Part shown: positions 1 through 64,000 of the stretch, in pieces
Numbering within the stretch: the first letter of the stretch is position 1
How the letters are laid out: the number at the start of each line of letters is the position of its first letter
IMG/VR virus record: IMGVR_UViG_3300028886_000055
Span: 32,001-96,000 of that record
Length of the DNA stretch: 64,000 nt
Direction: 5' to 3' (one strand)
DNA from: a virus
Taxonomy: Duplodnaviria; Caudoviricetes
Position numbers and translations under genes: made by a program
The notes under the pieces: model-generated
The model's database searches: none
What the model was told of the DNA's origin: nothing
Seen by the model: the letters and a program-made list of their open reading frames with translations, nothing else

Positions 1-3000
1 ATTCTAAAATTTTTAATTCCGAATCAGGTACATCAGTTTTTTCATTTATATGTTTTTCAAGAGAATCCTTAAAGGTAGTAAAATTTGATAATAAATCATC
101 ATAATCATCTCCTAAAAATGTTTTAAATTCTGGAGATTCGAGCCATCCGTCAATTACTTGAGCACGATCTTTTATTATTCCTAATTTAGTAATTAAATCT
201 GAGGTTTTTGAAATTATTTCTTCAAACTATGCACGAAGTTTATTGATTTCATCTAATAAATGGTCAAAATCAGCATCATCTTTTACTTGCTTATTTATTT
301 CACCTAACTGTTGAAGTAAATTATCTTTATTAGTACGACTTATTTCTGAATTCTCTATATCAGTAGTAAGTTGAGTTATGGCTTTTGTTACTCCTTCTAA
401 GTCTGCAGTAATGACTGGTGGTGTTGGAGGAATTGGTGAAGCAGATTTATAATCTTCCAATTGATTAATACTCTCCGCTAATTCTTCTAATCTTTTATCA
501 GACAATTCTTTTAATTTTTCTGCAAGTTTATCTGCATCAAGACTTTTTTCAACATAAGATGTAGGTATAGTTTTTAAATTTGGAAAAATCTTAGTTAAAT
601 TTTTATCAACAATTAACGTTCCAGTTTCTGAACGAGTTAACATTGTATATAGATTTGAAACATAATCACTTATATCAGATCCATGTTTTTCAAAATTGAT
701 GTCTACTATAACGTAAGGTGCTTCCAAACCCTATACTTTATCTGGAGTTAAAGACTAAATTTTTTCAGAAAATTCCGATTTTAATTTTGTAATTATAGGA
801 TTTTCACTTTCATCATAAACATATATTAACTATTCTCCAGTTGCAAGTAATTTTCTGATTTTTGATTCTTCTAAACTAGAAACAATTTTTTCACCTGATA
901 ATGGTTCATCTTCTCCTTCATAGTATAACAATGGCTTGGTATCAAACAATATTTGTAGATCATTCTATATTTTAGGAATAGTCGTCTTGTTTATTTCCTA
1001 ATCTGCATAACTAGCCATTGTTACAAGAACCTCTCCATTTTTGCGTTTCTAAATAGTTTTAGAACGCATACTTACACTTAATTTAGGAGCTTCTATAAAG
1101 AAAGCATTAAATCGATTTGGATTTTCTATTCGTTTAACTTCTTTAGAATTATCTTTATATTCATAACCATTCTAAAAAGAATCTCCGGAAAAATTTACAA
1201 TTATATTTAATTTCTATGCTAATGCAGATAATATCAAACCTGTAGCAATATCTAAATGAGTATACTCATCAACAATAATATTTCGAATTTTATCAGTATT
1301 TCTAAATTTTATTTTTGATAATAATTTTTCTAATTTTGTTTCATAAGTATCCTTATCAAAAGAAAACAACTTACTATTTTCTTTATTTTCAATATATTTC
1401 TTGAATTCTGCAAATTCTTCAGGATCTAAAATATGTTCAATAAAAGATTCTATAGTAAACTATTTTTCTGCATTAATTATACTATTCGCATTTTTGACCT
1501 ATGTATCATAAGGAGCAATTACATACGTATCAGTTCTAGCTTTATCTACATAATTACATTGTAGTTCATTTAATATAACTAGCATGGTTGTTTTTCCAGC
1601 ACCGCCTACACCGTTTACTCCAAATATATTAAGTAGTCTATGTAATTTTGTTTCAATAGGTCCTGGAACTTTATCAAATATTTCACTACTACTTACAAAA
1701 TCTTTAAATAATTCTTTGTTTTTAGAAAAAGCTGTACCTAAAAATAATAAATGTTCCTAAGCAGGTAGTGGTACTTTACTATATTTTGGCAATACAGATT
1801 GATAAAGTTGGTTAAATTCTTTTTTAGGTAAAGATATTACCGCAAATAAATAGTTTGCAACATCTATAGGCATTAAAGATTCAGTATGCTAATCAATTAT
1901 AGTAGACTATCTTAAAGATAAATCTCGTTTGTTAAAAATTTTTATAACTTGCGGGACAATTATTTTTGCTAATTCTACATCCGATAAACCAGTTTTATCT
2001 TTTATGTATAAATAATTGTTAGCAACTTTCTATTCAAGTTCATCTAATTCAAGTCTTCCTGATTCATCAACATCTTCTTTATCAATTAATTTCTAAAGGA
2101 TAGGCGTATCTATATCAGAAATGCCATCAAATAATTTTATACCATTAACTTGAATAGAATGTAATTCACTATAGTCTCCAACTCCTTTTAATACGCTACC
2201 TAACATTCTATTTAGATTCTATCCTGTTTGTTTTTGGGCATTTAAAGAATTTGCAGAATTTAAATTAGATATTCTTTTGAGAAATTCTAACTATGTTCTT
2301 AACTAGTTTATATCACCTTTCATCATTTCTGCTAAATCCGATCTAATTATTCCTAGCTATTTAATACCAGATAATTTAGATATAAAATCATTATATATAG
2401 CATTATGTCCATAAAGTTTATTTAAAGATAACTCTTCACTAGATGCTGCGTTTATTAGAGATTCAACTATATCTAAAGCAGTTAATGCAGATTCTATTTC
2501 TTTCATCTAGACATTATCTAGTTCAAAACCTTCAATACTAGATTTATCAAGAATCCCATTTAATTTTTCTAGTAAGTCAAACACTGTAGAATTTGTACTA
2601 CCTGTTTCAACCTAAATTTGCTTTAAAAATTCGTATAATGGACTGTTTTTAACTGTAGATAACTCAGAATCTAATTCTTTCTATAATATATAATTTTCAG
2701 TATTTCTTGCGATTTCAGAAAATGCTAAAACAGAAGATATTATTTTATTTTTTACATCTTCATAAAGCTAAAATTCATAATCATCTGCCTAATCTAATTC
2801 TAAAATTGCTTCAAATGTACTAAATAAATCTCTAATATTATTTTCTATTTCTGCATCATTATCTCCGTTTATTTTATCGATTATTTTCTATATATCATTA
2901 CTTAGATTAGTTAATTCTTTATTAAGTGTTGAAATCTATTCTTTACTTTCAAATAACGGATCAACACCATTTGTTATATTAAGTAGATTTTCTTGTAATT

Positions 3001-6000
3001 CAGTTAACTAATTATCAATATCCGCCTACTTGTCAAGAATTTCTGAATCAGTACCATATATTCTTAAAATAGTTTCTAATGAGGTAGTACCTATTGCTTT
3101 TTGAAGTAGTCTCTTAGTTTGTGTATCAATAAAGCCAACGTCTTTAAATTTTTTAATAATTTCTCTGATTTTAGTTGCTTTATTTTTAAGAGCTTCTTTA
3201 TATTTAACTCGATTTTCTAAATCAATTTCTGTTCTTCTTACAGCCTTTTGAGCATCATCTAACTACTAAAATTCCTTAATTTCTTCAGGTGATAATAATA
3301 GTTCTGGCTAATTAGGATCGTAGTTATCTGGATTGTAATATTCTGGATTATATTCTATTTTTAAAATAGGATCTATATCAACTTTACCATCCAAAAACAT
3401 TTCTTTTAATTCATCAATACTACTTACCTTTCCAGCTTGAATTAACTCATCTGTCCTTTCTTGATCTACTAACTCATTCCAAAGTATTTCTCTTACTTTA
3501 ACATGTTCTTCATAAGAATTTGCTTTATCATTAACCGTTTCTGTAAATTTTTCATTAAAATGTTTGTATAAATTATAAGCCTCATCAAATTTATCATATT
3601 TAGTTGCTTCTTTATATTTAATAAAATCTTCTTGTAATTTAGTTAACTATTCAGCAGTTAATTCTTCTTTCTCTTTACCTGTTTTAGCTTTTATATATTG
3701 ACTAAAATTTGCTTTATAGAAAGGATAATTTACAGATTCATCGATTTCAAACAATAACTTATCTACATACTCTGCAGAGGACTATTCTGAAAAGAAAAAA
3801 TCTCTACGTTTTCTTAAATCAGATAATTCTTTTTCTAATTTAGCTAAACCTGCTTCATATGCATTATGTTGTTCAGTTTTTCCATTATTTGTAGCACGTT
3901 CTTTAGATTCAACTACGTCTGGAGAAGTTTTCTTATACTATTCTATTTCAAGGATTTTATCAGCAATTTGCTAAGAAATTTTATTAAAATCCATAACTAG
4001 TCTAGATTGAGTTCCAGTTATACCAACAGCTTCTTGTATTTTTGATAATCTTTGATCCCCAAGTATTATTTTATCTAATACCTAATCATCAGACATATCT
4101 AGACCTTCTTGATGTAAAGCTCTATCAGTAACTTCTATAACTCTTCTAATCTAATTAGCAATTAAACTATTTTGTGAATCCTTTTCATTATCTGCAGTTA
4201 ACCAATTTAAAGTTTCGCCAACCTGTTCTGTTTTTGTTCCAGATAATGTAGTGCTTCCTAACTTACCTTTAGATTGAAGGACTCCTAATTCTTTAAGCAA
4301 TTCAGATTTTTTACCGTTTCTTAATAAATACGTTAATTCCTATTTTTCATTATCAGGACGTGTATTTCTACCCTATACCGTATCTACTCCATAAAAAACT
4401 GCACCGCCAATTGCACCTCCAAAGAAATTCATTAAATAACGATCTCCAGCATTATCCCAAGCATCCATTTTATCTTTACTTACAGTTAATCCTAGATCCT
4501 ATAACATATTAAACGTAGATTTAGTAAAATCTGTTACAAGTTCTTCAGAAACTTCTTCAATACCTTCACCTAATGACTTTCCAAAAAATCCTAATGAATG
4601 TTCTTTTATACCTTGCCAATATTTACTAGAAGCATTTCTGGCACTATCCATAATTTTGAATAATTTACTTCTAGTATCTTTAATACCTTGTGCAATCTAA
4701 TAGCCTTTCGATATATCCTATTTTAAAGTATTAATAGCTGCTCTATATATTTTAGCATCGCTTTGTAATTCAGGAAAAAATAACTCACCTAGACCTGTTC
4801 TATCTACTTTATACATTCCTAACGCTGCGCCCCATGCCATTAAAGCAGCCTCTGTTTTAGTAGCACCTTGAGCTAATGTATCTTCATAGATTTCAAATGC
4901 CTGCATACCAGCCATATACCCAAGAGATGCATTAGCTGCCATTCTATTATTAGCTTCAAGTAGTGGTTTTAATTTATTTTCTGATAATAGTTTATAAGCA
5001 CTATTTATGTTTTGAGATAAATCATTATATGTTCCTTGTAATCTAACAGTAGATTCTAAACCTTTTTGACTAGCTTCATTCGCTAATTGCTTATTTAAAT
5101 TATTAATCTTACTAGCATTTGCCTTTTTAAATAAATCAGCTATCGTTCTTTGTTGCTGCCACTATAATGCTACATCTGCAATAGTATTTGCAAAATTTTC
5201 AAGACTAAATAAATGTGATTGAGAATATTCAGAAGTACTTCCTTTAAACGATCTACTAATACCCTACATCTAATTAAAGAAAGGTAACGTAGTATCTTCT
5301 TTAGAAAAATTACCAGCAATTGTATTATATAACGTAGGTAATAAATCCATTAATTGAGTACCAACCATAGCGTAACCATAATACGGAGCTATAGGTGTAA
5401 ATAATGGTATTATAGAAGCAGCTGTTTTAGCAAGAGTTCCAGATACAGATTTGTCTAATCCGTCAGAGTCAAAGAAATCGTATTTATTTAAAGAAGAACC
5501 ATCTACAGTTAAAGTATCAAAAATAGATTTTACTTTCTTACCATAAGCACTTCTTCCACCAAGAGTTTCATAATAATAATCGCCATCCTCATTAACTTTA
5601 TATTCTCCTTTTTTGTGTTTTATTTTTGCACCAGTTATTGGATCAATTGTTTCCGTATCTGAATCATAAGTTGCTAAAACTAGCGGTTCAAATATAGATT
5701 TAACATATCCGACAAGTGAATTTTCTAAAGCATCGTCGTTTGGAGTACGATCAATAAATTCCTATTTTGTCCAATCATAAATTTTAGATTTTTGAGCTGC
5801 TTCAGATATTGTAATTGTTGGATCACTAATGCTTCCGATTCCACCAAATCCATAAACTTGTTTTAAAGGATTAGCTACTTTTTTAAATTCAATTTCAGGC
5901 TTTTTTATTTTAGCTCCAACTGGTCTAGTTGAATTATACATATCATATTCATAGTCCTAAGCCATCTTAGAAACAATATCATCATCATTTAGTGATTGGT

Positions 6001-6214
6001 ATGATGCAGCTGCAATATTATAAGCTTGTTCAAATTTGGCTTTATCAAATTTACCATCTGTTTGATATAGCTATTGTATATATTTATTATTTTCATAATA
6101 ACTTTTCTCTCGGAGTTGTGTATTCTCTGGAGTTAATCCTACCTATGAAAATTGAGATATTTCAAAGGTAGGGTTTTCTGATATAGCTAAAAACCAATCG
6201 TTTTCTTTATTCAT
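1..6214 (-). CDS. Giant (>2070 aa, runs off window) virion cargo/ejection protein with an embedded superfamily-1 (RecD/Dda-like) helicase domain
   Basis: ATG at 6214 (MNKENDW...). Track fragments 4718-4942 and 227-727 are in the same frame when TAG=Gln. Motifs: Walker A GVGGAGKTT (~1586-1612), Walker B IIVDE (~1261-1280), motif III GDSF[TAG=Q], motif V V[TAG=Q]GLE, motif VI LYTMLTRS. Confidence 0.8.
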
Positions 6215-6216
6215 AA

Positions 6217-8094
6217 TTATTCTAATTTAGAAGCACTTGCTGAAACATAATTGCTTGATTTTTTCATTGTATCTATATATCGTATATCATTCTATTTTAA
6301 AGAACTTGAATTCTATGCCATTACAGGATGCTGTCCAGAAGCGATCATAGCTGTATCTGTAGAATTTAATACTGGAATAAAAATCATACCAGCATATATT
6401 TTATCACCTACTGATACTGGATGATCTTTAGAAGATAGAGTATTTATCATTGTTGACTATATTCCTTTAGAATCTTTCTATTCTACAAGAAACTGTTCAT
6501 TGTCTATTTCTACTAATGCTGGATCAACAACACCGTCCTGTTTTCCAAACATACCTAAGAAACCACTTGAGCTTGCACTACCATAAGCTTTTGTCATTAA
6601 GAATGGTTTAACTTTGCTAGGATTCCAAGAACCATCTGGTAATAAATAATCTTCAAACCCGTGTTCTCTAAGAATACGTATTTGATCTTGTACATTATAA
6701 TTTCCAGATTCAATTATTTTATAAGCTTCTGTGAATTTTTTAATTAAATCAAAGTCAGGGTGTATTGTTCCATTCTTATCTAAAGCATACGGTAATATAG
6801 CTCTACTTAATTGAGTACCGTCATACATTATTTGATCATATTTAGATGGATCTATTCGCTAGTTTCCAAAATAAACTCCATTTCTGACATCACTGATTGA
6901 AGCTATACCCTAATTTAAGAAATTACTTAAAGAAGTCCGTTGGATTGGTTTTCCATCATTTCCAACAGGTTGTCCATAAAATTGTCCATTTACAACCATA
7001 GCTGTATGTCCTCCTGGAACTAATGTAATATTCTCATTTTGACCACCCATTCCAGTCTAATATTCATATAAGCCAGTAACTTGAATATCTCCAATTCTTT
7101 TACCTTCATTATCAGTAGCACCTTTAGTCGCTTGATTATCAAAGCTGACTTTCATATCCTATTCGTCAGTTAATCTACCTTGCAATAAATCAATAAGAAC
7201 AGAATCAACCGTAGTCCCATTTTCAGAAGCCCTATTCATAAGAACTGCACGTTCCTAGCGGGATAAAGATTTACTTAAATAATTTAAAAACGCTTTTGCT
7301 TGACTATTCTAAGAAACAGTTTTACTAGTTACTTTATAAACTCCATCTTCACCTTGTCCAATAATTTGTTCATAGCCTTTCATTAATTCTGCATTTTTAC
7401 TATCTTTATGAACAAATCCTTCTCGACTCATTGTACTTTTACCAAGTTTATCGATTTTATCAGTAATAGATTTTTCTATATCAGCAAAACTAATACTAGA
7501 TGCTACTAACGTTGTGAGTCCTCCTTTGTCCATAGCATGACCAGGAACATAAGCACGCATCTAAAGTAATTGTCCATTTGTAAGACGCTCAAATTTAGCT
7601 TCGTCTATTTCAGCGCTAGGCGATTTTAAATCAATTTTACCAGTTTCTCTATCTCTAACATAGATATGGCCGTCCTTAGTAACGGCAACCTAATCTAATG
7701 TTCCTTTTTCACGAGCGTGTTTTATAGCATCGTCATATTCTGCTTTATTCTATTTAATCTCAGGTAACATAGATAATAATTTAGTATAAATACGTTCCTA
7801 AGAATGTGGGTCTAATGGATCTACTGAATTACCAAATACATCAGCTTTCTATAAAAAATACTAAACATCACTCGGTAAACCATTTTCCATTAATATCTTC
7901 TACATCTCTTTATTTAAAAAACCGATATCTGAACTACTGCCGCTTTTTGAAGAGCTGGAGGACTTAGAGGAACTTGTAGATTCGGCACTTGCCGAACTAC
8001 TTCCAATTCCAGCATAAGCAGGTAGTGCCTACTCTACATTAGTATAGCTGACGAAGGCGGGTAAGCCTCCGCCAGCTAATTTTTTTATTCTCAT
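6217..8094 (-). CDS. Putative cargo/ejection protein (625 aa)
   Basis: ATG 8094 overlaps the upstream TGA (ATGA); starts MRIKKLAGGG. Fragments 7309-7560 and 6478-6828 are in frame via TAG; TAA at 6217. Confidence 0.75.
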
Positions 8095-11000
8095 TTTATT
8101 CCAACTGCTTTTTTAATTAAATCAGCTGAGAGTTGTGATACTAAAGCCATCGCTTTACGATGTTCTCTCTTATCTTCTCTTATATTCTTATAAGTTTCTC
8201 TAGCTGCTTGTCGAATATTCTTATTTATCTCGTTAGTTGTTTTTAAAGCTTGTCTTTCTGCAGCACTTAAAGTACCTCCAGATTTCAAACCTTTTGTAAC
8301 ATAATTTTTATAAATACCTCCAGTTATTCCAGGAACTTCTATAACTGGAGTTCTCTTTAATTGAAATGGTGTATAAGTATAATATTGTGATAATCCTCCA
8401 TATAAAACATCATACATTTCTCTAGAAACATCTTTAATCTATTTCTAATATTCTGGAGAAACTTCTCTTGCAAAGTAATTCCAAAAATCTCCATTATATT
8501 CTTTATATTTAGGATTATTTTCATTCCAGTTTTTAGCTTCCTATGACTATCTAGCTTTATAATTTTCCATAATAAGATCGTTCTTTTTCTCATATTCACT
8601 AGTAACCTTATATTTCCAATTATCAATTTCAGCTTGTCTTCGAAGAACATCTTCGTCACGATAACGTTTTTCAATACCTGCAAGGAAAGGTTGCCATATT
8701 TGTTCAAAGTTAGCAGTAAGTCTAGCGGCCTCGGCTTGTAATCTATTATTGTAAGCGGCTGTAACTCTACTTCTATTTTCGTTACCTGTAGCTACTTCCT
8801 GTGCTGCATTTTCATCATTAACCTAATTAAGTATTTGTAATGTCTTCCAATACATTTCGCTATCCTCAGCGTTACCTTGTTGTAAAGCCTAAGTAGCTTT
8901 CTACGCAGCTTCTAATCGTGCAGCATAATTAGTATCAGCATCACTACTTATTGGTCTCTAAGCAGCAGCATTAATTTTACCTGCCAACTCTTGAGCTAAC
9001 ATCTTAGCATTATAGTTACCATGAAGAATTGCAGTCTAATGCTATGGATCAAGTAGAGCAGTTTGCATCTACTTAGTAAGTTCTGTAACCTTATTGTTTA
9101 CATTCTCACCCCATAACGCTCTACCTAAAGCAATCGCATCCGCGGGATTTATATTTTTAATATAATTTAATACGTCCTCTCCGATCGTTTGAGCTTTAGT
9201 TTTACTCTAAGGATTACCATTACCTACAGCTTTAAATTGTCCTGTGTTTGGATCGTATTGTACTTCTTCACCAGTTAATGGATCAGTATGTGTCTAGCTA
9301 ATGCCATTTTCCTAAGTTGGCTAACTATTTGTTAATTTTAACATATAGTAATTAGTAGTAGGGTCTAGATAAATATCGGCTCCTACATCTTGCCAACGTT
9401 TCACTAAAGCCTTATAATCTTCTGAACCTTCATCAAAATCCCCTTTTCTACCAAGAATTCGTCTATCATCAGTTTGTGCTCCATATAAACCATCAGCAAC
9501 ATAAGTTTTATCCCAACTATCACCGTATCCGTCTTTTCCAACATTCCTATTATAATTAGTATCATAAGCACCATTTTTCCATTGAGCTTTAATACCTTTA
9601 GTATTTACAAAATCGTAATCATTAATAATAGCGTTCTGATAATCACTAGTGTTCTAATCAAAAGATACAGAATTATTTAACTATCCGTTTGTTGTATTTG
9701 TAGAATATATAGCACTGTGTTTAGTCTACATATTATTATAGGCATCAATGATTTTTTTCTTTTCTTCTAAAGTTTTGGCGTTTTTTAATCTTTCTAATAA
9801 ATCAGCCTCAATGTTATCATAAACATTAACTCTCCAGTTATTTCCATCTCCAAACTAGACATTGCTAAACTAATTACCACCAGCATATTTAGGAATAGAA
9901 CCTCCTTGCTGGTATAAAGAAATAACCCTAGAAATAAATCCGCCTTGCTGGTTAAATGTTATTTGATAACCCTATGTCATCGCATCAGCAATACTCATTT
10001 CTAAAGTTTCTTTACCTTTTTTAACAGTAACTTTAGTATTGGGGGAAATTCTCTATAATTTAGAATCTTTAGTAGCAAATACTACATTTCCGTTTCTATC
10101 TACTACAAGAACTGCGTTTTTATCTTTTAAAGCGCTCTACACAAATTTTATCTGTTTTTCTCTCTCGGCTTTTGTTCGAATAAGTTTAGAAGTGTTACCT
10201 GAAGATATATTGCGTTGCTCTAATAATAAAGGACGTGAAGGTATAGAAACCTTAGGATTAGATAATCCTGCAAACTAAGGCTGTGTAGAAAAAACTGTTC
10301 CATAATTGGGTTTACCTGGAGTAAATCTTGAAGTAGGCAATCCTAATGGATATTCACCTCGATTTAATCCGTGCATGATAGAAGCTTGTAAAGGACTTTC
10401 TGTTCTAGTTATTAATGACCGTGTACGATAAGGTGTAAATTCTGGAAATTCAGTACGCTAAGTTGCAGCTCTTCTAGCTCTATTCTATGCTCTTAATTCT
10501 GCGGCATTAACCTAAGATACTGTTCTTGCACCTTGTCCTTCAACAGTAGCTAATCTTTGGTCTGGCTATCCTGACCATCTTCTAAATTCTTCATCAGACA
10601 TCCGTGTTCTAGAAAAACTAGGCATCCAAGAAGGCATATGTAAATTCTATCGCCGATTATAAAAACGCTCAGATCTAGCATTCATAGGTAGACCCTAAGC
10701 TCTTAACCAATCTCTACGTTCATTAGGTTTAACTTCTTCTATAGATTTTAACTGCCGATTTCCGATATTTCTACTATACCAACTTGTACCTTCGTTTGTT
10801 GTAATAGGATTTCTACTACCTGCAAGCCAATAACGTCTACCACCTTCTGCAACATGTGCTCCATTTAAGAAATCATTTCCAAGAATTTCCTCTGCTTGTG
10901 CAGCTGTTTTCCCTTTAATTTTATTATATTGTTCAGGAGTCAATTCTTTAGAAAATCTACCCTTTTGTTCATTCTATAATTCTATAGTACGTTTACCCTC

Positions 11001-13226
11001 ACTAGGCTTACTAGCTCTAAATTCTGATTTAGTTTGTACTGCAGTTCTAGTACCTGCGCTCAGTGTTTGAATACCTCTAGCTATTGCTAATAATTCATCA
11101 TTTGTTAAGGATGAAAATCCTTTTTCTGTTAATTTCTTTGTTGCATTATATGCTTCTGGTAAAGTCTAAGTTGCTTGAAACGCTAACAATAATTTTGGCG
11201 CAAATCTAGTTAATACTTTAGCAGTTCTTGCAATAGGTGCTGATGCTCCTAATCCAGGAACTAGACCTAAAGCAGATATACCAATATTTATACCTAAATT
11301 TTTAGCTACGTCCAACTTACTTACTCTAGGATCGTTAACATCTGCATATAAATAAGATCCAAGACTACCGATACCTCCAACCCATGTTACTGGATCAGCT
11401 GCACCACCTGCAAGTGAACCTATAGTTTCTACGATATCAAAACCTGCACCTGCAATATTTGCCCAATCATAGTCTGTAAGTCCTCCAATAGGACTCTAAC
11501 CATGCTTCACTGCTCTATCAATCTCATCCTATTTTTTCTTTTGTTCAGCTTTCTATCTCCTTAATTCTTCAACAGTTACTCCTAAATCAGTTGCTTCGTC
11601 TATTTCAGCTTGACGTTTTTGAGACTAAATTTTATCGTAATTATTCCAGAATTGTGTAGTAGGATCAACACTGTTTCCCTAATTTAAAGCTGCATACATT
11701 AAACTTGCGCCAGACTATGCTTTTAATACACCTCCATTTTTATTAGATTGAGTTTGTTCAGTAGACTATTGTGTTGTAGACTACTAACCAGCATATTTAT
11801 TAGATAAAGTTAAATAATCAGATAACCAATTATCAGAAAGATTGGCATTGTTCTACTAATTATATAATTTAGTAAAATTGTTTAAAAGTTGTTTTTGATA
11901 ACGCTCCTAAAAATCATGCATAGATACTACTTTAATAGTATCGTTAACATAAGCCAAAACAGTTTCGTTTTCATAATCTTCACTGCCTGGAATTATATAC
12001 GCCTTATATCGTTGACTACCATCGTGTAAATCTGTAGTTTCATCTGCAGTCAAACCCATAGAAACTAACTGCTTCATAAGACCTCTCCACATATAAGGAT
12101 TTATTCTTCCAGAATATACATCTTTTATTGCTTGATTTAAAAATTTCTGAAATGAACCTTTTGTAAAATTAGAAAAATTATAAGCATCATTGGCTTTCTC
12201 TTTTAAATAAATCTTATTATATTTATTTATACTATTATATCGTTTATACCAATCACCTTTACGCCATTTAACATAATTATCTAAGGATTGTTCAACACTT
12301 TTATACTAATCTAATTTCTATAAGTCCTTAAGTTCCTCTCCTGGAGCATTTTGTAACTCATTATATTTACGTTCTTCTAAAGCAATATAGTCGGCAATTC
12401 CTTGTTCAGTATTTATACCTGCTGCAATTGCAGCCTAACGCCATTCTTTACGTTTATCTTCAATAGATACAGGTTTTAGTTCATCAGTATCGCTTGTTTT
12501 AGCTTCTCCTTTTAATAGATTGGCTAATCCGTAACCACCTAGTGCAGCATACGCTTTTTCAATTTCTGGATTTAATTCATCAGTATAAGGGTTTTCTAGT
12601 AATTGTAATAGATTAGCCCGTTTTGTATTAAATCCTTCTACGTCTTTATACTCATCAGCACTATAGTTTAAATCAGCAAGAGCTTGTCTAAATATAGTAT
12701 ATCTATCCTATGGCGTAAGTTTATACCATCCTTCTTGCATAGCTTCTGCATTACCGCCATAATTATTATCCATAATCTTTTTGGCAATATCCTATGTCAA
12801 TGATGAACCTATATTTTTAAGTTCTGGAGCTTTATATTCACTCATAACATTGTTATTAAATAACGTATTGTAATAAGCAGTACCTAAAGTTGCTCCAGCA
12901 CGTTTATCATTAGTTATATCACGTTTAAATAATCCTTTACCTTTCGTATTAAATGTTCCATCAGATTCATATTCCTATGAAACATTGTTCATTTTATTAT
13001 GTCCGTAACTTAGTTCTCCTGATTTAAGTCCAGCTAGAGAATACTCCAAATAATCTCTTACTGCATTTTGAGTTTCAGCATCCCAGTTATTTGCTTTAGC
13101 GTGTGCCTCAAAGTTACCCCATACATTTCTTTCTATATCATCGTAGTTGTAATCTTTACCATCTATTTTCACAATAGTTGGTTTAGTTTTACCACCTTCC
13201 TAATATTTTCTTATTACTTGTGCCAT
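8091..13226 (-). CDS. Large cargo/ejection protein (1711 aa)
   Basis: Starts MAQVIRKY[Q]EGG at 13226. Track fragments at 12975, 11907, 10695 and 8091 are all in the same frame. Position matches the crAss-like giant ejected-protein block. Confidence 0.75.
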
Positions 13227-13240
13227 ATATTACTAAATAA

Positions 13241-13277
13241 AAATAAAGGGAGAAACCATTAGCTCCTCCCTCTATTT
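13241..13277 (-). terminator. Imperfect hairpin, possible intrinsic terminator
   Basis: aaataaagggag...ctccctctattt with an A-run on the + strand (U-tail on -). Confidence 0.4.
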
Positions 13278-13290
13278 AATTAAACATTAA

Positions 13291-13575
13291 TTATCTAACT
13301 CGTACTAGTTTAGCACCACGTCTTGCATAAGTGGGTTCCTCAGCAGGAGCCTCTTGAGGTGCTCCACCACCTTGTGCTAATTGCATAAGTGCTTGGCAAA
13401 CAGCCATAGCTGCTTCACAATTTTGTTCTTGTAATGCCTATTGAGCAACTTGTAAAATTTGCATCATAGGATCTTCACCACCTTGCTCAGGTGCTGGTGC
13501 GCCACCTTCCATTGGTGCGCCTTCTTCCATAGGGGCTTCCATTGGGCCACCTTCCTAAAAGCGTTTAATTCTCAT
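13291..13575 (-). CDS. Small Pro/Gly/Glu-rich putative capsid-internal protein (94 aa)
   Basis: MRIKRF[Q]EGGPMEAPMEEGAPMEGGAPAPEQGG...YARRGAKLVRVR*; absent from the track because of two TAGs. Confidence 0.75.
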
Positions 13576-13632
13576 AATTATTAATAATTAAAATTTTAGT
13601 TAATAAACAATATATTGTTACTGATATATCTA

Positions 13633-13664
13633 CAAATATATAATTATAAATTTTATATTCCAAT
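13633..13664 (-). promoter_or_regulatory. Bacteroidota-type promoter (-7 TAnnTTTG, -33 TTG)
   Basis: Minus strand TTG-N~20-TATATTTG, ~60 nt upstream of the 13575 start. Confidence 0.5.
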
Positions 13665-13718
13665 TATTTTTAGCAAATAATAAAAATATTAGGCTTATGT
13701 ATTATTATCAGTCTTTCT

Positions 13719-14585
13719 TCATTTTTTAGAAACGGTTTCATTCCAATCTTTTACTATATTTTTTACATCAGTTTCAGATAAAGCAATAAAACTCCAAACA
13801 TATTTAATTTCTCCTCTTTTTCCATAAGGTTTCCTTAAACTAACAGCTTTACTAATTCTAGTACTCTAATATTTCTATTCTCGTTCTGCTTGCAATGCAG
13901 ATTCCCAAATATTAACTAGTTCACCTTGTAAAGTATACTAGAAAACTTGTTTAGATTTCCCATTTAACTTTCCAGTTCTTCCTGTACCTCCTTTATGTTT
14001 TGGTATATCTGGTTTTCCAATATTTTCTTTCGAATCACCATATCGCCATTGATAATTTTTAGAAGTGTACGATTTTCCTCTGCAAACGGCAATTATCTAA
14101 CTTGAATCACACCCTGTTGCTAATTGTGCATTTGCTGCAGAATCATAAGTAGCGATATAATTACCGTCGATATCGTACTAAGATACCTATTTAATCACAG
14201 AGGCTTTTAATTTAATTTTATGTTCTTCAGATAGATGTGTGCCATAACTAGGATGATCACTTCCTCTTAATTGTCTACCTCCTATTGTCATATTGTATCC
14301 ATTTTTAAACGAATCGTATTGTCCTATATAATAGATTTCTCTATCATTTAAAATATCAATAGTTTCTTCTAAAGTTTCTTTAAAAATAGTATATAACACT
14401 TCATATTGAAAAGAATCCCAACCGTATTTTCTTATTGCTGTGTAAAATTTAGAATTATACTATTTGCATTCTGTATTAAACGCATTATGCTCATGTTGAC
14501 GTTTTCTTCTATTTTCATCCGTAGTCTATCCTATATAACATTTACCACTAGGACTTGTATATTTATATATAATACCTTTTATCAT
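13719..14585 (-). CDS. Free-standing GIY-YIG homing endonuclease with NUMOD3/NUMOD1-type DNA-binding repeats (288 aa)
   Basis: MIKGIIYKYTSPSGKCYIG[Q]T, ...GYNMTIGG, HLSEEHK, [Q]YDIDGNYIATYDS and [Q]YTLQGELVNIWES repeats. Confidence 0.85.
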
Positions 14586-14623
14586 AACTTATTAACATTA
14601 ATCATTATAAATCATCATTAAAC

Positions 14624-15208
14624 TTATTTCTGGACTACATATTCAGGCTTTCTACCATCCTAACGGTCTAATTCCTAAAATATATATCTTCCAAGTGCTT
14701 TATAATCTTTATCGAGTTTAGAAGCTTCTGCTTTTTTAGCTTTCTTAATAAGAATTTTAGTTGAACGTCTACTAAAAATACGTTCACCTCCTTGAAGTTC
14801 CATTTGAACACTTCCATCTGGAGCTATGACCTGCATAGGTGGCTGTTTAGAATTAGATTTATCTTCTTCTTCAGAATCTTCAAATTCAAGTTCATCACCT
14901 TCTTCGATTCCAGAATTCTGATTAACTTCAAGTACGTATTTTACATTATCTTCTTCAACAATAGTCTTATCTTCTGGTTTACCCTAATAAATAGATATTA
15001 CTTCCTAATCTTCATCAATGAAAATAATATCCAAAGGTATAAGTGTATCTTTCATCCAAAAACCAACTGTCTAAGGTTTATCATAAACAAAAAGCATACC
15101 CTAATCATTTGGCAAATTTTTTATTCCTTGTAAACCTTCTTCTTTCTCAGCTTCAGTTTCGGCTAGTTCTACTTTATACTATTTTCCTCCAATTTCAATT
15201 ATTTCCAT
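14624..15208 (-). CDS. DUF192-like protein with an extra C-terminal domain (194 aa)
   Basis: VELAETEAEKEEGL...GMLFVYDKP[Q]TVGFWMKDTLIPLDIIF...YVLEVN signature. Confidence 0.8.
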
Positions 15209-16788
15209 TATTCTACTGATTCTATTAGATTAGTTCTATCATCTGTATTATGAAGTATCTCTTTTACTAAAAGTTTACCCGCTTCAATGGCATATTTATC
15301 TTCTTTATCTTCATGCCACTTTTTACGCAAATCTTCTATTTTATTAGTAACGTCAAGTGTAAATATAATTTCTGAATGTTCAATCTCAGCGTGTTGTATT
15401 ACTTCTCCACCTTCTTTAGTGATTACAGGAATTCCTTTAGTAGTAACATGAGTTAAATCGTCATTAACCTAATCTAGGTGGTTTAATCTAGCATGTAATG
15501 CTCCTTCAGGAATAACATTCATTTGTCCACCTTGTTTAAACTCTTCAACTTTCATACCCTCCTAACCTTTAGGAGTTAAATGCTCACGTTCACCTACCGT
15601 TTCCCATCTTTCAGAACTAACTGTTCCATCTTTATTCATAAATACAGTAGTACCGTTAGCTAATCTAATGGGCACTTTTCCTTGTATTTGTTCTTTAGTT
15701 AAATCAGTAGGAACTTCTACATATTTACCAGTAGCTACATCGATAGTTTGAATAGAACGTTTTAATTTATTACCTATTGCATATTTACTAACAACTCTAC
15801 GACTAAACTACATACCATGACGTGCGGCACGCATTTGTTGAATACCACCAGATAAGTCTATAGATTGTTGATTTGCAACAAACGGAGTAGAACCTTGAGC
15901 AGCAAGATTATTAATCGTGTTAGTATCAACAATACCACTAATTGTATGTTTCATATTTGATGTAAATTCAGTTAATTGATTTTGTTTATTTCTAGCACCA
16001 CTACTAAATAAACCATATTTCTTACCAGCACCAATTTGAGTAACATCTTGTGTAGTCAAGAATCCCTAGAATCCACCGTTTGTAGACTTATCGAGTTCAG
16101 CATTACGAGTATAAGTATTAGCTTTTTTACCTCCAAAGCCATTAATGAGTCCAAGAGGAGTTAAGTTAAGAAATGCTGAATTTAAGATAGCATCAGTTTT
16201 TGTTATACCATCAGTACCACCACCGATTTTACTAACAGCATTACCTACTAATTTACCAACACCCATTGCGCCACTAACTATATTACCTATTGGTCCAAAA
16301 TTAGCAGCCGCTTTTTGAATAGTATCGTAAGTGGTATCCATTCCTTTAGTAATACCACCATATTTACCATTTAAACCTCGTTTACCAATCATATCACCAA
16401 TAGCGGATGCAGTATCACCTATAACTCCACCGTATTGTCCTCCAAACTTACCTGCTTTGGAATTCATAAAACCTCCTGTAGCAGATTTCTAATCATTAAA
16501 TGCTTTAAATGCAGATTTTACATTCTTATTAGCCTACTATATATTATATTGAGATGTTATTTGTCCTGGGGTTGCTGCGTTTATAATGTCATTACCTTTT
16601 TCATCGACCCCTGTTTTTACAGCATGTTGTGAAGCTGTCATTGCTCCTACTGGTACACTTGGATTCGGATTAATTAATGTGTTTATATTAAAATTTAATC
16701 TCTAACCACCACTAGGAGCACCATTCATTGACATACCTAAACTTGATAAATCAATGTTATTTAAAGCGTTATTTAAACTATTAGGCAT
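15208..16788 (-). CDS. Gly-rich cargo protein (526 aa), crAss-like cargo type
   Basis: Track fragments 16066-16467 and 15808-16059 join via TAG. Gly-rich, membrane-active-looking segment; C-terminal NVIPEGALHAR...GIPV...AEIE. Confidence 0.7.
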
Positions 16789-16790
16789 AA

Positions 16791-19700
16791 TTAATTATAA
16801 CTTTCTTTATATTGAGTAATAATGGCAGAGATAATAGCTAACTAATCTCCAGTATATCTTACTCTAATTCGTACATATTTATCTCTTATTCTTGTCTATT
16901 TTAAACGTCCCCAATAATCAGTTTCTACATCTTGTGGGACTTCTATTTCACCTTTAGCTATCAAATCTTCCGGAATAGGATTCATAGCAACATTAATTGG
17001 AGGTTCGTTTATCCAAGTTTCATTCTTTTCAGCATAATTAATAGATGGTATTTGAATGTCCCAATTATCTTCTGCATATTTACAATTACCTAATCTACGT
17101 CCATATTCAATTTTCTTATAAAGAATTCCATTTTCTTCTTTGACTTGGACATTATGACTCATATAGTATTGCTTTAATCTCTTAGCATCAGGTTCATCCG
17201 TTCCACAAATAGCCTACCATTCATAACCATCTATAGGATAGGCTTTGATATGTGTTGCTACATCGAATTCATTTACAGAACTATCATAGACTATTTCAGA
17301 ACCACTCATCGATTGATAATCCTAAGATTTAGAAGTAAGTCGCTGATAAGTATCATAGATTTTATTTTTCTTATCTACATGAGATACTGTTAATGGAAAC
17401 ATTACAGATTTAGGACTTCTATTAGGATTTACTTTGTCTTTATAATTCTTATCATACGACAGATAAGTGTTCTAATAATTATTTGAATAAACTTGTTTAG
17501 TCTTCTCCTAACGATAATACATATTAGGTTTCTCATCTTTAAAATCATAAACCTGACCTACTACTTCATAATGGAATGATTCTGGCTATGTCTTATTAGC
17601 GATCATTTTAAGGTTATTGAAGATTTTATGTACATTAGGATTATCTGCAACTATAAACTCAAATTCAAACGGATGCTATTCATTATACCAATTGCACCAG
17701 TTGTTCTCTTTATTGTGTTCCCAAAGATAGTTGGCGTCAATAATTTTTTGAGTTTTTAAACCTCCTTGCTAAAGAGAATATTCGTTATCAAACGAATAAT
17801 AAATATTATTAATGTTACCAGAATAAGAAGGAATCCAAGAATAAAATGTTGTAAATTTCTTAGTTATTTCATTATAACATAAATTCCAACCAAGATAATC
17901 ATCATCTATTACTTTAAAGAAAGTAAACATAATGTCTTGTTTATGTTTATTATAATGTGATTTTACATTTAGACTAAGTACATTAGGTTTAGTTTCCTAT
18001 TCATTTACGTCAAGATTGTCTTTTAAGAATTTCTATAACTTAAGGTCAGACAGAACTTCAAACGAATCTCCATAATGCCAAATTTTTTTAGCTACTGTAT
18101 CAATACCATAAACTCCAGTAGCAGTTTGTATTACACTATCAGCCCACTATGAACCGTATTCAGTAGATAGGAACCTTGGTTTATCAGACAATACTTTATT
18201 AGTATCAATGTACGAAAATCCAGATTGTGAATTAGTAGCAACAGCACGTTCATTAACTTCAATTAAAGCAATAGCGTGTTCAAACACACAGATGAGATAA
18301 CCGTCATAATAGTTAACTAATTTGACAATTTCACCATACTATCTAGTATAATCCTAAAATGCAGTTTTTCTAAATGTTCTAAAGTTGTTTATATATGAAT
18401 CCTTAACTGCTAAATCAGAATAAACTATTCTATTTGAAAAATTAGTTTTTAACGCCGGCACTTCTTCCTAAAGGACATACATCTATTCTCCAAGCGACTT
18501 TTCATAAGCTCCATTTTGAACATAAGAATCAGGAATTTTATAGTTAGAAGACGTATTAAATTTTTCTAATGGATAAAAACTTCTACTCTTATTCATGGTA
18601 GCTCTTTCAGTTATATTTGACCCATCAGTACTACGCATACATAAATTAGTGGAAGATAAAACTTTTACTGTTATCCAATGTCCTAATTGTACAGTATTTA
18701 CATCGGCACGATTTAAAAACTATAAGGCGTTTGTATTCATAGCAGAATCGTGTTTATTAACAACATATAAGGATATGTCATCTATACCTTTTACAATAAT
18801 CTAACGTTGTTGCACATCTAACTGAAATCTTAAACCCTTGCCTAAAGTTTTAATATCTGCTATTTCATCGTCGATTGCAAACGAAGGATCTATAAAATTT
18901 CTATTCATACGATGTGTAAAATTACAAATATAACAATCCCCTGAGTATTCATTTGATAAAATGTCGTTTATAGAATATCGTTTACTAATCGGATAATATT
19001 CGCTAGAATCATTCTATCTTAATGTTAAAGCATTTTCTATTACATTTTCATAATTAGGAACAAGTATTTCTATAATTTTATAAACGTCTTGTTTATTAGT
19101 AACTACTAATTTATTATTTATGTACTGTTCTATACCAACATAAGGACCAAAAACTCCTCTAACTATTCCCGAAATGTTAACCTAATCTCCTGTTTTTGTT
19201 TCTTTTTCTTTAAAATTTATTCCATCAATTTCATTATCTTTTTCTTTTAGATCAAATCCTGTATAATAATGTGTAAACGGTAATTTAAATCTGAATGCTT
19301 CTGAAGGGTTACCTGCTTTAGAAGAATATATATTTTCTTTATTTTTTACGGCTTCTGTATTCTCAGGAACGGCTTGAACAAATGTTTTATCGTGTACTGT
19401 ATTATCTTTAAATTTTGTTATATTATTAGGATAAATGTGTAATAAATCATCTTCCTAACTATACTATTGTGTATAAACAGTACGATAATTTAATTCTCCT
19501 CCTGTAAAAATTGTATTATATTCTTGTTGCTTTACTTCATATTCGGGACATATAAACGCGTCTGCTGTAGGTTCTATAAATTTATCGTTTTCTAAAACTT
19601 TAGTATCCGTTTTCTTTTTTTCTATGTTTTCTCTCGCGTATTTTCTAAATAACCATGTTGCATTAAGTTTAGTCAAAGAGTCTTTTCCGATATGCTCCAT

Positions 19701-21560
19701 ATACAAACCATCACCACTCTAACCTAAATACTTAATATTGAATCTATAAATAGGCTTCGTATATTCAGTTATTCCTGTATTACGTAAGGTAAATCTATTA
19801 TCATTTCTATTTTCATAATACGGCTAAAGTATTGACTAAGTAAACCAATCTGTTATATTTTCATGCTAAGTGTTTGTGTTTTCTAAAGTTCCATACAATA
19901 ATGGTAATCTAGAGTATTCTTTATCATATCCTATTCTTACACCTTGAGCCAATATTGTTTTAATTCGTTTTTGTCTAACAAAGAAAAATCCAACTATACC
20001 TAAATTTTTAAGATCTTGTTTTATCTAATTTATGTTAAATTTAACAGATATAGGTTTATTAGTAGATAACACATCAAAATCTGGAACTTTATATATTCCA
20101 AATTTGTTTAACTAATTACCAACTTTTCCAGATATATTAAATACAGGAGTTAAAGTATAAGAGCTGGTTATAAACACTATTCCAAATCGATAAAATTCAT
20201 TAGGCCAATATCCTACACGATAATATATATTATTCGTATTATAGTATCCATTCTTAACGTCTTGGTTTTTCGTAGTATCATTATAGCGTCCATCCAAATT
20301 TCCTATAACATTTATAGATTCTTGCTCAAACACACAATCAATCTTCAGAGATAACTATTCTAAATTTTGATAATGCTAATCCTATTTAGATAAATTACCA
20401 TAGAACAATATATTCTAATTAATACTCTATGCTTTAGCTTTATCTATCGTTAGATAATTAGTATTTATAGTTGTGGAATCAACATCTGTAGTTGGTTCAA
20501 ATCCAGATATAATAAACGTAGAATAATGTTCTTTTTTCTATTCATCATAACTAACTTCAAAATATTTATTTATTTTTTCATAAGTTGTTAAAGCATTGCC
20601 ACTAGCATCTGATGAATTGCGAGAGTAGTAAACATAAACTCTACTAAATTGTCTTGGAATATTAGATAAAGTAAAACCAACTTGTTTATAACTATTTTCA
20701 TTTTCTAGACCTCCATCAATACTGAAAGGATCATTTAAATTACCTTTGTGACAAGTTACCATACTTGACTATCCAACAAAATCAGACTCATTATCATCTG
20801 CATCAGCAAGAGTAAAGTAAAAAGTATATGTTCCTACTTTAAGATTACCACTAGTCTAAACTCCATCAAATTTAATGTCAACGATGTTATTTACTATCTT
20901 ATGTAAAGATGTAGAGTATTCAAAATCTTCTTCAAAATAAATATTTGTATCATTATCTCCAGACCTATCTACTAATTCGTATTCATTATCTCCATATAAT
21001 GAAAATCTAGTATTTATAAGTCTAGGCATATTTTTATTATCTGTAAATATAAGATTTATTGACCCATCATAAGATTTCTAACAATCTATAGTTAATGGAT
21101 GTTCTATATCAAAGTTGAGAGATTTAGTATTAAACTAGGAGTTTACAAGAGTTGTTATTTTCTATTCTTCAGATAGGTTTTTAAACTCATTTGCTGTTAT
21201 GTCAGATAAATAATTGTGTAAAGGCTCGTATCGGTATATCAGTTTACCTCTTTTGTTAGAATAATCTGGAGAGGGAAATGTTCCGATTTCACAATAGTTG
21301 GTTTTCGGATCAACCGAAAATATATAAAGTATACCTCCAAACTCTTTGAGTCCGATAGGTACAAATCCATCTTTTAACTAAACATATGTATCTTTTTCAA
21401 TTGGAATTTTAGAATTACCTACATCATTTTGCAGGATTAGTTCATTTCCATTATATGTAATTAGAGTGCCATTTAAACAGTTAGTTAATACATTATTAGG
21501 AGTAGCTAGAGGATGTGCGTCCATTACTAAACCGTCTTGAAACGTATTAGTTGCGTTCAT
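16791..21560 (-). CDS. Tail muzzle/stabilization protein (1589 aa)
   Basis: N-terminus MNATNTFQDGLVMDAHPL...LTNCLNG. Five track fragments are in one frame via TAG; crAss-like synteny. Confidence 0.8.
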
Positions 21561-22114
21561 ATTATATCATAATTTTTACTATCTATCATAAGATCTTTTA
21601 ATGTCATTGCTTTTTCTCTTGAATATACCAACTATACATTTTTAATAGTAGCTTGCTCTCTATAATACTAATATCCTAAATCTGTAATTGCTTTAAATCT
21701 GACAAAATGCTTCATACCGTCATAAAATACTTTTGCGGCATCTAAACATTTAAACATTGTTACTTTGTTAACTTTAATGTTTTTAATAGGGTTGACTTTT
21801 GTTAATTTCTCATAATATTTATCTGGAACAGCTAAATGGTAGTATCCATCCCAGTTATGTTTCTGTTCAAAAATATATCTGATTTTCATAAGTAACTTAC
21901 GTTTATAATAATGGTAATGTTTAATACCATCATAAGTTAATTCACCTACATAAAACCATAAATCTTTGTTCTATATTTGAACGTCTAACCCTCGCCTTAC
22001 TAATCTGAACATAAGACGAAATCCAAAGTTTACAATTTTTTTAATATCGGATTTTAAAACATTAGGATATTTCTCTTGCAGCTAATCTATATAATCATCA
22101 ACATATTTAATCAT
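21557..22114 (-). CDS. Basic hypothetical protein, possibly IHF/HU-like (185 aa)
   Basis: MIKYVDDYID[Q]LQEKYP...; includes track ORF 21668-21889; coupled start/stop overlaps at both ends. Confidence 0.6.
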
Positions 22115-22554
22115 CAGTAATAAGATTTACCATTATTTGCATTTTCAGCTATCTTCATTTTTCTTTTAGTATCAAGATGGATAGGTTTTTCTACAGTATA
22201 ACCAGCTTTTTGATATTTAAATATAGGTAAATATCCTGTAAAATTAGTAGATAAATAATCTATTTCTTTCCAAAGTCCACGTTTTCTACGTTTTAAGAAT
22301 TCTTCATCCGAATATCCTTTAATATAAATTTCTGCAGTTACGCCTTTAGCTAATCTAAAATCAAACGTATTACTATTATCTATAATATCGTCTATTATTA
22401 ACTATAATGCATCTGCAAAAATCATATTAGCAAGATATTCTTTATGTTCTGATTTTACAAGTTCTTTAACGTATTTACGTTCTGTCTTGATACGTCTATT
22501 GTTAAACGGAAGAAATAACTAAGGTCCATTTATAGCATGTCCAAGAGCATACAT
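22114..22554 (-). CDS. Putative IHF-like DNA-binding protein (146 aa)
   Basis: MYALGHAINGP[Q]LFLP...IIDDIIDSNTFDF; open with TAG=Gln; typical position next to the muzzle gene. Confidence 0.55.
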
Positions 22555-22555
22555 A

Positions 22556-23248
22556 TTAATTAATTGGTTTAAATGACTTTCCGTATATCTTTCTATTAAA
22601 TGTAACTTTTGCATCAAGAATCTTATCCATATCATTCTGATTAATGTATTCAGAAACTCTTGCTGCATCACATAATTGCAACCATCTTTGATTTAAGAGT
22701 TGTGCTTCCTAGATAATTGCCTGATTATGAGTTCTCATACCTTCTTTAAATTTCTAAATATAAGCGATAAAACAAGCTATCGCATCTTTCTATTTCTCAT
22801 TTACATAAGGTAGTCCTTCATCATCAACTTCTTGTCCTTTATATAAGATTTGAATCGGACCATATTCTTTATCAAAGAAAAGTTGATCTCCAACTCTCTC
22901 ATATTTTACATATTTACCTCGTTGGTATAGAGGGTCTTGAAACTCTTTTAATGATTCAATATATGATTCTGTAAACTGTGAGTGAAAATCTCCATTAGGC
23001 GTATCGTTAGTTACTCTATTCCAATCTTCATAGAAATAATTAACCGATTCAATTACATCACAATTACAGGGTAAAGTTACTTGTTTGTTTGCACAATCTA
23101 CGTCTACAACAAATCTATATAATCTTGTATTATGTAAACCTATCTTATTCCAAGCGATTAAAGCAATTTCAATAAGACTATCTGAGTCTGTAAGATCTAC
23201 ATCATACATAAGGTTGGCCTACCACAAAGCTGCTTTAATACTATCCAT
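22556..23248 (-). CDS. Tail ring/tubular protein (230 aa)
   Basis: MDSIKAALW[Q]ANLMYDVD... extends track ORF 22790-23209; contains LPCNCDVIE and YKGQEVDDEGLPYV. Confidence 0.7.
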
Positions 23249-23934
23249 TATTTAGGTACTTGATTATTAGGTTGCTAAGGTTGTAATAACTATTTATAAT
23301 AATAAATCTTCTTTTTAGTTATTCTTTCCTTAATTTCTGCATCTAAGAAAGACATATTGTTCATATCTGCATCACATTCGCATCCAAATTTACTAAGTTG
23401 ACGTTCATCTTTAAATACACCAATTACTGTAACACGTTTGACAAAAGGCGCATTAAATACCCAACAATCACACATTCCGTTTTCATTTGGTGATACGTTT
23501 ATATACACATAAGGTTTATCATTTCCCCATTTCCTATAACGTCTATAACGTAGATTATTAGCTTTTGTATAAACAACAAACGGATTCTAGAGGTCTGGAG
23601 AACCTATGTATTCAATACCTACATCTCCAAAATCAGTTAACAATATCGGTATTTCGAAATGCATTGTAGGAGTTCCTCCCCATAAAGAGTTGTTTTCCTA
23701 ACATTTAGAACAGTTCTCAATATCTTTACAATCTATAGGTATACAAGATATTGTTCGCATTAAATCCTACTTAGGAATAATCCCTTTTAATGTATACTAC
23801 TTAATTACTGCAAGTCTTTCTTCTGCTATTTCGTCTTCTAACTATTCTAAAGATAAAGTTAGAGTTGAAGAATAACCTCTTAAACCTCCAACTATATCGT
23901 TATAAATAGCTGATGCTAATTTACTATATGCCAT
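23248..23934 (-). CDS. Tail ring protein (228 aa)
   Basis: MAYSKLASAIYNDIVGG...; includes track ORF 23290-23508; TAATG overlap with the next gene. Confidence 0.7.
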
Positions 23935-23938
23935 AATA

Positions 23939-23966
23939 AAAAAGGTGGTGGAATCCCACCACCTTT
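23939..23966 (-). terminator. Intrinsic terminator
   Basis: aaaggtggtgg-aatc-ccaccaccttt with flanking A/T runs. Confidence 0.75.
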
Positions 23967-23976
23967 AGCTTTTTAA

Positions 23977-25110
23977 TCAAGGATTAGTTTCTTCATTATC
24001 TGTGGAACTATCAGTAGCTGGTTTATTTACTGTACTAGCTTTTCTGGTTTCATCATGTTCAAACTTTTCAATTGTAGCTGGATCATGAGTAGGATCATCA
24101 TTAAGAATGTCACCCTATGTACCGCCTTCACCAGAACGAACACCTGTAACAGTAATAAGTTTTTTATTCCAACCGATGTTTTCAATTGCATGTAACAAAG
24201 CATCGTCAAGACCTGCACCGCAACCACAAGCGGGAACAAAGAAAACATGAGTAGTCTTTGAATGAGTTACCTCACCAACAGCCGAACCACCAAGAACACC
24301 ACGGCAAGAAATCTAATGAATAGTATATTGAGTATACTTGTTGCCAGGAATAGGCATTTCGCTTTCGTTGAGAGATTTCCAGCGGAAGTTCTCCATAGTA
24401 GGAAGACGAAGATCCTTAAGTAACTCTTCATAAGTACCAAAGCCATTTACACCCTGATAAGCATGGATAAACTCTTTCTCAGATTTCCAAACAGGTTGCT
24501 TAGAAGTATCACAGGTATTTTCACCCTCATAACAATCGAATTCCGTAAGTTCATCAACTGTTACCCAACCACCTTCATGATAGGTGCAGCAATCAGAAAT
24601 TTCAGGAACATAAACCTTCAATTGTGCTTCTGTAAACCAACCATAGTTATCGTTTTCAAAGATTAAGTTATTGCCGTCATAAGAAACTTTTAGATAAACA
24701 TCACCATAAAGACGAATAATCTTATTGATCATCTTAGAAATCTTTTCAGCGGTATTCTATTTGTTTGTCCACTCATAATGGAAATCTTTACCTTTAAAGA
24801 CAAAATCATTACTATAGAAAGAATTGTTGTCACCAGAACGTTTTAGATAGAAGTCTAATTTGAATCGCTTAGCATTCTTAATATCATCATCTGCAGCAAC
24901 AGCGGCGTTAAAACCAGCAATGTTAATCTTAAGCTTTGCGTTCATAGGAGCAATATAAGGATTACGATAAATAGCAACAACATCCTCATATTTAAACAAT
25001 TTATTCTCTAGTCTAAGCATATCTTTGCTAGAGTTATCGCCGTTTCCAACAGGATTAATTTCAATCATGTCGGCATCATGAATGAACGTAGTAGTTGTGA
25101 AATCAAACAT
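23977..25110 (-). CDS. Structural protein, probable auxiliary capsid protein (377 aa)
   Basis: Track ORFs 24757-25110 and 24313-24732 join via TAG and continue to TGA 23977; codon bias resembles the MCP. Confidence 0.65.
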
Positions 25111-25135
25111 AATTATTAAATTTTTTTAAAGTTTA

Positions 25136-26122
25136 TTACTATTGCTGGGCTGGTGGTGCAATAGTCTAATTGACCGCCATATTGGTCTATAATCTTGGAT
25201 CGCTTGCGTTCTCCATAACAAGTTTTACCAACCCATTTAATATCTCTTGACAGACATAATCAGGAAACTCTAGTACCTAAGATGTATCAATGGTGCTGTC
25301 AAGTTGTTCTTGTGTAAGTCTTATATATTGTGGAGTTTTTAAATAGTCAACTCGCACTAAAACTGGTTCAAATACAGAATCGTCCTTTCCATAACGTATC
25401 TCCATTCTAACTGCAGATTTATTACCATAACGATGTCCAGGAAGTCGTTCAATTTGATCATCTTTTGTAGAATCATATGGAACTTTATTACTTTCATATA
25501 ATTTTCTAGAAAGCCCGGAAAGATTAAGTTTAATCAATCCGTTTTCTTCCTTAACTGCAGATATTACAGGATCTGTTCCAGTTCCTAATGGAGATTGTTC
25601 ATCAGTATGATACTCATTAGTTGGAAGCTCATAGGTACCATCTTCTGTCATTGTATTCACATTATGAATAAAGAAATATGGTCTTTTATAAGAAGGCCTC
25701 ATATAAACATTATTTACAATTTGAGACCACATATCTGACGTTAATCTAGAAGCTCCAAATTCTACAGTACTTCCATTATCATAACAATCGTATTTCTTTT
25801 TCACTTTAAATACAACTAAACAGTTTAGAATGTGATAATAGTCGGGAGGTAATTCTACTTCCCATATATTTTCGTAATTTGAACCATAACCACCGTAAAC
25901 CTTTGTGTCTACTCGTCTTGGCTTTAAAGGTTGAGTTGCTTTTAAAACTCTTAAGTTATCCGATGTCTATTGACTTGAATCGTAGACATTATAACTCATA
26001 TTAATATATTGACTAATTGCCTTATTTATAAAGTGATTATAATCTTCAAGGAGTAGACTAGGAGCCTGAACTTTATTTAACTCTGTCAATGCTCCTAGTA
26101 ATAATTTACGAGCAGTAGTCAT
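25136..26122 (-). CDS. Head-tail connector/ring protein (328 aa)
   Basis: MTTARKLLLGALTELNKVQAPSLLLEDYNHFINKA...ELPPDYYH...EFPDYVCQEI. Confidence 0.7.
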
Positions 26123-26127
26123 ATATT

Positions 26128-26979
26128 TTATTCTTTATTTTTAGTCTTTTTATTACTATCTTCTTTAGCTGCTTCGAGTTCAGGATAAGTATCTCTCTTA
26201 ATGAGTTCGAGTATCTTCTTATTTTTAGGATCTTTTAGATAAGCTAGAACTGCATCTTCAGTAATTCCAAGAACTATATCATCTGCATAAACGTAAACCT
26301 TGTTTTTGATATTAATAACGTGCTTTTCTCGGGCTTCAATAATAAGCAAACGGATACCAGTATCTGAACCAGCGTATACATCAATAATTCTTTGAGGATC
26401 ACGTTGTGCAATATCTAGTAAGTATTCAGTAACTTCAGAATCTGGTGCAGCTTTCATATCTTTACCAAGTAAACGTGCATGGAATACACGTCCCATAGCA
26501 CCTTTTTCATCATCAAAGATATAAGCTTCTGCTTTATGACGAAGTTGACGAGTACTAATACGTTTAACACTTTCAAGCTCAGGAGCCTCAACGTATAGTT
26601 CAGCCAAACCATAACGTGCGTTCATCTTACCACGTGCATCTTCACCGTCAATAAGAAGATTACCTTTTGAATCTCGGGCATCTCTAGATAGGGCAATGAT
26701 TGATGAATGTTTAATACATTCCCATTCTGCTTTTTCCCAGGGATCTTCTAGGTTTAATGTTGTTCCATCTTTTACCTCAAATACTTGAGTTTCTGGAATT
26801 AAAACTTCTCCAGAATTTCTGTCTTTATCAGACAAAATCATATCACCCATACTATTTACCCTGCGAACACAGTCTGGGTATCGTCCTGTGATAGGGTCTT
26901 TTGCTACACCAAGAATATATTTATCTATAACCTTGCCATAGACACTTCTCAAAACAATAATATTTTTATCCATAATCAT
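26128..26979 (-). CDS. Conserved crAss-like capsid-module protein downstream of MCP (283 aa)
   Basis: Intact TAG-free ORF in the track; synteny. Confidence 0.75.
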   Translation of the reverse strand: MIMDKNIIVLRSVYGKVIDKYILGVAKDPITGRYPDCVRRVNSMGDMILSDKDRNSGEVLIPETQVFEVKDGTTLNLEDPWEKAEWECIKHSSIIALSRDARDSKGNLLIDGEDARGKMNARYGLAELYVEAPELESVKRISTRQLRHKAEAYIFDDEKGAMGRVFHARLLGKDMKAAPDSEVTEYLLDIAQRDPQRIIDVYAGSDTGIRLLIIEAREKHVINIKNKVYVYADDIVLGITEDAVLAYLKDPKNKKILELIKRDTYPELEAAKEDSNKKTKNKE

Positions 26980-26998
26980 TAATCCATATTAAAATATT

Positions 26999-27024
26999 TA
27001 GTAGGGAGAATTAACTCCCTACTA
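26999..27024 (-). terminator. Hairpin terminator after the spliced MCP stop
   Basis: tagtagggag-aattaa-ctccctacta, ~60 nt after the TAA at 27084. Confidence 0.7.
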
Positions 27025-27083
27025 AATTTAAAGTTAAATACCGTATATACTTAAATGTACATACTTAAACTAAGCGTGTAGTA

Positions 27084-30000
27084 TTAAGCTTCGCGTAGTA
27101 TAAAGCTCCTGTCAAATGTTACCTATAAGGCTCTTTATCCTTATATTCTACAGTTTCTTATTTAAGTTATATCTGTAGTTCAGACTATATCATCACCTCA
27201 TTGAGGTGTCGGGCACTCGTGTTAGGATTATTGTTTGTGCTACTCACCTATTAGTCGTTAGAGGTTTATCGTACTTTTATACACTTCCGATACTTCCTAC
27301 GGGATTGTCCACTTCTGGAGGTTCCCCGATTTCACCCGATTTGCTACTAATGTCACCATTAGAAGCCTCACAGTTTGTTATTTTATACGTTTTGTGATAA
27401 ATCCATCCAGAATTACAATACTTTCTCATATGATTTGGATTGCATTCAATATTTATCAGCTCTATTTTAATACAAAACTTCTGTAAGGATTAAATACAGC
27501 GATTGAAGCATAGCCCCAGTTAACTAACTTAGAACCTGCTACAGTACTTGAAACTACACCACTGCTTAGACCATCAAGACCGCCTACACCAGCAATCTTA
27601 TTATACATAAAGTCACCGCCTTTAAGAGTGAACATTGCAACAGCAGGATTACCACTAGTACTATCGCTAGTCAAGTCAATCATCATTGCAAAACCCTTCT
27701 CGCTACCAAACTCACGAGTAAACGTTCTATCAACGATGAACGAAATTGTATTACCTGCAAAATTGTAAGAATTATAAGTAGCGCCTACATTAAGGTAACC
27801 ATTAGCTTCCTTAGACCATAGGTATGTACCATCTGGTTTATAGTTAGCAAGCCAAGCACCAAGTTTGTTTTGGATATCCATCCAAGCCTTTTCGTTGCAA
27901 ATAAAGGCGTACTTGTTGCCTGTAGGCTTCTCAGCCTTCTGATTCATCATACCAATAGCTGTCTGCATAGCATCAACAGTCAACTCGCTGTAAATATACT
28001 TGCTAGCATAGCGTTCAACCTGAGGAATTAAACCATCGTACATATAAATAGGACGATTAGTGTTAGGATCTACAATAGTCGCTTTACCATTCTTATCAAC
28101 ATTGCTCTTACCGAATAGGAGAGCACGGTTACGAACCTCAAGGAAGTTCTTTAACAAGTTTTTCTCAACTGTATCCATCTTGTAAATGGTCTCACTTAGA
28201 AGCTTGCCGTTACCGTCACCTTTGCCGATAGAGATAAATTGAGTCTCCGTTGCTTTATAAAGTGCAGAATAGGTATCATCACAACGATGTGTACCAATAT
28301 AACCACGATGTTTCTCAATATTACTCTAATATTTTACATACATTAATGTTAGCTTTATGTCACCATAAAGATCAGACTATATCTTAATCTAAATATTTAA
28401 ATACAAATCCTTTACAATGTTCTCGTTTTCCTTGTGCTACTAACTTAGCATTTTTATAACCAGCTTTTACACAGTCAGTCATTGTATTAAATTCTTCAAG
28501 AAGATTTCCATCATCATCAAATCTACCAACTTTACCTCCAACATAAGGTTTGTCAACAGTTCCCATATTTCTATGTTTTAATTTCTTCATAAAGGGAACT
28601 TTTTCGTAAGAAAACTAATAGCCTAAAAATTGATGTCCTTCTTTAATTGCCCTAGGTAAATGACCTCCACCTTTTGCTGAAGGATTTAAAAATCGGCCTG
28701 CAGAATTCACACTATCAAACTCTCTTACAAAATTTCCATCTAAATCATACATATAAACAGCTTTTCTTGGATTAGCACAATCAGGAAGTCTTCCTCCTAA
28801 CGCTAGATTATATACATCCTCTCTTTGTAAAAATTCTTTATTTACTAATTCTTCTTCAAGCTTATATGCATCTTTTTCATTTTCAAATTCTTTTATTGTA
28901 GTTCTAACAAAATTTTTAACTCCGTATTTTTTAACTGCGGATTGAAAAGGAGTTTTAGGATTCATATAAGTTGTAGGTCTATATATTGATACACCATTTC
29001 CGATATAACCGTCAAAATCATCCTGCTCCGTACCATGTACTCCTATATAAATTTTATTATTAATTTTACAGACTGTTTGATATACTATATATTTCATTTT
29101 GTATTTAAATTTTAGATTTATTCCATTTCGGAGTTTATTTCTCCTACGTCTTTCAGACTAGTCGTTGAACCTTCCTTAGTACTTCTCAATGAGTTTGTAT
29201 TATCTAAGGCTTGGCTGCTGATTGTCTTAAAAAAGAGTTCCCAGCAATTAGAAATATTTTTTTAATTTTTCGCTGTCGTAGCATCAGCGGAAGAGAGCAA
29301 TGTAAAAGGACCATAAAGTCTAAGGGTCACCCTCTTCGTGTAATTCGGGCATATAATTTGCTATAAAGCGAGCAGTATCACCAACAGAATATTCTGTGGG
29401 GTCAATACCATTCTTTAAATCAGTAGTAATGTATCGACATTCACAAATCCAATAGTTATCAGCTCTACGGATAGGTCTAGCAATTACTTGGAACTGTTCA
29501 AAGGTATTATCCATACGAAAAGTATCATATTTTTCAAAATAACGCTCTTTGAAAGCAAACATAATAGAAGTGCCATTGCAACCATCACCTTCAGGTGTTG
29601 CAGCAAGTTCTATACGTTTAATGTAATTTGTTTCAACCTCCCATTCAAAAGTCATACCATCAATTGACTGGAACTTATCAGCCTTCTTCAAATCACGATA
29701 GAAGACATTTCTAAGAGCTTCAGTAAGATAACCTGCTGTAAGCTCAGGATACATTCTACTTACAATACCCAATCTTTCTGGGCGAGTACCAAGGAACTTA
29801 TAGAAATCTTCATAAGTTCTTGTTTCCAATTTTGTTACCGTATTAGTTCTTTATCTAACACTTCTAATGTTTTATCATCACATTAGTTCAGACTATATCA
29901 TCATCTTAAAATAAGATGTTTCGCGCTCGTGTCGAAATATTGTTTGTGTTACTCATTCATTAGTCGTTGAACCTTCTTAGTACTTTTACACACTTCCTAA

Positions 30001-30135
30001 GCTTGGCTACTGATTACCCCAATTTTAATTGAAGGGCTCCCAGTAATTCACGAAATTTGCAATTAGTTATCACTAACTAATGGAGCGAAATTCACTCATT
30101 GTTGGTCTTTTTGTTATGAAATTTGCTACGATCAT
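27084..30135 (-). CDS. Major capsid protein, 4 exons: 30135-30094, 29826-29329, 28340-27485, 27112-27084 (474 aa spliced)
   Basis: Removing three group I introns gives one frame: MIVANFITKRPTMS|ETRTYEDF...LHEEG|YVKY[Q]SNIEKH...VFNP Y|RSFILREA*. Exons total 1425 nt. Lies immediately downstream of the scaffold-like gene. Confidence 0.85.
27113..27484 (-). ncRNA. Group I intron 3 of MCP (372 nt, no HEG); 5' end carries an alternative MCP C-terminus
   Basis: Core elements AAATCGGGGAA, AATCCCGTAGGAAG, TAACGACTA and GATATAGTC; terminal G at 27113. IGS CUGUGAGG pairs 5' exon CCUU (U.G at the splice site) and 3' exon ACAG (P10). Confidence 0.85.
28341..29328 (-). ncRNA. Group I intron 2 of MCP (988 nt) with a homing endonuclease gene inserted before the S element
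   Basis: AATTGCTGGGAA, AATCAGCAGCCAAG, GTTCAACGACTA, AAGATATAGTC. IGS GCUCUCUUC pairs 9/9 with exon GAAGAGGGU; UUUUACAU pairs with 3' exon AUGUAAAA; terminal G at 28341. Confidence 0.92.
28384..29097 (-). CDS. Intron-encoded GIY-YIG homing endonuclease with NUMOD1 repeats (237 aa)
   Basis: MKYIVYQTVCKINNKIYIGVH...YNLALGG; track ORFs 28615-29097 and 28384-28590 join through one TAG. Confidence 0.9.
29827..30093 (-). ncRNA. Group I intron 1 of MCP (267 nt, ORF-less)
   Basis: AATTACTGGGA, AATCAGTAGCCAAG, GTTCAACGACTA, GATATAGTC. Exon GAGU pairs IGS GCUC; UUUC pairs 3' exon GAAA; terminal G at 29827. Confidence 0.9.
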
Positions 30136-30151
30136 AAACTTAAAATCTTTA

Positions 30152-31183
30152 TTAAATTAAACTGTCATATAAATCACCATCTGTTTTTGGTGCTTTATTT
30201 GATTTACGTGGTTTCCTTACGACTGCCTTTGCAGAATTGACGTTACCACTTTTTGCATCTTCTACACCTCGGTTGTAATTGTTTCTAGCAACCTCGGTAA
30301 TTTGTTGTTTATAATAATTATTTAACTCTCTAAAAGCATCTTGACCTCTAGTTAACCACCAAGCCATCTAGAAAATCGCATTAGGGTCATTCAATGCTTT
30401 TGCTATATGTCTTACACCTGCTGCATCAGAATCAAGAATAAAGCTAGCAACAGTATTCATATCTTCATCAGACATTTCCATAGGAATGCCTCCAAGATCA
30501 ATATCTCTATTTTGTTCAATAGTATTAAGTATTGTATCTTTAAATTGATTCATCTGTTGTTCTTGAGCTTCTCGAGCCTATTCCTCATACTAAGTTCGTT
30601 CTTCATCTTCTTTAGCTTTATATTCACTACGTAATGCTTCAACTTTCTTTTGGAACAACTCCTCATTATTTTTAGCATTAGTAAGTTCTTCTACAGCTTC
30701 GTCTTCAGTGATATTAGGAATCTTCGATCGAAGATCATATACAAATAATTCTTCATCTGAATAATCGTCAATATTATAAACAGGTTCATTAGACCCTTGA
30801 TTCTGTAAATAATTCTAAATAGCCTGTTGCGCAATATAATTATTATAATCATCAACTGACCAATTATTGGTACGCATCGCATTTAGAAGATTAATTTCAG
30901 AATCGTCCAAATCTGCTGAATCATCACGATCATTCAAGATTGACATCTAATCCTCTAATGATAGTTCATTAAAAGGAACTTCTTCATATCCATTTTCAGT
31001 TTCAAATTTAACTGAATCTGGATTTATACCTTTACTTCTTAGAAAGTAATCGAGCACATCACCAGAATCATCTTCCTATTCAGAGTACTCATAAGATTCT
31101 TCCTAAGGCTCTTCCTCGTGTTCTTCAATTTGTGGATCATCGTTTTCCAGCAAATCGTCTTCCCAATTGTTTAAATCATCCAT
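30152..31183 (-). CDS. Acidic scaffold-like protein upstream of MCP (343 aa)
   Basis: MDDLNNWEDDLLENDDP...; very acidic; includes track ORFs 30368-30553 and 30152-30367. Confidence 0.75.
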
Positions 31184-31214
31184 AAATCATTAGTTCTTAT
31201 TAACATTAAATATC

Positions 31215-31862
31215 TCATTTCCGGGATTTTAAATAATTTATAATCCCTTTTACATGTCCATCAGCAATTTTCTATCTACCTTCATCTGTTGTGAGAAAAT
31301 CTAAATTTTCTCTACAAGTATAAAAAAAGTTCTCAGTTAATACTGCAGGACATAAGCTTTTTTTAATGATATAGAAATTACTTTCGTAATCTACATCTCC
31401 ATCTTTTGTATCTTTGCCGAACTTTTTATCGGGCATTTCATTTTTACAAGCTTCCCAAAGACAATCTGCTAATTTGTCGGAATTAGTTTTACCAACAGTA
31501 GTCCATACTGTCCAATAATTAGCTTTAGGAAACCATTCATTTCCAAGTCCTAAGGCATTAGCATGAATACTTACAAGTATTACATTTCCAGCTCCAAGTT
31601 TTTTACACCAATTGTTAACTCGATTAACTCTGCTGGCTAAACTAATGTCTTGATCTTCAGGAACTAGTAATTCTGCGTCATAATGTAACGCTTTTAACTG
31701 GTCAACAATTTTCTTTGCTACTAATCGGTTGAAAGTCCCTTCTCTAAAACGCTATTTATAAATAGTCTCATCGGTTATATCCGTTACTATTGGACTCGCT
31801 TTACCTTTTGTATAGTCCTTATTTCCGTGACCATTGTCAATTAGTATTTTTATATCAGCCAT
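31215..31862 (-). CDS. N-acetylmuramoyl-L-alanine amidase (Amidase_3), probable endolysin (215 aa)
   Basis: ILIDNGHG, FREGTFN, SLASRV, LVSIHANA, PAVLTENFF motifs; open only with TAG=Gln. Confidence 0.9.
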
Positions 31863-32107
31863 AATATACTTCCGATAATTAATCCTGTTATTGTACCAAT
31901 AGAATCTGCAAATACGTCATACCAATCCCATTTATTATTAGGATTAACCTTATCGCCGTATTCTTTTCCCCAGGCTGCAGCAGTAGATACTAGGATTCCA
32001 GAAAGTGCAGCATAAGAATAGGGAGAATTAACTATAAAAAATAAACTCATAGTTAAAAAAGTCAATACTGCACAAGCTAGAAAATGTAATATCTTATCTT
32101 TTTGCAT
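31850..32107 (-). CDS. Small membrane protein (VanZ/YfiM-like DKxLH...KE...D..AD motif)
   Basis: MQKDKILHF...WGKEYGD...WDWYDVFADSIG; hydrophobic helices. Confidence 0.65.
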   Translation of the reverse strand: MQKDKILHFLACAVLTFLTMSLFFIVNSPYSYAALSGILVSTAAAWGKEYGDKVNPNNKWDWYDVFADSIGTITGLIIGSILWLI

Positions 32108-32379
32108 TAGCCTATTGAAATTAACCAGCCGCCAAGACCTCCAAAGACAATACCACCAATAAGCATTACTAAGAGTCGTATACTTGTCTCCTTAGTCCAA
32201 GATTCACCGTACATAAAACGGCCAAAGAAATAACTTAGAGCAATCGACGTACCTGTAAAAATTCCACTAAAGATACTAGCTCCAAGCAAACCTGCTGTAT
32301 TACCTAGCAAAAAAGCAAAAATACCTGCGATTGCTGCAACACAGCTTGTTAAAACAAAATTCCAAAAATAGTCTTTCAT
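32107..32379 (-). CDS. Small multi-pass membrane protein (90 aa)
   Basis: Three hydrophobic Gly-rich segments in the track translation. Confidence 0.7.
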   Translation of the reverse strand: MKDYFWNFVLTSCVAAIAGIFAFLLGNTAGLLGASIFSGIFTGTSIALSYFFGRFMYGESWTKETSIRLLVMLIGGIVFGGLGGWLISIG

Positions 32380-32741
32380 AATCGTTTAATTTTATTAATA
32401 ATCTACCGTATCAAATATCCAATTAAATAAGCAGCTTCTTCACTGCGCTCTGAAACATTATAGTATTCACAAATATGAGACTATACATGTTTCAATTCGT
32501 GTACTAAAGTATCAAACCATTGACCCGTACTAGTTACATCACTTATACCTACTACGGAAGTTCTTCTTTTTAAGTTTGAATTAGTTACTCCAGAATTTAT
32601 AGAGTTCATGATTTCTATAGCTTCGTTTATACTTTTTTCAGATACTTTAATATTCTTTAATGTGTTTAACATCAAAAGTAATTCTTTTTTGTTCAAGAAA
32701 AAATAACATTGCCACTTATTTTGAATATTGATGTAAATCAT
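32376..32741 (-). CDS. HExxH metallopeptidase-like protein (121 aa)
   Basis: TLVHELKHV[Q]SHIC...SEEAAYLIG; extends past the TAG at 32481 to TGA 32376. Confidence 0.7.
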
Positions 32742-33133
32742 ATCATTTTATCCCATCTTATAACAACACCCTTTCTTGCACAATCTGCTAAGAATCTATT
32801 AAACGCAATACCATCGTATCCATCTTCATCATCTAAATAGTCTTTAACAAATTTGGCTAAAGCGTTATCTGTAGTAATACTTGATCCAAAAAAATCAGCT
32901 TTTGCCATATTGATTACATACAAAGCATCATATAATATATCATTTTCTATCTCTACTTGAGCATTCTTTAAAATAGTTTCCATCTATTCTTCAGAAATCG
33001 CTTGAAGTTTTTTACCATCTTTTTTCATTTTGCCTATAGCAAATTGAGCTAAAGATTTGCTGAAATGAGGACCGTTATATCTTAAATAGTTAATCATTTC
33101 AGCAGGCATAATATCAAACTAAGTTAAATCCAT
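32738..33133 (-). CDS. Hypothetical phage protein (131 aa)
   Basis: MDLT[Q]FDIMPAEMINYLRYNGPHFSKSLAQFA...YDALYVINMAKADFFGSS. Confidence 0.75.
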
Positions 33134-33150
33134 ATCAATAAAGAAAATAA

Positions 33151-33177
33151 AAAGGAGGGAGAGCAATCTCCCTCCCT
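33151..33177 (-). terminator. Intrinsic terminator
   Basis: ggagggaga-gcaa-tctccctcc preceded by an A-run. Confidence 0.75.
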
Positions 33178-33184
33178 AAAATTA

Positions 33185-33370
33185 TTAATAATCAAATCTT
33201 CCTCTGTAATTTGATTTACGATTTATACGGTAGTTTCTACGTTCATTCATTTCAAGATCTTCTGCATTTTCAAGCTCCTCCATAACTTCACATAGAAGCG
33301 TCTTGGCCTCATGCAATTTTTGCATCAAGTATTCATCATTTTTACGATATTGTTCTACTAAGTATCCCAT
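33185..33370 (-). CDS. Small hypothetical protein with an Arg-rich tail (61 aa)
   Basis: Track ORF, co-oriented within the operon. Confidence 0.65.
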   Translation of the reverse strand: MGYLVEQYRKNDEYLMQKLHEAKTLLCEVMEELENAEDLEMNERRNYRINRKSNYRGRFDY

Positions 33371-33373
33371 ATT

Positions 33374-33850
33374 TTAAATATTATTTTTATTAGACAAGAG
33401 CTTTTCAATATTAGACAATGACTATGCCATATTACTAATCTAGCTCTTTAATTCTTCATTTTGCTATTTTAAATCATTAATTTCTTCTTGTTGCTTTTGT
33501 TCTTTTGCATAAGCAGAATCATATTCTTTTAAAATAGCATCACAATCTTCAATATTCTATTTATAATAATCAAAGTTGTTAACAATGTTTTCAGAATTAG
33601 CTTTTATTTTACGTACTTCATTTAAAGCATCATTCTTATTCTCAGTAATAATTAAAGATCCACTATTAGCAATATTTTGATTATAGGGTAATTTGTTTAA
33701 TTCATACTCCTTATCATCTACCTTCACCTTCATATCCATTGTCCCCGCATAGTTTGGTTTATTGTCAATGATTTTGCCTACCTTTAGAGTTAGGTGATCA
33801 GTTTGCTCTAAAACATATACGGAATTCCCTTGTCTTAAATTAGAAAACAT
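33374..33850 (-). CDS. Hypothetical protein with a C-terminal coiled coil (158 aa)
   Basis: MFSNLRQGNSVYVL...; reads through TAG 33557 to TAA 33374. Confidence 0.75.
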
Positions 33851-33851
33851 A

Positions 33852-34673
33852 TTATGCTCCAGTAGTTGGCGTATCTGTAGTTGTTGCGCCAGATAGCCGA
33901 TTGGCCCAATAACTGGCAATAAAATCTGCACCTGCGTTAGCTATCAAAGTGGGAACAGCAGTAAATTGATTGTTAGGTAAAGTGATTGTAGGTGGCTGAC
34001 ATCTCTTAATAGATTCAACTTCATTAGTTAAATTAACAAGTGAACCCATAACAGGAGCCAATGCCTAACTTAAAGCTGCAGTAGTAAAGTTCTATGATTC
34101 TAATTGAGCAACCTTAGCAGTCAATGCTGTGATTTCACGATCTTTACGAGCATCTTCAACCTAATCAATCTTGTTAAGTAAAGTATTTGTTTGATTACAA
34201 ATGTTTAAAGCATCATCTTTAGCATTCATTGCCAATGTAGTATTTACACTAGAGAAACCTTGGCAAAGCTGCTATTGAAGTGCCATATTGCCTTGCTGCA
34301 TAGCGTTAATAATCTGAAGTGGAGTCATACCTAATTGAGTAGACATATTGCAAAGCTGAGTACTAACAGCAGTAATAGCAGTATTAAGTTGATTATAATC
34401 AGCATTCAAAATGCTAGCGAGTTGATTAATGGATTGCTGCTACAACTCGCCTTTACTAGTAATAGCCTACATAATTAAATCATTTGTGTTATTATTTCCA
34501 CCACCAAACAAACCATTGCCATTGTTGTTGACAAGAGCACCAAGGATAAAACCAATAAGGCCACCACCCCAGCCACTCATACCGCCCCAGCCACGATTAC
34601 CGCTTAAGGCTAGCAAGGTTGCAAGATCATTATTACCGTTTTCTGGAAAGCTGAATACTTTTGTATCATCTAT
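33852..34673 (-). CDS. Gly/Trp-rich membrane-anchored coiled-coil protein (~273 aa), apparent ATA start
   Basis: (M)DDTKVFSFPENGNNDLATLLALSGNRGWGGMSGWGGGLIGFILGAL...; in frame with track ORF 33852-34061; no ATG at the expected start. Confidence 0.65.
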
Positions 34674-34893
34674 AAAAATTAAAGTTTTAAAAATTAAACA
34701 CGATTAGATTCTAACGAATCCTTTAAATCTTATCATAATAAAAGATTATCTAAAATAAACCTTAGAGGTTGTATTATTTTTAAATACTTATTATCTATCT
34801 ATTTAGTATAAATTTAGTCATCTTTATTTAATAATACAAACAATTCTTAAACATTTTTAAAAAATACAATATTTTATATTATAAACTTGAAAC

Positions 34894-34944
34894 ATACTGT
34901 GTTGAAATCTAATAAAGCTAATTATTAAATCTTCAACACAGTAT
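34894..34944. repeat. Intergenic inverted repeat (13-bp perfect arms), possible terminator
   Basis: atactgtgttgaa...ttcaacacagtat downstream of the SGNH tail gene. Confidence 0.55.
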
Positions 34945-34993
34945 AAAAATAATTGTTTTATATTAAATTTTAGATTGGTAAATTTTATTTATG

Positions 34994-37171
34994 TTAAACG
35001 TCTGCAATATTAGTAATTTCCCAAGGATAGATAACTCCATATACGGCGGCTTTCTAACACTAAATTCGATTAGCAGTCGTTACTGATTCACCATTATTCT
35101 AAGAACCATCAGTTATTCCAGAAATATCAATTTCTGAATTATCGTTATATATAGAAATTCCAGTAAAAGGATAAATCAAAGCTGTGTATAGAGCACATGC
35201 TGCAACATACCTACCAACACCGACTGATAAATGTTTATTATCATAAGTGTAACTATTACTAGTAAGTGATCTAATATTTTCAACAGCTGTGCCACTACCA
35301 ATTATCGTTAATCTAAGATCCTATTGTAATTTTCTATTAACATTGCGTATACCTTCCCACATTTCAGATTGTGTAGGATATGGCCACGTCATATTAAAAT
35401 ATAATTTAACGTTTCTGTTAGTACAACATTCATGAACTTTATTTATAAGCATTAGTATATAGGGCTAATAAGTACTATAGTCAGCACTATCACTAGATAA
35501 TTGCTAAAATACTATTATATCCCACGGCTAAGTAATTATTTCTGTAAGCGTTCCATTACCAAATAAAGTTCCAGAATTTACTCCAGATTTTAATGCGTAA
35601 GAATCGTTAAGGTGTGTAGCATAATGTTGTAAAGAAGCACTTGATGTATAAATATACTATAAAGAAACATTATTTACACCTAAGTTATTACATATACTTT
35701 GTAAATATGAACAGGAATGTTCTGTAAAGGAATTACCGATTATTAAAACATGTTTTTCTTTAGTATCATTCTATAAAGAATTTATTTGATCCTATACTCG
35801 GTTCTACTTAATACGAAATCCGTCTATTCCTGATGCAGCAAGTTTAATTTCTATTGTGTTATTATCTTTTGTGTAATACCTAAAATATTTAGCTTCTTCA
35901 GGAATAATGTACAGATAATTATTTTGATTTGAATATTTTATACCAGAAATAAAAGTTTTACTCGCATTGTAAAATGCCATACCGACACCTGTGCCAGAAA
36001 AACTTGTACTTAATGTTAAAGATTTAATATTTTCTGTAGGTAAAAAGTTACTTATAGCAACATTACTTGAACTAGTATAAGCTTTCCCATCGATACAATT
36101 AACATAATATCCTGGAATTACACAATCGTCTTCAGTATACACTTTAGAATACGTAAATTCATTTAATATAGAATTAGTTGCATCTTTTATTTCTTCAATG
36201 TAATTTGGTAAATGTTCTATTAAAGTGTCAGTAGAAGTAGATACAGAACTAACTACAAGATATTTACCAGTATAATCTGTAAGAGTTGTAGTATACGTAT
36301 TAGTATCACCTTTATCACTATTAGCAGGAATTAACCCAGTAATCTAATCTATACTTTCAGCAAAAGATAAAATTTGAGTTGCTGTATTATTTGTTTTTGT
36401 GATATTAACAGATATAGTTCCACCGCTAACTTTATAAAATTTTACAACACCACCTTGAATACTTGACGCTATTGCTCCTGAACTATTCACGTAACTAGTC
36501 GAAAGCGTTAATTCAGGCTATAACGTTTTATCACAGTCTCCAAATTTTTCATTTAGAACTTTACCCATTTCTGCAGATAACACATTGGTACTTCCACCGT
36601 CTGTTAAATTGTTTACTAAAGTAGTTTGATTTAATGAAACGCCATCATTTCCGTTTTTAACATTAAGTGTTGTAGTTGTACCATTTGTCTCAGTAATGGT
36701 TATTACGTTATTAGCTCCACTTGCAGTATTCTAAGTTATTGAAATATTAGCAATTTCGTTAATAGTCTAGAATTTATTATCAGCTTCTGATTTAGTATAT
36801 ACATCATTATTTTCGGCAAACATTTTTTCTGTTTTAGTAACAGACCAATTACTTGAAGCGTATGTAAATTCGTAAATATCATATCCAGTATCTTTTGGTA
36901 TGTATATGGTTAACTTGTTAGTAGTATTATTTACTATAGTTGCCGTTATCTATTTATTTCCATCTTGTACAATTATTGATTTATCAGCTGCATTCTTTAA
37001 ATTAGTACATATACTATTTAAAGTACCTTGGACAAATTCCTGATTTGAAGCAGCATTATTTATTATCGAAAAGTTTTCTGAAGATATTTTATAAATCTAA
37101 GGAGTATCTTCTTTTCTAACAAACTTTGCGCTAATATTCTACCAAATGTCATATAACTCTTGATACTTCAT
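34994..37171 (-). CDS. Tail spike/fibre protein with a C-terminal SGNH hydrolase (DUF4886-like) domain (725 aa)
   Basis: MKYQELYDIW[Q]NISAKF...; LVNNLTDGGSTNVLSAEMGKVL fibre motif; HVLIIGNSFT, WDIIVF[Q]Q and DNKHLS SGNH motifs. Confidence 0.8.
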
Positions 37172-39732
37172 GAGCAAATATTATTTATTTGTGTTGTAGT
37201 CAAAGAATCTTCGGAAGTGCCTATCCAACCTGTACCATTCCACCAAACAGGTATATTTAAAGTAGTATCAAATGCAGACTAACCTTTTGTTAGAGGTCCT
37301 ATGCTTGCATTTAATGTACTTAAACCTTGTGTAGTATTAATTAGGTACTAAAGTATCCATCCTTGTGAAGTCTTAATTATAGGATAAGCAAGATTGTTTG
37401 ATACAGTAATCAACCCTATAGCACCTAATGATGCATTTGAAGGTAATTCACTAATTTTATTATAAACCTTAGTTCCGAGTATGTATGGACTTCCTAATCT
37501 AGTTATATCTTTACCTAAAGCACCCCCATCAGATGTAAATACTTGTTTATTATATCTTTTATTAAATTGACCTTCTATGCTAAATTTAAAGGTTTCCTTT
37601 GGACTAGAACTAATGTCTACGGTTTGTTTTAGATTAGAAAAAGTTAATGTTATACATTTTACTCTACGTCCTGAACTAATCTAATCATACGTCCCAGTAG
37701 TCGAATTAAATATATTAGGTCTAAAAAAGAATGGTAAAATTATATCCCAAAGTCCTGCTCCATTTTTCCTACTTAACTATGTATAACTACCGTTAAATAA
37801 TATTTCATGCCAACGGTGTCCATTTGTATCTATTTTTTCATATTCTAAATCTAATTTTAGATTTTCGAAATAAGTATATTTAACACCTTTTAAATGTATA
37901 GCTAAAAACTATAATTTTTTTTGGGAATTACTTGGAAATTGTATTTCCACTTTAAGTTCCCCACCATTAGTTGAAGTATCATTCCATTTGAATACCATTC
38001 CGTTTTTATCAAATGGACTCGTGTTAGGTACAACAATACTATCATTACCAGTCAGAGGTTTAAAATTATCACTATAATAAGTATTTATCGTATATCCATT
38101 TTCTACAGAATCTAAAGATAATAAATCATTATCAATAGTATGTATATAATCAAAGGTAGAATTATTAGCATTTGAAGCAGATAAAGCGTTTTTATCATAT
38201 TTACCAAAACTTCCAGCTGTAGCATAGTCTCCAGATGCGATTATTGCAGCAGCTGCTAATACATTTGTATCCCAATCAGTATTACTTTCAAATGTAGGTT
38301 CTTCATGATTAGCGGTTTCATCCCATATCCTATTTCTAGGAAATATTCTTTGTAAGCCACTATTATTATAAGGATCGTTTAATAATGGTAATATTCTATT
38401 ACCAAAACTTATATTTTTGCTAGGTTTTATATTTAATATATTTATATTATCAATATCCCAAATAAAAGGATTAAGATAGCATCCTTCTAAATCACCCTAA
38501 ATAACAGCCTCTGAGAAACCTTTTTGACTATTGATTTGTCTTGTTTGTATTATCGGAGTAATACTTCCACCTCCGAATGCCTAAGATGGTGCATAAATAT
38601 ATCTAAGACAATTGTCAAAATATCCACTTAAATCAAGGCTTGTTACATTAGCTCTAACATCATCATAATCACAGCAAAAACCGTGTCCAAATCCATATAC
38701 CTTACAATCAATTTTACCTAAAAAGAATGTACCCCTAGTACCAATAAGACCACGTTCATCATCCTTTTTCCACATAGTCTCAGGTTCACTAGTATTTTCT
38801 TTTATACGTATACCATAACCTTTATATCCATTGTTAATTTCCTATTTTGTAGGTACATGCAATTCATAATATCCGGTTTTATTCCAATTGTTTGGATTTG
38901 TACTATGTACTCCTCCAATCACACCGTTTAATGATGTATGTAATCTAATATCAGATCTACTTCTAGGACAAAGTAATATTGCAGCTTTATTATATTCCGG
39001 GCATCTTACTATATTGAACATGCCTCCATCGATTACAGTAGTATAATTAGCACCAGTAGTGTTTGGACTATACTCAAATGTAAATTTATCACTTAATATA
39101 TAAAGCATTAATAGATTTTCATTCTAATCTGTCCAAATTACTGTAGTACTACCATAACGAAAAACTTTATAATATCCTCCTTCACCTGCTAACTTTAAAA
39201 CTTTAGCTCTATCCATATATAATAAAGCACGATCATGATTAGGTCTATCAACAGCATCCGCTACATAATACATTCCTGGTAAAAAATGTATTTCATAGAA
39301 AGGAGAATCTAAAGCTGCCTAAATAGCAGCACGAGAATTTGTAAAGTTGTGCTCTTCTAAATCAGAACCTGTATCTTTAACTTCAGCTACAGCTCCCCAC
39401 CATTCTGGATAAGCAACATCATTAATGAATGTACCTTCCATTATAATATTTTCATCAAATATTTGAATAGGTCTAGCTTGTATAAAAGTTCGATTACCTC
39501 TTAAAACTCCTGATAATTTACCGTTACAAAAAAATAAAGTACAATTTGCAGGCATTGTAAAGTCGTCTTCTATCTCAAAATCATTATAAATTACATAATT
39601 CATATTCTCTTCTGTAACCTATTCTGAAAATAGAATGTTTTTACGCAAGACTCTATAATTTTCGCTTTTTACTAAGTTCTCATATTTCTCAGAAGTTTTA
39701 TCCCATAAATTTATTAATTCTTGTTGTGTCAT
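37168..39732 (-). CDS. Tail spike, probable beta-helix receptor-binding/depolymerase (854 aa)
   Basis: MTQQELINLWDKTSEKY...; AYPEWWGAV, AAI[Q]AALD...FLPGMY; C-terminal FDTTLNIPVWWNGTGW. Three track fragments are in frame. Confidence 0.75.
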
Positions 39733-39980
39733 GTACAAATCCTATTAAAATCTTCACGAGTTAATACACTCCCTTCTATCTATATATTGTCAATTCTTGT
39801 GTTGACATTATTAATCTAGTTTGTAATATTATTAAGTTCATTTCTAATATCAGGTGGAACCGCTGATGATGAACCCTGAAATTTGTTCTTAAGTATCTAT
39901 AACTCTTCTTTAATAAAAGCAATGTCTATTGTATTGCGAGTTATTTGTACAAAGCTTCGAAATATATTTTTAAAGCTCAT
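39729..39980 (-). CDS. Small coiled-coil tail adaptor-like protein (83 aa)
   Basis: MSFKNIFRSFV...VLTREDFNRICT*; ATGA-coupled to the next gene. Confidence 0.6.
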
Positions 39981-40082
39981 TGTTAGTATTTTATAAAGTT
40001 AAGATCATATATCCTATTTTTAAACCAATAGTATTAACTATAATTTGAGTTAAACTATTAAATAGGTCTTTAAGATTAATAA

Positions 40083-41672
40083 TTAATGATTAGGATTTAT
40101 GTGAATAATCGGTTCATTATCTATATCAGAACACTGTGGCTATGCACTGCCTGTAGTACATTTTTGCCCTGTATTTAGACTTATTGTATACAAATTAAAC
40201 AATGTTTCTTCACCATCCTATTTAAATTCTGCCTAATATATCGTTTTGTCCCATACAACAGATCCTGTAATTAAGTCCCCATATGCAATATTTAACGGAA
40301 TGTAGATATTTGAAATATTAGTATATGGATTAGTGATTACTAATTGTGGCTATAATCCAACACTAATCAGAAAATACAAATCTCGAATATCCGCTGATTC
40401 TAGAACATTTACAATTTGCGGAATTATATCGACATACTTATAAGCATTCGTAGAATTAAATAAAACAAAACACTTATGTGTATTATCGTAATAAATACTA
40501 TTATTTCGTAAATTTATCTCATTTAAATTTTTATTAGAATCACTATAATAAACCTAATCTATATATAAATCCCGCTTATCTAACAGTTCATTTATTATAG
40601 CATTTACAATTGCTATATCTACTTCATCTACATTATGATAGTTACATCTTTCTTTTAATTTTTCCATCATAAATGTTTCTATAAGAATTGGAAAATAATA
40701 AATTTCAGATTCACTAGTCTGATCTGTTATATGCTGATACTAATTTAAATCATCAAAATACTTATGGTAACCTTCAGTAATTTCGATTCTAACGTATTTT
40801 CCTACATTATCTAATAAATCATTAACAGAACTCGTCATACCAGTTGATATACGATTTCCGTTTGCATCGCATTCCTTTCCATCCATAATACCAATTACAA
40901 ACAAAAGATCTACAACATCTGATTTTAAATAGTTGTATTTTTTTGTAAAACCGTATTCATAATTAGTATGATACTTTGCATATAAAGTATTTTTAGACAA
41001 AGAATTTGGTAATTGTTCAACGAAATTAATACCTTTTGTCTATATATTTATTGGAATGCTTATAGTTTCATCTTGACTTGGAACTAAACTTTCTTCAAAT
41101 TCTAAACGTAGGTTAATATTTTCTCCACCACCGATATTGCCTAAGTCAACGATTCCGTTAACTGCATTATGAGCTATGCCATTAATTTTTACTGTTTTTG
41201 CATACTCACTTAAAATACCATTTAGTTCTTCACGAGATATACCTTGACCAATACTCTCAAGTAGTTCATCTAAATGATCTTTCCAATCAGCAAATAATCT
41301 TTCAAATAAAGTACTTAATCCATCAAAATCTATATTATTAAAATATTCAGTAATTAGACCATTTATATAAGTTTCTAATTCAGAAAAGTCAGTTAAATGT
41401 GTTTTAAGATAGTTGGTAACTTTTTCAATTAATGCTTGCTAAGCATCATCATTAGTAATATAATTTAAATTTTCTAAATCATTACGAATCTAGTTTAAGA
41501 CGTGTTCTACAGTTTCTTCACTGTCACAACTCATAAGAACAGCAGATGCCAATGTTATATAATATACAACTCTATTCGTGCATTCGTCTACTGGCATTTT
41601 GTAAACAAAGTCACAAGGATTTGGTTTGCACTAAGTTGTTATTTCTGTTTCTTTACAATTACAATTTTTCAT
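40083..41672 (-). CDS. Putative tail/structural protein (529 aa)
   Basis: MKNCNCKETE...; VKINGIAHNAVNGIVDLG fibre-like motif; includes track ORF 40740-41000. Confidence 0.65.
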
Positions 41673-41679
41673 AGTTTAT

Positions 41680-44013
41680 TTATGGATTTATTTGTGCTTC
41701 TTGAACTTTAATGTCACTTAAATTTTGTGCAGCAGTTGTTGCAGCAACATTATATTTTTCTCCTTCAAATGTTAATTGATAATTTTTCCCAGATATGTTA
41801 TAGACAACACCCTCAGTAACTTCACCTAACACATTGCGATCTGCCAAACCAACTATGATTCCACTAGATAATGCTGAAGCTTTCGTTTTAGGTATTGATT
41901 TAGTTACAGTATATTGTCTATATATTGCAATTTTAACTGATTCGGATGGAATATTGTCAAATATATCTTGTAGTTTTATAGACGAGCCTAAATCCGCACA
42001 ACGCCATGGATAACCATTTTCCCACTATATAGCGTTTCCATCTTCCCCATTAAAACTATAATCATAAGAATTTAATGTTTCAGAAGTATCTCCACGTAGA
42101 GATTTCGTTGCTTTTACTTTTATTGTATTTCCTTCTAATTTTTGCCATGGATAATAAATAGTAAGCATCGATTCTGAATTTGGATCAACAACCTAAGCTG
42201 CTGCAGATCTAAATTTTTTATACTATAAGCTATTACCTCGTGTAGTTAAACATACATAGTAAACATCTTTCCAATCTGGAGCGTTATCTTCGTCTTTAGG
42301 TTCCCAATTATTATTTAAACTGCTTGTAACAACATCAGTTGTTATTTCAGCATAATTCATACTACTAGAAGATATTAATATAGGTTTAGAATATTTTATT
42401 TCTTCGAAAGGTGTATCTGGGTCTTCAGGACTAATTTCACTTTTTTCTAAATCTAGTTTAGTTACACGCCAATTTGTATTAGTTTTAATTAGCAAATACG
42501 TTGAATAAGTATTTAAAGTTAAAGCTTGACTTATAATAGTCTATTCTCCATTAACTATATATTGGAGATTACAATCTTGAGGTTGTAAAACAGTTGCTGT
42601 ATCCTAAGTAACTACAATTATTATCTTATGATATGGTTCGTTTTTAAGAACTATTTCAGCTTCATTTTCAAAGTAGCTACCTTCATTCAATAATAACGTT
42701 GAAAGCATCGCATCGCCGTTAATTTCTGCATTTTGTGCAGTTATTTTTCCAGTAAGTGTAATATCTTCAGCATGGATAGAATCAGCAATAGTTTTGCCTT
42801 TTAAAATAATGTGATCAGAAGTAATAGCCGTAGTGCTATCATTTTCGCCTAACGCTTGTATAAAAGAAGCCCCGTTTTCTCCTTTTACTAAAACTAAAGA
42901 ATTTTGTGCTTCTAGAGTATTCATTACTAACCCAGAAATAACACCAGTTTCTTCATTTTTAAGAGCTGTAATTACAGAATTTGGATCTATGTTTGTTATT
43001 ACAGTATTGTTGTCATCAGTAACTACAACTCTCCAATTTTTCAATGCATTTACATCATTCTTTGCTTGATCTAATGCAGTTCTTATAGAACTTAATGCAG
43101 AATTCTACCAATTCTAAATAACCTCTTTCCAATTATAGATATTGAAATCATCAGATACTGTATCAGTCCAAGGAACTTTTACATAAGCTCTACCTGCACC
43201 ATCGACATTAACAGGATAATTTCTAGCAGTTTCATCTGTAGAATATCCAGTTTTAATACCACCTAATATATTATCACTGGCAATTTGTAGTGTATATTCT
43301 TGATTTTGTCTAGGAATTTCAACACTATCTTCAAGAATTCCGTTTTTAATTAAACTTAATGTTGAACCTGTATAATCTAAATGGATACGGTTTTCAGACT
43401 TTGTTACAAACTATGAAAAATCAGGTAGAGAATCTTTGGTTACATAATGCTCTACTAAATTATTATTTATTTGAGTAATAATATTTTCTAACTCTGTAAT
43501 ACTATCTGGTTTCTATAGCTTAAGGATTAAATTCCAAACATTAGTATCACATACTTGTTCAAAATAAGCTTCTTCGTCTGAACATTTATTTATCCAAGTA
43601 AGTTTAACTATACCTAATGTTGGTGATACACCAGGATCACCTTTGTCTCCTTTAAGACCTTGTGGACCTATATCGCCATCACGGCCATCTTTACCAGGCT
43701 TACCTTGAGGACCAATAGGAGCGCAATAAAATTCACGAGTAAATAATTCGTGACCTTTTCTGTATTTGAAAATAACTTTAGTAAGAATTTCACCATTATT
43801 ATTTTCAGTTACGTATTCAATACCTTCGAGTTCTTGAATACCTAAATTGTATCTAGCAGCTTCTTTTTCCCAATTATGAACAAGCTCTGAAAAATAGTTA
43901 TCTACTTTAAAACATTGTGGTGTTGCACAATTATTCTTAATATCTATCTTCTTATTACAAGAACAATCTTTTTTAGATTGCTAATTTAAATTTATTTTTT
44001 CGTATTCTATCAT
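41680..44013 (-). CDS. Tail fibre protein with a short collagen-like segment (777 aa)
   Basis: DNYFSEL...[36 protein letters not shown] (~43631-43717), LGGIKTGY...NYPV; track ORFs 42604 and 42223 are in frame. Confidence 0.75.
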
Positions 44014-44153
44014 AGTTATAATTTAATAGAACTTATAAACTATTATCTAATTCAATTTTAAGTATCTTATTCATAGTATCCTAATAGCAAAAATCCTAGT
44101 ATCCATTATTTAATAACTTGCAATAATGTTTAACTTCTGCTATTACCTACTAT

Positions 44154-45047
44154 TTAAGAGCATCCACAGTCTGACTGTTTTTTATTTGAAGTTTCATTAT
44201 TGCAAATCCCATTGCAGGTGCTTATACAATTAAGTAGTTTATTAGCGGTTACATAATCGTTACATTCTAAAGCGTACTTAATTGCATTAATCACCATCCA
44301 TAAATAATCACGAATCTAGATTTGAGTTTGGTCTACATTGCTTTTACACTTCGTTTCATTAAGTGAAGAATTATTACATATATTATAACTATTATTAGAA
44401 CATCCTTTATACTAATCGAACAAATCACTAGCTTTATTTATAAAGCATTTATAAAGGTTACAATATTGAAAGTAATCTTCTTCAATAACTTTAATATTAG
44501 TGCCATAGAGATAACCATCAACGATGTCTCTTGAATTTATTTCATCAAGTAAATCATTAATATCGGTAATCTCCATCCAGTAATATAAACCTGAGCTTCT
44601 ATATGGAGATGGATTAGGTTTTCTGCCTGTAAAACTGAATAATGTACGTGATTTTTCATCAGCAGCTACAATTATTTCAAGTTCATTAGAAATTAGATTT
44701 TCAGGATCATCTTTATGTTTTTCCTAATATTCTAAATCATCAAATCCATCTTCCATACCTAATTTCTTAACAAGATATTGTTTTGTAGGAACTATAAACG
44801 ATAGTACTTTATATCTACCATCAGCTAAGGTTAAATCATAAACCTCACGTTGCTATTTTCCATTAATAATGTGTACAGCTGAATGTTTATCTACAAGAGT
44901 TTCAGTACCATCTACATCAATTTTATAAATTAATGTAAATACACCAGAATCTTCCCAAGTAGGATTGTATAAAGTACTATTTTCAGGATAGTTTGTAATT
45001 GGCATTACTTGAACGCTACAATCACATTTCTACTCAACTATTCTCAT
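44154..45047 (-). CDS. Structural protein with a Cys-rich C-terminus (tail hub/Ig-like; 297 aa)
   Basis: Open with TAG=Gln; ends ...CISTCNGIC...DCGCS*; downstream of the portal. Confidence 0.6.
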
Positions 45048-45348
45048 CTTTATTATAATCTAAGTTTTTAAAATACTTAACAATTGGCTTAAATACGGTA
45101 TCCCAACTTACTAAACTAGCAATAAAACTATATAATATCACATTTGAGTACTATCCATTATAACATATTATTCCACCTAAAAGCAATCCACATATCACAG
45201 CTATTATACGTTTTACTGCTGTTGAAACACCTTTATTTGGGCCGTTAAGCTAATCTATAGTTTTTATAACTAGGTATGTTAATATGTTAACAGTTAACAT
45301 ATAACCGAAGTCAAAACTACCAAGAAGTAAGTCAATTATTTTTTCCAT
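45034..45348 (-). CDS. Holin-like membrane protein (104 aa)
   Basis: Three hydrophobic segments and a charged C-terminus; two internal TAGs. Confidence 0.55.
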
Positions 45349-47543
45349 CATGTAAATCTAACTGTATCATTATAAGGATTACCATCATAAAGCTGATTAA
45401 GTTCGATTTTAACTTTCTATTTATCAATTTCAGTTTGTCCTTCTTTATAGGTTCTATCAGTCTAAGCTTGATACCATCTGATTTCTTTATCGGTTTCAAG
45501 TTTAGCCTATTCTAGTTGTAACTTCTATTCGTTAAGTTGCTCTAGTTTTTGAGACATTTGCTAGTTCTGCTATTGAAGTTGCTACATCTATTGTTGAGCC
45601 TATTCAAGTTGTTGTTGAAGTTGATTAATCTAGTCTAATTCAGCTTTCTTTTTAGCCCATCCTTTTTTCATCATTTGCTTTAATTCAGTCATACTACGAC
45701 AAGAAATAGCTTCAGCAGCCATATCTGGCTCTAGCATATTAGCCTATATCATCTATATGACTGTCTATCTCAACTACTCTAAATCTTTAAGAATTTGAGT
45801 TGAAGATATAATATGTATATCATAATCTGTAACTGTAAAATATTCTGGAAGAATTGTAAATACTTTCTACAAATGATCTCCAAGAATAATAGAACCAGTT
45901 AAACCATTTTTCCATACAATTTTAGCCATATCAACACAATCAATCAATATATCAGTAACTAAAGTATCCATTTGTTGATAAAATGGCTTTGTGATTGTAA
46001 ATGAATTTTTAGCTCCGGCTTCTATATTACTTACAGCATCACGCTATGTAATTCCATTTAACCTTTCTCTAAATACACCTGTAATTGAAGTTACCTGATT
46101 TTCAATACGTTCAAGAACTATTTCAAATGCTTGAATAGCTTGAACTTTTGTAGCATCATCAAATCCAGACATAAATGTATTGTTATTAAATCCTCTACCT
46201 TCTTGTGAAGAATCAATAAGAGCTGTACCACCTTTTTTATATGCTAACCATTTCTAGATACGTTCTGTCATATCTGAACCTAAAAATGCAGGAAGCATTG
46301 AAACATCAAGCCAATCTCCAATTGTACCGCTGTTAGCAAGAAGATTATCACGTAAGAAAATAGTTACATCATAACGATCTTGTAAAGTTGTACATTGTAA
46401 AACAAGGCTAGTTGGTAAATTATCACGATTCATCATAAATATACCACCTACTGATAGTTTACAATGTCTTGGAGCATCTTGTGTTCTTATAATATTCTAA
46501 GATAATCCAGTAGGAATATATATAGAGTTACCTATACGTACACCCTCATATCGATTTTGGATATATTTACCTCCCTATTTATCTACGTCAATCCACTCAA
46601 CTTCAAATACAGGAAGTAGTTTATACATATAAGTTTCGTATCCGTCAATTGGAAATCCAGGCACCACTCGTTTACCATTATCTAAATCTCCTTCCATTGG
46701 AGCATGAAGTAATGAATTATTATGTGCAGTAACATACATAAAATTACCATCTTCATAATGATTATGCATATCATCAAGTTCAGATATTGCATCACGAGTC
46801 ATTCTATCTCCATATTCTGCAAGAATTTGTTCTCGGGTCATCCATTTACGAATAACTACACGATAACTATCTTTAACATACGGAGAATCTGGATTTCTAT
46901 CTACAAACGTATTTAAAGGGTTAAGACATTCAATAACCAAATTAGTACCTTCGGGAGAAGGTTTAGTACGATAAAAAGCACATCCAGCTATTAACAAGTC
47001 TTGGAGTAATATTCTTTTTTTATTTGAAAGATCGGTTACTCTAGATTGAGATACATAATCTATAACATTTTGTGCTGCTATTTCGTACTCACTTATAAAA
47101 TTGTTATCAATGTCTTCGATAAGTTTATTTATTTGCTAATCAATAGCTGGATCTTTTAAATCCTTTCCATTTACAAAATCAAGAATCTATTTATTTAAAT
47201 CTTGTTTATATAAATTAAAAAGTTGTCGTTTTATCTCAAGTAGTTTATCTCTATTTATGTTAGTTAGAGTCTATTCATCTTTACAAGAAACTTTAGCAAT
47301 TGTTGGTACATCCAAATATTCGCCAAGTAATGCATCTACATGCTTTTTAATTAACGGTGTAAACTCAACTTGTGTTGGATTACCTATACCAAAATTTTCT
47401 TCAAGATACCTAAACTATTCAGAATCTCGTCTACCGTTATAGTAATTATAAGCTTTCTATAATTTAAATTTATGATGGACAAGTTCATTAATAGCTTTGT
47501 CTACTTGTTCTATTACATATTCTTTACCCCTCGCAGCAGCCAC
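45348..47543 (-). CDS. Portal protein (731 aa)
   Basis: GTG start; KAYNYYNG...FTPLIKKHVDALLGE and ITGVFRERLNG motifs; track fragments 46575 and 46254 are in frame; follows the terminase. Confidence 0.85.
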
Positions 47544-47802
47544 GTGTAAAATATAATTTTTTTAATTCCGAAAATTCTATACTGTCCCAATGAATCTTTC
47601 GTAATTCTTTACATATAAAATTAAGAAACTATTCTGCGTTTCCATCAAACGCACATTCATAAGGAATATCATTATGCCCAAAACCTAACTGTAATTTATA
47701 ACCAGATTTAAGTTTAATTACTTTGATCATTCCAGTATATTCTTTTTCATAAACGTTTTTAATAATATCCAAGACTGCTGATTCTAAGTCTTTCGTATCC
47801 AT
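47524..47802 (-). CDS. Hypothetical protein between terminase and portal (92 aa)
   Basis: MDTKDLESAVLDII...RGCCEG*; one TAG. Confidence 0.6.
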
Positions 47803-50041
47803 AATATGAATCAACATCTATTATATTTGTGTCTATTGTAGCATTAACTTCAGTTGTAGGAGCTTTAGGAATTCTACCTTTGTGAATAATTCCACGTTCA
47901 TCTTTCCAATAGCCAAAGTCTTCAAATTTATCTTGTTGCGAATCTATTTTTGGCTAAACAAACATTAATTCTTCATTAGCAAGAAATGCCATTTGCATAG
48001 CAGCTACAATATCAAATTTTCTTTTATTTTCATAAGAATATCTTGACAATTCATCAAGGATTTCTCTAAACCAAATTTCACCACAATATTCATCAATATA
48101 ATCAGAGATCATATCAAGTCCATGTTTAATTGTAGTTTCGTTGGCTGGAGCACCAAATTGTCGACTTTTACCGTTCTATATATCGGATTGACAGGCTCTA
48201 GGTCTTCGCATTAAATAACGATTTTCACATTTTTTACTTCTAAAGAATTGAAGTAAAGATATACGAGTAGATTCAAGGCAAGCTTTCGCATTATACCATT
48301 GTAATAATCTCAGACACATTACATGTGCATCCCTAACTTTTTGTGGCCTATCTTTATAATAAGCTACAATTTGAGGAGGATGCATACCATAAGCACGTCT
48401 AAGTATTACTACACAGAAATCAGATGGATCTTTATAACTAGCAGATGTATCTTCCTAACCTAAATCAATACCGTCAATTCCAGCAACATATAAATTAACT
48501 GGAACTTGTTTATCATCATCTATTTTAGGAGCTTCTAACACATGAACTTTTCCACCTTGTTGTGATACAAATTTCACACCTTCGATCATTTCATCAGTAA
48601 CAACATTATCTTTAAATATGTATTCCAAAGTTCCATGCTAGATTGTAGGTACATCTTTACCATTCATAAGTATCCTAGCCATCTATTCTGCAATAAGTGC
48701 TTGGTCGAATTGGTTTTCACCTTCAAGAGCAAATGCTTCTTCTGCTGTAAAACAGTGTTCAGCACATTCGCGTTTATACTCTTTTGGCATACTTAATAGA
48801 TTGTTTCGAGTTAGATTTCTAAACTTTTTAACTTCCTCTCTATCAACTACACCTCTGTCATCAATAAATCGTATATATTTACCTTCTTCTGATTCATATC
48901 CATCTTTTAAAATAAAGTCAGCTGCAGATACAAAAAATCCTGATAATTTGTATTCACCACTATCAAAATTATTATGTCTGTATGGAAGTATATTAAAAGC
49001 AATTGGATTATAAAACATATCTCTTAACTAATCCACTGATTTCATATCACCTCCGGTACCAAATACAATTCTTGTACCTATCTTATTACCTCCAACTTCT
49101 ACAAGAGCATTACCTTTAATATAAGTTTCTTTTAAAATAGGATTTGAACCTGCTTCTTCGTATAAGAGTAGATCAATACGATCACCACGAAGTTTACTAG
49201 ACTAATCTATGACTAATCCTTCTATATCAGAATTCCAGGAGTTTGGTAATTCTTCACGCTATTTATTTATTTTTGATGCCTTTTTATGATAAGCAGTATT
49301 CATTTTCTAACGAACGTGTCTCATACCGCCTTCTGTATCAGCATTTAAAAAGTCTAACTATAGCCAAGCTTTTTTTAATGAGTCAGATACGAATTTGTCA
49401 GTTGCAGCAATTATAACATTGTGAGTATTACGTCTAGTACTGTAATTATTAACTAATAAACTAGCTCCAATTTCTGACCAGCCAATACCACGACTTTTAA
49501 CTGTTAAAACATCATGTTTTAATATCTAACCCATCTCTATATAATGAAAATATTCGTATTGCTTATCAACAAAAGCTGGAAATATTAAACCTCTACCCTA
49601 GCCTGCTTTTTTAACATCAGTTTCGGGTAGTCTATAATAATTTAAAAAGAAATAGTGATCTCCAGTAATTCTATAACCATTAACACTCATACCGTTATTA
49701 CATCGATCATATTCCTTTTTCCAAAAATCCATATAAGCTTTAGTTCCCTATGGGTATGAACAATATTTACCTGTCTGTAATTTAACTTCTCTAGCTTCTG
49801 TAAACCATTCTGGTTTAAAGTCTAAACCCTTAGTTTTAGTTAACGGTCTGTAACCAGTTAATTCATAAGATAAATCAGAATCAAAATAATCAATTTTATC
49901 GTTTAATTTAACGTCCCAAGTCATTACGTCTTTATTAAATAAAGACTCTCTTAAAGCTTGTATATTATTATCAAGTGCTTGCTACTAGAGTTTATCCTAA
50001 TTTATTTTTAAAGTAGGATTCTATTTCTTTTTACGAGGCAT
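47759..50041 (-). CDS. terL: Terminase large subunit (760 aa)
   Basis: ITGDHYFFLNY, Walker A KSRGIGWS, LRGDR, Walker B LLYEEAG, GTGG, nuclease YVAGIDGID and KFDIVAAM. Confidence 0.92.
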
Positions 50042-50379
50042 TATTTTCTTTTAGGTTTTACATCAGGTTTCCACGTAGGTCTTTGATTTTCATTAGTTGG
50101 AGTATCCTACTCTTTAGTATATTTTCTATTACCTCTACTATCAAAACGTTCAGGATGATTCTTTTTTTCTTCTTGAAGCTTTTTTGCTTGTTTTTCCTGT
50201 TCTTGTTTTAATTTATAATTCTATTGAAATTGTTTAAACTTATTACCTTGTTGTAACTTAGCTCCACCACAATCTTTTTTCATTTTAGCTTTACCCCCGC
50301 ATTTGTATTGTTGTAAATCACTGTCTGTAATACCTGCAATCTATGAGGCAAAATCATACATTTCTTCGTTTGAAATCAT
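50041..50379 (-). CDS. Small basic protein with xxGG motifs (112 aa)
   Basis: MISNEEMYDFAS[Q]...YKCGGKAKMKKDCGGAKLQQG. Confidence 0.6.
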
Positions 50380-50390
50380 AATTATAAATA

Positions 50391-50969
50391 TTAATCAAAA
50401 GCGCCGATTTCTACATCACCCATAAGACCATTACTGTCTTGTTCAAGCTCTTTCTTATATAGAATCTCAAGTGCTTTAAGTTGTTCTATTACATCTGAAA
50501 CACCTTTCATTTCGGCCATTACATCTTTAACTTTAAATACTGGTTTTCCATTTGGATCACGTTCATCTAAATCAATAATGGTATCGAAATAATCGGTAAT
50601 TTTATCTACTGTACCTTTAGCAGCATTTATAAGCCTAAGTATTCTAGAGGAATTCTGAAGTTCTCGATATTTACGACAAGCTGCTCTAAATTCTGGATTA
50701 TTCCATTCTTCTTCTGTTAGATGTGCATCCTCTATACAAGCCTAGTGTCTTTCTTGTTCATCATAGTCTGAATAGGGACTGGCCCAATCTAACATTAACC
50801 ATATATAAGTTAGTTCTCTATATGCTCTTAGACGTTTTCCTCCAGTTTTATCCTCTTTACATTCATTTCTCTTCTTATCCCATAACGCTGCAAATTCTTT
50901 TATTATAAGAACTTCAGGTTCATTAATAGTTATTTCATTAGTCGCATTATCAAAGAGGAAAAATTTCAT
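50391..50969 (-). CDS. Conserved crAss-like protein upstream of terL, candidate terminase small subunit (192 aa)
   Basis: Track ORF 50742-50969 extended through TAG; DWASPY...ERDPNGKPVFK...LMGDVEIGAFD*. Confidence 0.65.
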
Positions 50970-50971
50970 AA

Positions 50972-51664
50972 TTAGTGTCTAAAGAAAGGAATACTTATAA
51001 TATTTGCAGTTTTTACAGCTCTATCTTTTGGTTGTACTTGATTGTATGCTCTATCAAAAGCAGGTTTTGTTGATCTAAAACTTACAACAGGTTTTTCCAT
51101 ATTAGGTCCCCAATAATTATATATAGTATCGTTACCATTAGGAGTTACATCAATATTTCTTTCGTAAACTCTTCCGTCACCATATTTTACATAATCTATC
51201 TAGTTAGAATATCCTGGAGATTTTTTGTATTTACTAATAATAGTGGTTGATTTAGGATTATTTTTTCCACTTTGCATTTTATTTATACCTCCATCTTTAA
51301 AATAAGTAGTTACATGGAATACGCCCTTAGTAGGATCTAGTTTTTTACCTTTTTCACATTTCTTGCACTTACCGCCTTTCTTCATATAACCTTCAGGACA
51401 AGTGTTATTAAGGGCTTTAATTCTATTTAATTTAGCTCCTTTTTCTGCTTTCTACGTTTGCTTCTATTTTATTACTTCTGCCATAGTTTGTGCTACAGCT
51501 TCTGGTCCCTACTCAGCTACTTGTACACAAGCTTGAATACCATCATCACCTAACATCTAAAGAACTTGCTAAAATCCTTCTTTACTAGGTTGCTATTTCA
51601 TAGCTTTTGATAGCAATTGATATCCTTGAGCAAGAACACTCATTATTTTCTCTTGATCGTTCAT
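50972..51664 (-). CDS. Hypothetical protein with multiple xxGG/xxGA motifs (230 aa)
   Basis: MNDQEKIMSVLAQG...AEKGAKL...CPEGYMKKGGKCKKC...FKDGG. Confidence 0.65.
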
Positions 51665-51876
51665 ATCTTAATCAAATCTTTAGTTGAAAATACAGCTTCC
51701 TAAAGAAATCCATCTTTAGTAAACCATCTACATCTCATACCTTTAAACTATTCAGATTTATCCGACATTCTAAAGGCCATAGTTTCTTTACCTATTATTA
51801 ACATTGTAGGTTTATTAGGAAGTTCTTGGCGAACTGTTACTAGCTCACCAGGAACAAAATATACTTTATCTTCCAT
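51661..51876 (-). CDS. YodC/DUF2158-like small protein (71 aa)
   Basis: FVPGELVTV...PTM...RCRWFTKDGFL[Q]EAVFSTKDL. Confidence 0.6.
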
Positions 51877-51877
51877 A

Positions 51878-52441
51878 TTACTTTTCTTCTTTATTAATTT
51901 TTTCGAAACGCTCTTTTACACCAGCGTTAATTACTACATGAATTTGATGTTCAGAAACAACATACAATCCTTGTCCAAAGAATGGAACAGGAACTTGACA
52001 AGCTTCACGATAATAAACAACATCACCAGGTCTTACATATTTAACCATCGGTCCAACTTCAATAACATCCGCTTGAGTTGATAAGTTATACTCCTTATCG
52101 TCTTCTCCAGTATCTGGGTTTTTAAACGAACCATCATATACTGGAATAATAATACCATTTTCTTCTCGCATGGCTTCAAATGGATTTTCTGCATAAGGTC
52201 TTACAAGAATGTAACTATTTGCAGGAATAATTTCCATATCTTTTGCCTTTTCGGCAACTTCTTTACCTTTTGCAAGCTTTCTATCAATTTCAGCTTTTAC
52301 AGCTTCAGTTTTCTTATTTACTTCCTTATTAAAACTTTCTATTGCTTGTTTTTTAGTAGCTTCGTCAAGTGTTTGTGCATTTGCAAAACTTACTGCTGTG
52401 TCTCCTCCAAAAAAATTCATTTTACCATTTTCCATAATCAT
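51878..52441 (-). CDS. GroES-like co-chaperonin with an N-terminal extension
   Basis: IIPANSYILVRP...GIIIP...ADVIEVGP.VKYVRPGDVVYY...VVSEHQI. Confidence 0.75.
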   Translation of the reverse strand: MIMENGKMNFFGGDTAVSFANAQTLDEATKKQAIESFNKEVNKKTEAVKAEIDRKLAKGKEVAEKAKDMEIIPANSYILVRPYAENPFEAMREENGIIIPVYDGSFKNPDTGEDDKEYNLSTQADVIEVGPMVKYVRPGDVVYYREACQVPVPFFGQGLYVVSEHQIHVVINAGVKERFEKINKEEK

Positions 52442-52464
52442 TTACATTTTTTTAATTGTTAATA

Positions 52465-52683
52465 TTACCACTTTTCTAAGTAACAGGTTTCGGATTTAAC
52501 TGATATTTTACTTTTAATTATACATCCACATATATCACAATATTCTCCAAAACCTTTTGCTTTTTTTATATATTCACATTTTTTACAAATACTATATCTT
52601 CGTTTATAGTAACTAGGTCTTATTCTAAATACATTTCTAAAAGTTCCTAATAATATATTAGGTAGATTCTTTATTATTTTCAT
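52465..52683 (-). CDS. Cys-rich putative Zn-binding protein (paralog B)
   Basis: RYSICKKC...CDICGC..KSK......CYLEKW. Confidence 0.7.
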   Translation of the reverse strand: MKIIKNLPNILLGTFRNVFRIRPSYYKRRYSICKKCEYIKKAKGFGEYCDICGCIIKSKISVKSETCYLEKW

Positions 52684-53290
52684 TATATGCAAATTCTCCA
52701 TAATATTCTTTTTCTGCTTTTAACCTGACTTTAACCGCTTCTTCATAAGTATCAAATCTACCTAAACTCTTAGTTTTATTGTTTATTGTGACTTGAGCTG
52801 CCCATTTACCTCGTTCTTTACAATAATAAACTCCTTTACATCCAGATTTATTATTTTTAGGTGTGTGACAATTACAAATGTTTTCTGCATTACAACAAGT
52901 TCTTAAATTAGATTTTCTATTATCTAATCCATTATGATTTATATGATCTACAAATATATTCTTATCGGTAATGTCTAAAATAAACCGGTGCAATCTTCCA
53001 AACTTACTATTAATACAATAAAACGTACTTCTTTGTTTTTCAGATTTATGCCATTTTATGTCTTTAATTTTATCTATATCTTCTAAATCAATTAATGCTC
53101 TCCCACATTCTTTTTGATTTTTATCATATAAAATAATTTCTGCATAATCTTCATATTTAATTATTTCATTTGGATCTGCATTAGTTCTTTCTAGAATTCT
53201 ACCATGCTTTCTGAGTTGAGTATAATGTTTAGAACAATAACCTTTTGCTAACACTTTATTATTGCATCCTTCTACTTTACACATAATCAT
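52658..53290 (-). CDS. HNH homing endonuclease with a C-terminal AP2 domain
   Basis: CKVEGC...GYCSKHY, RLHRFI, VDHINHNGLDNRKSNLR, SGCKGV...WAAQV...LGRFDTYEEA. Confidence 0.9.
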   Translation of the reverse strand: MIMCKVEGCNNKVLAKGYCSKHYTQLRKHGRILERTNADPNEIIKYEDYAEIILYDKNQKECGRALIDLEDIDKIKDIKWHKSEKQRSTFYCINSKFGRLHRFILDITDKNIFVDHINHNGLDNRKSNLRTCCNAENICNCHTPKNNKSGCKGVYYCKERGKWAAQVTINNKTKSLGRFDTYEEAVKVRLKAEKEYYGEFAYNENNKEST

Positions 53291-53559
53291 TACCATTTAC
53301 CTACTGGACAATGTGTGTAAGACAATTTAGTCTTACTACTCAATTTACATCCACAACCTGATTTATATCCAGGTTTTTTAGTTTCAGAAACTTCTCCTGT
53401 AATTGTATCTAAATAAAGTCTACTGTTACATACTGGTCCCATAGCAGTTTGTTTATATAGTGGACACTCTCGGCAAATATCCATTCTTTGTTCAAAAATA
53501 TCTTGATTTTTACCGAGAGCTTCTTTTACATGTCCATCAATTATCGCTTTTAATCCCAT
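53290..53559 (-). CDS. Cys-rich putative Zn-binding protein (paralog A)
   Basis: RMDICRECP...GCGCKLSSK......CPVGKW; ATG at 53559 preferred as start. Confidence 0.7.
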   Translation of the reverse strand: MGLKAIIDGHVKEALGKNQDIFEQRMDICRECPLYKQTAMGPVCNSRLYLDTITGEVSETKKPGYKSGCGCKLSSKTKLSYTHCPVGKW

Positions 53560-53615
53560 ATTTTCTATACTTAATTTTAACGTCTGAATTATCTGAATTC
53601 TAGTCCCGCTCTTAC

Positions 53616-54533
53616 TCAAAATTCTATGGGTTTGCGAGCATTTTTTCTTTTTTCTAGAATGATTGATTTTTTATAATCTTTAAGCATCCGTTCTACTTCA
53701 TTTTTAAGATAATTAAGTTCATATTCTTTAGTATTACCTTGATGATCAAAATGTACTATTTTTAATCCTGCAATTTTAAATTCAGGATTAAGTTTTTGAA
53801 CCATCCAAGCATAAGTAGAAAGTTGCATAGTGTAGTGCAATAAGTTACAATCCATTAAATTGTTTAAAGGATATTTCATCATATCAAATTTTTTTAATTG
53901 TGGATTGTAGTATGATTTTTCATCAAGTTTCTTATTTGTTTTCCAATCTATGATCCATATATCGTTACCTTCTTTAACTAATAAATCCACTTGCCCAGCT
54001 ATCTTTAAAATCCCATCGTCAGATTGCCTAAAGATTAAATATTCTGGAAATACGCCATTTTCAATATCTAATAAGCTCGTTCCAGAATCTTCTAAAGTTT
54101 GATTGGTATTTACTTGAAATTTACCTCCTAAACCAAACTTTTTTAAATCAGTTGTTTTTTTACTTGTAAACATGTTTTCTAAATCTGCGTGAATTTTAGT
54201 TCCACGTTCACAAGCTGTTTCGTTTTCTTTTTGCCAACCATCAAGAACTGCTTGTTGTTCTCGATTGAAATCGTTTTCAGTAATACCATACATATCAATA
54301 TAGTATTTAAGCTCTATCTTTTTAGTATCAAGTAGCATCTCCTTTTCTATTTTAAAGTTCTCTTTACTGAGTAATTTTTCTAAAGCTTTATACCCAGACC
54401 AGAATTCTTTATCAAACGGTTGGCAATACTTTCCAATTAATGTTGTTACACTTATGTATTTACCATTATCATCCCAGTATAAATGTTCTTCATCATTATA
54501 CTTCACATTACCATTTTTCTTATCAATTTTCAT
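53616..54533 (-). CDS. PD-(D/E)XK family nuclease (305 aa)
   Basis: YISVTTLI, ERGTKIH, PEY, AGQVDLL, IIDWKT, YTMQLSTY. Confidence 0.85.
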   Translation of the reverse strand: MKIDKKNGNVKYNDEEHLYWDDNGKYISVTTLIGKYCQPFDKEFWSGYKALEKLLSKENFKIEKEMLLDTKKIELKYYIDMYGITENDFNREQQAVLDGWQKENETACERGTKIHADLENMFTSKKTTDLKKFGLGGKFQVNTNQTLEDSGTSLLDIENGVFPEYLIFRQSDDGILKIAGQVDLLVKEGNDIWIIDWKTNKKLDEKSYYNPQLKKFDMMKYPLNNLMDCNLLHYTMQLSTYAWMVQKLNPEFKIAGLKIVHFDHQGNTKEYELNYLKNEVERMLKDYKKSIILEKRKNARKPIEF

Positions 54534-55219
54534 AATTCTTTAATTCCATGAACATAATTGTAATCTAATAAAACTGCTAAAGGCTATATATTTGGAGCTA
54601 TAGCCTTTCTAATATCATCTAATGTTAATTCCGAAAGTTCTTGTTTATAAAGAACAACTAACATACCTACGGATCCATCTACTCCAATAATCGGATAAAA
54701 AACAGCAGATGAGGCGTTACTTCTCTCTATTAAATACGTAAACTTTGGATATTCCTCTCTAAACATCTGTACGTTGTGCATCAATAAACACCTGCGTATT
54801 GTTATTTTTTGAATTTCTTCTCCATAATTCATATAATCTAATTCCTTCCAGTAATCAATACAAGGATTAGATTCCTAAAAACTTTCACATAACCCTGTTA
54901 AATATCTATAAGATAATCCATGAGAACTAGTTAAGGTGTTATGATAATTTAGTAATAGTACGTTTGTAGCTTTTTCATCCTGAGTTAAAATATCTTCAAG
55001 AATATTATGAACCTTAGGAGTTATTTCTATCGTATACTATTCTCGATCTTGTTTAGCTTTAGTCTCACGCTATATTTCTTGTCTAAACATATTCACCATT
55101 CCGTCTTTACTACACTGGAATAGGACAACTCCCATTAAAAATATTATAAGGAGTCGTAAGAAATCTGGAGATAACTTTGCAAGCCATTCCCAAATAATTT
55201 TTAAATTTGATAAATTCAT
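54530..55219 (-). CDS. Single-TM protein with a soluble C-terminal domain, T4 holin-T-like architecture (229 aa)
   Basis: Amphipathic N-terminus, one TM (LLIIFLMGVVLF), LLLNYHN, GAF-like C-terminus (AVFYPIIG...VGMLVVLY). Confidence 0.5.
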
Positions 55220-55324
55220 TGTATCTTATTCTACATATTTAGCTATGTATTGTTTATAATTATTAAGTCGTGCTATTAATTCTATCAAAAGTTATTTATT
55301 GCACATTTATCTATTTGTTTATAC

Positions 55325-55356
55325 ACAAAAATATTAATAATTTTACTAACTAACAA
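55325..55356 (-). promoter_or_regulatory. Bacteroidota-type promoter in the divergent intergenic region
   Basis: Minus strand TTG-N~20-TATTTTTG; a weaker overlapping + strand TTTG...TAATTTTA may drive the + operon. Confidence 0.4.
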
Positions 55357-55404
55357 GTAAATAATGAAGAAGATAAATTTTATAAATCCAAACATATATA
55401 ATCT

Positions 55405-55722
55405 ATGAACTTTTATAGTATAAACACTTTTTAGCATATTCCATATTTTAAAAATGGACATAAGATACATATAAAGAAAAGCAATCGTGGTAAATTTACA
55501 GAATATTGTAATGGTAAAGTTACAGATGAATGTATTTAGAGAGGAAAGAATAGCAAAGATCCAAAAATTAGGAAGAGAGCTACTTTTGCAGCAAATGCAA
55601 GACATTGGTCTAAAAAAGACGGAGGAACGTTTGGTTTAAATATGCATTCTCCAGCTGTTTTCCCTGAAGTTACTTAGATGACCAATCATTGGTATGCAAT
55701 AAAAAAGAAATATGTTAAATGA
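55405..55722 (+). CDS. Small basic cargo-type protein (105 aa)
   Basis: IHIKKSNRGKFTEYC...KIRKRATFAANARHWSKKDGG; three TAGs; missed by the track. Confidence 0.75.
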
Positions 55723-56440
55723 TACTTTTGTAACTTATGAAAATATTGAACAAAAATAGCCTGTAACTGATTTTTCAGAAATAGAATAGTTGAATTCAGA
55801 ATTATTCAATCCTTATTCAGATATGAATTTACAAATTTCTGGAACGTCATTTGCTCCAAAACAAGGATTGTATGACTCACTATTAGGATAGATTTCCCAA
55901 CAAGTTGAAAACTAGCAAACTTCTCAGCAAGTTAGTTCATAGCAGAATATTCCCACTGGAGATAGGCGTAGCTATGTTAAAAATTGGTTAATGAAAAATC
56001 AAGGATTATCTAATGAACAAGCATCTGCACTAACTGGAGTATGGTGGGCAGAATCTCATCTTAATCCTGGAATTCATGAAATCGGTAAAGAAAATAATCC
56101 TTATGCTGGTAAAGGTATTGCACAATGGACAGGCAGATAGAGATAGAAACACGCAGAAGATATATATAGACAAATATATGGTAAATCTAAACCTATAAAA
56201 GAAATGTCTTTAGATGAACAATTAAATGTTGCTATTGCTGAATTTAAAGAACGTGGTACTTGGCAACAGTTCTTAAACGCCAAAGATATTAAAACAGCAA
56301 CTGATGTCGTATGGAGAGGCTACGAAAATGGGTACAACACTTTAGCTTCTCACGAATCAATGAAAAAAACTTATGGTAAAAATTATAACAAATAGTGGGC
56401 TGATAGGTTTAGATTTGCACAGGAAATAAGTAGAATATAA
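55712..56440 (+). CDS. Phage tail-type lysozyme (Phage_lysozyme2-like; 242 aa)
   Basis: GLSNEQASALTGVWWAESHLNPG...GKGIAQWTG...SLDEQL...RGYE...RFRFA. Confidence 0.8.
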
Positions 56441-57060
56441 TGGTAGAATATCAAGTAGTAAGACCTTCATTTGAATTACAAATGCCTGATTTTAACATTG
56501 AACGTTTTTATAATTAGCCTAAATTAGATTATACAGACGCATATAATCCTGACTTTGGAACTAAAATACAAAACGATAATATATATGATAGTTTATTAGG
56601 AGATATTAAAGAATCTGATCCTGTATAGCAAACTGTAAATGTAGATACTTCTAAAAAGTTAACAGATGCAATTCAAAAGCATTTAGGTGAATCTTATAGC
56701 CAAGCAAGAAGAGGACAATTTGGTTTCTCAGATTGTTCTAGTTTTGTTGGTAAAGTATTAAAAGATGCTGGTATAAATACATTTAATGGGTTACCTACTG
56801 CTAAAGCTATGTACGAAAGTGGTAAGTTAGAATCAGTAACAAAAGCACAGCCTGGGGATTTAATATTCTTTAGAGGGACAGATAACAGAGGTTCTAATTA
56901 TATATCTCATATTGGTATAGTAGCAGAGGTTGATCCAAATGGCAATCCAACTAAAATGGCACATGCTTCAGCTAGATAGTACAAAAAAACAGTGATAGTA
57001 AATTATAATCCAAATTACTGGAATAAATATAAACCAGAAATTAAAAGATTAAAAACTTAA
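56440..57060 (+). CDS. NlpC/P60 cell-wall peptidase (206 aa)
   Basis: SDCSSFV, QPGDLIFF, SHIGIV, MAHAS; TAATG-coupled to the lysozyme gene. Confidence 0.88.
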
Positions 57061-57072
57061 TTTATTTAAACT

Positions 57073-57114
57073 AAAAATCCCGAGCCTAGGATAAAACCTA
57101 AGTTCGGGATTTTT
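57073..57114. terminator. Bidirectional intrinsic terminator between convergent genes
   Basis: aaaaatcccgagcctagg-ataaaa-cctaagttcgggattttt. Confidence 0.8.
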
Positions 57115-57191
57115 GTTTTTAATGAACATAATTAAACATCTTCTCCTAAGATAAATTCTCCACTTCCAGCATTGCCAACATTCTGCTCATG

Positions 57192-59740
57192 TCAATCAAT
57201 GTCTGTGTCAACCAATGCCGTCCCATCAAGGTTAACCCACGCAGAGCCATTCCACAATATTTTCTTTCCTAGTGTTTCATCAAAGTACTCCATACCTGCA
57301 TATTTGTTGCAATAAGGTCTGTTATCAGTAGTGCCATGATTCTTTTTTGGGAAATACTTCTTGATAGTGTCAGCATCGTTAACCCAACCATCATAACCGT
57401 ATTTATACCATACAGGAGTGTCACCATCCATCAATATCGCAACATGACCAATCTGTGCAGTGGTTGGCAAAGTTGCTAATACTAACTTTCCTCTAGTTGC
57501 TCCATTTTCACCATATCCACGATAATAATCATAGGCATTGTTACCTGTATATACAAGATATATATTAAGGTCTAAAACATGAATTACCTTATTTTTACTC
57601 AAAAGTGAAGTAATTTTGAATATATCATCATGATATACAACACCATCCACTACATTATTTGATTTCATTAAATATACATTCTCTCCATCTATATTTTCTA
57701 AATATATTCTGGAGCCTGTAGCTGAGCTAGCGTTTGTCGGGTTGGTATATAAAGTATAGCCTGCACTTAGTTTGTCAGGATAGTCATATAAATCAGCGGA
57801 TGTAAAAGTGCCATATGCAGGACTCGTAAATATCAATGGGTAATACTCATCACCAAAATCAAATTTAGTGTTGTTACCTAAATCTGTACGAGAGCCTTGA
57901 ATAGTTGAATTTAGTCTTAATGGTGCTCTTAAAAACGCAAAACTTGGATCTTTATATAGTTTGTCGCCATTAATGTAGCAGTTGCGCCCATCATTAGCAA
58001 TATTTGATTTCGTGCGAGTGTTTCTAATCACCAAATTTTCAGGGAAATCTACCTCCGAATCTAATGATGGATAACTTAATGGATTGTCAGTATAAGCATA
58101 ATCACCATCCACAAAAGTGTTATTCTTGATAATTGTGTAACTTAATTCAGCAATTTGTAGGAAACACCACTTTTTTGAAGTTATATCCGTATCACCAGAT
58201 GCATACAACCCCCAAGCATTATCGGTACTATACCTGCAATGCCATATATGGTTGTTGACAAATGTTAGACTTTGTGGTCTAAAGTTAGATTTACCTCCAA
58301 AAGTGAAACAACAATCAAATATGTTCCCATTAAAAACATTATTGCTAACAATATTTCCACCACTAGAGCCAGCTCTACGAATTATGTATTTCCAAAAGTC
58401 GATAAAGTTTCCTGACACAATTGTACTGCCAATAGCACCAGAGAATAATGATTTATCCTTAGTTATTGCACCACCTGCACTTGTACATACAGCATTTATA
58501 TAGTTATCTCTGACAAATGAATCTACACTGCAATAAATATTGCCTGCATTTGCAGCCTCAGAGTCAAATTCATCTTCCTTGAAAGCGGAAATTAACGAAT
58601 AACCTAGACTGACTATATGACATTTGCTGATTTCAGTACAATCTTTAATAGCTCCTCTAATAAAAATGCCAGCACGATAAACTCTGATATTACTAATCTT
58701 TGTTGCATTAAATGTGACATTTTCAAAAATTGTACCCATGTAATTAGTTGCATCACCTCCAGTCCTTTCACGAACAAATGCTATATCCCTAATATATCCA
58801 TTTACAGTTGCCCCTTGAAAATCAAAGCAAATAGGATAATTTCTGCCATCTTGCTTGTACATAGATATAATAGAATATCGCCCAGTTCCAATAATCTTGA
58901 CAAATGTTGGAGTCCAAACTATGGGACTTTTGACAACCCAGTAACCCTTAGGAATATAAAGAGCCATCTTACTTGCTTCAACAAGTTTCAGTGCAGCAGA
59001 AGCATACAGTGCAAAATCTTGAGCAGCAGCATAACTCTCATTAGTATTCTCAGCAGCAATTGCACCGAACCATCATGGGTCTACATCATCACACCTAAAC
59101 GTGCCACTAAAATCAACATCCAACCCAAAGCGTATATCTCCGCTCAATGTTGTTGCAGCACCAACAAGTGTACCATTTTGAATTGACCCACCCTCAAATT
59201 TCAGTTTCACGCCGCTAGGAACAGTAATACTAGCACCATTAAGGTCATAATCATATTGAACAACATAGATAGTGTTAGTATCTTGCAGCATCGCCTAAGT
59301 CAATACATTCTTATTATTTACTACGTTCTTCTGCAAGTACTTCCTGCCCAGCCCGCTGAAATTAGAAGGATTGTAAACTTTATTAGGTAATTCTTCTTCT
59401 AATATAATAAGGTTACCTCCTTCTAAAAAGCGATTGATTATTGATAGTCTTTAAATTATCAAAAAGCTAGATTCATTTCAGGATTTGTTACATAATCTGT
59501 ATACTGGGTTTCATCTACATTTCCAAGATATTCCCAATTGTTATTTTTCCAAGTATACTGTTCATAAGTACCAGGATTTACTGTACTAGGTACTAAATAT
59601 AAATAGTTCTCCTAACCTTCAGTTGGAAGAGTATCTACTACAACTTTTTGGGATATACTATTTAGTATCTCTTGTATTTCCTCTTTAGTATAAAAACATT
59701 TCGGTCTATTTTTATACTCTTTTAATTCCTCTAAGGTCAT
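57192..59740 (-). pseudogene. Interrupted tail spike (beta-helix receptor-binding protein): two +1 frameshifts and one in-frame TGA
   Basis: MTLEELKEYK...VVDTLPTEG[Q]ENYLYLVP. Extra base in T5 runs at 59461-65 and 59425-29 around LKTINNQSLLEGGNL. In-frame TGA at 59073 in DVDP*WFGA, then continuous with track ORF 57192-58967. Confidence 0.75.
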
Positions 59741-60180
59741 TCAAAGTCAAAAGCTATAGTTACTTTTCTATTATCTATTTCTTCATTTACAGAATCCCAA
59801 ACAAGCTCTAAAGCGTTACTGTACATACTTGGTGCATCCTTTTGCATACTGTTTGCAATGAAGATTCTAATTGTACCGTCTGCAAACACTGTCAACATTC
59901 CGTTACCGCCAGAACTTGCTTTTAATTTTGTTAAATATTCCCAATTATAAGGGAAAAATTTGTTACCATCTTTATCAAAAAATTCTATTTCCAGAGAACG
60001 AGTAGATGTGGCACCAGCAGCAACAACAAAAGTGTTTTTGCCATCATTGATGTCTACTGTTTCTTCATTGTAAATAGTTGTGTTTTTGTAATTCTTGTAA
60101 TGAATTTTATAAGTTGCACAAATAGATTTGAACTCAATCTTTTTTGTTTTAGTATTTATTAAATCGTATTCTAGTTTCAT
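59737..60180 (-). CDS. Hypothetical (possible decoration) protein, MKLEYDLIN N-terminus (147 aa)
   Basis: Intact track ORF; ATGA-coupled on both sides. Confidence 0.7.
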   Translation of the reverse strand: MKLEYDLINTKTKKIEFKSICATYKIHYKNYKNTTIYNEETVDINDGKNTFVVAAGATSTRSLEIEFFDKDGNKFFPYNWEYLTKLKASSGGNGMLTVFADGTIRIFIANSMQKDAPSMYSNALELVWDSVNEEIDNRKVTIAFDFE

Positions 60181-60920
60181 TGATGTATATAATTTGGAAG
60201 TTCTGGTTGTATTATCTAATATTCGTTTTCAGGATTAAACACCAAAGGTAAAAACGGAGAGTTTTTAGAATATCCTAAACTTGTAAGATCTTCTGATTCT
60301 ATATTATTATTTGCATAATAAGGTATAAACCAACAATATTCACCATCTTCTATACTACCATGTATCATTGGAAACATTTTGTTATAGATTAAACATTCTT
60401 TAATATGCTATTTAAAATAGTTAATAAATTCTTCCGATTCGTAACTATCAAAATCAGGCTATTGGTATTCAGTGTGTTCTGGAGTAAATAATATTCGATC
60501 ATGCACAAATAAACGACTATCTCCTGTTTCATTATCTGTTTCTACACCTGCTGTAAACTTTCCTATATACTCATCTCCAAAATCAAGATGTACTGTATAA
60601 GAATGTGCTTCCGAATTTAATTCAATTTTGTTAATAGGTACTATTAGTTGGAAACCAAACCCACCTCCACAAAAAACAAATCCAAACGGATAATCGTTTA
60701 CATTATAAGATTTATTATACTCTGAGAAAACACGTTCTATTGTATCACCACCTGTAGGCTACTCTTTAGCATAAGGATATGCCACAAAACTTCTAACTTT
60801 AGTTGGAGTTGCAACAGGACGACCTACTAAATCTGAAAAGTAACCATCTAATATAGTAGCTGCTTCTTCCTTTTTATTAGAATTAGTAATTATGTTAATT
60901 AAATTATAATCAAGTTTCAT
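60177..60920 (-). CDS. Hypothetical protein, MKLDYNLIN N-terminus (247 aa)
   Basis: Open with TAG=Gln from ATG 60920 to TGA 60177. Confidence 0.65.
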
Positions 60921-61110
60921 TGTGTATTATTTTCTAATTTTTAGATGTCATATCTTCTAAATGCTTTTTCTTAGGAGTTAATAAAATTCCATCTTCCTAG
61001 GCATCAGATTCGACTATACAGTCTATAATCTTTAACATTGTATCAAGTTGGTACCTCGGAAACTCCTGATGGAGATTCTTTAGTGTTGCTATTTTGTCTA
61101 ACATTTTCAT
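60910..61110 (-). CDS. Small hypothetical protein (66 aa)
   Basis: MKMLDKIATLKNLHQEFPRY...; open with TAG=Gln. Confidence 0.45.
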
Positions 61111-61285
61111 TCAATTTATTTGTTAACTCTTTTATCTAAGAATTTAAGTTATCTATCTGCTATAAGGCATTATTATATTGATTTTGTAAATAATCAATTT
61201 TCTCCTACGCCTAATTCAAAGAAAGCTCTAGTTGACTTTCAATATCAGATAGAGCCATCCGCACTTTACGTAATTCTATTATCAT
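61043..61285 (-). CDS. Small coiled-coil protein (80 aa)
   Basis: MIIELRKVRMALSDIESQLE...; heptad pattern with TAG=Gln. Confidence 0.5.
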
Positions 61286-61408
61286 AAGTTCATTTTCGCT
61301 TGAAATCCTTCTTGATATTCTAAAGGATCCTATATCGTAGTACAATAGACTGGCCCAGGTTTAATACTTTCGTAGGTATGTACTACGGATATTGTAGAAA
61401 GCTTTTCA

Positions 61409-61636
61409 TTAATTTGTTTCAATTGCTCCAATATTTCTTGCAGTATATTCATTTTCATCCATCATTGTTATACAAGTATTTAAATCTTCATCTGCTATTT
61501 TTCTTTGTACTAATTCTAAAGTTTCATTAATTCGAGTTTGAAATAACTCTAGAATCATTAACATATCTTCCCAAGTTAAATCAGAAATATCTGATAAAAC
61601 ATCATATTTCATACAAGTTATAAACTGATTTTTCAT
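61409..61636 (-). CDS. Hypothetical protein (75 aa)
   Basis: Track ORF, co-oriented. Confidence 0.55.
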   Translation of the reverse strand: MKNQFITCMKYDVLSDISDLTWEDMLMILELFQTRINETLELVQRKIADEDLNTCITMMDENEYTARNIGAIETN

Positions 61637-61762
61637 CCTCTTACCGATATTTCATTAAGTGTATCAAGCCACGATAGGACTTCTTGTTCATCTTGTAATT
61701 CGTTTTCTTCAACTATATCCCATACTTTATTTGCGAGATATATAACAGTATCCATCAAGATT

Positions 61763-62068
61763 TTAGTCTACTTGTTCATAACCATTCATTTTCAGATTAT
61801 TATAGATTGATGTTATACTCCACCCAGTTTGTCTATTTATATAATGGTGAAGTACAACTTTATCTTCATCATAATTAACCTCAGAAGCTTTTCCATTCAT
61901 TTCTTTACATAACTCTTGTAAAGTTGCATTAGGCATTTCTTTTATTATCTTGAAATCTCCAGAAGTTTTCTTTGCTTTCTTCTGGAGATTCATACAGTAA
62001 TTAAATTTACCATTTAATTCATAAATCCCAGGACAAGCTGGAATATCATTAACATTATCCATAAACAT
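61763..62068 (-). CDS. Hypothetical protein (101 aa)
   Basis: Track ORF directly downstream of the tRNA. Confidence 0.6.
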   Translation of the reverse strand: MFMDNVNDIPACPGIYELNGKFNYCMNLQKKAKKTSGDFKIIKEMPNATLQELCKEMNGKASEVNYDEDKVVLHHYINRQTGWSITSIYNNLKMNGYEQVD

Positions 62069-62078
62069 ATAAAATTAG

Positions 62079-62152
62079 TCGGGGATCTCGGACTCGAACC
62101 GAGACCTTGGGTTTTAGAGACCCTTGCGCTAACCTAATTACGCTAATCCCCA
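62079..62152 (-). tRNA. Amber suppressor tRNA (anticodon CUA), presumably charged with Gln
   Basis: Cloverleaf: TGGGGAT/ATCCCCG acceptor, GCGT/GCGC D stem, GGGT-CTCTAAA-ACCC anticodon arm (CTA at 62117-62115), CTCGG-TTCGAGT-CCGAG T arm; no encoded CCA. Confidence 0.92.
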
Positions 62153-62185
62153 ATTTAAGCCTGTTATTTCAAGGCTTATTATCTA

Positions 62186-62515
62186 TTACTCACCAATTGT
62201 CATTCTTAACAATTTCATAAGTGATCTTTCATCTAGCTCATTTAATACTTTCATTATTTCTTCAAGCTTCTCCATATCGGGACGCTGAGAAAGATAATCC
62301 TCCAATGTATGAATAGCTTCTTCAAGAAGTTCTCTATCTTCTAGAATGGCATCATTACTCATGGTTGAAATTTTTGCAAATACAGGATGTTCTTTATATA
62401 AATCAAGTATTTCATCATCTTCTACCAAGTCTAAAAGACCTGATGCGTACTCATACATTGCAACTGCAATGTTATGATTGTACTTTTTCTGTAGTTCTAT
62501 TATTTCATTTCTCAT
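62186..62515 (-). CDS. Acidic helical hypothetical protein (~109 aa)
   Basis: Track ORF; ATG at 62515 preferred; TAG-free; upstream of the suppressor tRNA. Confidence 0.6.
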   Translation of the reverse strand: MRNEIIELQKKYNHNIAVAMYEYASGLLDLVEDDEILDLYKEHPVFAKISTMSNDAILEDRELLEEAIHTLEDYLSQRPDMEKLEEIMKVLNELDERSLMKLLRMTIGE

Positions 62516-62559
62516 ATAACAAATATAATACATTTTTTGCAATAAAACAACAAATATTG

Positions 62560-62590
62560 CAAATTTAACGTTTGTTAACTGTATTACAAT
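62560..62590 (-). promoter_or_regulatory. Bacteroidota-type promoter upstream of the suppressor-tRNA cluster
   Basis: Minus strand TTG-N~19-TAAATTTG(CA). Confidence 0.5.
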
Positions 62591-63162
62591 AATTTGGTTT
62601 TAACGTGAAGCCAAGATAGATTCCATTCGGCAATTGAAGGAAATCCAGATGCATTAGACCAATCTAAAACCTCTTGTTGTCCTTTAAATAAACCATCTTT
62701 CACAGTATTGAAATCAGTTAAGGTATGAAACTACGCATTTTCACTACTATCTGAATCTTCGGTAAGAGTACAACTATCATAAAAATAAATCTAATTTTCT
62801 GATGGAGTTAAATCCTTAATACCTTCAATATAATTAGATTGTGAGCTATTCATTCTATATTCTCCCGTAGTAAAATCAAATTCAGGATAATTTGCAGAAC
62901 TTGTAGAGGAATCTGAACTTGTGTGAGTATTTATATAATTAGATAACGGTAATTCTAAAGTATATGTTTCATTGTCGTCATTTAAAGTACCATTTATCTT
63001 TATATCATATATCTTCATATCATGTTTGCTTGGATTTAATTCGTTAATAGTAACCCAAACGAATTTATCTTTTTTAGTATCAGATGTATAAAAATAAGTT
63101 AATGGGTAATCTGAATTTATAATGTCATAAGTTAATATTTTATTTTTATCGGCTAGTTTCAT
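62584..63162 (-). CDS. Hypothetical protein, MKL...YDIIN N-terminus (192 aa)
   Basis: Track ORF 62791-63162 extended through TAGs to TAA 62584. Confidence 0.65.
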
Positions 63163-63201
63163 AAAAATTTAATTATAAAGTTAATTGTTATTGAATCTTA
63201 T

Positions 63202-64000
63202 TTAATGATTTCCTTTGAACTAAAATTTTCTAGGAATTAATCTTCCACCTTTTCGATTAGATTGAATTAATCCGTAGCTCCCTATTATTGGAACTGATAT
63301 ACTTAATACTGAATTAATATATTTTTTAACCGATTCTGGTGTATAATATCTTTCTAACTATTCCTAATTTAATGTTTTATAAGTTGGTTTTAAATTCTAC
63401 ATTAACTATGAAGTGTATCCTCTAGCGTATAATTCCTGTTCATCTGTAGCATACTTAAAATGTCTATATTGTTCTAATAAATCATTAATTTCACTTGGAG
63501 AGTAATTATTCCATTTTAAATAATGTTTTAATACGTTTTCAGAATCAAAATCACTAAATAATTTTCCTTTTTCATTTAGTTCTAATGTTGTATCAGCTAT
63601 TGTTTTATTTTTTCTTGTAAACTATTTCATTCTAGGAAACCATTTTCCAAATTTCGTTGATACAACATCGTTTGGATTCTATCTAATAGATAATGTTTTT
63701 CCATGTCCTCCAATTTCATGAATAATAGTTTCTAAAGCCTACTCCACATTTGCAATTCTATCTTTATTTAAGGATAGTTTTTGTCTTGCTTCAGCATTTG
63801 TTCCTTCACCAATAACTTTACCAGAACTAGATCCTATATCTGTAAAACCGCTTTGTAAATCTCTAATATTAACATCAGCTTGAGTTCCTAAGATACGCAT
63901 TAATTCATCCTAAAATTCATCATATTCTTTATCTCCCCAATGCATTTCAGATTTAACTTGTTCAATTTTTTGAGGATTAGTAAAATAATCTTTTAAAACA
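63202..64000 (-). CDS. 3' part of a zincin-like (HExxxH) putative cargo protein
   Basis: TIIHEIGGHG, DEQELYARG and a terminal NRKGGRLIPRK; start lies outside the window. Confidence 0.6.

Follow-up and report, generated by a model that had tools for sequence, protein, structure and literature searches.

A group I intron family in crAss-like phage capsid genes carries a conserved second capsid tail that may serve ribosomes arriving before splicing

Why should a self-splicing intron begin with its own version of the coding sequence that it separates from the gene? The question arises in the major capsid protein (MCP) gene of a crAss-like rumen phage, which lies on the minus strand of the window (the whole 64,000-nt stretch of DNA analysed) and is interrupted by three group I introns. 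The third of these enters a Tyr codon after T27485, where exon 3 ends in CCT T, and it is followed by a short last exon, the native or distal tail. The first nucleotides of the intron spell a second ending, of equal length and with the stop at the equal position, which is referred to here as the surrogate or proximal tail. The features concerned are the following.

27486 to 28340, minus strand: capsid (MCP) exon 3, defined by its ORF and translation and spanned without mismatch by RNA contigs.
28341 to 29328, minus strand: intron 2, 988 nt, with partial RF00028 matches and an RNA joint of 28340 to 29329.
29824 to 30090, minus strand: intron 1, 267 nt with a 3-nt boundary ambiguity, RF00028 84 bits, RNA joint of 29823 to 30091.
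27113 to 27484, minus strand: group I intron 3, 372 nt, identified by RF00028 (40.7 bits, E 4.2e-8), RNA contigs and core covariation.
27456 to 27484, minus strand: surrogate (proximal) tail, reading with T27485 Y R S F V L K Q(TAG) S stop(TGA).
27084 to 27112, minus strand: native (distal) last exon, shown by RNA contigs to be joined to exon 3, the spliced reading being (Y) R S F I L R E A stop(TAA).
26991 to 27026, minus strand: hairpin and T-run 3' of the distal exon, read from the sequence, the likely terminator of the capsid transcript.

Homologues of exon 3 carry the precomputed Pfam assignment Crass_capsid (PF23898), and a comparison of the exon with PDB sequences gave no match. The last nine capsid residues are strongly kept across 120 capsid homologues, which suggests that a truncated capsid product is probably harmful. 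Intron 2 encodes a GIY-YIG homing endonuclease ORF with an in-frame TAG, matching phrog_314 and related groups. In intron 3 the surrogate (27484-27456) reads AC followed by AGA AGT TTT GTA TTA AAA TAG AGC TGA, with the TAG codon at 27462-27464 and the TGA stop at 27456-27458, and the distal exon (27112-27084) reads AC followed by AGG AGC TTT ATA CTA CGC GAA GCT TAA. The duplicate tail is as the sequence-only reading of this DNA had described it: the two copies are identical at 16 of 29 nt, and the codon differences are all synonymous (R, S, L) or conservative (V/I, K/R, Q/E, S/A). The distal tail and the DNA downstream of it are nearly identical to the single tail of the intron-less relative L004, and its peptide is the tail peptide of the intron-less relatives. 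The hairpin lies where the sequence-only reading had put the terminator, after the distal exon, and the same hairpin is found 3' of the tail in intron-less relatives.

The surrogate is a full nine-codon tail with a stop because TAG is sense in this genome. Counting TAG as a sense codon lifts stop-to-stop ORF coverage from 26 kb to 72 kb, with up to 51 in-frame TAG codons in single ORFs, and a cognate tRNA is present.

62078 to 62152, minus strand: tRNA with anticodon CUA, an amber decoder, found by ARAGORN and Rfam.

At the matching position of orthologous tails TAG stands against CAA or CAG, and the surrogate TAG itself aligns with CAA (Gln) in the sister allele L018. TAG is an ordinary sense codon for Gln in this crAss-like phage, and the intron family provides an internal comparative proof of that meaning in such phages. 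A third capsid isoform truncated at the TAG, which had been suggested, is unlikely, since TAG is a sense codon and exon 3 already has an upstream in-frame TAG (a single one, close to its 5' end).

Intron 3 is a genuine spliced group I intron, with the following recognition and catalytic elements (the slash marks the splice site).

27481 to 27488, minus strand: P1 5' strand CCUU/ACAG, 8 bp with the internal guide sequence (IGS), U.G wobble at the splice site.
27366 to 27373, minus strand: IGS CUGUGAGG (8 nt), the 3' strand of P1 and the P10 partner; MFE and centroid folds close the pairing.
27113 to 27365, minus strand: ribozyme core, P2 to P9.x, with the terminal G at 27113, from the Rfam alignment and covariation.

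The guide pairs perfectly with the P1 5' strand, the wobble included, and across 10 alleles P1 has undergone compensatory changes at exon position -2 (U-A, G-C, A-U) and at intron positions +2 (C-G, U-A) and +4. Both-sided changes are seen by RNAalifold in 28 of the 59 consensus core pairs of seven alleles. The Rfam alignment covers RF00028 model positions 1-253, and its score lies below the gathering threshold of 50 bits because of a shortfall in P1/P2, a region modelled there as a short local hairpin. In four runs (two samples, two studies) metatranscriptome contigs skip exactly 372 nt, joining 27108/27112 to 27481/27485 with a 4-nt ambiguity from the shared ACAG; two of the runs have 64-68 nt on the shorter side of the joint, the remaining two 26 nt. 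The boundaries, P1, IGS and terminal G proposed from the letters are confirmed by these joints and by the covariation of P1, and the metatranscriptome check proposed with them also yielded an unspliced contig spanning both intron 3 junctions, for which DNA carry-over in the RNA libraries is a possible source. The splice evidence consists of contigs, not raw reads, and their depths are no measure of splicing efficiency or of the unspliced share; uncovered RNA bins (e.g. intron 1 in run X4) prove nothing, and runs X7-X24, with small word shares, were left out of the evidence. One run also has a joint of 26207 to 27476, with 25 nt on one side, which is probably a chimera.

In 11 alleles of about eight MCP lineages, that of the window and ten from other contigs, this intron occupies the identical Tyr codon (arrangement present in L005/6, L009/13, L018, L020-22, L026, L032, L033 and L034). 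The order in each allele is surrogate tail, endonuclease gene in the P1 loop, ribozyme core and native tail, the endonuclease gene being eroded in the window and in L018. The capsid lineages bearing the arrangement are only ~60% identical and differ in recoding (TAG or TGA). The intron is absent from the nearest DNA relatives of the window, L003 (99%) and L004 (98%), which end in the distal tail, and presence/absence polymorphism is also seen between L009, with the intron, and L007 and L008, without it. L005, L006 and L009 could be taken for alleles with a native Gln-Ser tail and a free-standing endonuclease gene behind it, an interpretation overturned by the distal tail and core downstream; an Rfam E-value search of eight relatives had missed the core in these three, and a missing Rfam hit is uninformative. 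A 20-nt core motif retrieved only two already-known contigs among metagenome contigs and none among genome contigs, a 27-nt P1-loop motif retrieved nothing among viral contigs, and phage GenBank gave only distant intron-less capsid relatives and unrelated introns with common core motifs. The duplicate tail is a trait of the whole homing-endonuclease-bearing intron family and not a one-off, contrary to the proposal that the 3' end of an intron-less allele had recombined into this particular P1 loop.

What is left of the endonuclease gene in the window lies between and across the elements already named.

27280 to 27447, minus strand: homing-endonuclease remnant, the last 56 codons in a different frame, overlapping the IGS and the 5' half of the ribozyme.

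Intron 3 of the window holds no intact endonuclease, and the remnant aligns with residues 194-249 of the L009 endonuclease, which is intact at 249 aa (68% identity, 38/56, E 6e-26). This trace of a deleted gene in the P1 loop had been missed in the sequence-only reading. Relatives have intact ORFs of 249-258 aa, which match phrog_314 (E 6e-27) and NUMOD3 (33 bits, above its cut-off), and reach 17.3 bits for SegE-type GIY-YIG, below its cut-off of 25. The gene has been eroded by different deletions in the window and in L018, and the surrogate tail is intact in both.

All 11 surrogates consist of nine codons and a stop, with frame and length kept and zero frameshifts. The penultimate codon is always Gln, written TAG or CAA in TAG-recoded phages and CAG or CAA in TGA-recoded ones, and the Ser codon is AGY in some alleles and TCN in others. 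Among the three closest allele pairs there are 4 synonymous and 0 non-synonymous changes, synonymous sites making up only ~17%, and between lineages 17-27 of 30 nt are identical within the tail, compared with 7-12 of 30 just beyond the stop. In the ten two-tail alleles the penultimate codon begins with C or T in every surrogate and with G in nine of the ten distal tails (L018 having TAG); this pyrimidine at intron position +21 is the fixed surrogate difference, the remaining positions following the host tail. A penultimate Gln is not exclusive to intron-borne tails, being shared by the intron-less L017, L019, L027, L028, L029 and L030. In a small sample of nine codons and about eight lineages, the surrogate carries the signature of protein-level purifying selection. 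The survey of relatives for which the sequence-only reading had called thus found the intron-internal tail conserved in 11 alleles and the distal tail kept in intron-less relatives. Of its claim that both tails are translated and under protein-level selection, the constraint stands (11 alleles, with close pairs differing only synonymously), whereas translation is something that we infer.

The explanation which we favour, with a probability of roughly 0.68, is that ribosomes which arrive at the 5' splice site before splicing find in the intron a substitute C-terminus maintained by selection. A mobile intron family would target crAss-like capsid genes at a Tyr codon that lies nine codons before their end, bringing with it an in-frame surrogate and stop, a spacer, an endonuclease gene in the P1 loop, the guide and the core, followed by the native exon. 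The 5' splice site precedes the guide and core by 100 to 800 nt, and since translation is coupled to transcription, ribosomes would get there ahead of any finished ribozyme. On the surrogate they would then complete a full-length capsid (..SFVLKQS) and terminate before the endonuclease gene and core, and spliced RNA would yield the native ending ..SFILREA. The surrogate is presumably translated, and kept for that reason. The earlier idea of a self-rescuing intron is favoured by the constraint on the internal tail, but not in the sense that splicing could be done without: strong constraint on the ribozyme shows that evolution has not made splicing dispensable. A tentative proposal, to which we would give somewhat less than even odds, is that the translated spare ending makes the insertion harmless before or without splicing, that virions contain two capsid isoforms with different last residues, and that the +21 base (Gln versus Glu) shields the intron element's own genome from its endonuclease.

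Each lineage's surrogate resembles its own distal tail, and by virtue of this resemblance gene conversion or homing co-transfer could refresh the surrogate without selection on translation. The surrogate might thus be a functionless relic, left when illegitimate recombination transferred a free-standing endonuclease gene, originally just downstream of the capsid stop, and the capsid tail before it to an ORF-less intron occupying the same site, where both came to lie in the P1 loop; conservation would then stem from youth, from travel with the intron or from repair against native tails. A complete tail, stop, spacer and endonuclease gene do resemble a gene end followed by a free-standing gene, such joints are predicted by published composite-intron routes (PMC3984707), and the two tails of L033, identical at 25 of 29 nt with rare codons included, fit conversion. 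However, the spread over such divergent capsid lineages and over both TAG and TGA recodings shows that the arrangement is not young, and the many synonymous differences between proximal and distal tails in the window, L018, L020 and L026 (16-20 of 29 nt identical) argue against frequent conversion. The changes between close alleles are, moreover, exclusively synonymous, and the adjoining endonuclease gene decays but the tail does not. We consider a relic unlikely on this evidence.

Quite improbable is that the copy is kept for a role in DNA or RNA, either as a mimic of the homing site (an immune decoy or autoregulatory operator) or as an extension of P1 that closes the long loop. An intron-internal operator mimicking the homing site is known from I-TevI, and the fixed pyrimidine at +21, set against G in the distal tails, is as expected for an immunity-determining base. 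Such a role nevertheless leaves unexplained that frame, length, stop and Gln are kept through synonymous swaps and that TAG appears only where TAG means Gln; the two endonuclease-less copies (window and L018) keep the tail intact, and intron-less alleles with Gln at that position exist. Several alleles show a candidate 7-bp P1 extension that would pair the tail with a box lying 5' of the guide, but it is unproven: it is out of register in L026 and overlaps a conserved endonuclease peptide motif, and the fold z-score of -1.28 is not significant. Chance resemblance or an assembly artefact joining two alleles, with nothing but the shortness of the repeat in its favour, is refuted for practical purposes by the same structure in independent JGI, ENA and Logan assemblies, by DNA runs containing all sampled words of the window stretch, by spliced and unspliced junctions in RNA contigs, and by the recurrence of the tail pair at the same codon in ten further alleles.

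Like the T4 td, nrdB and sunY introns, in which ribosomes are believed to be stopped by an in-frame stop codon soon after the 5' splice site, leaving the ribozyme free to fold (PMC3984707), intron 3 is a self-splicing intron in a phage protein gene, in a family with an endonuclease gene in a peripheral loop. Unlike in the T4 type, with its junk read-through peptide and mid-protein truncation, the nine codons here reproduce the real C-terminus and are conserved, and the endonuclease gene lies in the P1 loop, between splice site and guide. Delta and Zeta crAss-like phages, of the same phage order and with introns in the same gene, have capsid genes with several group I introns each, late genes recoded at TAG or TGA, and suppressor tRNAs (PMC7886860); in the searched passages of that paper the introns are reported from endonuclease domains only, and no duplicated tail or splicing-independent product is mentioned. 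In fungal mitochondrial atp6 and cob an endonuclease gene lies between two copies of the 3' end, the upstream copy completing the ORF (PMC6279837). There is no ribozyme in the fungal case and the downstream copy is a dead remnant, whereas here a ribozyme removes the insert and the distal copy, far from being an unused remnant, is joined to exon 3 in RNA. For group II introns in the groEL stop codon, the first intron base rebuilds the stop and the protein is complete whether spliced or not (PMC12584367); that case concerns a group II retroelement and one nucleotide, against nine codons here, and the groEL protein sequence is unchanged. Models for the origin of composite mobile introns invoke endonuclease-gene invasion (Loizos 1994) or collaborative homing (reviewed in PMC3984707). 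The present family resembles these models in that intron sequence flanking the endonuclease is similar to the exon target, and in that a free-standing endonuclease and an ORF-less intron would meet at one site. The models cover origin only, and do not predict a translated, selected copy of the exon.

The arrangement suggests a rule for annotation: where a capsid gene seems to 'end' in ..RQS or ..RQI and an endonuclease gene comes next, a last exon of 29 nt may lie 0.3 to 1 kb farther downstream. In bacteria, introns are considered to be kept out of protein genes mainly by ribosomes that follow closely behind the polymerase, and to our knowledge group I introns have been assumed to be harmless only through splicing. 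The intron family described here appears to bypass the coupling barrier in a second way, by means of a copy, kept by selection, of the coding sequence that remains. This, if confirmed, would be a new strategy by which selfish elements limit the harm to their host, and a natural case of two protein isoforms arising from a bacterial-type intron.

The capsid (MCP) gene carries its last nine codons twice, once at the start of its third intron (the surrogate, proximal tail) and once in its last exon (the native, distal tail). The features concerned are as follows.

Up to 27485 (-): capsid exon 3, last bases ...AAT CCT T
27113-27484 (-): intron 3, group I, 372 nt, within a Tyr codon
27484-27456 (-): surrogate tail, finishing the Tyr codon, then R S F V L K, TAG, Ser, TGA
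27373-27366 (-): guide CUGUGAGG, pairing over 8 bp with CCUU/ACAG (slash, splice site) as P1, with U.G at the splice site
27113 (-): terminal G, directly preceding the last exon
27112-27084 (-): last exon, 29 nt, finishing the same Tyr codon, then R S F I L R E A, TAA
28341-29328 (-): intron 2
29824-30090 (-): intron 1
62078-62152 (-): tRNA, anticodon CUA

Renewed reading of this DNA upheld the duplicated tail proposed in the sequence-only reading: the two versions share frame, length and stop position and are identical at 16 of 29 nt, and all codon differences are synonymous or conservative. The proposed guide pairing, terminal G and likely terminator were likewise found, the last being a hairpin and T-run downstream of the distal exon only. 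At the DNA level the nearest relatives are L003 and L004 (99% and 98% protein identity); both lack an intron at the Tyr-codon site and end in the distal-type peptide, and the distal exon of the window with its downstream DNA is almost identical to the corresponding stretch of L004. By these comparisons the native ending of the lineage is the distal exon, and the 372-nt intron has been inserted. The same nine-residue motif closes nearly all of 120 capsid homologues, mostly as ..RE with I, V, A or L after it and in some cases as ..RQ and one further residue, which marks the capsid C-terminus as strongly conserved.

Reading TAG as sense triples the stop-to-stop ORF coverage from 26 kb to 72 kb (ORFs of at least 100 aa); the longest ORF then has 2075 aa instead of 627, and up to 51 in-frame TAG codons occur in one ORF. 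A tRNA with the matching CUA anticodon is encoded as well. TAG is a sense codon across the whole window (1-64000), and the unspliced message therefore encodes a complete nine-residue tail ending Lys-Gln-Ser. The suggestion of a separate isoform truncated at this TAG falls away, since one TAG already lies in the exon 3 part of the spliced capsid ORF (481 aa between stops), and ribosomes arriving at the surrogate tail have decoded it. The surrogate TAG aligns with CAA in L018, an intron-bearing relative; the two codons differ at two bases and are synonymous only under a Gln reading of TAG.

The Rfam group I model aligns over its full length with 27163-27394, at 40.7 bits (E 4e-8); the score falls short of the 50-bit threshold chiefly owing to the long-range P1. 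In the consensus fold of the core from seven alleles, 28 of 59 pairs are preserved through changes on both sides, and P1 covaries at exon position -2 and intron positions +2 and +4. In bovine gut metatranscriptomes, contigs from four runs (two studies, two samples) connect 27108 with 27481, skipping 372 nt; given the 4-nt ambiguity of the ACAG common to intron start and exon start, this matches the predicted excision exactly. On its shorter side the joint is covered by 26 nt in two of the runs and by 64-68 nt in the remaining two, and the same contigs also skip introns 2 and 1 and show zero mismatches to the window. As known intron-less DNA alleles of relatives have TAT instead of TAC at the Tyr codon and retain intron 2, splicing is the simplest reading of these joints. 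Intron 3 is real and is removed from RNA, and the exon junction that the sequence-only reading had proposed to seek in metatranscriptomes is present, together with a separate contig (27083-27510) spanning both unspliced junctions, of which DNA carry-over is a possible source. The splicing evidence consists of contigs, from which RNA levels are not readable. One RNA run also yielded a contig that joins 26207 to 27476; it skips 1268 nt, from within the downstream gene to within the surrogate tail, has 25 nt on one side of the joint, and is probably chimeric or cross-strain.

The same intron occupies the same Tyr codon in related contigs from independent JGI, ENA and Logan assemblies (L005/L006 (=L011/L012), L009 (=L014, L013), L018, L020, L021, L022, L026, L032, L033 and L034), with capsid proteins 60-86% identical to that of the window (BLASTP, measured relatives) and probably less so in the L020-L022 clade. 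Wherever a contig includes both ends, the order is exon, nine-codon surrogate tail with stop, spacer of 4 to ~120 nt, homing-endonuclease ORF (249-258 aa), guide, core, terminal G and native tail, and on this comparison the duplication is a family trait. It follows from the order that the endonuclease gene sits in the P1 loop; the end of its reading frame runs through the guide and into the 5' half of the core. The ORF matches phrog_314 (E 6e-27), with NUMOD3 above the Pfam cut-off and a SegE-type GIY-YIG domain below it. In L020 (ORF 3631-4404), L021 and L022 it contains in-frame TGA at positions that are Trp in relatives, so the family spans phages recoding different stops. In L009 (3364-3372) the endonuclease ATG lies only 4 nt past the surrogate stop TAA, compared with spacers of ~100 nt in other alleles, which suggests termination-reinitiation coupling of the endonuclease to capsid translation.

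Intron 3 of the window has lost this gene: 27447-27280 (-), in another frame, is 68% identical (38/56, E 6e-26) to the final 56 residues of the L009 endonuclease, and a deletion has removed all that preceded this remnant, from a point 10 nt beyond the stop of the surrogate tail onwards. L018 has the left deletion edge in common with the window and has lost more of the remnant, with the surrogate tail still intact. Intron 2 has a GIY-YIG endonuclease ORF of its own, which requires readthrough of an in-frame TAG (28612-28614), and a fifth group I intron-like match (39 bits) lies outside the window in the same 139.7-kb virus record (G000:C1:109243-109339 (+)). Elsewhere in the 3' portion of the capsid gene (after ..NWG, after ..AGSKL, after ..EPAI), group I introns also occur in the relative L010 (~3040-3300) and in the homologues P0018, P0052, P0054, P0055, P0064, P0074 and P0076. 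There the read-through is short and junk-like and the remaining codons are not copied, which makes the spare tail a feature of the Tyr-codon intron alone.

All 11 copies of the surrogate tail keep nine codons and a stop, with no frameshifts, and a penultimate Gln, written TAG or CAA where TAG is recoded and CAG or CAA in the clade that recodes TGA; Ser is AGT, AGC, TCT or TCG, and the stop TAA or TGA. By Nei-Gojobori counting, in which only 4.3-5.2 of 27 sites are synonymous, the closest allele pairs (window-L018, L005-L006, L020-L021) show four synonymous and no non-synonymous differences, which under neutrality has a chance of ~0.001 to 0.005 by our own rough arithmetic. Across lineages pN is 0-0.34 and pS runs from 0.2 to saturation; surrogate tails are identical at 17-27 of 30 nt, against a background of 7-12 of 30 in the 30 nt past the stop. 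The pattern bears the signature of selection, and the surrogate tail is conserved in relatives of the kind that the sequence-only reading proposed to survey.

The surrogate follows the lineage-specific residues of the native tail (Phe/Tyr at position 4; IL, IA or VL at 5-6) and keeps Gln where nine of ten paired native tails have Glu, that of L018 having TAG. At the DNA level this Gln-versus-Glu difference makes intron position +21 a pyrimidine and not G. Apart from this base, the exon-surrogate junction mimics the homing site of intron-less alleles, so that hypothetically the +21 base may shield the genome carrying the element from the element's endonuclease. Six intron-less capsid alleles (L017, L019, L027, L028, L029, L030) also have penultimate Gln (CAA, CAG or TAG); these may be endonuclease-resistant or may be footprints of intron loss that retain the surrogate tail. 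As to origin, the layout fits a free-standing endonuclease gene just past the capsid stop that, along with the capsid tail before it, was captured into the P1 loop of an intron lacking an ORF; models for origins of this kind are reviewed in PMC3984707. Origin and present function of the tail are separate questions.

For crAss-like phages, both group I introns in the capsid gene and recoding of TAG or TGA are already published (PMC7886860). Two copies of a gene 3' end also flank endonuclease genes in fungal mitochondria, but there the ribozyme is lacking and the downstream copy is dead (PMC6279837). In a group II intron family of the groEL stop codon, the first base of the intron rebuilds the stop (PMC12584367). 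A group I intron that carries the rest of the coding sequence as a conserved in-frame copy is not described in the literature searched, the coverage of which is incomplete and leaves absence unproven.

In bacteria translation proceeds behind the polymerase; for phage group I introns, an early in-frame stop is thought to keep ribosomes off the folding ribozyme (PMC3984707). Transcription would reach the guide and core 100 nt (window) to 800 nt (copies with the endonuclease gene) past the 5' splice site, so that the first ribosomes would pass that site before splicing is possible. With the surrogate, such ribosomes would release full-length capsid protein with a near-native ending, and its stop would keep them short of the endonuclease gene and core; later, the native ending would come from spliced RNA. 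Anatomy, splicing, genetic code and selection signature form the established part of this account, and surrogate-ended protein made by pre-splicing ribosomes is most likely how it works. Splicing still matters, since the ribozyme remains under strong constraint, and the surrogate tail looks like an insurance and not a replacement for splicing.
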